Positions 1 to 64,000 of a stretch of DNA of 64,000 nucleotides are shown piece after piece. The notes beneath the pieces are model-generated. The model worked only from the letters and a program-made list of their open reading frames with translations. It made no database searches and had not been told where the DNA came from. Source of the DNA: a virus. The position numbers were made by a program, and so were the translations under genes. Each line of letters opens with the position of its first letter. Position 1 is the first letter of the stretch. The DNA is taken from positions 1 to 64,000 of IMG/VR virus record IMGVR_UViG_3300041407_000075. The stretch is one strand, 5' to 3'.

Positions 1-9
1 GTCCACGAA

Positions 10-417
10 ATGGACCCATCGGTTGGCTTTAGCCGCCGTGATCTGAACGTCACTCCTATCACTCCAGCTATCCGTATGGGTACTGTAGTTTATCGTGCCA
101 AGTCTGCCGACCTCACTGCTGCTTGGACCGTACTCGCTTCTGCTGCTCCGCTGGTTCTGACCAATGAATTCGCTGTTGTTTACGGCGATCATTTCTCGTT
201 TAACCCTTCGTTCGTTCCTCGTGCAATCGCCGCTAACATGTATAACGCTGTTGGTTTTGTTGGTACTTCGGGTGCTCTGCAACTGAAAGAATACTACATC
301 AAACAAGTTGCTAAATCCACCGCTGTTACTGGTGGTGCTGACCTCACTGATGCTCAAGTTGAAACCCTGAAGGGTCTGCTTGAACAACAAGGCATCCAAG
401 TACTTAAAACAGTTTAA
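10..417 (+). CDS. head decoration protein (5' end may lie upstream of window)
   Basis: Directly upstream of major capsid gene; strongly biased codon usage; frame open to window edge. Confidence 0.6.
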   Translation: MDPSVGFSRRDLNVTPITPAIRMGTVVYRAKSADLTAAWTVLASAAPLVLTNEFAVVYGDHFSFNPSFVPRAIAANMYNAVGFVGTSGALQLKEYYIKQVAKSTAVTGGADLTDAQVETLKGLLEQQGIQVLKTV

Positions 418-462
418 GCGACTGTTTAAACAAACTCTATAAGCTAAGGAATCATAAATAAT

Positions 463-1530
463 ATGGCTATTGTACTAGATCGTCAGAACCTCGGTAAAGT
501 TGTTGACCGTACCGACTCGCTGATTGTAATCCCCAACACCGTTGGTATCACCAATGCACTGGGTCTGTTTGAAGATGTATACTCCACCCAGAAGACTATC
601 GAGATTACTCGTAGCACCCGTAAATCCCATCTGCTGGAAGATCGCAACTGGGATGAACGTAACCAGACTATCGCTGGTCGTGAACAAGACAGCCTGTTGC
701 TGAAAATCCCTCACTTCCCACTGGATGATGCAATCACCCCTAACGATGTCGATGGCATTGTACAGGCTGGTTCGCTGGCAGAGTTTGCTGAACTGGAAAC
801 TGTTGCTTCGGTTCGTGCTGACAAGATGATTGATGTTCGTGAAGCTCATGCACTGACCAAAGAAGCTGCTCGTATGCAGTTGATTACCACTGGTACTGTG
901 TATGCGCCTCGTGCCACTGTAGTTACCAACTTCTACACTGAATTTGGTGTTACTCGTATTGAGATTGTTACCGATCTGTCCTCGGCTACCGATCCTCGTG
1001 CAGACTTCAATGATGCTAAGAAAGCAACCCGTAACGCATTGCGTGATGGTCAAGCTGGTACTGTACGTTCGTTCGTTGTCCTGTGCTCCGATTCGTACTA
1101 CAACGCTGTTCAACAGAATGCTTATGTAACTGACGCATTCAAGTATGTTGACCAAGGCCAAGCTACCCGTATCCTGTTGGGTGCTGGTGGTGTTGATGTA
1201 CCAGGTCTGGATGCTCGCTTTGAAATGATGAGCGTATTTGGTATGACCTTTATCAATGCCGGCGCTGCTGGCTACGAGAATGCTGCTGGTACTTTCGTAC
1301 CGTTCATTCCAGAAGGTGATGCTTACATGATGCCTGTTGGTGTCCGTAACTTCCTCAAAACCTACTACGCTCCGGCTAACCGTTTTGGCAGCATCAACCG
1401 TCGTGCTCAGGGTAGCTATTTCTTCGAATACCTGAACGAGAAAGATGATCAGATCGAAATCATGACTGAGCAGAACTTCTTGAACGCTTGCTTGAATCCA
1501 GAAGCTATCGTGCGTCTGTCGTTGACCTAA
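463..1530 (+). CDS. major capsid protein (lambda gpE-like)
   Basis: 355 aa; IPHFPLDDAITPNDV and YYAPAN motifs of gpE-type capsids; highly biased codons; SD AAGGA. Confidence 0.9.
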   Translation: MAIVLDRQNLGKVVDRTDSLIVIPNTVGITNALGLFEDVYSTQKTIEITRSTRKSHLLEDRNWDERNQTIAGREQDSLLLKIPHFPLDDAITPNDVDGIVQAGSLAEFAELETVASVRADKMIDVREAHALTKEAARMQLITTGTVYAPRATVVTNFYTEFGVTRIEIVTDLSSATDPRADFNDAKKATRNALRDGQAGTVRSFVVLCSDSYYNAVQQNAYVTDAFKYVDQGQATRILLGAGGVDVPGLDARFEMMSVFGMTFINAGAAGYENAAGTFVPFIPEGDAYMMPVGVRNFLKTYYAPANRFGSINRRAQGSYFFEYLNEKDDQIEIMTEQNFLNACLNPEAIVRLSLT

Positions 1531-1545
1531 GAATCAAATGGAGAT

Positions 1546-1570
1546 GGGGACGTAGTGTCCCCTCCCCTTA
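1546..1570 (+). terminator. putative intrinsic terminator hairpin after capsid gene
   Basis: GGGGAC-GTAGT-GTCCCC stem; weak U-tail. Confidence 0.5.
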
Positions 1571-1588
1571 TTGACGGAGTAAAAGAAT

Positions 1589-1816
1589 ATGGCTGTAACA
1601 ACTAAAAATGGTTGGATCTTTGGTATCCAAGAACTTGAAGCCAGCATTGCTTCCGGTGCTGCTGTTCCTGCTGCAACCACCACCGTTGCTGGTAAAGTAA
1701 AACAAATTACTTTCACTGCACAAGCTGCTGAATTTGCAAACCTTGCTGCTGCAACTGCTGCCTATAATGCATTGCTTACTAAATTGATTGCTGCCGGTAT
1801 TATGCCTGCTGCTTAA
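1589..1816 (+). CDS. head fibre protein
   Basis: PAATTTVAGKVKQ ... YNALLTKLIAAGIM pattern typical of small head-fibre proteins. Confidence 0.7.
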   Translation: MAVTTKNGWIFGIQELEASIASGAAVPAATTTVAGKVKQITFTAQAAEFANLAAATAAYNALLTKLIAAGIMPAA

Positions 1817-1898
1817 GTATATAAGGGTGTAAAAGCCCTTGTAGTTAAAAGATTTATATGATAAAATTTTAGATCAAATTAATTGAAGGAGATCTAAG

Positions 1899-2372
1899 AT
1901 GCATCATAATGCGAAGCACGGCAAATATAAAACAAAGACATATGCTTCCTATCGAGCAATGATTCAGAGGGTTACTGATGAAAATCATAAATCTTTTGAG
2001 CATAGCGGTGGTAGAGGTATCCAGATTTGTGATCGGTGGCTTGACCCAGCTAATGGAGTTCTTAACTTCTTTGAAGATATGGGCGAGCGTCCAGAAGGTA
2101 CAACACTAGACAGAATTGATGTCAATGGTGACTACTTTCTAGAAAATTGCAGGTGGACAACTTACTCTGAACAAAACTTTAACCAAACTCTAAAGTCCCA
2201 TAATACTTCAGGTAAGACTGGTGTAAGTTGGAATAAAGAAAAAGAGAAATGGGAAGTTTATATTTCAAAGAATAAGAAACTAATTAAACTTGGCTATTTT
2301 AACTCTTTGGAAGAAGCAATCAAAGTAAGACAGGAAGCCGAACTACAATACTATGGTTACATAAAGGAATAG
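1899..2372 (+). CDS. HNH homing endonuclease with C-terminal AP2-like DNA-binding domain
   Basis: GGRGIQICDRW, TLDRIDVNGDY..NCRW, NTSGKTGVSW, LGYF motifs. Confidence 0.9.
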   Translation: MHHNAKHGKYKTKTYASYRAMIQRVTDENHKSFEHSGGRGIQICDRWLDPANGVLNFFEDMGERPEGTTLDRIDVNGDYFLENCRWTTYSEQNFNQTLKSHNTSGKTGVSWNKEKEKWEVYISKNKKLIKLGYFNSLEEAIKVRQEAELQYYGYIKE

Positions 2373-2374
2373 TT

Positions 2375-2827
2375 ATGGCATTAACTCCTGTCGAGCAGGT
2401 TAATCTACTTATAGGGAACACTTTGGGTAATCCATTTTACCCGATATTCTCTACGGAAGAAATACAGCAATTCTTAGATTTAAATAATCAAAATGTATAT
2501 CAAGCAGCAAGGATGGCTGCTATTAGCGCATCATTTACTATCTCAGGGTATAACACGAGGGAGCAAACGGGAGACATTCTCGTATGGAACGACTACGCTA
2601 AGAACTACTTAGCTGCTCTTGGTAACTTCATTAATAATCCAACTGTATTGATCCCTATGGGACTAATGCCTTGGTCTGCTAATACTTGTGCAAATAGCAA
2701 ACTTATGAACATTGAAGTTTGTGATGGTGATGCATGTAAAGAAGCTGCTTGTTGTGAGACAGGTTGTGGATGTGATAGTTGTCACGCTGCTGGTGTAGCC
2801 GGTTGCGGCGATACATTTGTTTATTAA
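2375..2827 (+). CDS. putative head-tail adaptor with Cys-rich C-terminus
   Basis: Position in neck module; 9 Cys in last ~46 aa. Confidence 0.55.
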   Translation: MALTPVEQVNLLIGNTLGNPFYPIFSTEEIQQFLDLNNQNVYQAARMAAISASFTISGYNTREQTGDILVWNDYAKNYLAALGNFINNPTVLIPMGLMPWSANTCANSKLMNIEVCDGDACKEAACCETGCGCDSCHAAGVAGCGDTFVY

Positions 2828-2836
2828 GGAGTTGAA

Positions 2837-3205
2837 ATGTTAAAACCTCAATTCCTTTTAACGCATAAGATTCCACTCACTATTTATCGCAGGTCTTTAG
2901 GGAGCTATGTTGAAGGTGAATGGATTGAAGGGTCTACCGTAGAAGTTTCAGTTCAAGTGAATATCCAACCCCTTAAAGGTTATGAGATTCTTCAACTTCC
3001 TGAATCTGAACGTACTCGTGTTTGGTGGAAAGTCTATTCTGCTGATGTGCTTCGGACAGCTAAGGAGGGCTCTCATGATGCGGATGAATTTCTGTGGAAG
3101 GGTGATCGTTACAAGGTCATGAAACTGGATGATTGGTCAGTTGGAATGTCGATCCTTGAACACACGAAGGCTTACTGCACACGCATAGAATTAACTCCAA
3201 ATTAA
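2837..3205 (+). CDS. head closure / head-tail connector protein
   Basis: Synteny; VNIQPL..EILQLPESERT and ADEFLWKGDRYKV pattern. Confidence 0.6.
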   Translation: MLKPQFLLTHKIPLTIYRRSLGSYVEGEWIEGSTVEVSVQVNIQPLKGYEILQLPESERTRVWWKVYSADVLRTAKEGSHDADEFLWKGDRYKVMKLDDWSVGMSILEHTKAYCTRIELTPN

Positions 3206-3217
3206 AGGATGTGAAGA

Positions 3218-3700
3218 ATGTCTTTTAAATTGAAAGTTGATAAGTCTGGTTGGAACAAAATGAAGAAGGAACTTCTTAAAGGATCTAGTCTAGAAGTTCA
3301 AGTTGGTATTGTTGAACCTACTTACTATGGAAGTGATAACGACAACCTCTCTGTTGCTCAAGTCTGGCAATGGCAAGAGGAAGGTGTTCCAGCTCAGAAT
3401 ATCCCGACACGTCCAGCCATCAGAGTTGGATTTATGGCTCTGATTAAAAAAGGACTGTACGACTCGTATTTTGTTGAGAGTATTCAGCGAATTGCCGAAG
3501 GAAAAAGCACCTTCAAACAAGAGTACACAAGGATTGGTGCCATGGCTAAGGGTGACTTGAAAGAAGCTGTTGAGATGTGGGATTCCCCGCGAAACAGCCC
3601 ATATACGGTTGACCTTAAAGGGTTTGACAACCCACTGATTGATAGCGGACTTCTTTATGAGTCTATAGATTTTAAAGTAGATAAGAAAGGGGTTAACTGA
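3218..3700 (+). CDS. neck / tail completion protein
   Basis: NIPTRPAIR and PRNSPYT..KGFDNPLIDSGLL motifs. Confidence 0.7.
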   Translation: MSFKLKVDKSGWNKMKKELLKGSSLEVQVGIVEPTYYGSDNDNLSVAQVWQWQEEGVPAQNIPTRPAIRVGFMALIKKGLYDSYFVESIQRIAEGKSTFKQEYTRIGAMAKGDLKEAVEMWDSPRNSPYTVDLKGFDNPLIDSGLLYESIDFKVDKKGVN

Positions 3701-4239
3701 TGTCAGTTTATAGTGATGTCCGAGCGAGTATCCGTAAAGGTGCTCTAGCAGCTCTTTCAGAATTTACAAACCCACAAGTGATTTTCAGTCACGGAAATGG
3801 CGCAGAACCTGCTGAGAGTTATGTTGTTGTAAATATCCTTAATGTTGAACAACAAGGTCACCATAATACTTCCACCTTAGCCAACGCTAATGAAACATTG
3901 ACGTTTCAAGTAGCTTATGAAGTGATGGTTCAGTTTAGTTTTGTAGGTAGCCTAAGTGGGGATATGTCCCAAAGCTTCACACAGAATATTAATAACAACC
4001 CACTGACTCGTTTAGAGTTACAAAGAAATAAACTAGGGTTGATGAGGAAAAGCCAGATTCGTAGGGCACCTCAGAAAAGAGATACCAAATGGGTTGAGTA
4101 TCATAATCTTGATGTAACATTTAACTACATCGTTATTACTGACCAACTTGTTGACGTTGTTGAAGGCGTAGTCATTGCTGATGAGGCTTCAGAGATTCCA
4201 GTAATTATAAAAATTCCAGAAAGTATCATTTATCCGTAG
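3700..4239 (+). CDS. tail terminator / neck protein
   Basis: Immediately upstream of sheath gene; overlapping stop/start. Confidence 0.55.
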   Translation: MSVYSDVRASIRKGALAALSEFTNPQVIFSHGNGAEPAESYVVVNILNVEQQGHHNTSTLANANETLTFQVAYEVMVQFSFVGSLSGDMSQSFTQNINNNPLTRLELQRNKLGLMRKSQIRRAPQKRDTKWVEYHNLDVTFNYIVITDQLVDVVEGVVIADEASEIPVIIKIPESIIYP

Positions 4240-4271
4240 CAAAGGCTACATAACAAAGGATCACAATACCT

Positions 4272-5555
4272 ATGTCCGATTTGGATGATGTAGTTTCGGT
4301 TGTTATTACCGACCAGACCACTGCTATTGCTACGGCTAGCTTCGCAATTCCCCTTATCCTTGCTACGTTTACTAATTTTGCTGAACGTGCCCGTACCTAC
4401 CTGAATATCACTGAAGTTGGGGGTGATTTCGCTACTACTAGTAATGTTTACATTATGGCTAGCAAGGCTTTTGGCCAAGATTCTGTAATTGGTGCCCCAC
4501 CACCATCCATCGTTGTTGGGCGTCGTCAAGTTGATAGTGTAGTATTTACCCCCACCGTTGCTGATAGCACTGCTTACACTGTTACTCTGAATGATGTGGC
4601 TTACACTTTCACCTCTGGTGTTGGTGCTACAGCCACGACTATTGTAACTGGTCTGAAAGCTGCCATTGGTACACCAACCGGTATTACGGTTGGTGGTACA
4701 ACTACCCTGACTCTGGCAGCTACTGTACCCGGTACAGCTTGGAGTGTTCTGACCTCGGTAAACCTTGTTGGTGTAAACACAGCCACTGAAACTTGGCCTG
4801 CTGCTCTTCTTGCCGTTGATGCTGATAATGACATCTGGTATGAACTGACTGCTGAAACTCAAGTAGTTGCTGAACAAGAAGCTCTGTCCGATACCATTCA
4901 AGCAATGGATAAGATCTACGGTCTGTCCTCTGCTGACGTTGTTGCACCTACTACTGGCATCACAGATATTGGCTACAAACTTAATGCTAAATCTGCTGGT
5001 CGTACCTTTGGTGTATGGTCTGCAACTGCTGCAACTGAATTCCCTGAGCTTGCTTGGTCTGGTAGTCAGTTGGCTGTAACTCCGGGCTCTAACGACTGGG
5101 ACTTTAAGCGTGCTGTAGGCGTTACTCGTAGCATCCTTAGCTCGACACAGATTGTCAACTTGCGTGCTAAATCGTGGAACTTCTTCCGCCGTAAGGGGGG
5201 TGTTGATGTCTTCCAAGACGGTAACATGTTTGATGCAAAACCGATAGACATCCAAATTTCTAAGGACTGGTTGAAAGCCCGTCTTCAGGAAGGCATCTAT
5301 TTCCGGATCATCAACAGCCTTAAAATTCCAATGACCGACCCCGGCCTTTTGATTGTAGAGAATGAAATTCGCTCTGTACTCTCCTTAGCTGAAAGCAACG
5401 GTATGATTGATTCTGGATGGACCGTGCAAACGCCCCCAGTATTGTCGATCCCTGCAACTCTTCGTGCGCAACGCGCTGCTGGTGTATTTGTTATCCGTGC
5501 TCGTCTGCAAGGTGCAATTCGCAGCGTTGCAATCCAATTTTACCTCAGCGTATAA
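4272..5555 (+). CDS. contractile tail sheath protein (DUF3383-type)
   Basis: 427 aa; PGSNDWDFK, DWLKARLQE, KIPMTDPG, ARLQGAI motifs. Confidence 0.85.
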   Translation: MSDLDDVVSVVITDQTTAIATASFAIPLILATFTNFAERARTYLNITEVGGDFATTSNVYIMASKAFGQDSVIGAPPPSIVVGRRQVDSVVFTPTVADSTAYTVTLNDVAYTFTSGVGATATTIVTGLKAAIGTPTGITVGGTTTLTLAATVPGTAWSVLTSVNLVGVNTATETWPAALLAVDADNDIWYELTAETQVVAEQEALSDTIQAMDKIYGLSSADVVAPTTGITDIGYKLNAKSAGRTFGVWSATAATEFPELAWSGSQLAVTPGSNDWDFKRAVGVTRSILSSTQIVNLRAKSWNFFRRKGGVDVFQDGNMFDAKPIDIQISKDWLKARLQEGIYFRIINSLKIPMTDPGLLIVENEIRSVLSLAESNGMIDSGWTVQTPPVLSIPATLRAQRAAGVFVIRARLQGAIRSVAIQFYLSV

Positions 5556-5571
5556 TCCGGGAGATTATTAA

Positions 5572-6105
5572 ATGGCTTCTAATTTTATTGGCAACTATTC
5601 CCCGGATGATTTTACAATTGTAATTTCGAAAGGTGACTTCGTTCACACTGTTTCTGGTTTTGCTGACGGTACTTTCGTTTCAATGAATCGTTTGGTTCCG
5701 AGTTCCACGCCATATCAGGGTGTAGGTAAGTCGAACTCCTTTGGTCGTGTGAAGCGTAGCGTAACTGGTATGACTGTTGATGTTACTTTGCATCAATATT
5801 CTCCATCTAACACTGTGTTGCAACAACTGCAAATTGCAGATGCTAATACTCCAGACAATACTTGGGTGTTTTCTGTAACCATTAAAGATTTGAGTGGGCA
5901 AACTGTAGCGTCGTCTAACAGTGCAATCATTGCTGCCCCACCAACTGTAGAGTTTAGTTCTGAAACTTCTACTCGCGCTTGGCAAGTGTATCTCTTCGGT
6001 AGTGACTTGTTTGTTGGCGGTAATATGCCACTAAGTCCTTCTGAAGTAGCCGCTGTTGAGGCTGCTGGTGGTGAAGTTGATAGTCGCTGGCGCTTGAATC
6101 CTTAA
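5572..6105 (+). CDS. tail tube protein
   Basis: After sheath gene; YSPDD, GFADGTFV, TLHQYSPSN motifs. Confidence 0.8.
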   Translation: MASNFIGNYSPDDFTIVISKGDFVHTVSGFADGTFVSMNRLVPSSTPYQGVGKSNSFGRVKRSVTGMTVDVTLHQYSPSNTVLQQLQIADANTPDNTWVFSVTIKDLSGQTVASSNSAIIAAPPTVEFSSETSTRAWQVYLFGSDLFVGGNMPLSPSEVAAVEAAGGEVDSRWRLNP

Positions 6106-6157
6106 TTGGTATTAGGGGAAAGGGATAAACCAATCCCCTATAATTTAAGGAGATAAT

Positions 6158-6655
6158 ATGGCACTCGCTAACTATTCACCAGACTCAGTAAATTGTCTAG
6201 CCTTTGGTATCCCACTAAACGGTTTTGCAGATGGAACATTTATCACAGTAACTAAAGATAAAGTTCCATACGGTTCTACAGAAACAGCAGATGGCTCTAT
6301 TTCCAGACTTTATACAAACAGTCAGACATACACCATCTCGTTGACGTTTCACCGTGGCTCTACATCTAATGATATTCTTACTAAGCTGTGGCAGCTAGAT
6401 GAGTTTACGCAGATGGGTAAATTCCCCTTGTTTGTAAAAGATTTATCTGGCACAGACCTTTTCTTTTCAACTAACACTTGGATTGAAGGTATCCCTAGCA
6501 TGGTTCAGAGCACTAACTTTGACACACGTACTTGGATTCTTCGTTCCTCACAAGCAGTTATCAATGTTGGTAGCAACCAAGATGCTAGTGGTATTCTGCA
6601 AGATTTGATTAATTTGGCGTCTGGTGCAGCTTCAATTGCAGAAGGAGTGTTGTAA
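6158..6655 (+). CDS. tail tube-like protein (paralogue 2)
   Basis: NYSPDS, GFADGTFI and KDLSG shared with tube protein. Confidence 0.7.
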   Translation: MALANYSPDSVNCLAFGIPLNGFADGTFITVTKDKVPYGSTETADGSISRLYTNSQTYTISLTFHRGSTSNDILTKLWQLDEFTQMGKFPLFVKDLSGTDLFFSTNTWIEGIPSMVQSTNFDTRTWILRSSQAVINVGSNQDASGILQDLINLASGAASIAEGVL

Positions 6656-7149
6656 TGGCTAACTCCTTTACTGTGAATACATACAGCCCCAAGGACGTAA
6701 TATTAACTGTTGGTGGTTATCAACTAACTGGTTGGCAGAGTATCAATATTAGTAGGACAGTAAAGGGGTTTACTCCTATTCGCGGCATCCGTGGCAAGAA
6801 CACACGAGTTCCGAACGTAGACACTTCAGCTACAATTACCATCTCCCTTCTTCAGACATCTCAAGGTAACGATGTACTTTCGTATATCCATGAACTTGAT
6901 TTAAATGAAGGCACTGGACGAATTGCTTTGATGTTGAAAGATAACTCTGGGCGTAGTGTGTTTTCCTCTAATGAGGCATATATCACTGGGTATCCAACAG
7001 CAACGTTCTCAGGCCAGTTTGAATACCGTAATTGGGAGTTCTTCTTGCAGTCTACGAACGCTTATGTTGTGTCAGGTAATGCTAAACCTGCAACAGACCT
7101 ATTTGACAGGGCACTTAGTGAAGCTGGTAACTTCTTTGATAATCTTTAA
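6655..7149 (+). CDS. tail tube-like protein (paralogue 3)
   Basis: TYSPKD, LLQTSQGN and KDNSG motifs. Confidence 0.65.
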   Translation: MANSFTVNTYSPKDVILTVGGYQLTGWQSINISRTVKGFTPIRGIRGKNTRVPNVDTSATITISLLQTSQGNDVLSYIHELDLNEGTGRIALMLKDNSGRSVFSSNEAYITGYPTATFSGQFEYRNWEFFLQSTNAYVVSGNAKPATDLFDRALSEAGNFFDNL

Positions 7150-7171
7150 TTAATATTCTGAGATAAAATAA

Positions 7172-7492
7172 ATGGCAGCTCCAAAATTTGAAGTACTTGA
7201 ACAAACAACTATTACAGTTGACGATATTGAATACCTTGTAACGGCAATGCCTGCAACTAAAGGTTTGATGTTTATTGAAAAGCATCAGGCAGCTATTGAT
7301 GAAGGTAAGGCCGATCTTAGTCAGATGAAACAAATCATTTGTAACTATGTTTCCAAAGAGAACATGCAGATCACTGAAAAGTCTTTTGACGTATCTTTTG
7401 CTCGTCGTTATGCACACCTCAACAAGCTCTATAAAGAGGTGCTGAATTTTAACTTCGAAGAGCTTTTTCAGGCACCCGATTCAGAAGAGTAA
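7172..7492 (+). CDS. tail assembly chaperone (gpG-like)
   Basis: Between tube and tape measure genes; followed by an overlapping open -1 frame. Confidence 0.7.
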   Translation: MAAPKFEVLEQTTITVDDIEYLVTAMPATKGLMFIEKHQAAIDEGKADLSQMKQIICNYVSKENMQITEKSFDVSFARRYAHLNKLYKEVLNFNFEELFQAPDSEE

Positions 7493-7740
7493 CTGAAAAG
7501 TCTGAGTCGGGAAGATTGGCTACACAACTAGAAAAAGAAATTGATAAGACATTCTCTCAGCACTGGAGCATCTACAGGATTGCCATGCACGAGAAAGGTG
7601 GTCTTGAGTTAGCTGCTGAGATGGAATGGAAGTATTCTACAAGGCAAATGCTACGTCTTTTAGAATTATTAGATGTGTACGATGCTTTAAATAAGCAAGC
7701 ATTCGATAAAGCTAAAGCTGATAAAAATAAACCGAAATGA
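7468..7740 (+). CDS. tail assembly chaperone extension (gpT-like), probably reached by -1 frameshift
   Basis: The -1 frame is open from 7453 to 7740; candidate slip site CTTTTTC at 7463-7469. Confidence 0.55.
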   Translation, partial: SGTRFRRVTEKSESGRLATQLEKEIDKTFSQHWSIYRIAMHEKGGLELAAEMEWKYSTRQMLRLLELLDVYDALNKQAFDKAKADKNKPK

Positions 7741-7754
7741 CGGGGTAATAAACA

Positions 7755-9761
7755 TTGCAGATCGCCAAGTACTTTTCTTCCATCGGGTTTTCTGTTGATG
7801 TTGCTTCTGTCAAAAAAGTTGACAAAGCTATTGATCATGTTGAAAACAGGCTTAAAAAGCTGGGAACATTTGCCAACAAACCTATTACGTTGTCTATTGG
7901 CAGTTTCGATGTAGATCAGCGTAGGCTGAATGTTGCATTAGGAACAGCATTAGATATCGCATCTTCTCGATTAGTGTTTGAAATCAGCAGGTTTGCTGTA
8001 GATCAGATGCACCTAAACCGCGTGATGACAGCAGCCACTATTCAAGCCTCTCGTGTTGCCGGACAGAGTGCAACCATTCGACCTAACGTTCATGTGAATG
8101 GAGTTGTTGGTGGTGGAAGGGTATCCCATGTTGCTGGTGCTGTCGGCGGCGGACTAATTGGTAGGGGTGTTTCTGGGCTATATGGTCCAGCACTTGCTTT
8201 AGGTTTGGGTGGTTATGGTCTGAGTGCTCTTAATCAACGCAACCAAGAAGTAGTTAGTGCACAACTCCAATCAACCGCAGTAGTTCAACAAGCGGGTGGA
8301 AGTGCTCAACAGGGTAAGGATTCTTTTGAATACCTTCGCAGTGAAGGACAAAGAATTGGTTATAATTACTTAGATGCTTCTGGTGATTATAATAAACTAA
8401 TCTCCGGCCTTACTGGCTCGGGTATTGGTTTAAAAGAAAGTCAAAAAGTATTCTCCGGCTTTGCTGAACTTGCCCGTGTAAACAAACTTGATAAAACAAC
8501 TCAGAACCGCTTGTTCCGAGCCTTGTCTCAAGTGGCCGGTAAAGGTAAGTTGATGTCTGAGGAACTTACTGGACAGATTGCAGAGGCGCTTCCCGGTGGT
8601 ACAGCACTGTTCGCACAAGCTTATCAGGCAAAGATTGGTGGTAATAAGACAGGCGCTGAGGCCATTCAACAGCTTTTAGCTGATATGAAGAAAGGCAAAG
8701 TAACCAGCGATATCCTCACTTATGCGGGTGCTGCTGCTTCTCAAAGAGCGAACCAAGGCGGTGCTCTCGGTACGGCAAGTCAAGCCTCTCAGGCTGAACA
8801 AGCTCGTTATCAAAACTCTGTAAATGATATGGCGGTGCTGGCATCTGGTGCTGGTGTAGAAGAGGGTTTTGCCCGTATATTCCGCACACTCACAGCTGGG
8901 TTGAGCGAAAGCAGTGATCTTGTCACAACCCTAGCAGAAGGCTTTAATGAAGCCACTAAGTGGGCAGACGATTTACTTCTATTTCCTCAATCATTTGTTA
9001 GGGCGTTGGAAGGCAAGGATAGTCTAGTTGCTGATTGGCTGGGGATCGATGATACAAATCAACTTATCTCTGACTGGAAAGAAATTAAAGGGTTGTGGGA
9101 GCAAATAACAGCTATCAAGCCTGAAGATACGTTTGGTAATTTTCTTCCGACAATTGAAGCAACAGCAAGAGAAATTGCTGGGATCATAGGGTTAGTTGGT
9201 AGGTTCAAACAGTGGAATGACAATGCCTCAGCTAGTGCTGATATTGTCCAAGCTGATATTGCCTCTAGGGGTGATGGGCCTGTCTCAAACTTCTTCGCTG
9301 GGCTTGGTGGGAGCTTAGCAGGCCTCAGCGCATATATATCAACACCGTTTGATGTTCAAGAATCTAACCAGTATAAAGACTATGTAACTAATGAATATGG
9401 TCGTGGTGCTCAGGTTATGAAGGACCAAGAACAGTTGAAAGGTATTTCCGAGAACTTCAGACTGCAAAACCTTGACCCTCTATCATCCTCCCAAGAGGGT
9501 GCGGACGCCTATAATGATGCACTATCTAATGAGTTTAAAGGTTTTACCGATACCAACAAGCAATCAGCATTAGAAAAAGCTGCCGAAGTCACCAACAATA
9601 ACACTCAATCAAATCAGATTGATATTGTTGTAAACGTTGATGGTTCAACTCTTGCTGGTATGGATGCTAACGCACAAGCTCAAGCGATTGGTGAAGCTGT
9701 AGCAAATATGTTTGTTCAGTCCTTTGATCAAGTGAATGTTCAATTCCCCGTAAAACAATAA
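7755..9761 (+). CDS. tape measure protein
   Basis: 668 aa Ala/Gly-rich; ALSQVAGKGKLMSEELTGQIAEALPG tape-measure motif; TTG start. Confidence 0.9.
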   Translation: MQIAKYFSSIGFSVDVASVKKVDKAIDHVENRLKKLGTFANKPITLSIGSFDVDQRRLNVALGTALDIASSRLVFEISRFAVDQMHLNRVMTAATIQASRVAGQSATIRPNVHVNGVVGGGRVSHVAGAVGGGLIGRGVSGLYGPALALGLGGYGLSALNQRNQEVVSAQLQSTAVVQQAGGSAQQGKDSFEYLRSEGQRIGYNYLDASGDYNKLISGLTGSGIGLKESQKVFSGFAELARVNKLDKTTQNRLFRALSQVAGKGKLMSEELTGQIAEALPGGTALFAQAYQAKIGGNKTGAEAIQQLLADMKKGKVTSDILTYAGAAASQRANQGGALGTASQASQAEQARYQNSVNDMAVLASGAGVEEGFARIFRTLTAGLSESSDLVTTLAEGFNEATKWADDLLLFPQSFVRALEGKDSLVADWLGIDDTNQLISDWKEIKGLWEQITAIKPEDTFGNFLPTIEATAREIAGIIGLVGRFKQWNDNASASADIVQADIASRGDGPVSNFFAGLGGSLAGLSAYISTPFDVQESNQYKDYVTNEYGRGAQVMKDQEQLKGISENFRLQNLDPLSSSQEGADAYNDALSNEFKGFTDTNKQSALEKAAEVTNNNTQSNQIDIVVNVDGSTLAGMDANAQAQAIGEAVANMFVQSFDQVNVQFPVKQ

Positions 9762-9770
9762 GGAGCGCCT

Positions 9771-10568
9771 ATGTCGCTGGCAATCGAATGGGGCGACTCC
9801 TCTATTCAAGATGGTGGATTCATCTACTGTGATGCGGTAGTTTCGTATACTCAGAACTATGCAGGTCAAGTAACAAAGCACCCAATTGACGCGGGGGGCA
9901 ACGTTACCGACCACTACATTAGGTCTAACCCAGTCTTCACAATTGGTGCGGTAATTACTGGTGTTGATATTTCCACTGGTACTTACCTGATTCAAGACTT
10001 GGATGGCAACAACCCTTACAACAGTAACCAAGCTCCTAATGCTGTTAGTGTAAACTCCACAGATCAAAGTGTTTTGAAGAAGTTTATCCCAGACAGCATT
10101 GGTCAGTTCCTCTCTGACAGCCAACCGGAAGTTGTTGTAGACAGTAGACGTGCTGATCTCCTTGAACAAATTAGACAAGCTCTGATTGATCTTACTGCTG
10201 GTGTTGTCTTCAATGATAAGACTGGTAACTTTGATCCGAGTATTCAACTTGTTCGACTATTTGAATACGACAATACACTTCTGCGTAAAGTAATCAACAA
10301 TCTTGTAATGACAAAGATTACTTTCAAGGAAGATCCAAATACTGGGTATGGTTTGTATTGTGATATTACTTTTGAGCAAGTGACTTTTGCTTTCTTAAAG
10401 AAAACTACTATACCAAAAGACGTACAAGACTCTCTTAAAAAGAAAGCTTCCAGTAAAGCATCTAAAGGTAAACAAGACAGCACACCTCAGAATGTTGATG
10501 GAGCAGCCGCAGGAAGTAATGCCCCCAAAGACACAGACCCACTAAGACAGGCAAGGGAAAATGGCTGA
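9771..10568 (+). CDS. tail tube initiator / Dit-like baseplate protein
   Basis: VTKHPIDAGGNVTDH motif; follows tape measure gene. Confidence 0.65.
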   Translation: MSLAIEWGDSSIQDGGFIYCDAVVSYTQNYAGQVTKHPIDAGGNVTDHYIRSNPVFTIGAVITGVDISTGTYLIQDLDGNNPYNSNQAPNAVSVNSTDQSVLKKFIPDSIGQFLSDSQPEVVVDSRRADLLEQIRQALIDLTAGVVFNDKTGNFDPSIQLVRLFEYDNTLLRKVINNLVMTKITFKEDPNTGYGLYCDITFEQVTFAFLKKTTIPKDVQDSLKKKASSKASKGKQDSTPQNVDGAAAGSNAPKDTDPLRQARENG

Positions 10569-10896
10569 TAAATACATAGCAATGCCTTTGTTCAGTGATG
10601 CGTACTACACTTACACCATATCCTTTCAAGGTGACTCATATATTTTTGAGTTTATCTATAATGAAAGGGCTCAGTTATACTTCATCAATCTTTATGATGC
10701 AGATAACAACCCTATTGTGTTGGGGGAAGCTTTAGTTCCCAATTACCCGCTATTCTTAGATTATGCAATCTTCCCCCTTACGGGGTTTATTTGGATGGAA
10801 GAGAAAGCAGATATTATCAGTGAACCTTATAAAGTTTATCCTGATTCTATTGATCAATATTACAACCTTTTCTATATCTATACAGAGGAAGACTAA
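10561..10896 (+). CDS. baseplate protein
   Basis: Synteny; FIYNERAQLYFINLYD pattern. Confidence 0.55.
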   Translation: MADKYIAMPLFSDAYYTYTISFQGDSYIFEFIYNERAQLYFINLYDADNNPIVLGEALVPNYPLFLDYAIFPLTGFIWMEEKADIISEPYKVYPDSIDQYYNLFYIYTEED

Positions 10897-11795
10897 TGGA
10901 GCTTATCCAGAGAAACCGCCAGTATGTTCTAATCATTGGTGACAGTAACTCTGGTGAAGCTCTGGAGGTTACTGACCTTCAAGTCACTTTTGATATCAGC
11001 AAGAGTTCTGATAATAAAAAGAAAACTAATAGTGCTGCTATTGAAATTTATAACCTATCAGAAGACCACATCAGGCTTCTTGACACGGATTATCCAGCAG
11101 CAGTGTTTTCAGCCGGTTATTTAGACACAGGCGGTCCAAAACGTTTGTTCTCTGGTCAGGTTACTCACGTAACCACTCGTAAATCAGGTACTGAACGGAT
11201 TACACAGATTACTCTAGGGACGGGTTACACAGAGTTGAACCATCAAGTGTTGTCTGAGTTTGTTCCAGAAGGACAACCACCAAGACTTGCTGCCGAAAGG
11301 CTTATTCGTGCCATTGGGGCTGACAGAGGCGTATTTAACGGAACCAACTTAAACAACCCCCTCATATATGGGTATCCGCTTAGCGGAACACCTAAAGAGA
11401 TGTTGGATGAGATTTGTGAGAAGTATGCTTGTAACTGGCAGTTAGATGACGGTGTTGCCTACATCCACGACAATGATAGAGGTAATACAGAGAATTTTCA
11501 ACAGGCCTATGTTATCTCCAAGTATACGGGTCTTATTGAAAGTGCTTACAGGGTGTCGGGTGATCGCCAACGTTCGAAGAAAGATAAAGTTAAGAAGCCC
11601 GGAATACAGATGAAAATCCTTTTGAATTCTGATATTCGTGCTGGGGATATTATCCGTCTAGAAGATACTCTTATCACAGGATGGTTTAAAGTAGAGTCAC
11701 TTAGACACTATGGTGGCTGGCGTTCTCCGGGCTGGTACACGGATATCAAAGCAACTAGTCTAGAGAAGGTTGTTCAAAAAGGTGGTGGTTCATGA
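10896..11795 (+). CDS. baseplate hub protein
   Basis: FDISKS..NSAAIEIYNLS, AGY, TGLI motifs. Confidence 0.75.
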   Translation: MELIQRNRQYVLIIGDSNSGEALEVTDLQVTFDISKSSDNKKKTNSAAIEIYNLSEDHIRLLDTDYPAAVFSAGYLDTGGPKRLFSGQVTHVTTRKSGTERITQITLGTGYTELNHQVLSEFVPEGQPPRLAAERLIRAIGADRGVFNGTNLNNPLIYGYPLSGTPKEMLDEICEKYACNWQLDDGVAYIHDNDRGNTENFQQAYVISKYTGLIESAYRVSGDRQRSKKDKVKKPGIQMKILLNSDIRAGDIIRLEDTLITGWFKVESLRHYGGWRSPGWYTDIKATSLEKVVQKGGGS

Positions 11796-12577
11796 GTTCA
11801 GAAGCTGTAGCCGCTATTCAAAGTACAATGGTAAGTGCTTTTGATAGCCAGATGCAAAACATCTACACAATCATCCCTTGTATCGTTGTTGCTGTTCGTG
11901 ATGGACTTAATGGACAAATGGTAGATATCCAACCAACCATTAATCAAAAACAACAAGATGGTACAGTAGCAGAACGTCCTACTATTGGTGGTGTACCAGT
12001 ATCCTTCCAAGTGTCCAAGAAAGCTGGCTTCACTTTTCCAATTGAAGTTGGTGATACTGGTACAGCAATGTTCTCTATGAGAAACATGGATGGTTGGAAA
12101 GCTGGTAACGGTAGACCAGCAAGTCCAATGAACTTCGCTAAGATGGATAAGTCAGACGCCATATTTCTTCCGGGTATTCAGCCCCCCGGTGTTGCAGTCA
12201 ATAACCCAGCAAAGCATGTCCTAACTCATGACACGAAAGATACTGTAATTTTTGGTAACTTAGGTGGTGTCGAGGCTGAAGTTAGAATTAAAGTTGATGG
12301 TAGTATTGGGATTACAACAAGTAACATGCCAATTATTATTGAAGGCTCTGACGTTACTATTAATGCTGCGACTAGTATTAATTTGAATACCCCTAGCATG
12401 GTAGTTGATGCAGATGTGACCACATGGATTGGTAATATCAACCTACAAGGAAATCTTGTACAGATTGGTAATTATACAATCACTGGAGTTGCAACCTTTA
12501 ATGGAATTCCCTTCTCTACCCACAAACATATTGGCGTTACAGTTGGTGGTGGTACTTCTGGTACTCCTACAGCATAA
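11792..12577 (+). CDS. baseplate spike (gp138/gpV-like)
   Basis: VDIQP, PIEVGD, SDAIFLPG and C-terminal H-x-H (THKHIGV) iron-binding tip. Confidence 0.85.
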   Translation: MSSEAVAAIQSTMVSAFDSQMQNIYTIIPCIVVAVRDGLNGQMVDIQPTINQKQQDGTVAERPTIGGVPVSFQVSKKAGFTFPIEVGDTGTAMFSMRNMDGWKAGNGRPASPMNFAKMDKSDAIFLPGIQPPGVAVNNPAKHVLTHDTKDTVIFGNLGGVEAEVRIKVDGSIGITTSNMPIIIEGSDVTINAATSINLNTPSMVVDADVTTWIGNINLQGNLVQIGNYTITGVATFNGIPFSTHKHIGVTVGGGTSGTPTA

Positions 12578-12587
12578 GGAGATACTT

Positions 12588-12962
12588 TTGGACTTCAAAC
12601 TTGATCCCACATCTTGGGATATTATCTGGCACAACGGGCCACTTCAAGTCTCTGACACTACTCAACCCTTCACTGAAACAGTAGCCCAACGATTAAAGAT
12701 CAGACTACTTACGTTCCAAAATGAATGGTTTTTAGACACAACTTACGGTGTTCCCTATTGGCAGCGAATTCTTGGTATTAAGCAAACATCCAAAGCAGCC
12801 GTCGATTTACTATTCCAACAAAAAATCCTAGAAGAGCAAGGAGTGAAAGAAATTCTCACCTTCAACTCCACCTTTGTAAATCGTCAGTACTCCCTAACTT
12901 TCTCAGTTAAAGTTGTAGACGGCACTGTTACTTCACCCATTTCCGTACAACCTCTGAACTAA
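12588..12962 (+). CDS. baseplate wedge protein (gp25-like)
   Basis: VAQRLKIRLLTFQNEWFLDTTYGVPY; probable TTG start at 12588 after SD AAGGAG. Confidence 0.75.
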   Translation: MDFKLDPTSWDIIWHNGPLQVSDTTQPFTETVAQRLKIRLLTFQNEWFLDTTYGVPYWQRILGIKQTSKAAVDLLFQQKILEEQGVKEILTFNSTFVNRQYSLTFSVKVVDGTVTSPISVQPLN

Positions 12963-12972
12963 AGGAATTAAT

Positions 12973-14415
12973 ATGGCAGGTATTACAGACGCCGGTTTTG
13001 TCATTAAACGGTTAGCCGATATTCTGGCCGATGATCGTGCCTTAGCTGTGCAGTTGTTTCAAGACCTTATTCAACCGGGCGATCAGGTCGATGTTTCAGA
13101 TTCTTCAGCCCTTGGTCGCCTAATCTCCCTAGCTGCCCCAAGTGAAGCAGACCTATGGGAAGCTGCCCAAGAAGTATACGCAGCCTTTGACCCAAACTCT
13201 GCAACAGGTATTGCCCTAGATAACCTTGTAGCATTAGGCGGCGTTGTTCGACAAGAACAAACTTTCTCTACAGCACAGGTCATTGCCTCGGGAGATACTG
13301 GTACAACAGTTGCACTTAATCTATCGATTAGTAGTTCGGTTAATCGTACACAGTGGAATATTGTAGCACCTATTCTTCTAGACACTAACGGAACAAGTGG
13401 GGCAAGTTTCACCCCTCTGGTTGTTGCTGATTCTACTCTCTATACTATTACCTACGAAGGTATAAGTACTACAAACACTGTAAGTTATACATCAACAGTG
13501 GGAGCAACAGCAACAAGTATTGTTGCTGGGTTGGCTAACGTTGTAACCTTATCACACCCTTCATTTACTGCAAGTATTAATGGAACTACATTAACTCTAA
13601 CAAGAGTGGACCCATTTTCTTTTGTAAATATAACTACCTCTGCCAACCTGAGTGTCATTAAGATTCAGAAGGTAGGAGAGGTAAAGGCCGATGTTGCTGG
13701 GGACACCTCTGCCGAGGCGAACACCCTTACAGTTATCCTAACACCTCAGCTTGGGTGGGACAGCGTAACAAATCCTATTCCTGCCTCTGAAGGGCTTAAT
13801 CTTGAGACAGATGAAGAACTCCGTATTCGATTTAGGAATACTAAGTTCGAACGTGCAAGTTCGACAGTTGACGCAATTTACTCTGCCCTAAATTCCTTGG
13901 TTAGTATAGAAAAAGTTGTCGTATATGAAAATGACACTGATGTAACAGACTCTATGGGTATCCCTTCTCACAGTTTTCATCCAATTATCCTTGGTGGACT
14001 AAACTCGGAAATCGGGCAAACTATCTGGGAAAATAAGCCAATGGGTATTAGAAGTTACGGAGATACAACAGTCGTAATTCATGACTCCCAAGGTTTTGCT
14101 CATAACATCCAGTTTAAACGCCCAGACCCAGTCCCTATTTACATCACTATGACTCTAACTAAGAACAGTGATTTTCCGGGAAGTGGTAATGACGATATTA
14201 AGTCAGCCTTAATTTCATTCTTCCAAAGTAATGTTAGTATAGGTGATGACGTTATTTATAGTCGTCTGTATACCCCAATCAATAGTGTTCCGGGACATTT
14301 TGTTAATAGCCTGTTTATTGGGACAGCAGCCAGTCCAACAGGAGTAGTGAATATCCCAATTGATTTTGATGCCATCGCAACACTCAGTAGTGCCAATATT
14401 TCAATCATAGGTTAA
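12973..14415 (+). CDS. baseplate J-like wedge protein
   Basis: DPNSATGIALD, ETDEELRIR, VYENDT, IPSHS motifs. Confidence 0.85.
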   Translation: MAGITDAGFVIKRLADILADDRALAVQLFQDLIQPGDQVDVSDSSALGRLISLAAPSEADLWEAAQEVYAAFDPNSATGIALDNLVALGGVVRQEQTFSTAQVIASGDTGTTVALNLSISSSVNRTQWNIVAPILLDTNGTSGASFTPLVVADSTLYTITYEGISTTNTVSYTSTVGATATSIVAGLANVVTLSHPSFTASINGTTLTLTRVDPFSFVNITTSANLSVIKIQKVGEVKADVAGDTSAEANTLTVILTPQLGWDSVTNPIPASEGLNLETDEELRIRFRNTKFERASSTVDAIYSALNSLVSIEKVVVYENDTDVTDSMGIPSHSFHPIILGGLNSEIGQTIWENKPMGIRSYGDTTVVIHDSQGFAHNIQFKRPDPVPIYITMTLTKNSDFPGSGNDDIKSALISFFQSNVSIGDDVIYSRLYTPINSVPGHFVNSLFIGTAASPTGVVNIPIDFDAIATLSSANISIIG

Positions 14416-14425
14416 AGGAGGATTT

Positions 14426-15232
14426 ATGGCATTAAATGAATTCCTTTTCGAAGCCTACCTTGATACTGCAAGATCCCGTGTTACTGAACAGTTTAAGTTC
14501 AACCCTTCTGATAATCAAGGGGCTAGAGTATTTGACAACTACCTCCAACTTCTAGTATCCCCTAAACTAGAGCTTCAGCAAGTATTTAAAGACCTTATGC
14601 AATTGCGCTCTTTGGATACGGCGACGGGAGAACAGCTTAATATCCTTGGAAGAATTGTAGGTCAAGATAGAGTTTTGATTAACTCTGACCTTTACGATTT
14701 CTTTGGATTTCAAGGGGCGTTGAAGGCTGGGAGTATGGGTACTCTATCTGACCCCACTGTAGGGAGTGTGTTTTATTCTCTAGGGGAACCTCTAGGGGGG
14801 AATGTTGAACTTGATGATAGTACTTACAGATTATTTATTCAAGCTAAGATTCTAAAGAATAATACAGCCTCAACTTCTGAAGAATTTATCAGGAGTATGA
14901 ACTTAATTTTTGGTAACAGTGCAGTAATTGCAATCGAAGATGAGTCAGGGGAGTCTGGGAATGTGACGGTTCTTTTTAATAGGCATTTATCAGACTTTGA
15001 GAGGGCTCTGTTGCTCTATACAGATAACTCTTCAGGTTATCCATCAGGACTTATCCCAAAGACTATTGGTGTTAACGTTAAGTACGGAGAATACGTTCGT
15101 ATAGATACACCAATCAGCTGGTCATTAGTTTACGATGGTACTTGGACCTATGATTTGCCATACACTTACAATGCTATTCCTACATACTCTGATACTTTTG
15201 ATGAGTCAGATATTGAAATTACTTTATATTAA
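14426..15232 (+). CDS. baseplate wedge protein (DUF2612-like)
   Basis: LDTATGEQLNILGRIVG, LDDSTYRLFIQAKILKN. Confidence 0.75.
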   Translation: MALNEFLFEAYLDTARSRVTEQFKFNPSDNQGARVFDNYLQLLVSPKLELQQVFKDLMQLRSLDTATGEQLNILGRIVGQDRVLINSDLYDFFGFQGALKAGSMGTLSDPTVGSVFYSLGEPLGGNVELDDSTYRLFIQAKILKNNTASTSEEFIRSMNLIFGNSAVIAIEDESGESGNVTVLFNRHLSDFERALLLYTDNSSGYPSGLIPKTIGVNVKYGEYVRIDTPISWSLVYDGTWTYDLPYTYNAIPTYSDTFDESDIEITLY

Positions 15233-15241
15233 AGGAAGTTT

Positions 15242-17515
15242 ATGGCTAACTTAACTGAGAGTCCTATTTATGAATCCGGGATTTTTCAACTAGAGAAATC
15301 TACACCTGCTGTTGGTGGTGCTCCAGTTATTGATGCTGGTATTCCAAGTGCTGGACATGCTAATGCTCAAGCTCAACAACTAGCCAATCGTACAGCTTGG
15401 CTTAAAGAGCAGGTTGATAGCGGAGGTAGTGCAACTGCATTGGCTTCCAACTTAGCTATTCAAGATGATACTACAAAAGGTGCAGGGCTTGTTGGGGGAG
15501 ATGGTACAACACTTATTGAGCAGTTGACCCTTAGTCGAAAATTAGCTAATTATACAGCACTACGTAATTATACCGGTATTGCCGACCGTGTAGAAATCAC
15601 TCAATCGGGCATATCGGGCATATTTCTACGAGACCCTACAGACACTACAAGCCTTGAGAACTACGGCACCCTGATTGTTTCCTCATCAGATGTACGATGG
15701 AAAAGGGAGTTTGTTGGCGCATCCTACGCTGAGTGGTTTTATATCTCTGGCGAGAGCGACACCACTAAAATGATACAACGTGCCATTGACGCAAGCTATA
15801 TTGCAGGTGGTGGCGTGGTACAACTCCTAGCTAAAACTTATAACGTTAGCGTAACAACACTTACACTGCCGGTAATGTTGATTTCGGCAGGAGGGGCACT
15901 AAACCCTACTACAACTCTAACTCAAAGCTGCCTAGTACTCAGGGCTAAAGTATCCCTTATCGGTGCTGGCTTAGGTGCAACCACTATCCAAGCGCCTGTT
16001 GTCGAGAGGTCTTCTATTAGTCTCTATGAGATGGATGGTGGTGGTTTGCGTGATATGACTATATACGGGGGTAAAGGTGTAACAACTGTAGTCAGTTCTC
16101 TTGAGTCAAACAACTGCAATATGGTTTTAGATAATCTGGAAATTGGGAATAGTTCTAGTTACGGCCTCGGCATCCAAATGGGCTTTAACTATAACAACAG
16201 GTACTCCAGAATACATGTCCACCACACTGGCCAAGATGCTATCGACCACAAGGCTCGCGTAAAGCCTAGTACTGGTGAACTTCCTTATGGCAACTCTTTC
16301 GAAAATATCCTCGTTGAGTACTATGGCCAGACTAGCGCAACAGAAAGTGCCGGTATGGATTTACGAGGGCAGCAACAAGTTACCAATGTAGTTTGCCGTA
16401 ACTTCTCAGTCCCCGGTAAAAGTAATATTGGGTTGAGGTTGTCTACTGGTGTTACTGAGGTAAATGACAAGCGCATTGGTTCTGATAAATCTACTATTAC
16501 AAACTTCTACATTAATAGTGGAGATGCTACAGATACAGGTATAGTAGGTTTGGCTGTCAACGAGGCATCTTTTGGTTGCGTTACAAACGGTGTTATTGAG
16601 AATTGCCACACAGGCGTAAACCAAGGGTCAACAGTATCTGGTAATGGTCGTGGCGATTATCTATCCCTAAATAACATCCAAGTATTTGGTGCTCGTGGGA
16701 ACTCCTTCCAGACTACGGAAGATAGTGTAAGTATTGTCAACTGTAAAGCAATTGCAGCGGAGGATTACTTCTCTGAGGCTTTAAATAATCTTGTTATTGG
16801 GCAAACAGTAATACCAGTACCAAGAACTTTTGTAGCCGGGATTGTTAAGGTTTATAAGAATAACGTCCTTTTAACCCTGACAACTGACTATACCCTCACA
16901 GGAACTACCGCTGTCAATCTTGTCGTAGCAGCAGCTTCTGGTGATATTATTAGGGTTCAAACTCCCGGATCAAGGGGGGCTAACTTTACAACTAATGCTG
17001 AAGGCCGGTCTGCTATAAACAACATGCTAATTGGTTTTGTAGCTAAAGGCATGGTTACTCCAGTAGATGGTGACGCCACAAGCCTTGCAAGTTTAACCCA
17101 GATTGCAGTTAACGATGGTCGTGGGAGTGTCAGAACCCCTTCAGCATTAAATAGTGGTGAAGTTCAGGCATTTGGCCCCCTTGCAGACTATGAACTTGAA
17201 CTAAGAAGCCAAGGTGTTGCGGGGGTAACCGCACGGTCTAATGGAACAAGAGCAGCTAGATTTGTTAACCCGGCAAGCGCAGTTAACTGGGCCGAGATTC
17301 AGGGGAGTATAGCTGGTACTGGCGTTCGTATTGGTGCTGCTGGCTCTGACACAAATATCAACGTTAGAATTGTACCAAAAGGCTCTACAGCGTCTGTAGA
17401 GATTCCTGTGGGTAATGTAAGGGCATTTGCAAACGACGCTGCTGCTGCCACAGGTGGCGTACCGGTCGGGGGTCTATATCGCATAGGCAATGCCATTCAA
17501 ATCAGATTAGCGTAA
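15242..17515 (+). CDS. tailspike / receptor-binding protein with probable beta-helix depolymerase domain
   Basis: N-terminal ANAQAQQLANRTAWLK anchor; DTTKMIQRAID..GGGVVQL pectate-lyase-like start; C-terminal FANDAAAATGGVPVGGLYR. Confidence 0.8.
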   Translation: MANLTESPIYESGIFQLEKSTPAVGGAPVIDAGIPSAGHANAQAQQLANRTAWLKEQVDSGGSATALASNLAIQDDTTKGAGLVGGDGTTLIEQLTLSRKLANYTALRNYTGIADRVEITQSGISGIFLRDPTDTTSLENYGTLIVSSSDVRWKREFVGASYAEWFYISGESDTTKMIQRAIDASYIAGGGVVQLLAKTYNVSVTTLTLPVMLISAGGALNPTTTLTQSCLVLRAKVSLIGAGLGATTIQAPVVERSSISLYEMDGGGLRDMTIYGGKGVTTVVSSLESNNCNMVLDNLEIGNSSSYGLGIQMGFNYNNRYSRIHVHHTGQDAIDHKARVKPSTGELPYGNSFENILVEYYGQTSATESAGMDLRGQQQVTNVVCRNFSVPGKSNIGLRLSTGVTEVNDKRIGSDKSTITNFYINSGDATDTGIVGLAVNEASFGCVTNGVIENCHTGVNQGSTVSGNGRGDYLSLNNIQVFGARGNSFQTTEDSVSIVNCKAIAAEDYFSEALNNLVIGQTVIPVPRTFVAGIVKVYKNNVLLTLTTDYTLTGTTAVNLVVAAASGDIIRVQTPGSRGANFTTNAEGRSAINNMLIGFVAKGMVTPVDGDATSLASLTQIAVNDGRGSVRTPSALNSGEVQAFGPLADYELELRSQGVAGVTARSNGTRAARFVNPASAVNWAEIQGSIAGTGVRIGAAGSDTNINVRIVPKGSTASVEIPVGNVRAFANDAAAATGGVPVGGLYRIGNAIQIRLA

Positions 17516-17525
17516 GGAATAATAA

Positions 17526-18449
17526 ATGCCCAATATTTCAAAACCCAATGATATCAACAACATTTGGGCATCTACTGGCGATGTAGTTGCTCCCGGCTCA
17601 ACATATGTAGCTAATGGGTGGGAAGCTATCATCCCTCCACATGAGTATTTTAACTGGCTTGATAATCGTCAAGATCGTTTTAATGCTCATGTAAATCAAC
17701 ATGGTACTCCTGTCTGGGACTCTATCACCGAGTATCAGGCTGGTCTTAGTTATACTAAGGGTAGTGATGGTATTATCTACCGAGCCGTTACCACTAATAG
17801 CAACATAAACCCTGTTGGGGATCTTACCGGTGCTTGGGTTAATACAAACTCTAGTGGCATGGTAGTTATCTCAACTCTAGGTAACTCCACATGGGTTGTC
17901 CCTACTGCTCTTAGCAGCGGACTTAAGAAAGCTAAAATCACTGTTACAGGTGGTGGTGCTTCTGGTGGTAGTGGTGGGTCTGGTAACAGAGGTGCTGGTG
18001 GTGGTGCTGGTGGTACAGCAATTGGTAGCCTAGACCTGACAGGAGTTACCAGTGTCGCTGTCACAGTCGGCGCTGGCGGTGCTCGACGTACTAGTGGAGC
18101 CCTTGATGGTAATGATGGTACACAGAGTAAGTTTGGTACTAGCCTCTTTGGCAATGGTGGTGGCAATGGTGGCAGGTATGCTGTAAGTGCCCCTGTCGAT
18201 GGGGGTTTTGGTGGTACTGCATCGGGAGGAAGTCTAAACCTCAAAGGTGGTGATGGCTCTGATGGACCTACAAACAGCTCCGGTGCTTCAAGTGGCGGCA
18301 GTGGCGATGGCGGTTCTTCCTATTGGGGCGGTTGCACACGTAGTAGTGCCTCAAGTATTGCAACGGCAAGCGCTTACGGCAGTGGTGGTGGTGGCGGTAT
18401 CACCGGCAGTTCGCCGGGTGGTGATGGTGTTATTGTTATTGAATGGTAA
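17526..18449 (+). CDS. tail fibre protein (Gly-rich)
   Basis: WASTGD..GW..IIPPHEYFNWL anchor; TVTGGG/GGGAGG/GDGVIVIEW Gly-rich domain. Confidence 0.8.
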   Translation: MPNISKPNDINNIWASTGDVVAPGSTYVANGWEAIIPPHEYFNWLDNRQDRFNAHVNQHGTPVWDSITEYQAGLSYTKGSDGIIYRAVTTNSNINPVGDLTGAWVNTNSSGMVVISTLGNSTWVVPTALSSGLKKAKITVTGGGASGGSGGSGNRGAGGGAGGTAIGSLDLTGVTSVAVTVGAGGARRTSGALDGNDGTQSKFGTSLFGNGGGNGGRYAVSAPVDGGFGGTASGGSLNLKGGDGSDGPTNSSGASSGGSGDGGSSYWGGCTRSSASSIATASAYGSGGGGGITGSSPGGDGVIVIEW

Positions 18450-18473
18450 TAGCCAGCTCTATGAGGGTTTAAC

Positions 18474-19001
18474 ATGAGCGCCAACTCCAATCTGTATAAA
18501 AAGCTCCTTGGAGTTGGTCTTGGTTCTGCCTTGGCCATTTCAGGTGCATTCATCGTAGCACCATTTGAAGGCCAAGAAAACAAAGCTTATATTGACCCTG
18601 TGGGAATTGTAACTGTGTGTTATGGGAATACCGGCAAAGAAGCTGTTCTTGGAAAATCTTACACAGATGATCAGTGTCTGGATCAGATGGCTACAGACTT
18701 AAAAGAGCATGACAAGCAATTGATGTCTGTTGTTAAGGTTCCATTTAAGTCTGACTACCAACATGCTGCCATGCTTTCATTTGTTTACAATGCAGGGGTT
18801 GGTAATTTCTCGTCTAGTACCATGCTTAAGAAACTTAATGCAAAAGACTATGATGGGGCTTGTCAAGAGCTGACTAAATGGGTTTATGCGAAAAAGAAAA
18901 TGCTGAGAGGCTTGGTTATCAGGCGCTCTGTAGAGTATAAATACTGTATCGGTGAAGTTCCAGTAGATATTAAAGAGGTGGTTAATGAAGGTAAAAATTA
19001 A
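18474..19001 (+). CDS. endolysin, GH24 lysozyme with probable SAR anchor
   Basis: E-8x-D-5x-T triad (FEGQENKAYIDPVGIVTVCYG), SFVYNAG, GLVIRR; Gly/Ala-rich hydrophobic N-terminus. Confidence 0.9.
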   Translation: MSANSNLYKKLLGVGLGSALAISGAFIVAPFEGQENKAYIDPVGIVTVCYGNTGKEAVLGKSYTDDQCLDQMATDLKEHDKQLMSVVKVPFKSDYQHAAMLSFVYNAGVGNFSSSTMLKKLNAKDYDGACQELTKWVYAKKKMLRGLVIRRSVEYKYCIGEVPVDIKEVVNEGKN

Positions 19002-19233
19002 ACGTCCTACTTTGATAGAAGATTGGAAGAAGCAACTAAAGTCTTATTCCGCACTTAGCCTATTTGCTAACATTCTGATAGCTCTTGCATACGGCCTGTC
19101 ACTAGCATTTGGAATGGGGCTTGTTTACATGAGCCCTTTCTACATTGTACTAGTAATGGGTGGTGTAGCGAGTCTTGGTGCTCTAGGTCGGTTCATAAAG
19201 CAACAGAAAGAGGATGAAGAGAATGTTCAATAG
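18985..19233 (+). CDS. holin (two TM segments, possibly pinholin)
   Basis: 82 aa, two hydrophobic segments, charged C-terminus; overlaps endolysin gene. Confidence 0.65.
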   Translation: MKVKIKRPTLIEDWKKQLKSYSALSLFANILIALAYGLSLAFGMGLVYMSPFYIVLVMGGVASLGALGRFIKQQKEDEENVQ

Positions 19234-19699
19234 CTGGATGTTCTATCTCATTCTCGGTTTGTCTGCAAGTACCCTCACTTTAGGCTGGCTTTCTCTATCT
19301 CTGCACGACGATAAAGTGATAGCTGAGCAAGCACTAGTCCAAGCTATTAACGTCAATTCTGATATGCAAAAGTCCCTTAACTTAAAGGATTTAAGCTGTC
19401 AAATAGACTCACAGTCTGGTGCTGAGCTTGTAGCTGAGAAGAGTAAGATTGATGAAGGTATTTCTCCTGTAAACAGTCAACTTAAAGACTTGGCTACAGT
19501 AAAGAAAACACCAAGTAAAGTTGTCACTGCTGTGGCACCTAAACAAAACGAGACTATTAAAGATGAAAGCAATTTCTTGCCTGATGATGGGCTTCTTAGT
19601 CCTAATGTTACAGGGCTGCTTCGCAACGGCTGGTGTAGTGCCTACCCCGACAGTGACCAATGTGTTTCCACCGGACAACCTTCTGGTCAACCCTTGTAA
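19214..19699 (+). CDS. i-spanin (Rz-like)
   Basis: N-terminal TM segment then helical periplasmic region; overlapped by lipoprotein ORF. Confidence 0.75.
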   Translation: MKRMFNSWMFYLILGLSASTLTLGWLSLSLHDDKVIAEQALVQAINVNSDMQKSLNLKDLSCQIDSQSGAELVAEKSKIDEGISPVNSQLKDLATVKKTPSKVVTAVAPKQNETIKDESNFLPDDGLLSPNVTGLLRNGWCSAYPDSDQCVSTGQPSGQPL

Positions 19700-19841
19700 A
19701 CCTACTCCTGCGGGAGAAAGTCTTATTGATTTGGCTATTGCTCAGAATACCAACGTTGGGTGTATAGGGAAATGGGAAAAGCAGATGAATAAGATCAGGG
19801 ATAACAAAGCAAAACAAAAGGCCCTTTATAATGTCAAATGA
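19563..19841 (+). CDS. o-spanin (Rz1-like lipoprotein)
   Basis: MKAISCLMMGFLVLMLQG-C lipobox; Pro-rich PPDNLLVNPC; overlapping frame of i-spanin. Confidence 0.75.
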   Translation: MKAISCLMMGFLVLMLQGCFATAGVVPTPTVTNVFPPDNLLVNPCKPTPAGESLIDLAIAQNTNVGCIGKWEKQMNKIRDNKAKQKALYNVK

Positions 19842-20148
19842 CGATGCCAACATTAGGATCAACAACCTATGGGAGCGACTCTGTTTGGGTATGCTCTCTT
19901 TGATTGTTAGTGCATTATTCCTAACTTACCAAGCTCAACGAGCAGACTTCAAAGGTCTTGAAGAAAAAGTTCTCACGATGCAGACAGGTAAGGTAAACCG
20001 GGAAGATCTTCGAGAGGTAGAGAACAGGTTGAACAACAAGATTGATGCCAGTATCTCTGACCTAATTGCAAGAAGCGCAGCAGACAAACAAGAGATTATT
20101 CGTACCATCGAACTCTACTTTGTAGGTGTTAAAAACAAACAACGGTAG
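19831..20148 (+). CDS. membrane-anchored coiled-coil hypothetical protein
   Basis: One TM segment then helical region. Confidence 0.55.
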   Translation: MSNDDANIRINNLWERLCLGMLSLIVSALFLTYQAQRADFKGLEEKVLTMQTGKVNREDLREVENRLNNKIDASISDLIARSAADKQEIIRTIELYFVGVKNKQR

Positions 20149-20157
20149 AGGCATCCA

Positions 20158-20505
20158 ATGATATGGACGATACTTGAAAGGACTATTCACCTACTTACTT
20201 TTGTGCTGTTGGTAGCGATGTTGGCTATCATTATGACTAACAGTAAAAGCTCAGAGGATGTAGGTAACTTCGGTTTGAAGTTGGATGTGGTAAAGCAAGA
20301 GTCTCTGAATGCCATAAAGAATAATGTTGAATACTTTGAAAAACGTATTAACAATGTATCAGAGAAACAAGACAGTTATCAAGTTGGCACAGACCAACGT
20401 GTGTATGTGCTTGAGCAAAGGATGAAAGAATTGCAAGCTGATAAGAAGAATAATCAGAAAGTGGTTCAGAATAATATCCAGACACAGAACAATACAAATA
20501 ATTAA
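20158..20505 (+). CDS. membrane-anchored coiled-coil hypothetical protein
   Basis: N-terminal TM segment; SD GAGG. Confidence 0.55.
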   Translation: MIWTILERTIHLLTFVLLVAMLAIIMTNSKSSEDVGNFGLKLDVVKQESLNAIKNNVEYFEKRINNVSEKQDSYQVGTDQRVYVLEQRMKELQADKKNNQKVVQNNIQTQNNTNN

Positions 20506-20568
20506 AGCTAAGAATAAGAAGCCACTAGGCACACAGGCTACGCCATTAGCCTTATTTCAGATATGTTT

Positions 20569-20605
20569 AAGCCCCGAGGACGTGAGTCTTTCGGGGCTTT
20601 CTTTT
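20569..20605 (+). terminator. intrinsic terminator at convergence of late and replication modules
   Basis: AAGCCCCGA...TCGGGGCTT followed by TCTTTT. Confidence 0.85.
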
Positions 20606-20614
20606 GTCTAAATT

Positions 20615-20806
20615 TTATTCAGTTGTCTTAGATGCAACCTCAAATATAGTCTTCTCACTTCTCTGTGCTATTGGTTTCTCTTTAACAAGTGGAACTTGCA
20701 AGATCTGTTTCTGTTTAAACACCTCACTCTGTAGGTACGTATACCCACAGACTAGTACAACAACCAGAAGGAGCAAGCCAGCAATTAGATCTTCATAACC
20801 TTTCAT
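20615..20806 (-). CDS. small membrane protein
   Basis: One TM segment; SD GAGG. Confidence 0.55.
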   Translation of the reverse strand: MKGYEDLIAGLLLLVVVLVCGYTYLQSEVFKQKQILQVPLVKEKPIAQRSEKTIFEVASKTTE

Positions 20807-20816
20807 GTTTTAATCC

Positions 20817-21128
20817 TCATGGATAACGAATATACTTAACTTTCTTAGACTTCTCAACAGCCTTTTGACGAGCTGCTTCTTGTTTATCATTCTCTACTAG
20901 TTCGAGCAAGCTGTCAATAATCTTCTTGGCTCTTTCTAAAGATCCATAAGGACCAAATTCCTTAGTGAAAACCTCTTTGCTCATAGAATCAGTATAGCCC
21001 ATCCAATCAAGTTTCAACCGTGCAGGATACCAAGACAGAGAATCCTGCCAGACATGTACTTCGGCTGTGTATCCTGTGATTTCGATTCCATCATATGTTT
21101 TAGTAATTTGTTTAATTCGTGTTTTCAT
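20817..21128 (-). CDS. hypothetical protein
   Basis: Probable start MKTRIKQ after SD AAGGAG. Confidence 0.55.
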   Translation of the reverse strand: MKTRIKQITKTYDGIEITGYTAEVHVWQDSLSWYPARLKLDWMGYTDSMSKEVFTKEFGPYGSLERAKKIIDSLLELVENDKQEAARQKAVEKSKKVKYIRYP

Positions 21129-21453
21129 CTTCTTTCTCCTTATTATCTTCTTTGTAGATTTCTGCACTATGAACAGCATCACACCATAAAGTTGGGAGGG
21201 CGTCTTTCAATTCTTTTAGATTATTAATCAAGACATCAAGCTTTTCAATTCTTTTCTGTACATCCGAATCCTTGTAAATATTAAAATCTAGGTATATTTT
21301 CTTTGTGCAATCACCCAACTGAACTTCTGCATCCACACGAGGCTCTGTGTCATACTGCTCCATCTTTTCCAGAAGTGGAGTTGATGCTGTGACGACAATA
21401 AAACCTGTTTCGTCTGGTGAATCTGATAGGAATTGCTTTTTGGTTAACCTCAC
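21112..21453 (-). CDS. hypothetical protein
   Basis: GTG start with SD GGAG; operon packing. Confidence 0.6.
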   Translation of the reverse strand: MRLTKKQFLSDSPDETGFIVVTASTPLLEKMEQYDTEPRVDAEVQLGDCTKKIYLDFNIYKDSDVQKRIEKLDVLINNLKELKDALPTLWCDAVHSAEIYKEDNKEKEDENTN

Positions 21454-21458
21454 TTAAA

Positions 21459-21764
21459 TTACTCCAAATCAAGTTCATATTCAAAGAAGAAACAATCAGA
21501 GCTTGCTCCATCGCGTCGTACCCATATAGTAGTTCCGTTTGGCTCTACGTAAGCTACCACACCAGACATTGCCCTGTTAAAACCGCACTGGTCGTTACCC
21601 TTAACACGATCACCAATCTTCAAAACTTTAACTTCTGGTTTTGGTGTCAATTTGATCACTTCCATTTCCAGTAATGAAATCTTATCAAGGAGGTCTTCTC
21701 GGTCATTATCATACACCTTAGGCCTATTAAAACGTGACATAAATTTAGCTACCGGGTTCTTCAT
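21459..21764 (-). CDS. hypothetical protein
   Basis: SD GGAG; first gene after promoter at 21817-21845. Confidence 0.6.
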   Translation of the reverse strand: MKNPVAKFMSRFNRPKVYDNDREDLLDKISLLEMEVIKLTPKPEVKVLKIGDRVKGNDQCGFNRAMSGVVAYVEPNGTTIWVRRDGASSDCFFFEYELDLE

Positions 21765-21816
21765 TTTAAATTCTCCACAAAGAAAAAGACCACAAGCATC
21801 TCTGCCTATGGTCTGT

Positions 21817-21845
21817 AGTTTAGGCTTCTTTCAAAGCTGTGTCAA
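21817..21845 (-). promoter_or_regulatory. sigma70-type promoter
   Basis: TTGACA-17bp-TAAACT on minus strand. Confidence 0.75.
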
Positions 21846-21855
21846 ATTTTATTTT

Positions 21856-22863
21856 CTATGCTGCAAGATGGAGATATTTTGAGTAGTCAATCTTACCGGG
21901 CAAACCGCCGTGTGAATAGTCCGTGATTTTTTTCTCAAAAAAGTTACCATGCTTCGAACCGGACAACACCCACTCCATCCATTCCAAAGGATTCTTACCA
22001 ACGTCCTTCATCGAACGAAGCTCCAACTGATACTCACGGAACTCACAGAGATAGGTAATATAGTCCTTCATCTCTTCGGCTGTCATACCTTCAGAACCGC
22101 CCATCTCATACACCAGATCAATGAACTTGTGTTCTGCTTTCTTGTAAGCGTCCACAAAAGATAGAATACAACGATCAAGTGCAGCATTCTCAAGTTCAGA
22201 CAGAGATTTACGAGCTTCCTTCAGAGCACGAATATTGTTCGTTACATGCTCCTGTTCGTCTTTCAATGACCACTCGTTTACATCGTTAAACCCAATCAAG
22301 ATCCCGTGACGACACATGTTCAGAAGTGTAGCAAAAGCAGCAAACAAACCAATACCTTCACCAAGAAGAATCTGTGCAAGCAGTACAGAAGTCTTCAACT
22401 CTTCAGATGAACCCTCTGGCGTCATATCTGCACTCATAACATCAAGTTTATCTACCATCTCAACATAGTCTGCAAATGCAATCCAGTCTTGGTCAGAGAA
22501 ACCGAAGGTCTCAGCACACAAAGCATATGCACGCTGGTGGACAACTTCCCGTGCTGCAAAGGTAAGGAACATATTCCGAATTTCATTGTTCTTTACATGG
22601 GCCATCAACTTTGTATAACCAGCACCAACAGTCCGATCCATCTCAGTAAACAAACAAAGAGTTCGATCAAGGATATTCTTGTTCTGTTCATGACTTACAG
22701 TCTGTGTTGCTAGTCCGTTCTTACTGAAGTACTGCTGAGTATCATCTTGAAGATTAACCTGATGGATGTCCCAATACATCTCAATACTGTGTTTCTGTGC
22801 TGCTTCGACTGCCCAACTATATTGGAAAGGTCGATAAGACTTACTCTCTTCAAAAATACTCAT
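21856..22863 (-). CDS. nrdB: ribonucleotide reductase class Ia beta subunit
   Basis: YRPFQYSWA, FAAREVVHQRAY (radical Tyr), EGIGLF, WSLKDEQEH, NFFEK. Confidence 0.95.
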   Translation of the reverse strand: MSIFEESKSYRPFQYSWAVEAAQKHSIEMYWDIHQVNLQDDTQQYFSKNGLATQTVSHEQNKNILDRTLCLFTEMDRTVGAGYTKLMAHVKNNEIRNMFLTFAAREVVHQRAYALCAETFGFSDQDWIAFADYVEMVDKLDVMSADMTPEGSSEELKTSVLLAQILLGEGIGLFAAFATLLNMCRHGILIGFNDVNEWSLKDEQEHVTNNIRALKEARKSLSELENAALDRCILSFVDAYKKAEHKFIDLVYEMGGSEGMTAEEMKDYITYLCEFREYQLELRSMKDVGKNPLEWMEWVLSGSKHGNFFEKKITDYSHGGLPGKIDYSKYLHLAA

Positions 22864-24723
22864 TCAACCCTCGCATGCTTTACATTCATCGTAAACAATA
22901 GTTTTACGCACTGGGACACTGTTCAAAGGCAGCTTACCACCTACCCCTACACTTGCCTTGGCTACGCCTTTAGTGCGGCAATAGTATAAGCTTTTTACGC
23001 CAGAAGCCCAAGCTTTTACGTGAATATCTGACATCTCTTCCATCGTAATATCTTTAGGTACAAAGAGGTTCAAGCTTTGACTTTGACAAACAAACTTCTG
23101 ACGAATCGCTGCCAATTCAACAATCCACATTGGGTCAATCTCGTAAGCAGTTTTGAATACCAGCTTCTCTTCAGAAGTCAAGCAATCCAGATGTTGTACG
23201 CTGCCTTCTGTCTCAACAATCGACTTCCAAATCTCAGGCGTATTAAATCCTTTCTCTTCAAGCAACTTCTCAAGGTATTTATTCTTGATTAGGAAGTTAC
23301 CAGCCCGTCCCTGTGCGTTGAAAGCGCATCCACTCCAAGGCTCAATGCTTGGACTTACATCAATCAGACTACTTGAGCTGGCGTTGGGTGCAATAGCGAA
23401 CAAATGACTATTACGCATACCACTACCACGAGTATCTGGTGACTCTCCCCGTTCTTTACCAAGTTGTAAACTCTCAGCAATACCTTGACGCTCGATATTA
23501 GAATGAATCATTGATACGTGTTGTGCTGCACTATTGAAGCCACCCGATTCAAAAGGAATCATCTTACTTTGCAAGTAAGAATGCCAGCCCAGCGAACCAA
23601 TTCCGATTGCTCTTTCTTTAGAGGCGGAGTAGACAGCCCGTTTCAACTCTGGTGGTGCCAAACGAATAAAGTATTCAAGCACGTTATCCAGCAAACGAAC
23701 CAAGTCAGCAACCAAACCCTTGTCTTTCCATTCATCGTACATCTCAAGATTCAAACTACTTAGGCAGCAAACAGCAGTTCGTTTATCCGATGTCATGAGC
23801 GTTACTTCACTACAAAGATTACTTTGACTTACATGGTACAAAGGACGTTTAATCCAAGGACGAATATTACGATTAACAGTGTCCTTAAACAACATATAGG
23901 GCTCACCAGTATCATAACGCAAGGTTAGCAACTCTTCCCACACTTCGCGAGCTGGCAACATACGTCCCGTTGGACCATGCTTTGGATCTACCAATTCATA
24001 ATCTTCACCTTTAATCATAGACATCATAAAAGAGTCTGGGATATTCAAGGCGTTGTTCAAGTTAAAACATTTGTGATTCTGATCACCACCAACAGGATTA
24101 CGCATTTCAATAAATGGCTTAACTTCTGGATGATCAATATCCAAGTAAGCTGCCATCGAACCTCGACGTGAAGCTGTTTGTTTATACGCCAATGTATCAG
24201 CATCATACCCAGCCAAGTGAGCCATTACCCCAGTAGACTTTTCATCTGGTGAACGATTAGATGCCCAAATACCGACACCACCGCCCATCATTGAAAGCCA
24301 TTCTGCTTCACTACGAGCCTCTACCAAACCTTTCTTAGTGTCTGGAATCTTAGATAAGAAGCAAGAAATAGGCATTCCATCAGGGTCTACGTTCTCTGCC
24401 AACCAATCAGAAGCCTCTTCAAATTGATCTTTACCAAATGTAGGCCATTCAATATCTACAGCATTGCTCAGCACCGGGCTTGCAAAAGTAAACCATTTGT
24501 TACTTACAGCATGGTAGATACGTTCTGCAAACTCGTAGTCTCCGAAAGAGTAACATGTAGCAGCACGAGCAAAAGACTCTTGTGGACTGTTTTCATGATC
24601 TTTCTTGTAAAAGCCCTTACGGGTTAACATAGCCTTACCCTGTTCAGGGATCAGGTTGTCTCGTGCGTAATCAATGTAAATCCCCAGATATTCTTTTAGT
24701 GTATCTTCGTCAACTTCTTTCAA
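22864..24723 (-). CDS. nrdA: ribonucleotide reductase class I alpha subunit (no ATP cone)
   Basis: PISCF, RRGSMAAYL, SNLCSE, AIAPNASSS, KSLYY, C-terminal CKACEG. Confidence 0.95.
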   Translation of the reverse strand: MKEVDEDTLKEYLGIYIDYARDNLIPEQGKAMLTRKGFYKKDHENSPQESFARAATCYSFGDYEFAERIYHAVSNKWFTFASPVLSNAVDIEWPTFGKDQFEEASDWLAENVDPDGMPISCFLSKIPDTKKGLVEARSEAEWLSMMGGGVGIWASNRSPDEKSTGVMAHLAGYDADTLAYKQTASRRGSMAAYLDIDHPEVKPFIEMRNPVGGDQNHKCFNLNNALNIPDSFMMSMIKGEDYELVDPKHGPTGRMLPAREVWEELLTLRYDTGEPYMLFKDTVNRNIRPWIKRPLYHVSQSNLCSEVTLMTSDKRTAVCCLSSLNLEMYDEWKDKGLVADLVRLLDNVLEYFIRLAPPELKRAVYSASKERAIGIGSLGWHSYLQSKMIPFESGGFNSAAQHVSMIHSNIERQGIAESLQLGKERGESPDTRGSGMRNSHLFAIAPNASSSSLIDVSPSIEPWSGCAFNAQGRAGNFLIKNKYLEKLLEEKGFNTPEIWKSIVETEGSVQHLDCLTSEEKLVFKTAYEIDPMWIVELAAIRQKFVCQSQSLNLFVPKDITMEEMSDIHVKAWASGVKSLYYCRTKGVAKASVGVGGKLPLNSVPVRKTIVYDECKACEG

Positions 24724-24735
24724 ACCCCAATCTCC

Positions 24736-25101
24736 TTAATTAGCGTGTCGTTCAAGTTCAGACACAATGTGTGCCGTATTACTATAATTCTTACCCATGT
24801 TCATCAACTGAATACGTAGGTCTAGGTCACAATTAGCCACGATATTTTCCCAGCTGCTTGCCCCAGACTTCAGCCAGTTAATATCGGACCTTTCAATTCC
24901 TACAAATCGTTCACAGCTTACAATATTCCCACGCAAATTACGATGCTTAGAATACTCAAGTGTGTATGGCTCTTCTACATCAATGCCATTATCAAAAAGA
25001 ATCTTTTCAAGAGTTGCTTTATCATCACTACCGAAAGCAGCTTTGAAATTATCAATTAGAAGCAAATCACTAATGCTCAACACATGTCCGATACCACTCA
25101 T
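24736..25101 (-). CDS. hypothetical protein
   Basis: ORF in operon with overlapping start/stop. Confidence 0.65.
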   Translation of the reverse strand: MSGIGHVLSISDLLLIDNFKAAFGSDDKATLEKILFDNGIDVEEPYTLEYSKHRNLRGNIVSCERFVGIERSDINWLKSGASSWENIVANCDLDLRIQLMNMGKNYSNTAHIVSELERHAN

Positions 25102-25295
25102 ACTTCTACCCCATTAGTCAAATCTTCTTGAAAGTATTCAAATGCCGAAACATCATTATTTAGTGCCAGTTCAATATCTTCGATAGTGTCAACAATGTAC
25201 CGGCTTGATTCTGAGATTGACATACCAAGTCGTACCATATACAGATTCTGAAGTTCTTGGATAAAGTTGGAAATTGTGTATTCGTTATTAATCAT
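25098..25295 (-). CDS. hypothetical protein
   Basis: SD GAGGAG; operon packing. Confidence 0.55.
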   Translation of the reverse strand: MINNEYTISNFIQELQNLYMVRLGMSISESSRYIVDTIEDIELALNNDVSAFEYFQEDLTNGVEV

Positions 25296-25297
25296 TT

Positions 25298-26173
25298 TTA
25301 TTTCTCCTCAACGTAAATGTATTCTGCACCTTGTTCCAAAATCTTACGATACTGCATCCATGAATCTTCTGTATGGAAATTACCACTCATCTCAAAATCC
25401 CCATTTCTTGCCCGGGCTTGATGTTCCGTAGGGCTAAAGTGTGGTGGATCTTCTTTATATTTCCCGTACTCTGGAAGGTTTAGCATACCATAAATCTTCT
25501 TAGCTTTCTCAAGAGTATCGTCTAATTTACGATAACTTACTTGTCCACAGCAAGATGCAGAAATCATCAAAGCATCTTTAAGTGGAATACCACAATCTTT
25601 CAACCAATAACCATCTCCGAAGTAAGGCATATGCCAATCATCAGGACCAAGTTGTGCAATACTGCTGTCTTTGATCGCATCGCTCATCTCAACCGCCAGT
25701 GCCCTAATCTCTGGTTGAGCATCTTTGTGTAGACGTAAATCAAAGAATGCTTGCCAAGCTTTATATGTTGCAGTAGTTACACCTTTTGTCCACATGAAAG
25801 GTTCAAGAAGACGGTTAACAATTTGTTTATGGTAACCCTGAGCATTCAGTGTTTCTGCTCTACTGGCTGCTTCAAGTGCTGCGCCCATCCACTGATATTG
25901 ACCTTGTCCGAAAGCATCCCAGCTGGCTACTTCTTCGTTAGCAACCATCCCCGGCTCATTCTTACCCCAGTGTACAGGAAGTGCCGGGTTATTACGAACT
26001 TGATCAATCATTTGTTTTACAGGCACAGCACGAGAACTTTGAAAGTTACGGCTAGGACTTCGATGAGTGTTGAATTCAGGAAGCACAAAACGATGAAGTT
26101 CAATTTCAAGTGTGATTAACCGACTACCTTCAAACATACTATCTGCAATTACTTTAGCTGATGGACTACTCAA
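25298..26173 (-). CDS. thyX: flavin-dependent thymidylate synthase
   Basis: EFNTHR.SRN.QSSRA, HKQIVNRLLEPF, FFDLRLHKDAQPEI, HFSPTEH. Confidence 0.9.
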   Translation of the reverse strand: MSSPSAKVIADSMFEGSRLITLEIELHRFVLPEFNTHRSPSRNFQSSRAVPVKQMIDQVRNNPALPVHWGKNEPGMVANEEVASWDAFGQGQYQWMGAALEAASRAETLNAQGYHKQIVNRLLEPFMWTKGVTTATYKAWQAFFDLRLHKDAQPEIRALAVEMSDAIKDSSIAQLGPDDWHMPYFGDGYWLKDCGIPLKDALMISASCCGQVSYRKLDDTLEKAKKIYGMLNLPEYGKYKEDPPHFSPTEHQARARNGDFEMSGNFHTEDSWMQYRKILEQGAEYIYVEEK

Positions 26174-26338
26174 CTTGCTTCTCCTTACTATTCAAATACT
26201 CTTCAACTTCTTTCCAACTAATGTCTGGAAAGTACACGTACATCATGCCAGATTTAGCTAAGTTTGTATAGTCTTCTTTCGATTTTATAATGTCTTGCCA
26301 AACAAGCTTTGGTCGTTGTGTTGGTACAACTGCTGTGA

Positions 26339-26770
26339 TCATTTACCACTACTCCCAAACCCACCCTCTCCACGGACAGTCTCACTCAAACTATCCACTT
26401 CCTCAAACATCACTTTCTGATAAGGAATCACCATCCCTTGTGCAATTCGATCACCAGCGTTAACCTCAAGTCCCCAACCTTGTTTATCACAAGACAACTT
26501 GACTTTAAGCTCTCCTCGGTAGTCTGAATCAATTACACCAACACAATTGCTTAGACGTACATCATTCTTGAACCCATGACCACTTCGACTAAAGATTAGC
26601 ATTACATGATTTTCTGGAATTTCAAATGCAAGGCCAGTTGAATAAGTATGTGGTGCATTATAGTCTGTATCACCATTTAGCATTGTGTAGATATCAAAAC
26701 AACCGCTGCCATCTGTTGCGTAGGTTGGAAGCTTAGCGGATTCGTACAGACGTTTTACTTTGACTTTCAA
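26339..26770 (-). CDS. dut: trimeric dUTPase
   Basis: SGCFD, SRSG, GVIDSDYRGE, GDRIAQ, RGEGGFGSSG. Confidence 0.95.
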   Translation of the reverse strand: MKVKVKRLYESAKLPTYATDGSGCFDIYTMLNGDTDYNAPHTYSTGLAFEIPENHVMLIFSRSGHGFKNDVRLSNCVGVIDSDYRGELKVKLSCDKQGWGLEVNAGDRIAQGMVIPYQKVMFEEVDSLSETVRGEGGFGSSGK

Positions 26771-26921
26771 AATTTACTCCTTAATAAGACTTTTAATTAC
26801 ATCAGCAGTTTTGTTTAGCATTTCTTTATCTTCTTCAAACTCATCACCATACATATCTTGGTGAAGTTCTAACTGTTGCTCTAGAAAGTCAACAATAAGA
26901 TACAAATCATCTTGATCATAT

Positions 26922-27146
26922 TTAATCATAAACAGTCTCTCCTGTAACCTTGTTATTAAAATGACGCCTTACAACATATCCCCTGCCCAAACTCCAAACA
27001 GTACAGAGAATAGTTGTGGAAGTGGCAATCCCAACAGGGGTTGTAAAGAACATCAAACAACCCATCGTAATCAACCAACTCCCTACCATGCCTATTGTAG
27101 TGTTTGTGCAGGTTTCAATCAAGGATTGTTTCTTAGTTTGTTTCAT
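26922..27146 (-). CDS. small phage membrane protein
   Basis: MKQTKKQSLIE...SLGRGYVVRRHFN pattern with two TM segments. Confidence 0.6.
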   Translation of the reverse strand: MKQTKKQSLIETCTNTTIGMVGSWLITMGCLMFFTTPVGIATSTTILCTVWSLGRGYVVRRHFNNKVTGETVYD

Positions 27147-27682
27147 TTAATCTTACCTGTCAACACAAGTTCAAGTTCAGCTAATACGTTGAAAGCGGCG
27201 TGTGCCAAATGAACAATATTACTCTCTTCGTCAGTCCTGTTAATAGCTGCAACACCTTCAGCCTTTTGAATAAATCCTTTCACTCGATGGCGACTAGCAG
27301 CGGCAGAGAATTCAGTCTCAGGGTTTGGAAGACCTTTCCAGTCATGAGGCTTGTAGCCTTTGTTCTCTGCTGCCCATGTCATTACTTTTGCAACTTCATT
27401 GATAGCGTTAGGGAAGCCTGAGTCGAATAGGTCCATTTGGACTTTACCAACTTTACGTTCTTCTAGGATTGGTCGGGCAATAGAGTCTTGACTTACGCTC
27501 AATAGCTCAAGTTCATTTTCATAAAATGCTTCTGGCCCTGTCTCACCTTCAGCGCATATCTCGTAGTCACCGAACAGTGTGTTAGAAACTACATAACCAA
27601 TCCAACCTTCTGCAATAGAGGGTGTGTCACAGATAGCAATTACTTTGTCCCCGATTTTAAACTTCTTACTTACAATCGTCAT
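27143..27682 (-). CDS. dATP/dGTP diphosphohydrolase-like protein (DUF5664) with extra N-terminal domain
   Basis: GKVQMDL, EVAKVMT..A..KGY..DW, AAASRH, DEES..HLAHAAFN. Confidence 0.75.
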   Translation of the reverse strand: MTIVSKKFKIGDKVIAICDTPSIAEGWIGYVVSNTLFGDYEICAEGETGPEAFYENELELLSVSQDSIARPILEERKVGKVQMDLFDSGFPNAINEVAKVMTWAAENKGYKPHDWKGLPNPETEFSAAASRHRVKGFIQKAEGVAAINRTDEESNIVHLAHAAFNVLAELELVLTGKIK

Positions 27683-27928
27683 TCGATACAGCCTCCTTCA
27701 ATCGTTTAATCTGCTCAAGCATATCCGCTTGATGTTGTTTGAGATTATAGATTTCTTTAGTTAAGCTGTCAATCGAATTCTCCAAGCGATTGACAGTGTT
27801 CTTTAGTTTGTAGTCTTCCACTATTTCGCCACCTGCTGCTTCTCTTCCCACATCTTACGACATTGTTCACAATCGGCAGTAGGCTTGCGGATAACTTTAT
27901 ATTGTGGGTGTTTTTTACACTTCATAGT

Positions 27929-28639
27929 TTACGCCTCAATAGTAGCCAATAATTCTTTATTTGGTTCGTCACCGTAGTATTCCTTAGATAACTTGTCGTA
28001 AAGTATGGCAGCTTCTACATCGTCTGTAAAGTTTTTATCTACAATTGTTTTACCTTTAAACACAAGCTTCATTCTCCACTTCTGTGAGAACTTGTGCCAC
28101 ACAACCCCAATAAATCTTGAAGGGTTAGTTGTATTTTTATAGGTAAGTTTACGTCTTCCGTGACTTTGGACACCATTATCAGACCACCTGCAATTATCTT
28201 TACAGTAGTGCCCATTTACATCAACACGGTCAATACTCAATCCATTAGGTGCTTCACCCATATCCTCGAAAAACCTCTGAAAGTCTTCCCAACCATCTAA
28301 GAGTTGAATACCACGACCTCCATAATTCTCCCACTCTTCATTCTCAGGATTGGTGCATCTTTGTTTCATATTAGCCCAAGAGCCATATGTAGCAGTTCCT
28401 GTCATTCCATGAGTTGTGAATCTTTCCTTAACGCCATCAATCATTGCACAACCACAGGAACTGCTAGTACCATTAGTTAGTCGTCGGCCATCCACCTCCC
28501 TGATAACCCCGCACAAGCATTTACAGACATATTTCTTTCTGTTATCCGAGGATTTTTCATCAGACCTATAAAGTACAGACCACCTTCCAAACTGTTGCCC
28601 TGTTAGATCAGTTTTCTTCCCCATAAGATCCTCACACAA
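27929..28639 (-). CDS. HNH homing endonuclease with AP2-like domain
   Basis: DLTGQQFGRW, CxC, SCGC, YGGRGI, SIDRVDVNGHY..NCRW, SRFIGV. Confidence 0.9.
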   Translation of the reverse strand: MCEDLMGKKTDLTGQQFGRWSVLYRSDEKSSDNRKKYVCKCLCGVIREVDGRRLTNGTSSSCGCAMIDGVKERFTTHGMTGTATYGSWANMKQRCTNPENEEWENYGGRGIQLLDGWEDFQRFFEDMGEAPNGLSIDRVDVNGHYCKDNCRWSDNGVQSHGRRKLTYKNTTNPSRFIGVVWHKFSQKWRMKLVFKGKTIVDKNFTDDVEAAILYDKLSKEYYGDEPNKELLATIEA

Positions 28640-29549
28640 TGTTTCTCAACAAACTGTCACGCTTAACTTTAGAGAGCAGATTCACACTACCTCGACGTTG
28701 TTGTCCAGTTACAGTGTTACGATAGCGGTCATACTTCCCAAGATTAGAGTAAACAAAACCTTCTTTCACCCACTCTTCGTTGTTACTAGGTTCATCGTCG
28801 TATACGTCAAAGTTAGGAAGCTTTGCGTCCCATGGACTGATAATCAGGTAGAGTTCTTCTAGGCTTAAGATGTCTAGAATATTGTAATCTTCCATCTCAC
28901 AGAAAGCTTCCAAATTACCTTTTAAGCACTCACTCCAAAGCTCGAAACCAGAGAATTTTGCATGTCCTGATTTCTTATATTTTGTGCAAAGTGTGTCCGT
29001 CATATACTGAAGCTTGTTACTTGTAAAACCAAACTGAGACTTTGCAATCTGTAAGACATCGATGTGACGATATGCACTTGGAGGCTTCATTCCATGAATA
29101 ACAAATCTGGCATTTAGCTTTTTCTGATCGAATTTTTTACCATTCTGAGTGATAACAAAATCACACTCATCGAGAAGTTTCCAGATACCTTGTAGAAGTT
29201 CTTTATCATCCTCTACATTCTTAGCATCACGCTGATCTTGATAGTAAATATCATCCTCACCAAGAAACTTCGCAGCCCAGCTCAATACGTGCCAGTCAGA
29301 ATGAATTTGGTTCAGACCAATATTGTTATCCCAAAGCGACCAACAGTAACCAAGCAATGGGGCCGTTTCAATATCATAAATGAGAACTCGTGGACCTTTC
29401 TTTGCAGTCGCCGGTACCGATTTAAACTCTTTACGCAAGTAATCGGAAACAGTTGACTTACTTACATCAAGAAGTTCTGCAATCTTCCTCCAACTCTTGC
29501 CCGTCTTAGCTAGTTCAATTGCCTGTTGTTTCCATTCTACTTCACTCAA
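28632..29549 (-). CDS. RNase H-fold (DnaQ-like) exonuclease with N-terminal HTH
   Basis: SWRKIAELLDVSKSTVSDYL HTH; YDIETAP, NGKKFD, YNILDI exonuclease motifs. Confidence 0.8.
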   Translation of the reverse strand: MSEVEWKQQAIELAKTGKSWRKIAELLDVSKSTVSDYLRKEFKSVPATAKKGPRVLIYDIETAPLLGYCWSLWDNNIGLNQIHSDWHVLSWAAKFLGEDDIYYQDQRDAKNVEDDKELLQGIWKLLDECDFVITQNGKKFDQKKLNARFVIHGMKPPSAYRHIDVLQIAKSQFGFTSNKLQYMTDTLCTKYKKSGHAKFSGFELWSECLKGNLEAFCEMEDYNILDILSLEELYLIISPWDAKLPNFDVYDDEPSNNEEWVKEGFVYSNLGKYDRYRNTVTGQQRRGSVNLLSKVKRDSLLRNIV

Positions 29550-29765
29550 TTAAATCTCTCCCTTCAATTCTAAAATAAGCTGATAAAGCTTGTTATTGAT
29601 GTCAAGCACAGTGTCCAGCGTCTCTTGCTTCTGGTAAACACTGAAAGTATGAAAGTCCCTACTTATGATCTCATTCCGCCCGACCCAGAAGTCTAACTTA
29701 GAGATAGTGTGCTCTATCGAGTTACCTGCGTCTGGTTTCTTTGGAAACATCTCTATAACTGACAT
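29550..29765 (-). CDS. hypothetical protein
   Basis: Probable start MSVIEMFP after SD GGAGG. Confidence 0.5.
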   Translation of the reverse strand: MSVIEMFPKKPDAGNSIEHTISKLDFWVGRNEIISRDFHTFSVYQKQETLDTVLDINNKLYQLILELKGEI

Positions 29766-30088
29766 ATCTAACCTCCGGTTACACACCCAAGACTGAGCAC
29801 CACACATTAAAAAAGACACTAAACTGGATAAATTCACACCAGAAGATTGCTGTCCAATAATTATTCAGAAGCCAATCTTTGATTTCAGGATCAGACGGAT
29901 AATCAATCGTATAATATTTCATTTGAATTGTTCACTCCAGTCTTCTTCTGATGGGGGTATGTTGTCAATAAGATAGGATTCTTGTTTCATGGCTAGTTCA
30001 AGCAATTTATCAAGCTTAAGATTAAGCGTAGAAATTTGAATAGTTAATTCCTGATAGGATTCAAGGTTGGACATCTTAGTTTTGTCAG

Positions 30089-30454
30089 TCATTCTACACT
30101 CTCCAAAAATTTAACGATTTCATTATGTACTTGATAATCACAACGACCTAGGACAGATCGAAGAAGGTTAATAGCCTCATCAAGTTTACTGTGAGCTTCA
30201 TATTTCAACTCTACAACCTCAAAGATATCTTGCTCTGAGAACAGTGGACTGCGCTTACTTGCCTGACCACCAACCCAACGAGATGGCTCTTCAATATAAT
30301 CAAGACCATACTTAGTCATTGTAGTGCCAAACATACTCTGGTTAAAAGCATTCTTAGCATGTCCCGGTTGTTTCCAAGAGGATTTACCAGACCGTGCAAT
30401 GAACAACTCTTTTGTTTCTTTGTGTTGGATTATGTAGGTTTTATTTGGATTCAT
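30089..30454 (-). CDS. hypothetical protein
   Basis: Overlaps upstream gene; SD GAGG. Confidence 0.6.
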   Translation of the reverse strand: MNPNKTYIIQHKETKELFIARSGKSSWKQPGHAKNAFNQSMFGTTMTKYGLDYIEEPSRWVGGQASKRSPLFSEQDIFEVVELKYEAHSKLDEAINLLRSVLGRCDYQVHNEIVKFLESVE

Positions 30455-30968
30455 TCTTCATTTCCTCCTCAATTTGCTTACGTCTTTTTTGAGCATTGCT
30501 TGCTGGCACTATACCATGTTCTTTAAGCCAAGCAACGTCTTTCTTTGCCTTGCAGAGGGAAATAATCTCTTTTTGAATGAGTGCGTCTTCGAAACTAATC
30601 CCCATCCGTTCAGCATAAGATTTTACTTTGTGCGCTTCCTTATTGACCAAAGCCATTTCATCTTTATCACAACACAAGTGAAGAATGAAGGGGAGGACAT
30701 CTTCCCAATCAGTGAATTTTACATTACCAATCTTATGATCCACTTCCAGCAAAGACTTCCCTGTCCACTCTCCTGTCAACTCACAGTAAGCTCCAGACTT
30801 TGCACGTCCTTTGTAATCGTCTGGTGGCTTGGAACACCCTTCATTCTTGAACTGCATCTTTGGTGGGTAGAACTGCCAGATAGATTTTCTGAGTGCTCCT
30901 CTAAGCCAAGTGAAAAAGCTAGACTTTGTAGGCCAAACATCTGGAGATTGTTTCCAAGGTTCCTTCAT
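30441..30968 (-). CDS. HNH-type endonuclease of the replication module
   Basis: WLRGALR, CELTGEW, EVDH, HKVKSYAE; next to exonuclease gene. Confidence 0.7.
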   Translation of the reverse strand: MKEPWKQSPDVWPTKSSFFTWLRGALRKSIWQFYPPKMQFKNEGCSKPPDDYKGRAKSGAYCELTGEWTGKSLLEVDHKIGNVKFTDWEDVLPFILHLCCDKDEMALVNKEAHKVKSYAERMGISFEDALIQKEIISLCKAKKDVAWLKEHGIVPASNAQKRRKQIEEEMKNESK

Positions 30969-31918
30969 ACTATACCCATATTCTGCATAACTTCACGGAT
31001 ATTTACAAAGTCACCTTCCCAACGTAGCATGTGAATTCCATCCCAATATATTTGTGCAACACCAAGGTAATCTTTTGTAACTTCACGTCCACATTGATCA
31101 GTGTAAGTTACTTCTTCTGGATACCACTTCTTGTACATGTCATGCACAGCTTGCCAACATTCTTGTTCTGTCTCCAAATCTTTGAGTAGCTTGTATCCAG
31201 ACTTTTCCCCAAACTTAATTTTAGCAAGGTAGCAAGGATTCAATCCGTCAATCGCATCACCAACAATCCACTGAAGATACTTCCATTTACTACCGTGGCC
31301 CCTTACTTTACCTTTGTCATCTAAAACTAGTTCACCAAGACCTTTAACAAACAAGGGTTCTTGCATCCGATCCCAATTGTACACCCAGCCATCGGTACCC
31401 ATACTATCTTTATCTGTGCTACAACCAATGATTTTAGTCTTGGTTTTAATCCCATCATGTTGACGAATGGAGATTTTATCATCAGCTTCACCAATAACAA
31501 CTTCAGCCTTATGAACCCCTTTCAAATACTCCATAACTTCCTTAAGTTGGAGGGGTTTTACTAGTCCTGAGCGGTTTCCCTTGTAGCGTTGAGGTAGGGG
31601 TAGCTCATCACGAAAGTTGTCTTTTCCACTAAGATAAATCTCGTACTTATCTGTTCCACAAGTTTCACAGATACCTTGGATCATCCGCTTGACTGTGTGT
31701 AAAGCATAAGAGATATCTTCAGCGTTTTGTGTATCTGTAATCTCAAAGTCTTCTAGTGGAAATTTATCACCGATTGTTTCTTTAAGTTCAGTACGGTGCT
31801 TGAATACTTTACTGCGCTGACTAGGTTTGTGTAAAGCAATAATTCCACGAGTTTCATTTGCAGCAGAGGCTTTAAAAGCCAGCAAATCTCCATCGATGAT
31901 GCATATTGGTTTACTCAT
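30965..31918 (-). CDS. 5'-3' exonuclease (FEN/T5 D15-like)
   Basis: IDGDLLAF, NFR, YKGNR, EADD, DKD, GDAIDG. Confidence 0.9.
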   Translation of the reverse strand: MSKPICIIDGDLLAFKASAANETRGIIALHKPSQRSKVFKHRTELKETIGDKFPLEDFEITDTQNAEDISYALHTVKRMIQGICETCGTDKYEIYLSGKDNFRDELPLPQRYKGNRSGLVKPLQLKEVMEYLKGVHKAEVVIGEADDKISIRQHDGIKTKTKIIGCSTDKDSMGTDGWVYNWDRMQEPLFVKGLGELVLDDKGKVRGHGSKWKYLQWIVGDAIDGLNPCYLAKIKFGEKSGYKLLKDLETEQECWQAVHDMYKKWYPEEVTYTDQCGREVTKDYLGVAQIYWDGIHMLRWEGDFVNIREVMQNMGIV

Positions 31919-32230
31919 TTAAGAACCTTCTGCCATTAGATAAACTTTAGGCGTAACACCAAACTGCTTCTCAAGTTTAACGACAGCATTACCAATTTGT
32001 TCAGGAAGGTTTGCACTGAGTTCTACGGTTGAATACTCACTACTGGATACAACTACTTCACCAAAGATACAATCATCTGTATCAGCATCATAATATGGAC
32101 CAGAACGTTCTAGGCCTTCATCTTCTGACCAATCATAGAAGTCTAATTCTGTATCTGTCGAATTCATAATATCTTCAGCTTCGCTGTAAGTGTAACCAAC
32201 AGCAATAACTCCACGATATGAAATACCCAT
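31919..32230 (-). CDS. acidic hypothetical protein
   Basis: SD AAGGAG; PYYDAD motif. Confidence 0.6.
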   Translation of the reverse strand: MGISYRGVIAVGYTYSEAEDIMNSTDTELDFYDWSEDEGLERSGPYYDADTDDCIFGEVVVSSSEYSTVELSANLPEQIGNAVVKLEKQFGVTPKVYLMAEGS

Positions 32231-32246
32231 AATGTTTTCTCCTTAT

Positions 32247-32270
32247 ACAAATAAGGGCTCTTTCGAGCCC
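32247..32270 (-). terminator. intrinsic terminator
   Basis: GGGCTC-GAAA-GAGCCC stem-loop with T-rich tail on minus strand. Confidence 0.65.
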
Positions 32271-32279
32271 AAACAAACC

Positions 32280-32555
32280 TTAGTTATATTCACCACTAAT
32301 CTCTTTATAAAACTCTACAAAGTCTTTAGCCTTAGCAATCTTATCTTCTTCTTTGTCAATGTTATTACGAACATAAACTTCAGCGGCTTTCAGCGTTGAC
32401 TTAACTACAGCCTTCTCAATACCAAGTTCATTCTCGTTCTTCTGATAAGTGTACTCTTCAGCGAGGGAATTCAAGTCTTGCTCAAGGGTTACGATTTCAT
32501 TGAACAGCGCTTTTGCTCGTTCGTACAGGGATTCTTTAGATAGGGTGATGCTCAT
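32280..32555 (-). CDS. putative small dsDNA-binding protein (GapR/DsbA-like)
   Basis: Helical 91 aa; only a loose resemblance to the family. Confidence 0.4.
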   Translation of the reverse strand: MSITLSKESLYERAKALFNEIVTLEQDLNSLAEEYTYQKNENELGIEKAVVKSTLKAAEVYVRNNIDKEEDKIAKAKDFVEFYKEISGEYN

Positions 32556-32570
32556 ATATATTTCTCCTAA

Positions 32571-33062
32571 TTAATAAATTTCAATACCAAAGTTAATCTC
32601 ACCCATCAGTTCAGTATTACCGCTCTCTGTTTTATAAGCATATAGAAAGGGTTTAACTTCGTCTACACGTTTTCCAATAGTACAGAAGCGAGCTGGTCCA
32701 CAAGTATGAATTTTACCAATCTTTGCAACTTTATCTGGGCGCACATTCCAGTCATAAGCTTTAAGCAAACCATCATCCAATACTGGAACTTGCTGAGGAA
32801 GTTTTTGCTCAATGTAGCCAGAAACAGTGCGCCAGAACGCAGCAGAAATTGTTTCAAGTTTCTTTGCTTGTGCTACGTAGTCTGTTGTCGGATAAACATC
32901 ATCCAAAGGATAGTGCTTTACAAGTTTACGATCCTCAGACCATTCAATATCAAACTTGGACAATAGGGCAAGTGCTTTATCTTTCTCTTTACTACCAATT
33001 GCATTTAATTCAGAGGTAATGTCTGTGACATTTGGTGTGAACTCTTTTATTTCTAAAATCAT
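32571..33062 (-). CDS. hypothetical protein
   Basis: Probable start MILEIKE after SD AAGGAG. Confidence 0.55.
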   Translation of the reverse strand: MILEIKEFTPNVTDITSELNAIGSKEKDKALALLSKFDIEWSEDRKLVKHYPLDDVYPTTDYVAQAKKLETISAAFWRTVSGYIEQKLPQQVPVLDDGLLKAYDWNVRPDKVAKIGKIHTCGPARFCTIGKRVDEVKPFLYAYKTESGNTELMGEINFGIEIY

Positions 33063-33109
33063 AAATCTCTCCTTAAATAAGTGACTCATCCTTGAGTCAT
33101 TGTGTTAGA

Positions 33110-33796
33110 TCAGAAAGGGAGCAAATCTTGCTCTTCTTCGTCCAGTTCTACAGGCGCTGGCTTAGCCTTCGGTGCTGGGGCTTCCTTTTCAGCAGGCTTA
33201 GCCTCAACCTTTTTCATTGCATAAGTGCCAAGTACATCATCCACCACATTACCATCACCACCTTTACTTTCATAAGGAATGTGCTCAACTACTTGTACAG
33301 TATCCAGAGTAACAGTGAGCTGACCTTCAGGGTTACGATAGCCGAACAATTTCAAAGTACAAACTGAGCCATTACCAATATCTTGAGTAAAGGCTTGACC
33401 TTCTTTGTCAATAACATTGACAGTCATTGGGTTGCCCTTCTTGCTGAACTCAGGCTTAGCCAAACCAAAGCCGTACATCCCCTCTACAACATCGTAGTTA
33501 GTCTTACCTTCCTCGACATCCTTGGACAAAGGATATTTAATACGACGCGGTGGCTTAGTGGTCTTGTCCTTACCAACCAAGGCAAAACCTTTGTTCAACA
33601 TCACTTCGTCCAGCAATTTATCCTTAGTTGCCTCATCCACGAACGCTGTCAGACTGAACTCTTTGTCCGTACTCTGGTACTTGCTTTTGGGAGAATGTAC
33701 AGCAGCATAGAACACAGGAGCATTCAGTACATATACATTAAAAGTTTCCAAAGTACCGGACTTAGGGAGTTGCTTGACAATTACAGAAGTAGTCAT
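33110..33796 (-). CDS. single-stranded DNA-binding protein (T7 gp2.5-like)
   Basis: IGNGS..L, VQVVEH motifs; acidic tail ending in LLPF; highly biased codons. Confidence 0.8.
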   Translation of the reverse strand: MTTSVIVKQLPKSGTLETFNVYVLNAPVFYAAVHSPKSKYQSTDKEFSLTAFVDEATKDKLLDEVMLNKGFALVGKDKTTKPPRRIKYPLSKDVEEGKTNYDVVEGMYGFGLAKPEFSKKGNPMTVNVIDKEGQAFTQDIGNGSVCTLKLFGYRNPEGQLTVTLDTVQVVEHIPYESKGGDGNVVDDVLGTYAMKKVEAKPAEKEAPAPKAKPAPVELDEEEQDLLPF

Positions 33797-33871
33797 TTAA
33801 TTTTCTCTATTAAGTTGTGTATAGTTTTGTTCACATTATTGTGAGGGTATATCTGCCTTTCGACAAATTCT

Positions 33872-34168
33872 TTACATAAAGCCTACAGCAATCCAGCCAA
33901 GGAACAGTGCGAATGCTGGCATCAGTACACCCACTGTAACAGATGTTGCCCAATCATCACTGCTTTTTTCTTTGCCAATTTCAAGCCCGCGAGTATTGAG
34001 GAACAAACCGAACAATACACTAAGACCATAAGCATGTGCAAGTTTAATTGGTACTACACCAAGAGGCACTACGAACCATGCCCACAGAACATGAATTGCA
34101 TATCCCCACCAAAGACCCAGAAGTGCCAGCCCAACTACAGCGCCTAGAACCAAAAGAATTGCTTTCAT
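33872..34168 (-). CDS. membrane protein
   Basis: Three hydrophobic segments; LWAWFVVP motif. Confidence 0.65.
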   Translation of the reverse strand: MKAILLVLGAVVGLALLGLWWGYAIHVLWAWFVVPLGVVPIKLAHAYGLSVLFGLFLNTRGLEIGKEKSSDDWATSVTVGVLMPAFALFLGWIAVGFM

Positions 34169-34178
34169 TTATTTCTCC

Positions 34179-34445
34179 TTAATGTTTAGTTGGTTCAGTT
34201 TTCTTCTTGGCTACTTTAATCTCTGTCACATTCCCAGCTTCTTCATTCTCAAAAGGACTTTCACCCGAAAGATGATCACCAAACAACTGACTATCAACAA
34301 AGCTCTTTACAGCCTGATTCATAGCATCTCGTTTAGATTGCTCCCACTGAAAGAAATCGGCTGCATCTGAGAAGACATATTCTACAGTGGAAATTGATGC
34401 ATCACCAACTTTTTCTACAGAATCTTTTAATGTTACGCTGCCCAT
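34179..34445 (-). CDS. hypothetical protein
   Basis: Operon packing. Confidence 0.55.
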   Translation of the reverse strand: MGSVTLKDSVEKVGDASISTVEYVFSDAADFFQWEQSKRDAMNQAVKSFVDSQLFGDHLSGESPFENEEAGNVTEIKVAKKKTEPTKH

Positions 34446-34615
34446 TATCGCACCTGTTTGCTAGCAATACGGGCGAACTCTTCTTGATAAATTTTCACAG
34501 ATTTATTCCCGTTAGCTTTCAAGTCACGAAGATATGAGCGGGCCTGTTCGCGTGTTTCTACTTCTGCATAGATAGTGGTGTCATCTGCTACGGTGTATTG
34601 GATCTTGGTTTGCAT
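34445..34615 (-). CDS. hypothetical protein (56 aa, below ORF-track cutoff)
   Basis: MQTKIQYTVADD...KQVR*; SD GAGGAG. Confidence 0.55.
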   Translation of the reverse strand: MQTKIQYTVADDTTIYAEVETREQARSYLRDLKANGNKSVKIYQEEFARIASKQVR

Positions 34616-34626
34616 TTTGTTTCTCC

Positions 34627-34851
34627 TCAGAATGTAGTTGGTTGTGCAACAGAACGAATGGCAGCCATGAAGCCTTTTTGCAAATCAGTCTTAGCAATTG
34701 CTACCCAACGCTGATCCAGTTGACTGTTAGCCTCAAGTTCTTCAATCAGGAACCCAATACGCTCAGCTTCTTTCTTTACAGCATTCATTGCATTAATTTC
34801 TTCTTGACTAAGATCACGATAACCTTTGATCAATGTGTGTTGGTCTTTCAT
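34627..34851 (-). CDS. acb2: anti-CBASS cyclic-nucleotide sponge Acb2
   Basis: QH..IKGYRDLSQEEI..MN.VK ... RWVAIAKTDLQKGFM..IR..AQP..F matches Acb2 as I recall it from Pseudomonas phage PaMx41. Confidence 0.9.
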   Translation of the reverse strand: MKDQHTLIKGYRDLSQEEINAMNAVKKEAERIGFLIEELEANSQLDQRWVAIAKTDLQKGFMAAIRSVAQPTTF

Positions 34852-34934
34852 CTCTTCTCTCCTTTACAATTTAATTTGTACTACCATTCTCGCATGATTT
34901 ATTGGGTTTGTACAGCGGTATTTTCAGTTTCTTT

Positions 34935-35429
34935 TCAGCCTACAGAATCAATTAAAGCCTTTGCTTCTTGGACAAAATATCTGTAGTCCAAATCCCAAGA
35001 AAAGTCCTTGATGTCGTTACATGGTTTCACATCCCAACTGGTGTCAATACCCATGCGTCTCCATTCACCACCTTCAGCCAATGGTGGCATCACCTTGATA
35101 AGTTTACCACCTTCTTTCGAAGGATAGTAGCGGCAAATGTTTTGTAGCTCAATTTCTTCGCCATCCCCCATAACCATCAAAAGCTTACTACTTCTTGGTA
35201 CTTTTGTCCTTAAACAAAAGTCATATTTGTCACGGTGTAGTCGAATAAAGTCTTCGTAGTCACCCATCTCCAAAAGATGATAGAGTGCAGCCATTGACAC
35301 AACCATGGATGACTGATTTTTTTGCCAACCGATTTTATCAAATGGCATTACTTCATATGCACCTTTTGTTTTTACTTTACCGGATGAAATCAAATCCCGG
35401 ATGATTTTTACTTCGTCTTCGTGGTCCAC
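34935..35429 (-). CDS. family-B DNA polymerase, C-terminal fragment
   Basis: GKVKTKGAYE (KxKG motif), DFCLRTKVPRSS, RYYPS, LDYRYF; GTG start with GGAG SD inside HNH gene. Confidence 0.8.
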   Translation of the reverse strand: MDHEDEVKIIRDLISSGKVKTKGAYEVMPFDKIGWQKNQSSMVVSMAALYHLLEMGDYEDFIRLHRDKYDFCLRTKVPRSSKLLMVMGDGEEIELQNICRYYPSKEGGKLIKVMPPLAEGGEWRRMGIDTSWDVKPCNDIKDFSWDLDYRYFVQEAKALIDSVG

Positions 35430-35932
35430 GAATCTCTTTCTCCATGGTCGTCGTCAAAATTATACTTTTCGTTAGCACTTTTCCTAGCTGCGGCTGCCAA
35501 TTCTACAGTATCAAAAGTACCAAGTCCAATCAATTTACCATTAATTTTGATTCGTGCTCTGTACCTACCACTACTCGACAAGTATACACCGTTGTACCCG
35601 GTTGTGTTATTTTCATTCTTCCCTCTATTTCTCATATTCTCTAGTGGTGTGGACAACCTAAGATTTTCAATTCTATTGTCTTGTTTATCACCATTAATGT
35701 GGTCAATACTTGGATTAGGGTACTCACCATGTGTAATATACCAAGCTAGTTTATGAGCTGAATACTTCTCCTCACCTACTGAAATTTCTAGGTAACCCCT
35801 TGAACTAGCATTACCTATTGTTTCACCCAATCTCCACATATGTGCAGGATGATCATTGAGAATCTTAGTTCTTGTGAATTCACCTGTCAATGGGTCATAA
35901 CTTACATAATTAATAAATTCTTCTAATTTCAC
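35408..35932 (-). mobile_element. HNH-AP2 homing endonuclease inserted in DNA polymerase gene
   Basis: YDPLTGEF, AHKLAW, IDHINGDKQDNRIENLR, NNTTGYNGV, LGTF; lies between the two polymerase fragments. Confidence 0.9.
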
Positions 35933-35934
35933 TT

Positions 35935-37647
35935 CTATTCCTTAATTGCAATATATGAATTGACATCGCGTATGAACATTGCTGAATAATCAAGACCTTC
36001 CATCTCAAGTTTAGTTTCTGTCTCCCACCAGTTAACCCATTTATCATCCTCCCCAATAAGGTCAGTATCAATAATATATTCAAAACCGTCTGTATTACAC
36101 ATTACAATCTGCACATTACAGTGATCAATCAACTTCTCCATGAGCATACATAGCGATAACTGTCCACCGATAGTAATACTCATTGTATACGCTGGGTCAT
36201 AAAGTGGGCTAAACTCGTTATTCGTTTCCCCGTACGAACCATTCAAAGCTAGTTTGAGTGCAGCGTTACCCGCTGAACCTTTTGCTGTCTTTGTGCGCTC
36301 GTCATATAGTGAAGCATTAACATCACAGAAAGTCGTACCTAAGTGTTTAGGATAAATCTGATTTGAAATCCCCATGTTTGGATAAAAAGATTTTACATCG
36401 AGCGAACGAATCTTTCTTTTCTCTGTACTTCTAATTGTACCTTGTTTGGCGCCGTGGATACCCCCCACACCGTAGTCATATCGAAACCCATTGATTACTA
36501 CGTTGAGAGTTTCTGCTACGTTCCAACACCAGTAATAGCTCTTTGCTCCTTTAGGGCTCTTAAGCTCTTTCTCTTCAATCCAACCCATCGGTTGCTCTTT
36601 CTTCAGTTCAACAAGTTGCTCTTCTTTTGGGTAGAAGGTTTTACTCCGAGTCCCTTTAAAATCATCGAAGTCATACTTTGTACAGTCAGCTTGATTACCA
36701 AGTTTCTTTTTCTTCACCACCATTTCAGCATACTTAGCAACATCCCCCAACTGATGTTCCATCAAATCACTGAACACACCCTTTGTCTCAGTAATAACCT
36801 GATCCTGAAACCATTTATGGACAGCTTGAAATTCAGGTCGGTCAAACTTAATGTAAGGAAATAGACAATCTTTAATGATGATCTTATCACGCTTCGTCTG
36901 CCGGATCTTTCGACCAAACTTAGTCACTTCATAACAACAACCCGGACTCACCTTCTCAAGCGTGCGAATAAACAATTCTTTACCAATCTTCGTGTCATTA
37001 AAATTGGTACAATCAAATCCGAATTGTTTTGTAAGATCACCCCGCAGTTTAAGATTTTCATAAGAATACCAGTAAAACTTTAGTGTCTCGCTAACGTCGT
37101 GTTTGTTGTATTTCAACAATACATCTTTTTCATGATCATTAAGAATCTTTCCAACAGGGAACGGTAAATCCTCAATATTAGGGGATCGCATGTTGTACTC
37201 AAGCATTTTTAGGGATGTAGCCCGAGCGTGGTTATCAAAATGGTGGATTTTAAACAAATCAACCTGTGGGATAATTACATCCTTTTCCTTAATTGCACTA
37301 CCAAACTTCTCATCTTTGCTTGAGTTGATCAACTTCATTGCTACATCATAAATTTGTTTTGCTGTTATCTTAAGTTTTTTATCTGTCCCATGAACAGCAC
37401 GAGCTTTCTCTAGAATGAAATGAAGAACTGGGTAATCGAAGTTCAGGTTGTTAAATCCAACAAAACGATGTCCAGCACTCTTTACCTTACGGAAGAAATC
37501 AAGAAGGTCTTCTACTTCATTTTTACGATCACTAATTTCAAAGGCTCGCATACCTTTGCCGTTTGAGTAGACAGCAGCGAACGTAAAGGTATTTGGATAA
37601 GTTTCGATATCAAAAATCCAGTCCCCCTCAAAGAATTTCTTTTCCAA
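35935..37647 (-). CDS. family-B DNA polymerase, N-terminal fragment (3'-5' exonuclease + palm)
   Basis: ExoI FDIET, ExoII GFNNLNFD, ExoIII YNKHD; motif A DVKSFYP, B KLALNGSYG, C NTDG. Confidence 0.9.
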   Translation of the reverse strand: MEKKFFEGDWIFDIETYPNTFTFAAVYSNGKGMRAFEISDRKNEVEDLLDFFRKVKSAGHRFVGFNNLNFDYPVLHFILEKARAVHGTDKKLKITAKQIYDVAMKLINSSKDEKFGSAIKEKDVIIPQVDLFKIHHFDNHARATSLKMLEYNMRSPNIEDLPFPVGKILNDHEKDVLLKYNKHDVSETLKFYWYSYENLKLRGDLTKQFGFDCTNFNDTKIGKELFIRTLEKVSPGCCYEVTKFGRKIRQTKRDKIIIKDCLFPYIKFDRPEFQAVHKWFQDQVITETKGVFSDLMEHQLGDVAKYAEMVVKKKKLGNQADCTKYDFDDFKGTRSKTFYPKEEQLVELKKEQPMGWIEEKELKSPKGAKSYYWCWNVAETLNVVINGFRYDYGVGGIHGAKQGTIRSTEKRKIRSLDVKSFYPNMGISNQIYPKHLGTTFCDVNASLYDERTKTAKGSAGNAALKLALNGSYGETNNEFSPLYDPAYTMSITIGGQLSLCMLMEKLIDHCNVQIVMCNTDGFEYIIDTDLIGEDDKWVNWWETETKLEMEGLDYSAMFIRDVNSYIAIKE

Positions 37648-37692
37648 TGCTAAATCTCCTAGATTGAACGGAGGATTTTAGCCCTCCTTTTA

Positions 37693-39447
37693 TTAAAAGT
37701 CAACCATGTGTGCTGGAATTTCTAGACTTTCCACCGATGGTGGCTCATCCATTAGACTTTCTTCAATATATGGATCAGAGGTCGCAAACATATGTGTAGT
37801 CGCACCATCATAACGCAACCATCCTGCGTCTCCGGTATTCCCTGTCCGACGACATTTGACCAATTGCAGCTTAGTGGCTGACTTTTTAATCGGACAAGGG
37901 TTCATCTTATCACGGCTGATCAAAATTGTATTGAATGCAATTTGGTTCAGACTTGAGGAACCCATTAATTGATATTCAGTTACAGCGTGTGGATTCTCTT
38001 CAGAAGGCTTGCGCATGTGTGAGATAGCAACTACACAAGTATCCGTCTCCTTTGCAAACTTCAACAGTGTATCCATAAACTCAATGATTGCACCGTTATC
38101 GCTACTGTTCACACCAGCCTGAACTGGATCGATAACAATCACATCACAGTTCTCAGCCTTCGCCAGATAGTTAAGTTTATCAAAAATCTCAGCAGTTGAA
38201 ATACTACCTTGATGGTCAACATAAACGAACTGATCTTTCTTTGCAAGGTTCTCAAAGAAACGATTCTTCAGAGCTTCAATATCTACGTTCTCACGATTGA
38301 CAGTCCGCAAGTTCATACCAGCGTCAAGCGACAGCAGATCACGTACAACTTCGCGTTTGGTGCCTTCCAGATACATCGCACCTACTTTAAACTGTGTGTT
38401 CTCAATGAGTGAGTAGACTACGTTGTTTACAATCGAGCTTTTACCGATAGATGTCAATGCACCAATGATTGTGATTTCACCCTTTTCCATACCACCATTC
38501 ATCATTTCATTCAAGTGCGACCAAGACGAAGGAAATGGAATCTTTACGTTATTGTCTTCACTTTCAAAATCATCCCACATTTGACTCAAGTGTAAAACAT
38601 CAACCCGGCTAAATGGTGTAGCTTTCCAGAAGAGTTGTTTAAGCTCTGCTGTACGACCAGTTTTAACCATGTCAGAGGCATCTTTAACGCCTTGTGGAAG
38701 CTTTGCAATGAATGCCTTACCCGGAGTAAGGAGTCGTGCAGCTTCTTCTACATACTTCTGTGCCGATTCATCTTGATCAAACGAAAGGATTACTTTAGAA
38801 AAACTGTTAATATATTCAAAGTTAGCCTTGAATTGTTTGATAATACTACCATCACCACACGTTACGCTAACACATGGCGTCCAGTATTCTACACCATCTT
38901 TCTTCGAATAGAGAGCTTGGGCAAATGCCAGAGCATCTTCTTCTCCCGTGGTGATTACCAAATACTTTTGACCAGCTTCAAAGACAGACTGACCAAAGAG
39001 TTCATTAGTTGCCTTAGTGCTACCAATTCCAACAAAGTCTTTAGGATTCAAACGTTTCTTAAATCCTACAATCTTACCATCAGATGTCGATGGATAATAA
39101 CGAGCTGTCACATCAAAGCCATTTTCAACTTCTGTGTGGACGCCATATTTAGTCGATACCGGCTGACCAATGCCACGTTCTTTCCAACCACGAAATGGGA
39201 TTGCTTGAATGTTTGTAAAATCCACTACTTCTGACACTTTATGTTTCCCCTCTTTAATCTTAATACCAACCTCTTCAAGTTGGTCATGATTGAAGTAATT
39301 TGTGCAAACAAAACAGAACGCATCGTTAACATGCTTTCCATCAATTTCTTTCTGATACACAGCCATACCATCTGACGACGAACAGTCATCTCCAATACAA
39401 GCAGCATGGTACAACAACTCTCCGTCTGGTCGCTCTTGTTTACTCAC
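37693..39447 (-). CDS. primase-helicase (T7 gp4-like)
   Basis: Zn finger (C..CSSSD..CFVC), TOPRIM GEEDAL/FDQD, Walker A GALTSIGKSS, ISHMRKP, KCRRTG; probable GTG start 39447. Confidence 0.9.
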   Translation of the reverse strand: MSKQERPDGELLYHAACIGDDCSSSDGMAVYQKEIDGKHVNDAFCFVCTNYFNHDQLEEVGIKIKEGKHKVSEVVDFTNIQAIPFRGWKERGIGQPVSTKYGVHTEVENGFDVTARYYPSTSDGKIVGFKKRLNPKDFVGIGSTKATNELFGQSVFEAGQKYLVITTGEEDALAFAQALYSKKDGVEYWTPCVSVTCGDGSIIKQFKANFEYINSFSKVILSFDQDESAQKYVEEAARLLTPGKAFIAKLPQGVKDASDMVKTGRTAELKQLFWKATPFSRVDVLHLSQMWDDFESEDNNVKIPFPSSWSHLNEMMNGGMEKGEITIIGALTSIGKSSIVNNVVYSLIENTQFKVGAMYLEGTKREVVRDLLSLDAGMNLRTVNRENVDIEALKNRFFENLAKKDQFVYVDHQGSISTAEIFDKLNYLAKAENCDVIVIDPVQAGVNSSDNGAIIEFMDTLLKFAKETDTCVVAISHMRKPSEENPHAVTEYQLMGSSSLNQIAFNTILISRDKMNPCPIKKSATKLQLVKCRRTGNTGDAGWLRYDGATTHMFATSDPYIEESLMDEPPSVESLEIPAHMVDF

Positions 39448-39513
39448 GCCCTTCTCCCCTCCAACACCCTGCAAAGAATATTAATCAAATTGCTTCAAGA
39501 ATAGCAAGGATGT

Positions 39514-39753
39514 TCAGCCATAGATCTCTTCTTCACATTCTGAACAAATACTAATCTCACTGTCAAGAGCTTCCTTCTTACCTTCCTCAAAGGCTTCTTT
39601 CAAGTCTTGTTCACTATACATATCCTGAAAGATGTATTCAAGGAACGAATCAAGGTCGTACCCGTTACACTCAAGCAAGCCTGAATACGCGAGTGATCGC
39701 AGTTCTTCACTAGAATATTTACGATAGTCTTTAACAATGTTAATCATAGCCAT
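39514..39753 (-). CDS. hypothetical protein
   Basis: Acidic ORF with CxxC; SD GAGG. Confidence 0.5.
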   Translation of the reverse strand: MAMINIVKDYRKYSSEELRSLAYSGLLECNGYDLDSFLEYIFQDMYSEQDLKEAFEEGKKEALDSEISICSECEEEIYG

Positions 39754-40709
39754 CAATACACCTCATAATAACTTTTAAGGGTTTCGTAGTCAACCAAGAT
39801 TTCTTCACTAGCTTTGCTGAACAAGAAATTATAGTTAAACTCACAATCACGAAAGATTCGCCCATCTTGTTCTTCAGATTCCAAAAGATCCTGAATGCAA
39901 GATTCAATTTCTTTGTCTTCTTCTGTCTCAACAGTAAATTTAGAGATAGCCCATTCTACAGGCCCAAACCCATCATTCCAATCATTACGCACAGCCTCCA
40001 TCGAACGTGCTAGTGCAAAGTATTTATCCTTGCTATCCAGCACTTCAAGGACATCAGACCATTCAAAGTCATCGTCAAGATTATATTTAACCTGCAACCT
40101 CGCCTTAGCCAACACTTCTTTCTTAGCTTTCTCGGTCTTTTCTGCCTCTTGCAGCTCTTTACGGATCGTACCCTTAAGAGTGTCAGCGTGACGCTTCAAC
40201 GAGTCTTCAGCACTCTTAATTAGCGTTAACATACGGTCTTTCTCATCACTCACAGGAACATTGCGCTGCAAGTCCCCAAGGTATCCAGCAGAATGAGTTG
40301 TTGTAGTCTTTGTACGTGAACGCTGAGTCTTAAATTCTGATGTACTGTAGTTATTCGGAATCCCAATGTCCTTCATAATCTGTGTGATCTTCTCACGTAC
40401 TTTCAGATTGTTTTCAATAGCTGGGATGTTGGCTTGGTGTTCTTCCAAGACTTTAGCTCGTTCTTGCTCAGCTTTGGTTAGCAAGGAAGAAAGCTTGCTT
40501 TCAACTTCCTCAATAGTTTTAGGGTCACGTTCATAATAGCTGCTGCCATATTTGAAAGCATTGCCAGCGTATGTATTAGCTACAGAAGGTGTTGTGATTT
40601 TATTCAACTTCATCACTGAAGGAATATTGCTTTCAGCTTTCTTTTCGAGGTCAGACACAAGACCTTTCACGAATGAGAATGCTTCATCAATGTTCTTTAC
40701 GTATTTCAT
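39753..40709 (-). CDS. hypothetical protein (helical, ~318 aa)
   Basis: Long ORF; probable start MKYVKN after SD GGAGG. Confidence 0.7.
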   Translation of the reverse strand: MKYVKNIDEAFSFVKGLVSDLEKKAESNIPSVMKLNKITTPSVANTYAGNAFKYGSSYYERDPKTIEEVESKLSSLLTKAEQERAKVLEEHQANIPAIENNLKVREKITQIMKDIGIPNNYSTSEFKTQRSRTKTTTTHSAGYLGDLQRNVPVSDEKDRMLTLIKSAEDSLKRHADTLKGTIRKELQEAEKTEKAKKEVLAKARLQVKYNLDDDFEWSDVLEVLDSKDKYFALARSMEAVRNDWNDGFGPVEWAISKFTVETEEDKEIESCIQDLLESEEQDGRIFRDCEFNYNFLFSKASEEILVDYETLKSYYEVY

Positions 40710-40769
40710 CACTATTCCTCCCACCCATTCAATTTATTTTCAATCTCACTTACCTGCTGCATATGTTTA

Positions 40770-40964
40770 TCAATCACTGTAAGTAATCACTTCTTTCCCA
40801 CAATTACCACAGTTGAAACCTTTAGTGGTGCACATGCAGCCAGAAATATCACGTCCTTTGTATAGTTCCCGTTCCTCATTGGGAAGGTACTCGTTGATGC
40901 TACCACATGCACGACAGGTTGCACGCTTATAAACTGTCTGATCTTGACCTACTACTTTAGGCAT
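40770..40964 (-). CDS. zinc-ribbon protein
   Basis: CRAC ... CGNC; SD GGAGG. Confidence 0.6.
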   Translation of the reverse strand: MPKVVGQDQTVYKRATCRACGSINEYLPNEERELYKGRDISGCMCTTKGFNCGNCGKEVITYSD

Positions 40965-41176
40965 TATTTAACCTCCAACGTAGCATTCACTGGTGTAAAG
41001 ACGTCACCTTTGTGCTCATCTTCATCATAAACTTCTCCACTGTCAAGGCATACTGTTTTATAGTCTTGTGTGAAGATCATATATTTTTGAAATCGACTAG
41101 AAATGTATACTTGACCAAATACTAAAAGCTCCCAACCAAGCTCTTTAAATTCACGACTTCTATCATTGATATTCAT
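40964..41176 (-). CDS. hypothetical protein
   Basis: SD GGAG; coupled to downstream ORF. Confidence 0.5.
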   Translation of the reverse strand: MNINDRSREFKELGWELLVFGQVYISSRFQKYMIFTQDYKTVCLDSGEVYDEDEHKGDVFTPVNATLEVK

Positions 41177-41334
41177 CCCATCTCTCCCACAGCCGCCATT
41201 CTTCGAATAACCTTTCGCTGCATAGCATTACATTAATAATTCATTCAAATTTATTTGCTTACATTTCTAAGCCTTTCAGTAGAGACTTTAGTCTCGTCGC
41301 ATCTTGTCACATCGTTTGTGAGGGGTCAAGAGGT

Positions 41335-41685
41335 TTATTGAATCTGAGTGCTACGACCATCATAACGAATCACTTCACCGTATTCGCCGATGCCAACATT
41401 TGCATCCGAAGGTTGACGAAGAGCTTTCTTGACAGCATTCTCAGCATTACCTACGTATTTGTCAAATTCTTTACGCAGCGCATCATACTTTTGTTTCCAC
41501 TCTCTGTCAATTTCTGCATAACGGTCAGATGCTGGTGGTGTGTAGAATGCTTGACTTTCACAGTCAATTGAGATAAGCAGACCTTCTGCTATTTCATGTA
41601 ATTGTTCATTTGTGACTTCAATTTTAAAGTCAGTAAAACAGTCGGACAAGTACTCTGCGTAGTAGTCAGCTTTGGAATAGCTCAT
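41335..41685 (-). CDS. hypothetical protein
   Basis: First gene after leftward promoter; SD GGAG. Confidence 0.65.
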   Translation of the reverse strand: MSYSKADYYAEYLSDCFTDFKIEVTNEQLHEIAEGLLISIDCESQAFYTPPASDRYAEIDREWKQKYDALRKEFDKYVGNAENAVKKALRQPSDANVGIGEYGEVIRYDGRSTQIQ

Positions 41686-41731
41686 TTTATTTCTCCGTTT
41701 TGTTTAGGTTGTGTCTTGCTCGATTGGCCTC

Positions 41732-41759
41732 AGTTTACACGCTCCACTCCCTGTGTCAA
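41732..41759 (-). promoter_or_regulatory. leftward sigma70 promoter
   Basis: TTGACA-16bp-TAAACT on minus strand. Confidence 0.7.
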
Positions 41760-41880
41760 GCGATGATTTAAAAATATTCTTCAAGGCATCTATTCAGGGA
41801 AACCTCCATGGGCAAATTCCTTTGGTAAATTCATTCAGTAGATTTGTCTACACTCTGTCAGAAGATTTTTCGAAATGTAG

Positions 41881-41909
41881 TTGACAGGGGTTGGTGATGG
41901 AGGTAAGCT
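41881..41909 (+). promoter_or_regulatory. rightward sigma70 promoter (divergent pair)
   Basis: TTGACA-17bp-TAAGCT, AT-rich upstream, then SD AGGAGG. Confidence 0.75.
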
Positions 41910-41937
41910 GTGTGGAAATCAATAGGAGGAAGGCACC

Positions 41938-43438
41938 ATGAACATTAAATTCAGAAGTAACCACTTTCAACTGCATGGTAAACACTGGACTGACTTTGAT
42001 TCTCGTTCCTTTATGGAAACCAACAAAGGCTCTGTACACGAAGCCGTCCAGCACAACATGAATTTCTATAAACTAACTGAGAACGGTATGCTTGTACACG
42101 TTTATGATGCTTATGAGGCTGATGCCAAATGAATTATGAAGAGTTTAGAGGGTATTGTATAGGCCTTCTCTGCTGGAAAATGTCTAGGAGTACAGCAGAA
42201 AATTTGGTTGACTGGATCTTCCCAGAAGAGTATGCAGAGCTGTATGAGAAGAGGCTAACTGATTCTGATGAATTCCTCAATTATGCCACCAAAGTATTAG
42301 GAGAATATTAAATGGCTAAGGCACTCGCAACATTAACCAGTAACGACCACAAATTTCAGGCAGGAACCGTGCTTGTATTGGAAGAAAAGACTACAGAAAA
42401 AGGCGTTACGTGGTGGTCCTTCCGTTACCCTGATGGTACGCTTGTCCATCTTAAATATCACGAATTTTCATGGGGAATTTGACAAAATGAAAAAGAAATT
42501 CAAAATAATCGACACATCTACGGGACAGAAGATTAAGCTAAAAGAGGGAGAAGAATGATGAACAACAGAATCAGTGTAGATGCCAGTACAGACAAACACT
42601 TGGCAACGTACGTATTTTACCTTGATGACGCCAACAAGCTTACAGATGTATACCTGAGTAGCATATCGGGAAAAGGCACAAGTGGGTTTGGAGATTTTAT
42701 TGATGTAAAATATGTCCCAGAAGATGTGATTAAGGAGTTCAACATTAAAGTGGATGCTCTGAAATGAACAATCTTAAAGCTTGGTACGTTACACATTTAC
42801 ACTCAGGAAAGAAATATTCTTCTGTAGTCCTCAGTAAATCACGCTACCTTGCATCTACATATGTTGAAGGTGAAGTTCTGAATGTGGATGAGTCTTGGGG
42901 TAAACCTATCCGAGAAGGTGGTATCATTAGTAGCAGTGGTTGGGCTATGTATTTCTTTGACAACCACACGAAGAAGGATTATGAAGTTAGTGAAGAATGG
43001 CGACAGTATTTGATTCGTAGACATTTTGATGATGGGATTGAGGATTAAATGATGATCGAAGCAATCGTAGAAGTGTGGTGTTCACCTCTTCGCAGGGAAG
43101 ATTATTCTGTAAAAATAATTCCTCTGTTCGCCGGGGAAATGTTCAACGTAGAGGATGACATTAGAGACTACATCAAGTGGGATTTCTATCTGAATACCTT
43201 TGGTGTTGACTATGCAGAAGTCAAGGGTCTGTGGAAGGTTGTGTTCAAGATTTCTGTATCATATAGCACCTATTATACTTATGCCGGACCAGACGATGAC
43301 GTAGATATTGGGCAAGAAGTGCTGTTCAAAGGTCAGTGTCAAGAATGGGCTGAGATGAAATACACTTGGCTTGAGTTGAATGGGAAGATTGATGAGTATT
43401 TTAGTAAGCCTTGGAAGAGGCATGTGATTGGTTTGTAG
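41938..43438 (+). other. run of small hypothetical early ORFs (41938-42132, 42129-42311, 42555-42767, 42764-43048, 43049-43438 and shorter ones)
   Basis: Tightly packed ORFs with SD sequences and overlapping stop/start codons; no motifs recognised. Confidence 0.6.
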
Positions 43439-43620
43439 GTAAATCTCCTGAAACCACCCAATAAACAGTGAATTCAACCTTGTGTTTGGAAGGGTGGATG
43501 TGAGATTATGGTTGTCTGGATTTGAGTGCTTATTCAGATTGATCATTTTTTAACCAAAGCGTTTCCCATATAGTGTTATTGAATAGGAGATGTGTATGTG
43601 TGTAGGAGATTAGATGTAAT

Positions 43621-44961
43621 ATGACAAGAATGGAAGAGAAAGTAAGAGATTTAGAAGGAAGAGAGTTATATTCTGTTCTTATCTCTACAGCTAGAGGTAA
43701 GCCCTTTAGATCGCCTAGTGTGGTCTATAACCATTTGGTATCTCTAATAAATAAAGAATTAAAATACAAGAAGTTTGAAGCTGTAGAATGGTTCTTCACT
43801 AACACAGCAAGAGCCTTACGTGATAATTACATGGGTTTCTCTGTAAAGCTACAAGCTGTCTATTGGACAGGGAACGATTGTGGGATCAGTATTCGTGCTA
43901 TCCATTCAGTATTGGATTACATGAAAGAGAATGATTACATTTATGTACTAAAAGGCAGTCATGATTACAGAAATGAAGACCTTTCTTACATGAGTGTAGT
44001 GAGATTTACTGAAAAACTGGTTGACCTATTCGACAAAAAGGAGCTACTATTGCACATTCCTAGCGTGTCTATGGATTACCCTATTATTTTGAAAGATAGG
44101 AAGACAAAAGAAATGATTGAAGTACAGAAAACAGGCATGGTTGAACAGATGGCAGAGGAAATGCAGCGTTACAATCAGAGTTTGTCTGGTGTTGACGTTC
44201 GTTTTGATGGGAAATCTATCCCTTTGTTGGAATATAAGCGTAGTTTTAGTGGTGATTTCAACAGTGGTGGGAGGTTGTTCGCTCATGGCGGCAGTATTCA
44301 GCTTGTCCCACAGGAATTACGTTTAGCTGCTATTACTATTGATGGTGAGTCTGTAGTAGAGTTAGACTATAGTGCAAATCATCCACGGATTCTGCTAGAA
44401 TTTCTCTGTCAGCGTGATCAAAGTGTATTGGAGTTTGTAGGAAAGGACGTTGATCCATATGCAGCAGACAGTTCGTGCCTGAAAGTTGACACTTTGGCGA
44501 TTGAAGATCATAAATTGCGTTATGGTATTACTAAATATAACCCATCTCGCTCGTTTATGAAACATGCAGTCATGCGTGCATTAAATTGTGATAGCTTTGA
44601 TAAGGCGTTTTCTAGTTTGTCGCATGAATTCTTCACAGATAGTAAGAAGAACATTGCAGATCGTGACTATGTGGGGTTGATTAAACCTGATTGTCGTCTT
44701 GTATTATCTGCAATTTGTGAGCACAACCGACTGATTGCAAATGATTTCTTTCAGGATAAAGGTATTTGGTTACAAAATCTCGACAGTGAAATTGCTTTAC
44801 GTGTAATTGATTTGATGCTACAGTCTGGAGAAGTTGTACTCTGCTGGCATGATAGCTTTCAATGTCGAGCAAGTGCTAAAGAACTATTGCATTCTGCAAT
44901 GATCGAAGCTTGGAACGATGTTCTAGGCTCTAATATTTTCGTAAAGGTGGATCAAAAATGA
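43621..44961 (+). CDS. minimal polymerase of T7-RNAP/PolA superfamily fold, function unknown
   Basis: DFNSGGRLF, motif A ELDYSANHP, motif B RSFMKHAVM, LQNLDSEI, motif C WHDSF. Confidence 0.65.
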   Translation: MTRMEEKVRDLEGRELYSVLISTARGKPFRSPSVVYNHLVSLINKELKYKKFEAVEWFFTNTARALRDNYMGFSVKLQAVYWTGNDCGISIRAIHSVLDYMKENDYIYVLKGSHDYRNEDLSYMSVVRFTEKLVDLFDKKELLLHIPSVSMDYPIILKDRKTKEMIEVQKTGMVEQMAEEMQRYNQSLSGVDVRFDGKSIPLLEYKRSFSGDFNSGGRLFAHGGSIQLVPQELRLAAITIDGESVVELDYSANHPRILLEFLCQRDQSVLEFVGKDVDPYAADSSCLKVDTLAIEDHKLRYGITKYNPSRSFMKHAVMRALNCDSFDKAFSSLSHEFFTDSKKNIADRDYVGLIKPDCRLVLSAICEHNRLIANDFFQDKGIWLQNLDSEIALRVIDLMLQSGEVVLCWHDSFQCRASAKELLHSAMIEAWNDVLGSNIFVKVDQK

Positions 44962-45533
44962 CTATCGAAACTCAGAAACAACTAGCTGACAAAGTGTATG
45001 AAGCACTCACTCTCATTGACCCTTCGTGCGTCCTTGCTGGTGGTGCTCCCCGAGATTGGTATTTGGGAACAGAGGCTAATGATCTTGATTTCTACTTCTG
45101 CTCTACCGGATCAACTGTAGACCGTGTAAAGAAACAACTCAATCGTGTTGGTTTTGAAGTGGAAGCTTCAGTTTGTCCTGTGCAATCAGAGCTTTATCAA
45201 TCCATGCCCGGTTTGACACGTATCTGGAATTGTGAATCTGAGACTATGAAGATTCAATTTATTCAAATGGCTGAACCTAAATTCAGATGGGGTGTTGTTA
45301 ATAATATGGATGTCAGTATCTGCAAAGCGTGGTATTCTCAGGTTGGACATATTCATTTGCATCAAGACTTTAAACTGACCATTGCAAGTAAAATTATGTT
45401 TCTGAAAGAAAGTTATTGCTGGGCTAACAAGCATGGTCAGAAAATGAAAGAACGCTTTGAAGGTAAGTTTCACGCTGGTACGAAGGATCAAGCTACACGT
45501 TCTTTGGTGTCCAAAGTGTTGATGGAGATTTAA
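44958..45533 (+). CDS. nucleotidyltransferase (CCA-adding/poly(A) polymerase head-like)
   Basis: LAGGAPRDWYLG..ANDLDF, IQFI, MDVSICK. Confidence 0.8.
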   Translation: MTIETQKQLADKVYEALTLIDPSCVLAGGAPRDWYLGTEANDLDFYFCSTGSTVDRVKKQLNRVGFEVEASVCPVQSELYQSMPGLTRIWNCESETMKIQFIQMAEPKFRWGVVNNMDVSICKAWYSQVGHIHLHQDFKLTIASKIMFLKESYCWANKHGQKMKERFEGKFHAGTKDQATRSLVSKVLMEI

Positions 45534-45534
45534 A

Positions 45535-45765
45535 ATGAACTGGATCAGCGTAAAAGATTCACTCCCTGCACTAAACGTAGACGGCTCTAAAGTATTTGAC
45601 AGTATTGATGTAATCGCTACAGATGGTATTCATGTCTGCACTTGTGAGTTTCAGTCTGGATGGTATTGTCAGGAGCAATGGTTTGCTTGGGGAAATTATA
45701 ATCAAATCCCTAAGAGCCAGATTACACATTGGCAGTATTTGCCTAAACCACCTGTGGAGGGTTGA
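45535..45765 (+). CDS. DUF551-like protein
   Basis: MNWISVKDSLP ... ITHWQYLPKPP. Confidence 0.75.
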   Translation: MNWISVKDSLPALNVDGSKVFDSIDVIATDGIHVCTCEFQSGWYCQEQWFAWGNYNQIPKSQITHWQYLPKPPVEG

Positions 45766-45924
45766 CTGATGACTGATTCATACAGTTTTAAACTAAACCC
45801 TAACAACTTCACTCAAGTAGGAGAGACAAGATTCTTTGAAATTCAGGCAGATAAAGAATCTGTTGAGCGGTTTATAAAGGATCTTGAATTGTTTGAAAAG
45901 AAGCGTGCTGAGGAGAACGAATAA

Positions 45925-46119
45925 ATGAATTGGAAAAACATTGAAACAGATGGCATTCCTGATTGGTGCGGTGAGTACCTTGTCCGCCACATCAAAGATG
46001 GCTGGCCTTTGTATCTGGTTGCACGTATTGAAAATGAACATTTCTTTGATGAGATGGATGAGATGACAAAGCTAGATGTTACTCATTGGGCAGTTATTGA
46101 ACCTCCTCTAAAAGATTAA
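45925..46119 (+). CDS. DUF551-like protein
   Basis: MNWKNIE..P..GEYLV ... VTHWAVIEPP. Confidence 0.65.
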   Translation: MNWKNIETDGIPDWCGEYLVRHIKDGWPLYLVARIENEHFFDEMDEMTKLDVTHWAVIEPPLKD

Positions 46120-46133
46120 AGAAATAACCACCC

Positions 46134-46169
46134 AGGCCGCTTGACGGCCTTTTCTTTTGTCTGTATGAT
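46134..46169 (+). promoter_or_regulatory. terminator hairpin overlapping a sigma70 promoter
   Basis: AGGCCG-CTTGA-CGGCCT-TTTCTTTT; TTGACG-17bp-TATGAT. Confidence 0.7.
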
Positions 46170-46217
46170 TCTCACATAAGCCGTTCACACAGAAGATGCA
46201 ATCGGAGATTGTTCCTC

Positions 46218-46439
46218 ATGAACCTACTGAATGTATTAGATAAGCTTCCCTGCAATATCAAGAAAGCTGAGCTTGAGCCATTTGCTATGTGTATGGATGA
46301 TGAGTATAAGCGGTTGGGGATTTTTGATCAGACGGTTGCTTACCAACACTACCTTCGTGCCAAATTTGTAAGTTGGGCTTGCAGAGAGAAGCCTATTAAG
46401 GTATGCTGGGGATCTAGAAATAAACCAGAATGGGTGTAA
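46218..46439 (+). pseudogene. probable truncated pyrimidine-dimer glycosylase-like gene (C-terminal part only)
   Basis: PFAMCMDDEYK..D..VAYQHY..K..W..PEW resembles the C-terminus of that phage family; N-terminal motifs absent. Confidence 0.4.
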
Positions 46440-46562
46440 TATGAATATCATCTATGCTAAACAAAAAGCTTTAGAATCTCTTATTCAGCGTGTTGCGGAC
46501 GGCACAGCTTCAGAGTACGACCTCAAGAATTATAGTAAACTTAAAAAGTTAGGAGTTGTCAA

Positions 46563-46738
46563 ATGATAAACAAAGCTGATTGTTGGACTGTAGGCGATGG
46601 GTACGGAACCTACGTGGAACCTACGTGGACAATGAAAATGGGTGGTGGTATGAACGAGATGATTATAATCAATTGTTTGAAGCTTACGAACTTCAAATGA
46701 AGGGTTGTTTGACATCACTTTTGAGAAAGAAGGCTTGA
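46563..46738 (+). pseudogene. small gene frameshifted by an 11-bp tandem duplication
   Basis: GGAACCTACGT x2 at 46605-46626; removing one copy gives a 54-aa ORF (..VDNENGWWYERDDYNQLF..). Confidence 0.5.
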
Positions 46739-46993
46739 CACGTAAAGTCACCCAAGTGATGACAGAAAAAGTGGAGTATGTCTGATGACAACCTTAGAGG
46801 AATCCTTGCGAGAAAACAAAGAGTGGTGTAAAGAATTCCAGTCACAAACAAATGTGATGCAGGTTGTGGGAAAGAGGCTACAACATGGTTTGGTAATACT
46901 TCTTGTGCAACATGCGGTGATAGACGTTGTGTAGGAATTATGCAGGCTGATTACGATAAACATCGTTATGAATCTGAAGATGAGGGTTATTAA

Positions 46994-47272
46994 ATGATCG
47001 TACATAAAAACATCACGCTCGTTAAGTGCAGCTCTGGTGATTGGGAGGGTTTGTATCTTGACAATGAATTGTATCGTGAAGCTCACAGCATTCCTACACA
47101 CGACATCTTCTACTTGATCAACAATCACCACATCCAAGAGGCTAAATCCTTTGAAGTGAATGAAGATTATACAGAGAATGTGGTAGAGTTGGTAGAGTTG
47201 GTTGAGTTGGTTGAGTATCATGGAGGTTATCCGCACTATCTTAGTGAAATTCCTGAAGAGGTTAGAGTGTGA
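46994..47272 (+). CDS. hypothetical protein with in-frame 9-bp repeat (VEL x3.7)
   Basis: GDWEGLYLD motif; GTWGAGTTG tandem at 47183-47215. Confidence 0.6.
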   Translation: MIVHKNITLVKCSSGDWEGLYLDNELYREAHSIPTHDIFYLINNHHIQEAKSFEVNEDYTENVVELVELVELVEYHGGYPHYLSEIPEEVRV

Positions 47273-47437
47273 CAAACCTAGTAAAATGTCACGGCACGGA
47301 TTGTGACAGACGCCTATCCTGCACAAGATTCACCCAGGAATCTCTGCCGAAGTACCAAGCGTATTTGGTAATGTGTGTGGCATGCAAGAATCCTAATGAC
47401 GGGTGTAAATGGTTTGTTGATAATGAGGAGAAAACAA

Positions 47438-50418
47438 ATGCTTGATGAAGAGAAAGTATTCAAACGTTTGTGTCGCGATATGCACATTGGAAATGACCAT
47501 TCAAAGGTTGAAGATGCTAGGATCATTTGGGAAGCTGCAATCGCTTGGAAGGTTCAATACGATGAATCTGTAACGGCAGCTAGAGAAGAAGCTTTGAGCA
47601 GGTATGAATAAAACAGCTTGATAGATTCTTTTCAATCCACCATAATCAACACACAAGACATGGCGTTAAGAGCGCTGAGATGAATGAAATAGATAAGTTA
47701 TGTAGGATAAATAGGAGAGAAGGGTTATGCCAAAACTAAAATGTATAGAGGTGTTTGAAATGGGAACAGGTGAGCCTGCATACTTCACAAAAGATAAAAC
47801 TTATCTGCTTTACAGTTTAGATAACATAGTGTTCTTTTGTGTTGATGATCAGGAACAACTTCACATTCTACCTTGGCCAGAAGTTGACGAAGATGGGTTT
47901 AATACTAAAGACTATTTTGAGGTGGTGAAATGAAAACTCCACGTAAAGCTGTAGTAAGTAAACGTGTATCTGAAGATGAGAAACTTAATAGCGCCCGTTG
48001 GACCTTCTTCCTCTCTCAGTGTAAGATTGATTGGGAATCTTTGAGCGAAGAATCTCGTGATTTCTTCGCAAGTATGGGCTCAACAGGATCCAGTGAAGAA
48101 GATATTAATAATGCAATCGACCTTGCCAGAGGTTTTAAATGAATATTGATTTCGGTTGGATGGGTAAGGTTGTTCTGCAAGATTGGGAAGATCCTTTTAC
48201 TCCTGAAGGTGAAGGATTTGCAATAGTGTCTGATGGTTACACAGAATCTGGTATTCGTGTTCACGGTGTACTGGATCAACGTGAGTATGCTACTTACCCA
48301 AGTGTTTGGCGTAATGCCATTATGATTAAGGTGAATTGAGATGATTTTTAAAACAAAGAAAGAGTGGTCATCTTTAGGCTTCTTCATTAAATCATTCGCA
48401 CATCCTATTGGAAACATGTACGGATATAAAGATGTTCATGTAAAACTTTGTGGTCCAACTAGAAGAACTTATGAATTTTGGGAGAGTGTGGAATGAACAC
48501 CTCACACGAACTAGCTCTTATGAACGCAATCGGTGTCCTCCCATTCAAACGCACTGGCTCTTCCCAATGGACTGTGTGTTTTAAGGATGCAACTGGTCAA
48601 GTTAAAACTGGTAACAACATTGCTAAGACATTTGGAAATGTTAGTGATGCGATGGTTTATGCAAAGGGATTGGTGAAATGAGCGCTCATCTTACATTTAA
48701 AGAGATTCCTAGAGTAAACGACTGTAAGTCTTGTCACGGTACGGGTGTTATGCGCTGGTATGATCTAGATGGAGGTCCATATTATTCTTGGATGAAGCCT
48801 AAAGAATCACTCTGTAAAGAGTGCAGAGGACAAACCTTATGAACCACCTTAAGGAACTCCTAGAACAGCTCCAGTGTGCAGAAAGTGCCTATACAACCTC
48901 GAAAAGTTCCCTAGATAATAGTCTTGAATACATACTTTGCCGTGAAGAACTTAAGCAATGTCGTTTTAGGTTTGATAAGGCATGTCGTGAGTATGTTTTG
49001 GCTAATGTGTTTGGACAAGTTATTGAAGAGGAGATTGAGGCGTGAATATCAAATACATTTCTAGGAAGTTTCTATTATCTGCTGTTGTGCAGATGCTCTT
49101 GTTTGTGTTTCTCTACATCGGTAAGCTTCCGGTTGAGAATTTCCAGATTCTTACTATGACAATCCTAACTTGCTACTTGGCGAGTAATGTTATCCAGAAA
49201 AGTGTTACGAAGGAGGCTAGTGATGAATCCAAAGTATAGCGAAGGCGAGATTGTCATTCTACAAAGTGTTAATCATCCAGAGTACAGCGGAGAATATGAA
49301 GTATTCAAAATCCTATTCTACGGAGATAAATTTCCAGACCGACTGGATGAAACTACTATGTTAGTTTGTGATGGGCCAATTGGTTATATGTTCACAGAAG
49401 CTCTTGCAGATAAACCAAGCACAACAGAATGTATTTGGGCAGAGCATTCTTTGTGTAAACGACAAGAGCCCGGTGAGATGGACTATAAAAAGTTGATGCA
49501 GACATTGAAGAATAGTGTTTTGGAGTGGAATTGATGAATTGGTACAATGAACTGTGTGGAAATGGTTGTAAAGAAACTACTTTACCAGATGAAGTGAAGC
49601 CTTCGTGGGCAACACATTCATTCAGGCGAATGGGACAAACTTTGTACGGGCAACTCGTCACAGACAATTGGTTCTGGATGAATGAGGAACACAGCTTGTA
49701 TTATACGTCTGAAGATATTGATACAGGATCGGTTGTTAAGCTATAAATAAGGTTGAATATTCCTAGCCTACTCCTTGTATCAACTAAGCCCTAACGTGGC
49801 TTAAACATACGAAAAAGCCGCATGAAAGGGTTGTTTTGCGGGGAGTTTGTGTAAATTAAAGGTTGCATGACATTCTCAGGAATGGTACAGTGATGGCATA
49901 TAAACACTACAGATGGGGAAATAGAATATGAAACGGTCAAAACGTGTACAAGAGATTGAAGTGACAGCAACCGTCCATTTGGATACCTTGTATCTCCAAG
50001 AAGATCAGGCTTTTGCACTGATTGAAGCTGTTGACTTGCAGCAAGCTGAGTCTGGATTTACCACAGAGGTTATCCTGCGGTTGATTAAATCTATGAAAGC
50101 TGAGTTTAAAGATGCTCCTGATGAGCTTGAAGATTTCATCACAACAGTCGGGGACGCTCTTAAATGAATTCCCTAGTTCTCCTAAAAGAACGCTTGCAAA
50201 CTGTCTTAAATGGATCGACAGAGTCAGAAAGCTTTAAAGATGCAATCAGCGAAGGCTTGTATGCATGTGATTTGAGTGTCATTGGTTTGGAACAGTGGAT
50301 TGCACATTGGATTGAGTGGAAATCTGAGGATGTGGTTAATCGAAATGATGATCACGATTATTTAGAAGGTGTCAAGTTTGTAGAAGAACAATGGCATAAA
50401 ATAACTGGGATGTTTTAA
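47438..50418 (+). other. cluster of small hypothetical early ORFs (incl. membrane protein 49042-49239)
   Basis: Dense SD-led ORFs; promoter-like boxes TTGATA-17-CATAAT (47618-47646) and TTGCAT-17-TACAGT (49863-49891). Confidence 0.55.
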
Positions 50419-50736
50419 AGAGATGGTGTTTTGATAATTTAAATTAATGTTTTAGGAGAGAAAGATGATTGGAGACAAAGCTGTACTCGTGAGACTTACA
50501 GAAAAACAGCTTTGGTTGATCCTCAATCAATTGGAAGCATCCTCTGAGCCTGCACACCGTACAAAAGAGGAAGATGAGACGCTACAAATTCTTAATGCTG
50601 CATGGAAACGGGCTCGAAAATAAATGTGATAATTTCGTGAAACACCCCTTGCTATCGGATCCAAAGGCTGTAAACTCACCTTTACAGAGTCTCTCACCAA
50701 CTTTACACAGGCTCTGAATTTGTAACACAACACACA

Positions 50737-51003
50737 TTGGAGCTTAAAATGATCGTAGAAATCAAAGCTGTATTGGAATCTCTGAAAGTAGAAGGTGTAC
50801 ACAATGAAGCACTGATGGATTGTCTAGCTTATTCAAACCTGCCTGTCAGCACATTGGAAGGGTTCCTAGACAGCCACCTGTGGTTTGCTGAGGATGCTGA
50901 TTTCGATACAGCTTATCCTACAGATGAGGCTAAATCTTATGTTATCAGCCTTGGAAGTATTGAGCAAGTGCTTGTAAATCAAGGGCTTATCTATAACGAT
51001 TGA
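50737..51003 (+). CDS. acidic hypothetical protein
   Basis: SD GGAG before internal ATG at 50749. Confidence 0.55.
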   Translation: MELKMIVEIKAVLESLKVEGVHNEALMDCLAYSNLPVSTLEGFLDSHLWFAEDADFDTAYPTDEAKSYVISLGSIEQVLVNQGLIYND

Positions 51004-51042
51004 TAGGTTTGAAATAATTTGATTTATTTTGACTCAGAGAGC

Positions 51043-51071
51043 TTGACACCATGATCAGGCTCGCTTACTAT
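51043..51071 (+). promoter_or_regulatory. sigma70 promoter
   Basis: TTGACA-17bp-TACTAT with AT-rich upstream element. Confidence 0.75.
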
Positions 51072-51181
51072 TAAGTCACAGAAGGGAGATGTTGAAGAAG
51101 GCAAACAAGCAGTAGCCATCTTGAAGAGCATGGAGACAAGCACACAGGAACAATCCTTTGTGTTCTTTCTAAATTCTTAGG

Positions 51182-51397
51182 GTGATTATCATGGCAGTCA
51201 CACAGATCAAAAGCACTTTCAGCACAATCAATCCAGGCAAAGTCCGCCGTGTGTTTAACGATAGTGGGTTGTTCCTTGGGACGATTACTAAACTTGACAA
51301 CAATCAAGGCTACTCAGTGTTCCGTCTCAAAGATGGAAAGCGCAGAATCAAACGGTATTTGGCCGATGCATTCAAGACTATCCGGCGCGAAAATTGA
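51182..51397 (+). CDS. basic hypothetical protein
   Basis: Follows promoter; probable ATG at 51191. Confidence 0.55.
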   Translation: MIIMAVTQIKSTFSTINPGKVRRVFNDSGLFLGTITKLDNNQGYSVFRLKDGKRRIKRYLADAFKTIRREN

Positions 51398-51407
51398 GGG
51401 TGAGACT

Positions 51408-51818
51408 ATGATTAATGTCAAAGGCTACTTAGTGGAAAGAGATAATCGTTCACTATTCATCCGGGATATTAACGAGGCTTCATGGGCGTTGGAGGATAGT
51501 GAATACACAGTAACACCGTTGGTTGCAATGAAGTCAGCAGATGTATATGAACAGTTTATAGTGGCAGATCCGAAGGAAGAATCCCCCAGCCTTCCAAGTA
51601 CAGATGATACAGCGGAGCGTATTGAGTTAATGAATGAGCTGTTTGATTTGCAACAGGCTGAAATTGACTTCCTCAAGAATAGGTTAGAGGAGTTTGTTGA
51701 GGTGGTGGAAGGGATCGTTGAGCTAACAGAAGTGATTAGTCAAAGTAGCATAGAGAATCGGAGCAAACTCATCGTTATAGGTGATAGCTGCAAAGCTGTC
51801 CTAAATCCTAGTGAATAG
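51408..51818 (+). CDS. hypothetical protein
   Basis: Probable start MINVKGY after SD GAGG. Confidence 0.55.
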   Translation: MINVKGYLVERDNRSLFIRDINEASWALEDSEYTVTPLVAMKSADVYEQFIVADPKEESPSLPSTDDTAERIELMNELFDLQQAEIDFLKNRLEEFVEVVEGIVELTEVISQSSIENRSKLIVIGDSCKAVLNPSE

Positions 51819-51834
51819 CTGAAAGTACTACCTC

Positions 51835-51862
51835 AATCCCTCCTAACCCGAGGGATTTTTCT
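51835..51862 (+). terminator. intrinsic terminator
   Basis: AATCCCTC-CTAACCC-GAGGGATT then TTTCT. Confidence 0.75.
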
Positions 51863-51893
51863 TGTCTATCTGAAAATAAATTGAAAATTCTTG

Positions 51894-51922
51894 TTGACAT
51901 GATTGTGCTGTGGGCCTAGTAT
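51894..51922 (+). promoter_or_regulatory. sigma70 promoter
   Basis: TTGACA-17bp-TAGTAT with AT-rich upstream element. Confidence 0.75.
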
Positions 51923-52258
51923 GCAGGTATAGAAACCAAACACAGCAAAAGGTGATCGAGATGAACATCCAACAAAAGCAACTCACCCCAGAATTTTCAG
52001 AAGGCTGGACTACTCGTGTTGAGCATAAAATGTTGTCGGTTTGCCCTTATGCTAAAGATACTTTAGAAGCCAGGCTCTGGTGCTATGGCTGGTATGAAGC
52101 TTCTCGTGATCCAGCTTTAATTTCTGAAGAGATGGGAGAGAGGGAATGAACATTACTGACTTTATATGTGAAGTGATTTTCTGGATGATCGTGACTACGC
52201 TGACATCTGTGCTGGTTGCCTCAGTGCTCACAGGAGTTAAATAAAATGAAAATAGGTA

Positions 52259-52287
52259 TTGACAGGACTTTCTGACTACCTTAGAAT
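52259..52287 (+). promoter_or_regulatory. sigma70 promoter
   Basis: TTGACA-17bp-TAGAAT with A-rich upstream element. Confidence 0.8.
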
Positions 52288-52334
52288 ATCTACATAGGAA
52301 GCAGAAAGCTTCTAAACGAACAGGAGCGACAACC

Positions 52335-52505
52335 ATGAACATGTCCCAACTCAAAGCCCGTGTAGAAGCAGCCCTCAAAGCTGGCATCCTTTCTAACGAA
52401 CAAGCTGTAGCCGCCTATGCAGCTTTGTCTTCCAAGACTCACTACGGTGCTTCGGCAAGCAATGCCACTCGTGATCGTATGTTGACTAATCGGTTTGGGG
52501 TGTGA
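52335..52505 (+). CDS. hypothetical early protein (56 aa)
   Basis: SD AGGAG; MNMSQLKARVEAALKAG...; biased codons. Confidence 0.6.
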   Translation: MNMSQLKARVEAALKAGILSNEQAVAAYAALSSKTHYGASASNATRDRMLTNRFGV

Positions 52506-53312
52506 CCATCAAAAAGCTTATAGGCCAACTCATACCCGGTGACAAGGTATTCGTTCGAGTAGGTGGCAGCAAATTCAAATCAGCTTGCGAAGTTAGGGAG
52601 ATGACCTTTAACAACATAGGCGAGGAGAATGAAACAGCCACTATACTTTTTGATGATGGGACTGAGCAGTGGCTACAGAATTGGTATACAACTGAATTGA
52701 TTGAGGTGATATAGTGAGTAATTTTAAAGGTTCGGTAAGTATAAGTCGTAACAGTAACGATCAAGTGAACATCCGAATTCACGATAGTGCATCTGGTGCT
52801 GAATTTGTAGACATACAGATTACACTTGAAAACTACGCGCTGCTAATTACTGGCCTTAGTCGTGTAGAGGCTACAGGTGATGTTCGTGGTCTTGATAAGG
52901 TAGGCAAGCAAAAAGTAATTGAACAACGTTCTGTAGTTTGCCCACTAGACGGCTGGGATAAGAAGGTCTTTAGACACTGGCTTATCGAAAACTGTCAGGA
53001 AGAAGGTTGGGAGTTGAACAGCTACCTTGACAGTCAAACGAGTGTCAGTAATAATAAAGATGGGACCAAGACTCTGAACTATTCAGTCGTTAGATATGTG
53101 GAGGATGCATCATGAGTACCGTAATGTGTATGTGTAAGACTTGCGGAGTGAAACCCGGTATTCGTACTGGCCTAGGTGGGCTAGGACACTTCTTTAACTG
53201 CATTCTGTGTATCTTGACAGGAATTCTGTGGTTGCCAGTGTATCTGCTGATATGGGCAGTATCCTATAAAACACAGTGTATGAATTGTGGTCGTCTCGCT
53301 AAGAAGATGTAA
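52502..53312 (+). other. three coupled hypothetical ORFs (52502-52714, 52714-53115, 53112-53312; the last has CxxC-TM-CxxC)
   Basis: Overlapping stop/start codons. Confidence 0.6.
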
Positions 53313-53333
53313 AAACATAGAAATAAACACTAC

Positions 53334-53369
53334 GCCCCGCTTGACGGGGCTTCTTCATGCCTATAGAAT
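53334..53369 (+). promoter_or_regulatory. hairpin overlapping a sigma70 promoter
   Basis: GCCCCG-CTTGA-CGGGGC-TTCTT; TTGACG-17bp-TAGAAT. Confidence 0.7.
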
Positions 53370-53396
53370 TACCCTAACGAAACGAACAAAGCTTAG

Positions 53397-54119
53397 GTGA
53401 ACATCATGTGGAAAGGTCAAGGTAGGTCAGGTTACGGTGAATCCTCAACAGGTGGTGATTACGACGATTGGTCTTGCCTTTCCCGTAATGGTCGCCAGTG
53501 GAAGAACCCAGCCACCATGCTCACTCGTGACCTTTCCGGTGCTGACTACTGGCATATCCGTAAACAAATGACAGACAGCTATGATGTTCCATTAGAAGTG
53601 TATGCTGAGAACGACACTGTGAACTTGGCTCATACACTGCCGAACGGAAAAGCTAACTTATTGGCTTATGCTGATAAGGCACCAGTTGTCAAGCCTAAAG
53701 TCAGTATCAAAGATAAGATCTTACCACAAGCCAAACGCTTGACAATTCTTCGTGAACAGATGGTGGAACTGGAAAAATCCTATCGTAATGATGAGATGTC
53801 AATCTCTGAGTATAGTCTTCTTCGTGATGTGATTGTGGCTAAGATCGAACGTCAGGAAGTGTTGCTGAAGAAGGCTGTAAGTGTCCGTCCAATTCGTACA
53901 GAAACAGAGGAAGTTGGCGTAGAAACTGCCTATGAAACGTGTGATGTAGACTACAGCCACACAGAGGTAGCCACTAGCTGTGGAGTGAGCTGGATCGATG
54001 AATTATCCCCAAGCAATTCCTTTAAAAAGATTTTGCAAATCACTTGCACGGTAGCCGTAAAGCTTGTACACTTTAGTCAAAGGGCAAAAGCCTACTACCA
54101 AACGTTGAAAGAGGTGTGA
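53397..54119 (+). CDS. hypothetical protein
   Basis: 240-aa ORF after promoter; probable ATG at 53406. Confidence 0.7.
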   Translation: MNIMWKGQGRSGYGESSTGGDYDDWSCLSRNGRQWKNPATMLTRDLSGADYWHIRKQMTDSYDVPLEVYAENDTVNLAHTLPNGKANLLAYADKAPVVKPKVSIKDKILPQAKRLTILREQMVELEKSYRNDEMSISEYSLLRDVIVAKIERQEVLLKKAVSVRPIRTETEEVGVETAYETCDVDYSHTEVATSCGVSWIDELSPSNSFKKILQITCTVAVKLVHFSQRAKAYYQTLKEV

Positions 54120-54120
54120 C

Positions 54121-54330
54121 ATGGATATCTTCGAACAGTACGAAAGAGAGTTGTCGGAAAAGGCACGCAAGGAGATTGCTGAAGAAGACGCCAAGTGGAC
54201 TGCTTTGACCCAGGAGGAGAAAGACAAGATCAACAAAGCCCGTGAAGACAAGTACGCAAATGTACCTGACGAAGAGCCTGACCTTGATAGTGATGACTAC
54301 GAAGAAGACGATGAGGAGGAAGATGAATGA
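54121..54330 (+). CDS. highly acidic small protein
   Basis: SD GAGG; C-terminal DEEPDLDSDDYEEDDEEEDE. Confidence 0.65.
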   Translation: MDIFEQYERELSEKARKEIAEEDAKWTALTQEEKDKINKAREDKYANVPDEEPDLDSDDYEEDDEEEDE

Positions 54331-54493
54331 CGACTCAACAATCAGCATTCCAACAAGCCTACACCTTTATTTCCCAAGGTGTAGCTGCTAAACTTTATCG
54401 TGAGCAAGGGCAATGGGTCTGTCTTCCTACGTCAGACACTCCATGTGTTCCAATGTATAATACAAAACAGATGATTGAATTGGAGATGTTGAA

Positions 54494-55516
54494 ATGAAAT
54501 ATAATCCTATTGTAACAATGACGAAACGTGATGCTAAAATTGCTGTTTGGGTGAACATGCCTTCTGGTGATAAATACAACATATGGGATCTGGAAGATAA
54601 GGAATGTTCTGTTACCGTTATAAATGCAATAGCCTCCGCTTTTGAGCGTGGAATGCTCGCTCAAAAACAAATGATCAATCAAGCTATGCAAACATCCTTT
54701 CCTTCTGTAAATACTAAAGTAGAAACCAAATGAACACTTACACACAAGAATCATTCCAGAAATATGAACGCAAATCTTCTAAGCGTAAGTGTGCAGACCA
54801 CTATGACACAGGTGGTAAAGACAAGAAGCGAGGCTATAGCACTGAGAGAAATCTTAAACGGAATTGGGAGCAAGAAACATGAAGATTAATATGTCAAGTG
54901 GTGGTACTGCTAAATGGTTTGCTGTGACTGTAGCTTCTAGTGATAAGAGTCAGTTGAGCGACAAAGGCTCAAAGTTCAATCAGCTTGTAGATCATCCAGA
55001 TTGGAATCCCGATAACATCGACTTCAAGATTGTTATGAACGGTATTGAGTTTGAGAACCTAGACGATATCTTTCGTCGTCTGGATGAACACATTGAAAAG
55101 GAAGCACAAGAGAAGGCTGAACAGAATCCATTACTTCTTGCAAAGCTCTATGCAATCCAAGGTATTATTAATGCACAGTCTGTTGAAGAAATCACAGGTG
55201 AATGGGAATGAGCTATCTTGAGGGCACCAAATACAAGCTCCAAGCCGATTACTACGAACACATCACTCTTACTTGCACATGGGTGACGTACACAACAGCT
55301 TACTTCAAGCTAGACAGTGATGATATGAGCCTAGGAAGTGACTATAGGTTAGACATCAAGGCTAAGCGCTTACACAAATGGAATAGTAAGTGTATGACTT
55401 GGGATTTGATCGAAAACACCCTCTCCGAACACACTGCTGACGACGTATGGAGCAGACGGATAGGGAATGGTGGTGGGGATGATTATTATAGTGGATGTGG
55501 GCAGGACCAGCTATAA
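54494..55516 (+). other. hypothetical early ORFs (54494-54733, ~54879-55211, ~55208-55516)
   Basis: SD-led ORFs without recognisable motifs. Confidence 0.55.
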
Positions 55517-55578
55517 ACAGAATACGAACTAAACAATAAGCCCATTAACTTGGGCTTTAATCTATTGAGGAGAAATTA

Positions 55579-56259
55579 ATGAAACAACTTAAATTTATTC
55601 ACGGTGTTGGTATCAACGATGCAGACTACCCTGTAACACAAAACAAAGTCGTTGATGGAAAACAAGTTCAGATTTGGATTTGTCCGTTTTATGCAAGGTG
55701 GCGGGCTATGTTCAAAAGGGCTTATTCCGAAGCTTACCAGTCTCTGTACACCACATATGTGGGTTGTTCGGTTTGTCCTGAATGGATTTACTTTACTAAT
55801 TTCAAAAGCTGGATGGAGACACAAGATTGGGAAGGTAAACAACTTGATAAAGATTTGTTGGTTAAAAGCAACAAGATTTATAGTCCTGAGACTTGCGTGT
55901 TTATTGAGCAGAAGATCAACAAATTCATGTCAGAAAAACCTAATAAGGTTCGAGAACTGCCTACAGGTGTTTCTTGGGATAAAAAGGCCAGCGCATATAG
56001 GGCTCAGTGTATCTCAGTCGAAACGGGCAAACAGACCAATCTAGGATGGTTTGATTCCCCCGATACGGCACACAAAGCATGGCTGGCTTTCAAGCTAGAG
56101 CAAGCACATGCACTGGCATTCACCCAATCAGATAAGCGTATCGCAAAAGCTTTGATTGAACGATACGAAAATTATTCAAAAATAGATGAGATAATTGTTG
56201 ACCATAGCCCTGAATTAACCTATTATTCACTTACTAAAGAGAATCAACAGAAGGAATAA
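55579..56259 (+). CDS. HNH-type homing endonuclease
   Basis: GVGINDADY, CPFYARW, GCSVCPEW..F.NFK.W, LDKDLL..NKIYSPETC, LPTGV. Confidence 0.85.
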   Translation: MKQLKFIHGVGINDADYPVTQNKVVDGKQVQIWICPFYARWRAMFKRAYSEAYQSLYTTYVGCSVCPEWIYFTNFKSWMETQDWEGKQLDKDLLVKSNKIYSPETCVFIEQKINKFMSEKPNKVRELPTGVSWDKKASAYRAQCISVETGKQTNLGWFDSPDTAHKAWLAFKLEQAHALAFTQSDKRIAKALIERYENYSKIDEIIVDHSPELTYYSLTKENQQKE

Positions 56260-56396
56260 AGAGATGAATTATTGCGAACGCTACACAGAATCCCAAGCAA
56301 TCGAATTGGTAGCAGAGTTGAAAGGTGAAGGCTACAAAGCCTACTTCACTAAGAACAATTCCGACTCTTTCACTGTTCAATATTGGAGCTAAGACT

Positions 56397-56608
56397 ATGT
56401 TTACCACTATCTTGTACGTATCGCTTTGCTTCTCTAACGTTGACTGTGTAGCCTACGAACCACAAACGTGGAAAACTAATTCTTTAGCTGAACTGAACTG
56501 AACAAAGATATTGAAGCTTGTGCTAAAGAAGAACGTAAATACCTGTCTAATGTTATTGGAACGTATAAAGAATCTGACTGCTACGTAGTAGAAAATAAAT
56601 CAAAATAA
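56397..56608 (+). pseudogene. small exported-type protein gene interrupted by a 5-bp duplication
   Basis: CTGAA x3 at 56488-56502 gives TGA at 56499; removing one unit restores a 68-aa ORF with 4 Cys and a hydrophobic N-terminus. Confidence 0.6.
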
Positions 56609-56611
56609 TGT

Positions 56612-56640
56612 TTGCAAAAGCTTTGTACAAGGTCTAGAAT
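56612..56640 (+). promoter_or_regulatory. sigma70 promoter
   Basis: TTGCAA-17bp-TAGAAT with A-rich upstream element. Confidence 0.65.
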
Positions 56641-56675
56641 TACCTTAATGAAACAAACATACAGGGGCTCAGAAA

Positions 56676-56924
56676 ATGACCATTCAAACCAAAGACTTCT
56701 CCTACTTCGATCAAGGTCTGTTCACTATGTTCATTCCTAACACTAAAGAGGCTGAACAGGCTTGGAATGAAATGGCTTCGACCACTGATGGTACTGGCAA
56801 GGTGCCAACTGTACAGGCTAAGCAGTTTATTTATCAACTGAAGAAAGCAGGTTATACAGTATCAAAAGGTAAGAAGCCTTCTATCTCGATTGATGACATT
56901 CTTCTTGACGAACTGTTCAACTAA
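56676..56924 (+). CDS. hypothetical early protein
   Basis: Follows promoter; biased codons. Confidence 0.65.
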   Translation: MTIQTKDFSYFDQGLFTMFIPNTKEAEQAWNEMASTTDGTGKVPTVQAKQFIYQLKKAGYTVSKGKKPSISIDDILLDELFN

Positions 56925-57106
56925 GGAATACAGCCATGATCATCTCCCTGATAGCTTTCTACAAAATCTTCCTTCAAGACAGCCAACCAACTAAAAATAA
57001 GCCTATATACCACAAGACGTGGAAAGACGAAGTGGAAGGCTATCCAGCGTCTAGCTATGCTAAGAGCTTGGAGATGGTTGTTCATTAATTTATTGCAGCC
57101 CATTCT

Positions 57107-57160
57107 TACCCTGGTTGCCTGGATAAGAAGATGAACCAGGATGCCTAGGCAACCAGGGTA
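57107..57160. repeat. perfect 14-bp inverted repeat
   Basis: TACCCTGGTTGCCT (57107-57120) / AGGCAACCAGGGTA (57147-57160), 26-nt spacer. Confidence 0.9.
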
Positions 57161-57205
57161 CACCTACCAGGGTGAAAATATCTTTATTTTCTTTTGAAAA
57201 TTCTC

Positions 57206-57233
57206 TTGACCTGTCCCACCAGGGTGCTACACT
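57206..57233 (+). promoter_or_regulatory. sigma70 promoter with CCAGG in the spacer
   Basis: TTGACC-16bp-TACACT with extended -10 TG; AT-rich upstream element. Confidence 0.7.
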
Positions 57234-57288
57234 ACAGACATGAAAGGGAAGAAGTGGAATCCTCCACACCCTCTCCAGGAGATTCAAA

Positions 57289-57837
57289 ATGTCGAATGTA
57301 GCCGTTTCTTTCGCCTCCCTGGTTAAATCCAACAACGGTATGTTCAAGTCTGAAGCTCAGGCTAAATTCCTTCTGTCTCAATGCCAGGAAGAAAACACCT
57401 TTGTTTGCGGCGGCAACGTCTACAACAACTCTTTCACAATTTTCTACATCTGTGACTCCCTGGGTGTTGTTAAGGTTGAAAAATACCTTCCTAAATCCGG
57501 TAAAACTACCACTACCTGGGAACGTCTGACTGCTGATCAATTCCAAGCAAGCCAGGAAGCTAAAGCGACCTCTAAAGCTCGTGACATCGCTTTGCAAGAA
57601 GCCTCGGTTGCTAAGTGGCAAGTCCGCCAGGACGCATTCAACAATGCGCTGGCAGTGGCAAAGTCTTACATTAAACAAGTTATGATTGAAACTGGTTGCC
57701 CTGAAGCAACTGCTCAACGTGCTGTTGATAGCATCATGAACAACCAGGACGACATTAACAACAGCATGGAAACCCTGGTTAAATCTTCTGAGTTTGTTAA
57801 AGCCTGGGAGGTATACAACAACGAACCAGGAGTGTAA
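57289..57837 (+). CDS. hypothetical early protein carrying 10 CCWGG sites
   Basis: 182 aa; own promoter, SD AGGAG and terminator; high-expression codon usage. Confidence 0.85.
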   Translation: MSNVAVSFASLVKSNNGMFKSEAQAKFLLSQCQEENTFVCGGNVYNNSFTIFYICDSLGVVKVEKYLPKSGKTTTTWERLTADQFQASQEAKATSKARDIALQEASVAKWQVRQDAFNNALAVAKSYIKQVMIETGCPEATAQRAVDSIMNNQDDINNSMETLVKSSEFVKAWEVYNNEPGV

Positions 57838-57858
57838 AAGCTTCCTGAAGAGTCCTAG

Positions 57859-57878
57859 AAGCCCCGTGAGGGGCTTTA
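57859..57878 (+). terminator. intrinsic terminator
   Basis: AAGCCCC-GTGA-GGGGCTT-T. Confidence 0.7.
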
Positions 57879-57966
57879 ATTGTTTATAGGGTATGAGAAT
57901 GTCTATTCCAGGTAAATTAACCTTCCAGGGGCTACCAGGGACAGTGAACAATTTAAAAGAAATACC

Positions 57967-57995
57967 TTTACCTGGTAATTTTCAAAGTCTATAAT
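57967..57995 (+). promoter_or_regulatory. sigma70 promoter with CCTGG overlapping the -35 box
   Basis: TTTACC-17bp-TATAAT. Confidence 0.7.
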
Positions 57996-58021
57996 CTATA
58001 AACAAACCAGGAGCAGACACC

Positions 58022-58186
58022 ATGAATTATGAAGAAAAGCCCATCATCATCCCTTTCCTTAAAGTGATCAATGGTATTCAATTAGTGATGTGGGACTACT
58101 CAGAGCGTGCTGAGATCTATGAGCAGTTTATTATGATGAGCGAGGACTATGCTGAGTACACGCCAGTCCGATTCGAAGCTTTGTGA
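58022..58186 (+). CDS. hypothetical protein (54 aa)
   Basis: SD AGGAG overlapping CCAGG; MNYEEKPIII...FEAL*. Confidence 0.55.
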   Translation: MNYEEKPIIIPFLKVINGIQLVMWDYSERAEIYEQFIMMSEDYAEYTPVRFEAL

Positions 58187-58267
58187 GAATGGATGGATAC
58201 AGGCAAAGCCTGAATATCCTGTTAGGTTTGAGAAGCTTTAATTAATTACGCTCGGAGTATAATAGAG

Positions 58268-58456
58268 ATGACTAATAAAGAATTTGACACTTGGTTTTCT
58301 TCATTGACTGACACAGATAAACTGAAGATACTCAGTGAGCAGTGTCAAAGTATCACTTCGATGAAAGGAGACACTTATGTGACTTTCGGTTGCAAATGGA
58401 ACTTAGATTCATTCATTTATCAAGTGATGTATGAGGAGAAAACAGGAAGAGAGTAA
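58268..58456 (+). CDS. hypothetical protein
   Basis: SD GGAG; last rightward gene before the non-coding gap. Confidence 0.55.
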   Translation: MTNKEFDTWFSSLTDTDKLKILSEQCQSITSMKGDTYVTFGCKWNLDSFIYQVMYEEKTGRE

Positions 58457-59157
58457 GATATGCACTAATGCATAAATAATCAATCTAGCAGGGAATTATA
58501 AGCCACTCAAATGAGTGGCTTAATGTTATCAAGAGTATTAATACAACACCTTCCAAGTATCCTTTCTGTTGATACTAACAAATCCCCTCAAAGCCTTGTC
58601 CAATCTAGTCTTAATGACTACACAAACTACACTCATTAGTCTACTTTCTAGGCATGTACAGTATTATCTAAGTAGTCTCATATGTTAAGCCTGATACCAT
58701 TTCCCTCCAACTTTCCTCCTGCACCAATTCCTTTCCACCCATCCTAACCACCATCTCTTAGCAATTTATTGCGTATCCTTTCACACAATCCTCATAATAC
58801 ATTGACATAAGCTAGTGAAGTGTGCTAGTTGTGCAACATAGATTATTATGGTTGACATATGTGGTCTGTTCAGGGTGACTAGGTGTTTAGAGTAGTTGCT
58901 CCATTGAACATAACGTTAAAATCTATGCACACCAAGCAAGCTATCTTGTTACATCCACCTGTCAGAGTTTATGTCAAGGGTAATATCTTCAGAGGTATTG
59001 ACCAGATGATTGGGCAGGTAGTTGGCATGATCTTTGTTGCAATATTTTGTTATTTAAGAATGATTCGTATTGGGTGAGTCCTTAAGGCGTTAAGCTAATC
59101 TGATACCGCGCCAGTGTTTTCAAGGCTTTCAGACCTATTCCATATTTTCTTACAGAC

Positions 59158-59179
59158 AAAAGAAACCCTCCGAAGAGGG
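59158..59179 (-). terminator. intrinsic terminator
   Basis: Minus strand CCCTC-TTCG-GAGGG followed by TTTCTTTT. Confidence 0.8.
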
Positions 59180-59201
59180 CTGTAGTTAATTTTACAGGGG
59201 A

Positions 59202-60194
59202 TTAGATATTTCTCACACCACCATGTTCTTCAAAGATATGAATCACAGGTTCTAAATTTGAGGGGAAGGTAGTCTCAGTATACCCATCAGGCATTTCCTC
59301 TTTAGTGATTACCTTTGTAGTTAGGTTATTCAGACAATACCTTTCAGCATCTCTACAGTCTTTAACTGTTGGATAAGTCCAGACACCATAATTTATAACA
59401 TCATAAATTGATAGCTGGTTCTGACGTTTAATCCTTTCAGTTGATAGATTTGCAATACCAAACTTAATAGCAACTACATCTTCTTTATCCATTAGAAGAT
59501 TAATATAGGTTTCTTGTTGTCTATTACCACTACAAGCACAAGACCTAACACCCTTATACAAACCCACTAAATGTCCTTCACCTAATTCACCACAGTCAGG
59601 ACAATCCATGTACCAGTATTTCTTATGTCCGTGTTTATCAACTCTTTCACTTCTGGTAAATACTGTACCATCAGCATAACATCCAGTGTCCATAAACATT
59701 TTAATCATTACAGAGTCATCTTTTCTTTTGTAGTCTCCCATCCTCAAAGCAAAGCATCCCGCACAACCTTTGTATCCACCTTTGATAAGAAAGAAACTGA
59801 TTGTCATAGAAAAGAAATCTCCGTGGTCTGGACACTCCGCTACCACTTTAGTTTTGTTGGCTGTAGTGAAATCACCATGCCAACCTTTAAAGATTAAACC
59901 TCTTTCCACACAAGCTCTATTAACCCTTACTACATACTGCTCTTTAGACCAATTGCACTTATCTGTACATCCGCATGGAATACAACCTCTGTTTAGATGG
60001 CCTTTACTCATTGCAAACAACCCCTCACCAAATAGTTCAGGGTCTTCTTTGCATACAGAGCACTCTACAATATACTTCTTATCGTTAGCATACTTACCAT
60101 TCCAGCCTACAACCGTTAAGTTTCCAAATACTGTTCCTTCAAACCCATCATATTTCATTACCCCATCTTCAATCAAGTCTTTCAAACTAGCCAT
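59202..60194 (-). CDS. putative homing endonuclease: Zn-ribbon repeats plus C-terminal GIY-YIG-like domain
   Basis: CSVC, PCGC, CPDHG, CPDC; TYINLL..IKFGIA..RIK..AE..DGYTET. Confidence 0.65.
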   Translation of the reverse strand: MASLKDLIEDGVMKYDGFEGTVFGNLTVVGWNGKYANDKKYIVECSVCKEDPELFGEGLFAMSKGHLNRGCIPCGCTDKCNWSKEQYVVRVNRACVERGLIFKGWHGDFTTANKTKVVAECPDHGDFFSMTISFFLIKGGYKGCAGCFALRMGDYKRKDDSVMIKMFMDTGCYADGTVFTRSERVDKHGHKKYWYMDCPDCGELGEGHLVGLYKGVRSCACSGNRQQETYINLLMDKEDVVAIKFGIANLSTERIKRQNQLSIYDVINYGVWTYPTVKDCRDAERYCLNNLTTKVITKEEMPDGYTETTFPSNLEPVIHIFEEHGGVRNI

Positions 60195-60236
60195 ACGCAC
60201 TCAACTTAAATTATCTCTATTATACTCCGACCGTAA

Positions 60237-60770
60237 TTACTTACTTCGAAACGCCTGTACAGCCAACCCATACTCCAGATATTTCCCCTCATCTCTCAGT
60301 GCTAATATTTCAGATGGTAGTTCTGTCATTGGTGGGGAATGTAACTTACTCTGTCGTCCTTGGTAGTAGTCCCTAATAAACTCTCTTTCCACTTCTGTGT
60401 TCTCCTTCTCTTCATCAGATATTTTACTTTCATATTCTTGTATTCGATGTCTGATTCCATCAAGTGCAAATCTAACAGTTTGGGCTAATCGCCTAGCTTG
60501 TCTGTCACTCATCTCATATGCAACTTCTCTTGTCTTTACAAGCTCAGAAGTAATTGAATTCAACATGAGGCACTTAAACACCAACTTAGGGCTGATATTA
60601 ACTTGCCCATTGGAAGTACCTGCAACAATGTATACGGCAGCCATAACGGCATCCTCTACAAAGGCAGGCATCTTTTGTTTGGTTCCCGTATTGAGGGATT
60701 CTTTCCAACGGTGTTCTATCAGCCATTCAGCTACAATTACGTTATCCGTTACCTTTGGTAGTCGTGCCAT
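60237..60770 (-). CDS. hypothetical protein
   Basis: 177-aa ORF; SD AGGA. Confidence 0.7.
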   Translation of the reverse strand: MARLPKVTDNVIVAEWLIEHRWKESLNTGTKQKMPAFVEDAVMAAVYIVAGTSNGQVNISPKLVFKCLMLNSITSELVKTREVAYEMSDRQARRLAQTVRFALDGIRHRIQEYESKISDEEKENTEVEREFIRDYYQGRQSKLHSPPMTELPSEILALRDEGKYLEYGLAVQAFRSK

Positions 60771-60933
60771 TAGTTTCCTGTTCTAGTTTAAGTTTATCCA
60801 ACACTCTGTCTAATCCATCATAATCTTTTTCCAAACCTCTGAACTGTTGATCTAGGAAGTCTTCGAACAAAGCAATTTCTTTTGTATTACACTCATTAGA
60901 CGTAATCTCTCCCTCAGAAGTCACATTTTATTC

Positions 60934-61134
60934 CTATTTATTTTCATTAGCCGACGAACGGGCAATCTTCAAGCTAATAATCTCCGCTCTCATTTCCTTA
61001 ATCATCTTACTCTGATATTCAGAAAGCTTTAGAGCATCCTGTAGCATCAGTCCGAGTTGTCTTTGTTCTCCACGTCCTAAATTCTTACGACCAATTGCTT
61101 TATTGATTAGGGCTGTTGTTTCTAATGTAATCAT
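60934..61134 (-). CDS. hypothetical protein
   Basis: SD GGAG. Confidence 0.5.
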   Translation of the reverse strand: MITLETTALINKAIGRKNLGRGEQRQLGLMLQDALKLSEYQSKMIKEMRAEIISLKIARSSANENK

Positions 61135-61484
61135 TTACTCCACCCCACATCAATAAACAGAAACCCCTCTTCAACAGAGTGCTCTTCGTGATACTTTATA
61201 GCATCTTCCACGTTATCAAATACCTTCACCACATCCCAACGTTCATCATCGTAATCTTTTCTATAACAATGTGTCACCATATATCGAACGTCCATCACAC
61301 CTTATCCTCCCAATTTTGACTCATAGTCAAGCACCCAACTATCATAAGCCTCTACAGGACTTGTCCCCACTCCACATGCAAGCCACACAGCAGGCCTCAT
61401 CAGATACCCAGTCCTCTGGTTCATTCTCAATAGGAATTTCACAGACATAAAGTCCTTCTGGTGTTTTAAGGATTAATGGTTTCA

Positions 61485-61985
61485 CTATACAACCTCCTTC
61501 ACAGGAACACCATCATAAATCTCCTTGAAATGCCCCCGTATAACCATACGCCTACAAGCTGAATACATATAATCACACTCAGCTTGTTTGTTACCAGTAA
61601 AAGGTTTATCACCAAACCAACCCGTGTTAGTTGGGAATCCAAACACTTTACTCACCCTCTTTCCATCAGTCTCTAACAATCCCCATCCAGCAGGAAGCTC
61701 TTCAACCCGAATAAGCCCTGTAGGTGTTAGAAAGAATCTCCAATCACCCATACCTAATAGTGGATCAACTCTAAACTTCTTACGCTTGTCTACTAAGAAG
61801 TCTGAACGAGATGTCTTACACTCAATAAGGCAGGACACTCCACTTCTAAATCCAAGACAATCAGGTTGTTCACCAGTGTTAGTGTAGGCTTTGAATTTAT
61901 CATGGAACACAACACCGAATGCATTCTTAACTAAGAATTTCTCAGCTAACAGACACAGGTTGTCGTGTGTAAGGAGTTCGGTCAT
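61485..61985 (-). CDS. PD-(D/E)XK nuclease-like phage protein
   Basis: EQPDCLGF..LIECKTSRSDFLVD, GMGDWRFF, ELPAGWGLL. Confidence 0.7.
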   Translation of the reverse strand: MTELLTHDNLCLLAEKFLVKNAFGVVFHDKFKAYTNTGEQPDCLGFRSGVSCLIECKTSRSDFLVDKRKKFRVDPLLGMGDWRFFLTPTGLIRVEELPAGWGLLETDGKRVSKVFGFPTNTGWFGDKPFTGNKQAECDYMYSACRRMVIRGHFKEIYDGVPVKEVV

Positions 61986-62132
61986 TCCTCTTCTTCCTTA
62001 TCATCAATATCTTCCATAAACGCCCTCAACACTCTCTTTTGATGTTCTGGTGAAAGATATTTAGGCAATAGTTCTACTTTTAGTTCTTCCTTGAGTGCTT
62101 TCAATTCCTTATCAATATTCTTCATACGATCT

Positions 62133-62447
62133 TCAATTGTTTGGTTCATATTTAACTTCCCCCAGAATTCTATCATATTTGTCCACAATATTAGGGTCAT
62201 ACCAATCTATGCTATTTGGATCACTTTGCGTACAGGATTTACATTTAAGAATCTTATCTCCAAACCTCACAACACTGCCTTCAGGGTATACTGTCATAGC
62301 ATCCCAGTAAGGATATTTGGCTTTCTGATTCTCTTTCAATTCCTTCAGGCACATCTTACCATACCTTACACTGTCGATAGGTGTGGATTCTTTATTACAC
62401 TTATTCTTCTCCCTAGCCCCACATGAGCAGCGTTCAGGGTTTGTCAT
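62133..62447 (-). CDS. hypothetical protein (Cys-rich N-terminus, CBM5/12-like Trp motif)
   Basis: CSCGAREKNKC; YPYWDAMTVYPEGSVVRFGDKILKCK. Confidence 0.55.
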   Translation of the reverse strand: MTNPERCSCGAREKNKCNKESTPIDSVRYGKMCLKELKENQKAKYPYWDAMTVYPEGSVVRFGDKILKCKSCTQSDPNSIDWYDPNIVDKYDRILGEVKYEPNN

Positions 62448-63397
62448 GATTTGATCACATCCTTCTTAAGTTTCATACATTTAGTGCAACGATGTACAGA
62501 TGTCATATAAATAATATACTTACCACGACTGTCCATAGTGTCAAACTTAGTAAGAAACTGATACTCGTGTTCACAACCGTAGAACCAGCGCTTTAACCAA
62601 AGATACATTTAATCTTCCTCCAAGTTAATCCATTCACACCAACCACCCGTCTTAATATCCGTAAGTCTATACCAAATACTGCCATCATCAAGGATTGTGG
62701 TCTGGATGTCAATGGTAATAGTTGAGATATTTCGTTTAGGGAATTGCAGAATGTTAGTCATCTAGGCCACTCCGTACACATCATTCGATTCTTCATAAGA
62801 CTCTTCTCCAACAGCTTCTGATCTTCACTCATAAACAACTCATCAAACCAATTAAGTTTCTTCTGTGGGTGTGGGTAAGGGATTGACATACTTGTGTACC
62901 AATCCACAAGCTCCCATTCGTTCACCCGTGTGTAACCTCTCAGTGCCCTCCTGGGCGGTGGTTTAGGTGGTTCTAGTTTCATTAAGGTTTCCTCGGTGGT
63001 GCAGGAGGCGCTTTAGGACGACTCTTGACAAACCACTCTTTAACTTTAGTGTTAACATCCCCTTTAGAAGAGCAGCAATCCCCACAAGAATACATCCAAG
63101 GACGATCTACTTGCATCTGAAACCTAAATCCATTTTCGCGTCTAAAGTCTTTCTTACAAAAGAAGCATTCTTTCCAGAAGAACAGTCCGTAGTGATTGTA
63201 GATGTCATTACCAACTACATTTGAATAACCATAGTTAGTATTAGGGTCTTTTTCACGTTTCATCTCTTCTCTCCATTAACAACACCGTTGCGTATCCCAA
63301 TATCTTCCATACCTCCCTTCAAACACATCTTCCCCGTATTGTGTTCGCTCTCCTTGCTACACTTATTCTTCTCCCTAGCCCCACATGAGCAGCGTTC
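62396..63397. repeat. 40-bp identical direct repeat (62396-62435 and 63358-63397)
   Basis: TACACTTATTCTTCTCCCTAGCCCCACATGAGCAGCGTTC occurs twice. Confidence 0.9.
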
Positions 63398-63810
63398 TTC
63401 TATATTCATCGTTTCCCCACCTCATGTAGTCCATCACACATATACTGAATAGAGGCTAGAGTTTCTACCACAGAGTTATAATCTTCCTTACATTGACAAT
63501 CATCATAACAGCAACTGTGAGTTTCTGAATACCAGAATACACCACCAACATCCACTGCATTGTATTTATCAGCTTGTAAATATGCAGCCACTTCCTCCCA
63601 ACTTTTGAAATCACTCCTATTAATCTTCTCCATCGTCTTCGTTATACCAATCTTTTTGAACATCTCGGAGTCACATGAATTTATGATGTTGTATTCTTGG
63701 GTTGAGTGTTGAAGACCAATCGCATTAACTTCATCTGGTGTCATATCCCGAAATTTTTCAAAAGTTTTATCAATAGCCCTACTGAGTTTATCAGAAATGT
63801 TGAACAACAT
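62758..63810 (-). other. coupled hypothetical ORFs (62758-62982, 62982-63263, 63260-63409, 63406-63810)
   Basis: Overlapping stop/start codons; SD sequences. Confidence 0.6.
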
Positions 63811-64000
63811 TTTATTCCTCCAATATAAGTTCTACAATTGCCGTGGCTTCAGATAGTGTGTCCATGGCAACCCAATCTTCTTTGTCTCCAGCACCCATCT
63901 TATAACACATCCACAGATATTCAACCCTGTACAGTGCATCTTTAACACCTGCATTATATTCTTCTGTGTCCTTGTATGGGCTAGGTTCTTTATCCGTAGA

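Follow-up and report, generated by a model that had tools for sequence, protein, structure and literature searches.

One 902-bp segment of this phage genome is densely packed with CCWGG, a five-letter word that the genome otherwise avoids, and the word has been selected there as a word rather than accumulated by chance. The genome is 90,162 bp long and holds 31 CCWGG, against roughly 87-93 expected (92.8 under a mononucleotide model, 86.7 under a Markov model); 22 of them lie at 57110-58011, leaving 9 copies for the remaining 89 kb. The window, by which we mean the whole 64,000-nt stretch that was analysed, contains 29 copies, 22 of which start within 57110-58007. All 100 dinucleotide-preserving shuffles of the window had at least 29 (mean 84.1, sd 8.9), so the word is depleted about 3-fold in the window overall and about 12-fold outside the island. 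A preliminary description of this DNA had counted the same 22 sites, with 7 upstream of a 182-aa gene, 10 inside it and 5 downstream, and had noticed about seven others in the window; those seven proved to be the only ones.

In 902 bp about 1.2 CCWGG would be expected, and the Poisson tail for at least 22 is 10^-19.9. The local density reaches 71 times the genome's own, the next 5-mer class has only 3 copies, and a clustering scan over all 5-mer classes gives CCWGG a -log10 P of 27.0 versus 8.3 for the runner-up. Together with the shuffles, these density and clustering scans rule out chance or base composition as the source of the island. The check proposed in the preliminary description, 5-mer counts with codon-shuffled nulls, likewise returned CCWGG as the extreme cluster, and the nulls fell short of the observed number. 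Tandem amplification, which the same description had already dismissed, is ruled out, as the only repeats are short: a perfect 14-nt inverted repeat (57107-57120/57147-57160) and direct repeats of 12-13 nt. Because several sites sit in these short repeats, the 22 are not all independent. The statement that only the pentamer is shared between sites was largely right with respect to their flanks, where there is a weak preference for A before CCAGG and for G or A after it, but not with respect to the sites within repeats. The repeat analysis of the island found no iteron-like family other than the pentamer, no E. coli Chi octamers flank the island nearby, and a search of 56900-59300 against Rfam gave nothing at E <= 1. 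An assembly artefact is also ruled out: a 1871-nt contig from the source run covers 56326-58196 with 0 differences, and three other assemblies also contain the island.

The background against which the island stands is specific to the same word. Avoidance of CCWGG is 10-fold in this phage, and 106 other genes take only 4 of 895 synonymous opportunities to form it. CCWGG was the sole strongly purged word among those tested; 4-mer palindromes, 16 other 5-mers and CCSGG occur close to expectation. The purge is found in five of six clade genomes, where it is near-total in two, and in the cultured relative vB_PsaM_M1 (20 CCWGG versus 84-93 expected). CCWGG is a classic restriction-modification word, and we infer that restriction caused the genome-wide purge.

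The island coincides with an exchangeable and, by its predicted signals, insulated cassette of terminator, promoter, gene, terminator and promoter. The cassette spans 57089..58027 on the plus strand, as do all the features described here, and its neighbours are a 50-aa ORF ending at 57088 and a 54-aa ORF starting at 58022. The boundaries come from a relative in another rhizosphere metagenome: its 3063-nt contig follows this genome as far as 57088, resumes the match at 58028, and has 436 unrelated letters in place of the span between. The cassette opens with a terminator-like hairpin (57107..57160) of 16 bp that includes the perfect inverted repeat; a second, smaller hairpin and a stretch rich in T come after it. 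The minimum free energy is -37.5 kcal/mol (z -3.82), a value that none of 200 shuffles reached, and the structure probably terminates the upstream operon. Sites 57110, 57118 and 57153 lie in the arms of the hairpin, and site 57136 falls in the loop. A sigma-70-like promoter, P1, follows at 57206..57233 (TTGACC, 16 nt, TACACT, with TG before the -10; 9/12 to consensus), with site 57219 within its spacer. The putative ribosome-binding site of the 182-aa gene, CCAGGAG at 57275..57281, includes site 57275 and precedes an ATG at 57289; the gene itself (57289..57837) belongs to phrog_2274, has a distant likeness to T4 NrdC.8, and contains 10 CCWGG.

Downstream of the gene lies a site-free hairpin resembling an intrinsic terminator (57858..57877; 8 pairs and a T-rich tail). 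Sites 57908, 57925 and 57935 occupy the spacer between this terminator and the next promoter (57908..57939). That promoter, P2, is again sigma-70-like (57967..57995; TTTACC, 17 nt, TATAAT; 10/12 to consensus), and its -35 hexamer is overlapped by site 57971. The last site of the island lies in a second CCAGGAG (58007..58013), which would be the ribosome-binding site for the ATG at 58022 of the 54-aa gene (58022..58186) predicted to be served by P2. The 54-aa gene has no possible CCWGG position, and its product is 83% identical in one relative (G001) and matchless in the other four. Both promoters and the terminator at 57858-57877 are pattern or consensus matches only. The genes adjoining the cassette take 0/8, 0/4, 0/3, 0/0 and 0/3 of their possible CCWGG positions. 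An antisense 239-aa ORF at 57232-57951 was considered as an overlapping gene and rejected, as it is open only in this phage and is interrupted by 2-7 stops in each of the five remaining orthologues.

Within the 182-aa gene the choice among synonymous codons can be read directly. Ten of the 15 synonymously possible CCWGG positions are used, whereas 20,000 draws from genome codon usage average 1.84 and never exceed 9; when the gene's own codons are shuffled the average is 3.99, and 1 of 20,000 shuffles reaches 10. An NNC codon stands before CTG or CAG in 7 of 11 cases when the next codon begins with G and in 0 of 8 otherwise (Fisher p 0.0066); genome-wide this trend is reversed, and in the long ORFs of one relative (G004) the frequencies are 4.7% with G next and 7.2% without. 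The sites use 7/11, 2/3 and 1/1 of the possible positions in the three codon phases and occur in both orientations, which is consistent with a favored DNA word rather than with a codon effect. A pure by-product of codon usage or codon pairing is therefore ruled out by the codon shuffles and the next-codon dependence.

A less direct, historical by-product was considered as well. The cassette may have been shaped in methylase-protected relatives such as G004, where strong codon optimization, GC-rich hairpins and possibly a bias from Vsr (very-short-patch repair) raised the frequency of the word while it was harmless, and then been imported, with the purge still pending. The cassette is indeed exchangeable and shared in a mosaic fashion, and the gene has atypical codons of the highly expressed type (AAC for 13 of 15 Asn, CTG for 6 of 9 Leu). 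However, codon usage alone yields about 4 of 15 sites and not 10, and 12 of the island sites fall in approximately 390 non-coding bases. We consider such a history unlikely, and the relatives provide further evidence on both sides.

Six clade genomes were compared: this phage (G000) and five fetched relatives (G001-G005). The island is kept on the orthologous gene in three of the five, and sites in the flanks turn over between relatives in non-homologous DNA, the pattern that the preliminary description had proposed to look for. In G001, 18 of 23 genomic CCWGG lie in the island and 5 outside; in G003 the figures are 16 of 21 and 5. CCWGG is the top clustered 5-mer in this phage, G001 and G003 (-log10 P 27, 23 and 20), and the next word stays below 9. 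G004 has 8 CCWGG within the orthologous gene and does not avoid the word genome-wide (133 versus 121-137 expected). The other two relatives, G002 and G005, have 1 and 0 CCWGG in their entire genomes and an orthologous gene recoded free of the word; most of the sites lost in G002 differ by two changes each and are not deamination products. No island of another word was found near the G002 orthologue. With synonymous choice, recurrence in three of five relatives and turnover in the flanks all in agreement, the suggestion that the island is deliberately maintained has gained support.

An origin as an imported by-product is favored by a 3-fold excess in the early 10 kb of G004 (36 CCWGG versus 11.4 expected). 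Against it, even this unpurged genome has more sites in the gene than its own codons explain (8 versus 2.8; 13 of 20,000 shuffles reach 8), 8 of the 10 site positions of this phage are kept in G003 despite a codon identity of 0.56 at conserved residues, and G002 shows that the gene can be freely recoded. The independent lineages are few: most of the cassette is common to this phage and G001 at 85-100% identity, in mosaic fashion, and the G003 and G004 homologues of the 182-aa protein are 90% identical. Across 25 more distant homologue loci there is no consistent enrichment, the exception being a lineage with 4 sites that is sampled in 3 loci. In the protein tree the node that bears on gain or loss is a polytomy; a single change is compatible with it, weakly supported (65/45).

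The placement of sites in G003 is gene-specific. G003 has the same predicted order of terminator, promoter, gene, terminator and promoter, judged by pattern matches. In its island region two upstream genes use 2/5 and 5/8 of their possible positions, the next gene 0/5 and the orthologue 8/19, and the other ORFs in the same tabulation realize zero sites. This pattern bears on the idea that the array is a decoy or sink: by titrating a defence enzyme specific for CCWGG, or its methylase, either in cis or once the DNA has replicated, it would spare the remaining genome. Such a sink would naturally use the word that the lineage purges, and in the non-coding flanks density does seem to outweigh exact position: non-homologous upstream DNA has 4 sites in this phage and 2 in G001, with 1 in a common alignment column. 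But a bulk sink would not skip the 0/5 gene or leave the flanks of the G003 gene site-free, so that a gene with no sites between word-rich genes fits a gene-specific role better. Moreover, a site bound by a restriction enzyme also gets cut, and the remaining genome, with 9 sites, has almost nothing to protect. We judge the decoy quite unlikely, and a literature search found no phage DNA decoy for restriction enzymes.

We tentatively propose instead that the island is a cis-acting CCWGG array, read by CCWGG-specific host enzymes, which gates this immediate-early gene; this is our best explanation, although we place it well short of even chances. The array would act in cis, as DNA, over an insulated, monocistronic early gene cassette driven by host promoters. 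Its readers would be a host C5 methylase for CCWGG, the cognate restriction enzyme, or both, and these same enzymes would be behind the purge of the genome. Enzyme occupancy or methylation at both promoters, at both ribosome-binding-site sequences and in the gene body would gate expression, so that the cassette might report how the current host, or the one before it, modifies its DNA. Among the roles suggested in the preliminary description, the best fit is a sensor that controls the embedded gene, because the island coincides with a predicted, insulated one-gene transcription unit and has sites on both predicted promoters and ribosome-binding sites.

Gating of the gene by host enzymes would account for word-level selection in all codon phases, recurrence in relatives, gene-specific placement in G003, sites in the P1 spacer, the P2 -35 hexamer and both ribosome-binding sites, and the coincidence of the island with an exchangeable cassette. 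A link to restriction-modification is suggested by the purge itself, which is specific to CCWGG, and by the fact that the sole unpurged genome, G004, is also the only one of the six with a PF00145 C5 cytosine methylase. This correlation has n = 1, and the enzyme matches only the generic C5-methylase superfamily model (with the Dcm subfamily model it scores 23.8 bits against a cut-off of 710). No restriction enzyme lies beside it; the adjacent genes encode a primase-helicase and a family-A polymerase. No phage-encoded C5 methylase was found in this phage, for which a crude motif scan and Pfam returned only a Dam-class N6-adenine methylase, and comparison of gene presence and absence among the clade genomes gave no candidate CCWGG reader.

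Other observations weigh against gating. The promoters and flanks of the gene lack CCWGG in G003 and G004, which makes the gene-body sites the conserved component, and control by methylation of gene bodies is not known to us from bacteria. Carrying 22 sites ought to be expensive if an enzyme that cuts DNA caused the purge, and the island then makes little sense unless its carriers rarely encounter that enzyme; stray CCWGG number 5-9 in the purged island carriers versus 0-1 in G002 and G005. The scarcity of independent lineages also counts against the proposal.

The sites in both ribosome-binding sites suggest a different target, the RNA. Under this alternative, a CCWGG-reading ribonuclease or RNA-binding factor would inactivate only word-bearing messages, and other genes would escape. 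Gene-specific placement in G003 and the location of the upstream sites in the 3' hairpin of the preceding transcript are consistent with such a shut-off tag, and T4 RegB, which cuts GGAG in early messages, is a precedent according to the accessible text of PMC1702504. On the other hand, CCWGG is a classic word of restriction-modification and is not known to us as the target of any ribonuclease, the absence of a purge in the genome with the methylase argues for DNA as the target, and sites occur also upstream of P1 and in promoter DNA. In the predicted message a single pair of sites (57774 with 57826) is stably paired. We judge a shut-off tag on RNA to be as unlikely as the decoy. A structured RNA built of CCUGG:CCAGG pairs was considered separately and rejected, given a message z of -3.09 (from 20 shuffles only), one stable site pair and no Rfam match.

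The 182-aa protein is common to all six mosaic genomes at 53-76% identity, as few proteins are; the major capsid protein is only 40-55% identical across the clade. It matches phrog_2274 over residues 8-119 (E 3.3e-13), and in a tblastn search nrdC.8 of T4-like phages was approximately 32% identical over residues 10-139. The protein database lists PF26901 for 27 of 27 homologues; the Pfam copy searched, NCBIfam, PADLOC and Atlas gave no match, and no relatives of the gene were found in 185,579 species genomes. The accessible literature that mentions nrdC.8 gives no function. In an AlphaFold2 model (mean pLDDT 89.7) an alpha/beta domain at the N-terminus is followed by a helix of 53 residues and by a C-terminus that is helical too. 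Foldseek found no match in the PDB at E <= 0.001, and VIA structure comparison gave Z <= 5.8 for the helical half only, with no informative or DNA-binding fold among the matches. As to the host, the only hints are that the nearest cultured relative infects Pseudomonas and that a PHA depolymerase is Pseudomonadota-like.

The conservation and mixed alpha/beta and helical architecture of this protein invite the hypothesis that the reader is phage-encoded and may be the 182-aa product, which would bind CCWGG in host DNA for shut-off; the phage genome, lacking the word, would escape, and the island would provide negative feedback on the gene of the reader. But G002 and G005 retain the protein with a gene that has no sites, G004 carries 133 sites, and the protein, with a pI of 5.3, is slightly acidic and resembles no DNA-binding fold in the searches. 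We think this very unlikely. Still less probable is a packaging, terminus, origin or recombination signal. The island does lie near a long (745-bp) non-coding gap (58457-59201) at a convergent gene boundary, and a similar gap seems to follow the G003 gene. Such a signal would have to use, by coincidence, the very word that the lineage purges, G002 and G005 do without the island, and the terminase and portal genes, putatively assigned from large ORFs, are about 28 kb away (85682-88722). The assembled contigs of the source run, a type of data that does not reveal termini, gave no sign of a genome end or a step in depth.

A broader formulation, which we regard as rather improbable, is that the avoided word acts as an address label. 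Some CCWGG-reading activity, of host or phage and acting on DNA or RNA, would be aimed at one or two insulated immediate-early genes, which would be switched off, marked or sacrificed while other genes escape by lacking the word; in a decoy variant, the phage would carry in cis a stretch of DNA that baits a defence enzyme. Whichever activity is involved, site avoidance is the textbook footprint of restriction, and conserved codon-level enrichment of an avoided word is the opposite footprint. In this soil phage and some of its relatives, the island suggests that a word recognized by the defence enzymes of bacteria is put to some use. If host CCWGG enzymes read it, phages use host epigenetic or defence machinery as a regulatory input; a decoy or shut-off tag would represent a novel form of counter-defence or timing control, and an address label would turn word-based self/non-self logic into gene regulation. 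A full-text literature search found no description of an avoided word enriched on a single insulated early gene.

Parts of this system resemble known ones. Virulent phages avoid restriction sites, and T7 avoids CCWGG; the background of this genome is of that type, with a palindromic restriction-modification word lost genome-wide at synonymous positions. Plain avoidance explains the background only, unlike the island, which stands about 20-fold above expectation. In the text of Rusinov et al. 2018 (PMC6286503) the words cluster, CCWGG, EcoRII and orphan do not occur. According to the available text on BF23/T5, restriction sites matter only inside the first-entering terminal repeats and are tolerated elsewhere (PMC10644984); the island is similar to the first-step-transfer DNA of T5/BF23 and to T7-like early-injected regions in that the position of sites relative to the early programme would matter (PMC10644984, PMC12455610, as far as their accessible text goes). 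The distribution is nevertheless the inverse of a T5-type site-free leading region: nearly the whole genome has been cleared and one early gene is packed.

Morons are autonomous promoter-gene-terminator inserts in phage genomes, and the cassette resembles them in its own predicted promoter and terminator, its location between conserved genes, its variable presence among relatives and its atypical composition. Unlike in morons, the oddity is one five-letter word at synonymous sites and not a generally foreign base composition. Closer in principle are the GATC clusters at P1 pac, oriC and the Mu mom promoter, methylase-site signals whose methylation state is read. These share with the island (22 sites in 902 bp) a dense cluster of a short methylase target word over a functional element, but they involve a handful of Dam GATC sites in non-coding DNA, whereas here a Dcm/EcoRII-type word occurs in 22 copies, 10 of them in coding sequence, in a genome otherwise purged of it. 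T4 RegB cuts intergenic GGAG words, mostly in ribosome-binding sites, and cuts the GGAG in front of nrdC.8 itself moderately, as reported in the accessible text of PMC1702504. The likeness is that of a short word on early-gene ribosome-binding sites, which in the RegB case marks shut-off. RegB, however, acts on RNA and on a four-letter word that its genome does not purge, while CCWGG is purged here and there is no candidate nuclease. Finally, vertebrate CpG islands retain, near promoters, a methylatable word that is depleted genome-wide, and the CCWGG island likewise keeps a depleted word at a promoter-proximal location. The difference is that CpG islands hold their word at about the expected frequency against a depletion that is mutational, whereas this island holds its word at about 20 times expectation and the losses in G002 are mostly double changes other than deamination.

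The window contains 29 CCWGG [CC(A/T)GG] sites, and 22 of them lie at 57110-58011, over a gene encoding a 182-aa protein (57289-57837). An exact recount puts 10 of the 22 inside this gene, 7 upstream of it and 5 downstream, just as the preliminary description had it, and recovers the same seven sites elsewhere in the window and no others. Window shuffles give an expectation of 84.1 sites (sd 8.9) against the 29 observed, and the whole genome (G000) holds 31 against 87-93 expected, nine of them outside the island. This amounts to a 10-fold purge outside the island and a roughly 20-fold excess inside it, with a Poisson tail for the island of 10^-19.9. When 5-mers were checked for clustering, CCWGG stood alone, no other 5-mer class being comparably clustered. 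The sites were said to share only the pentamer; their flanks do have little else in common, but several fall within repeats (a perfect 14-nt inverted repeat and 12-13-nt direct repeats), so the 22 are not all independent.

Within the 182-aa gene, synonymous spelling realises CCWGG at 10 of the 15 positions where the word is possible without changing the protein. Across the 19,814 codons of the 106 other genes judged likely, the figure is 4 of 895, and the adjoining genes realise none of their 8, 4, 3, 0 and 3 possible sites, which makes the edges of the island sharp. The gene's codons are of an unusual, highly-expressed type. Codons drawn from genome usage yield a mean of 1.84 sites (maximum 9 in 20,000), and shuffling its own synonymous codons yields a mean of 3.99, with 10 reached in 1 of 20,000 shuffles; unusual codon usage accounts for about 4 of the 10 in-gene sites, and no more. 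NNC codons stand before CTG or CAG at 7 of 11 positions with a following G, and at 0 of 8 with any other following base (p 0.0066), while the same comparison in long ORFs of an unpurged relative, G004, shows the reverse trend (4.7% vs 7.2%). All three codon phases are occupied (7, 2 and 1 sites), which argues against ribosome-frame explanations. Selection in this gene acts on the word CCWGG itself. It is the own-codon shuffling and the NNC comparisons that most weaken the rival idea of a by-product, imported from methylase-protected relatives.

The island is coextensive with one cassette. A 50-aa ORF stops at 57088, and beyond it, at 57107-57160, is a 16-bp hairpin (-37.5 kcal/mol, z -3.82) ending in a T-rich tail. 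Between this hairpin and the 182-aa gene lies a first sigma-70-like promoter with a CCWGG in its spacer. The ribosome-binding site of the gene is spelled CCAGGAG, which includes the word. Past the gene come a terminator hairpin, a further three sites and another promoter, with one CCWGG overlapping its -35 hexamer; CCAGGAG then recurs as the ribosome-binding site of a 54-aa gene. On a 3063-nt contig from another rhizosphere metagenome the flanks match and 57089-58027 is swapped for 436 other letters, and further contigs join the flanks in other ways.

The virus record (90,162 bp, 40.9% GC, the window being its first 64 kb) comes from a rhizosphere metagenome, and its PHROG matches include a major head protein, tail sheath, tape measure, ribonucleotide reductase, DNA polymerase and primase-helicase. 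Judged by tail sheath, the nearest cultured relative is Pseudomonas phage vB_PsaM_M1 (Ounavirinae; 49.9% identity). Hints of the host are that this phage grows on Pseudomonas and that the nearest bacterial clusters of a PHA-depolymerase-like hydrolase are Pseudomonadota. The family-B polymerase (34935-37647, minus strand) is spread over two ORFs of 570 and 164 aa, which flank a 174-aa ORF, and both polymerase pieces are matched in the relatives G001 and G002. A 179-aa protein (27143-27682, minus strand) carries a dATP/dGTP diphosphohydrolase N-terminal domain (PF18909, E 2e-17), a type associated with diaminopurine-genome phages. The E. coli Chi octamer occurs seven times in the window (1183, 6064, 17994, 18006, 22533, 41531, 45036), all on the plus strand and none on the minus, where composition gives an estimate of ~0.5 per strand; the excess may be a codon effect, since related TGGTGG words are frequent on coding strands.

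Other features lie near the island. A 226-aa ORF 0.8 kb upstream (55579-56259, plus strand) has a weak AP2-domain match (E 0.0069, below the cut-off) and is probably a free-standing homing endonuclease; all five relatives have homologues (30-51% identity), and in G001 a 219-aa look-alike (about 5964-6623 in L001, a 10.5-kb locus of G001) sits directly downstream of the island. A 332-aa endonuclease (phrog_681; 59202-60200, minus strand) with two CapR homology domains adjoins the non-coding gap, and vB_PsaM_M1 has three 999-bp genes annotated 'endonuclease'. About 100 bp of the 745-bp gap (58736-58835), with promoter-like TTGACA boxes and no Rfam match, is conserved in contigs of three other plant/rhizosphere metagenomes at depths up to about 520x; the surrounding DNA is not conserved.

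Five related IMG/VR genomes (G001-G005), mosaic among themselves, were taken whole. The 182-aa protein is better conserved among relatives (53-76% identity) than the capsid protein (40-55%). The expectation that relatives keep the island at the orthologous locus held for G001, with 18 of its 23 CCWGG in an 851-bp island over the orthologue, and for G003, with 16 of 21 within 1.58 kb (8 in the orthologue, 1 at its stop and 7 in two upstream genes). G004 has 133 sites, as many as composition predicts, with 8 in the orthologue and 4 in the upstream gene. The proposed retention failed for G002 (104 kb; one site genome-wide, none in the orthologue) and G005 (88 kb; none genome-wide, so none in the orthologue). 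At the window's in-gene sites G002 uses synonymous word-breaking spellings, often with two bases changed. By clustering, CCWGG ranks first among 5-mers in G000, G001 and G003; it does not stand out in G002, G004 or G005. The G003 layout is likewise terminator-promoter-gene-terminator-promoter, with the flank sites absent, and the gene between its word-rich genes realises 0 of 5 possible sites. In vB_PsaM_M1, which has 20 CCWGG against 84-93 expected (a 4-5-fold purge), no island was found, and the 182-aa gene is missing among the matches listed.

The independence of these lineages is limited, because G000/G001 (cassettes mostly 85-100% identical, 16 sites coinciding in the alignment) and G003/G004 (182-aa-type proteins 90% identical) are close pairs. 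Comparison between the pairs gives a codon identity of just ~0.5-0.57 where the residue is conserved, and despite this 8 of the 10 in-gene site positions of G000 are retained in G003. G000 and G001 show no relationship upstream of ~57160 (33-42% identity), yet carry 4 and 2 sites there, respectively. The protein tree does not separate gain from loss of the island. The island is genuine and conserved, extreme in its statistics, selected at the codon level and sharp at its cassette edges, which bears out the proposal that it is deliberately maintained.

A second, unrelated word-packed gene encodes a Cys-rich 120-aa protein of no family in G003 (83304-83942; 3304-3942 of genome piece L053) and G004 (66265-66594), where 5 of 8 and 4 of 7 possible sites are realised; no homologue was found in G000, G001, G002, G005 or elsewhere in IMG/VR. 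In the G001 locus, 8 of 9 TCGAA lie within a 900-bp stretch directly upstream of and overlapping the island (L001 4136-5036), and 9 of 24 CTAG within 900 bp downstream (6400-7300).

Among the words tested, CCWGG is the only one strongly depleted, CCSGG and other palindromes being near expectation. G004, the one unpurged genome, is alone among the six in encoding a C5 cytosine methylase, which matches PF00145 (E 1.1e-35) and lies within the replication module. This single case, a predicted short generic C5 methylase together with the lack of a purge, fits restriction that would be blockable by cytosine methylation. A preference for GpC overlap was not seen at the CCWGG sites of G004. Beyond the window, G000 encodes a D12-class N6-adenine DNA methylase (70588-71304, minus strand; 6588-7304 of L066; PF02086, E 8e-11), not in the match table against the five relatives, and GATC is mildly depleted (observed/expected 0.65).

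Because the enriched word is the purged one and loss of the purge coincides with a DNA methylase, we take the island to be read in DNA form by CCWGG-specific enzymes; other rivals are an RNA shut-off tag in the manner of RegB/GGAG (PMC1702504), a phage-encoded CCWGG reader, and a signal marking a packaging site or an origin. Such enzymes would read the island as DNA, and site occupancy or methylation state might then gate the 182-aa gene, a reading that we put forward as tentative. The overlap of sites with two promoters and with two ribosome-binding sequences, the insulated single-gene unit and the skipped neighbour gene in G003 favour this gene-directed role over a decoy acting as a bulk sink. 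The 182-aa protein itself, a phrog_2274 member distantly like T4 NrdC.8, is modelled confidently (pLDDT 89.7) as an N-terminal domain of two helices and four strands, then a 53-residue helix and a helical C-terminal part; Pfam, NCBIfam, PADLOC, fold libraries and Atlas, the libraries tried, gave no informative match. The main difficulty for all restriction-based readings is the expected cost of 22 sites open to cleavage. Genomes with the island retain more stray sites outside it (5-9; G002 and G005, which have no island, retain 0-1), and may therefore be under weaker restriction.

Searches of one full-text library returned no account of any phage in which an avoided restriction word forms an island. 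The background purge of G000 is site avoidance of the ordinary kind. Clusters of Dam sites serve as signals, and the island is like them in clustering and differs in its Dcm/EcoRII-type word and in having sites inside coding sequence. For T5 and BF23, restriction sites matter solely in the repeats that enter first, according to PMC10644984, and the island is the inverse of that pattern. We consider it unlikely that the island represents something categorically new; the known elements that it touches are the avoidance of sites and the use of methylase-site clusters as signals.
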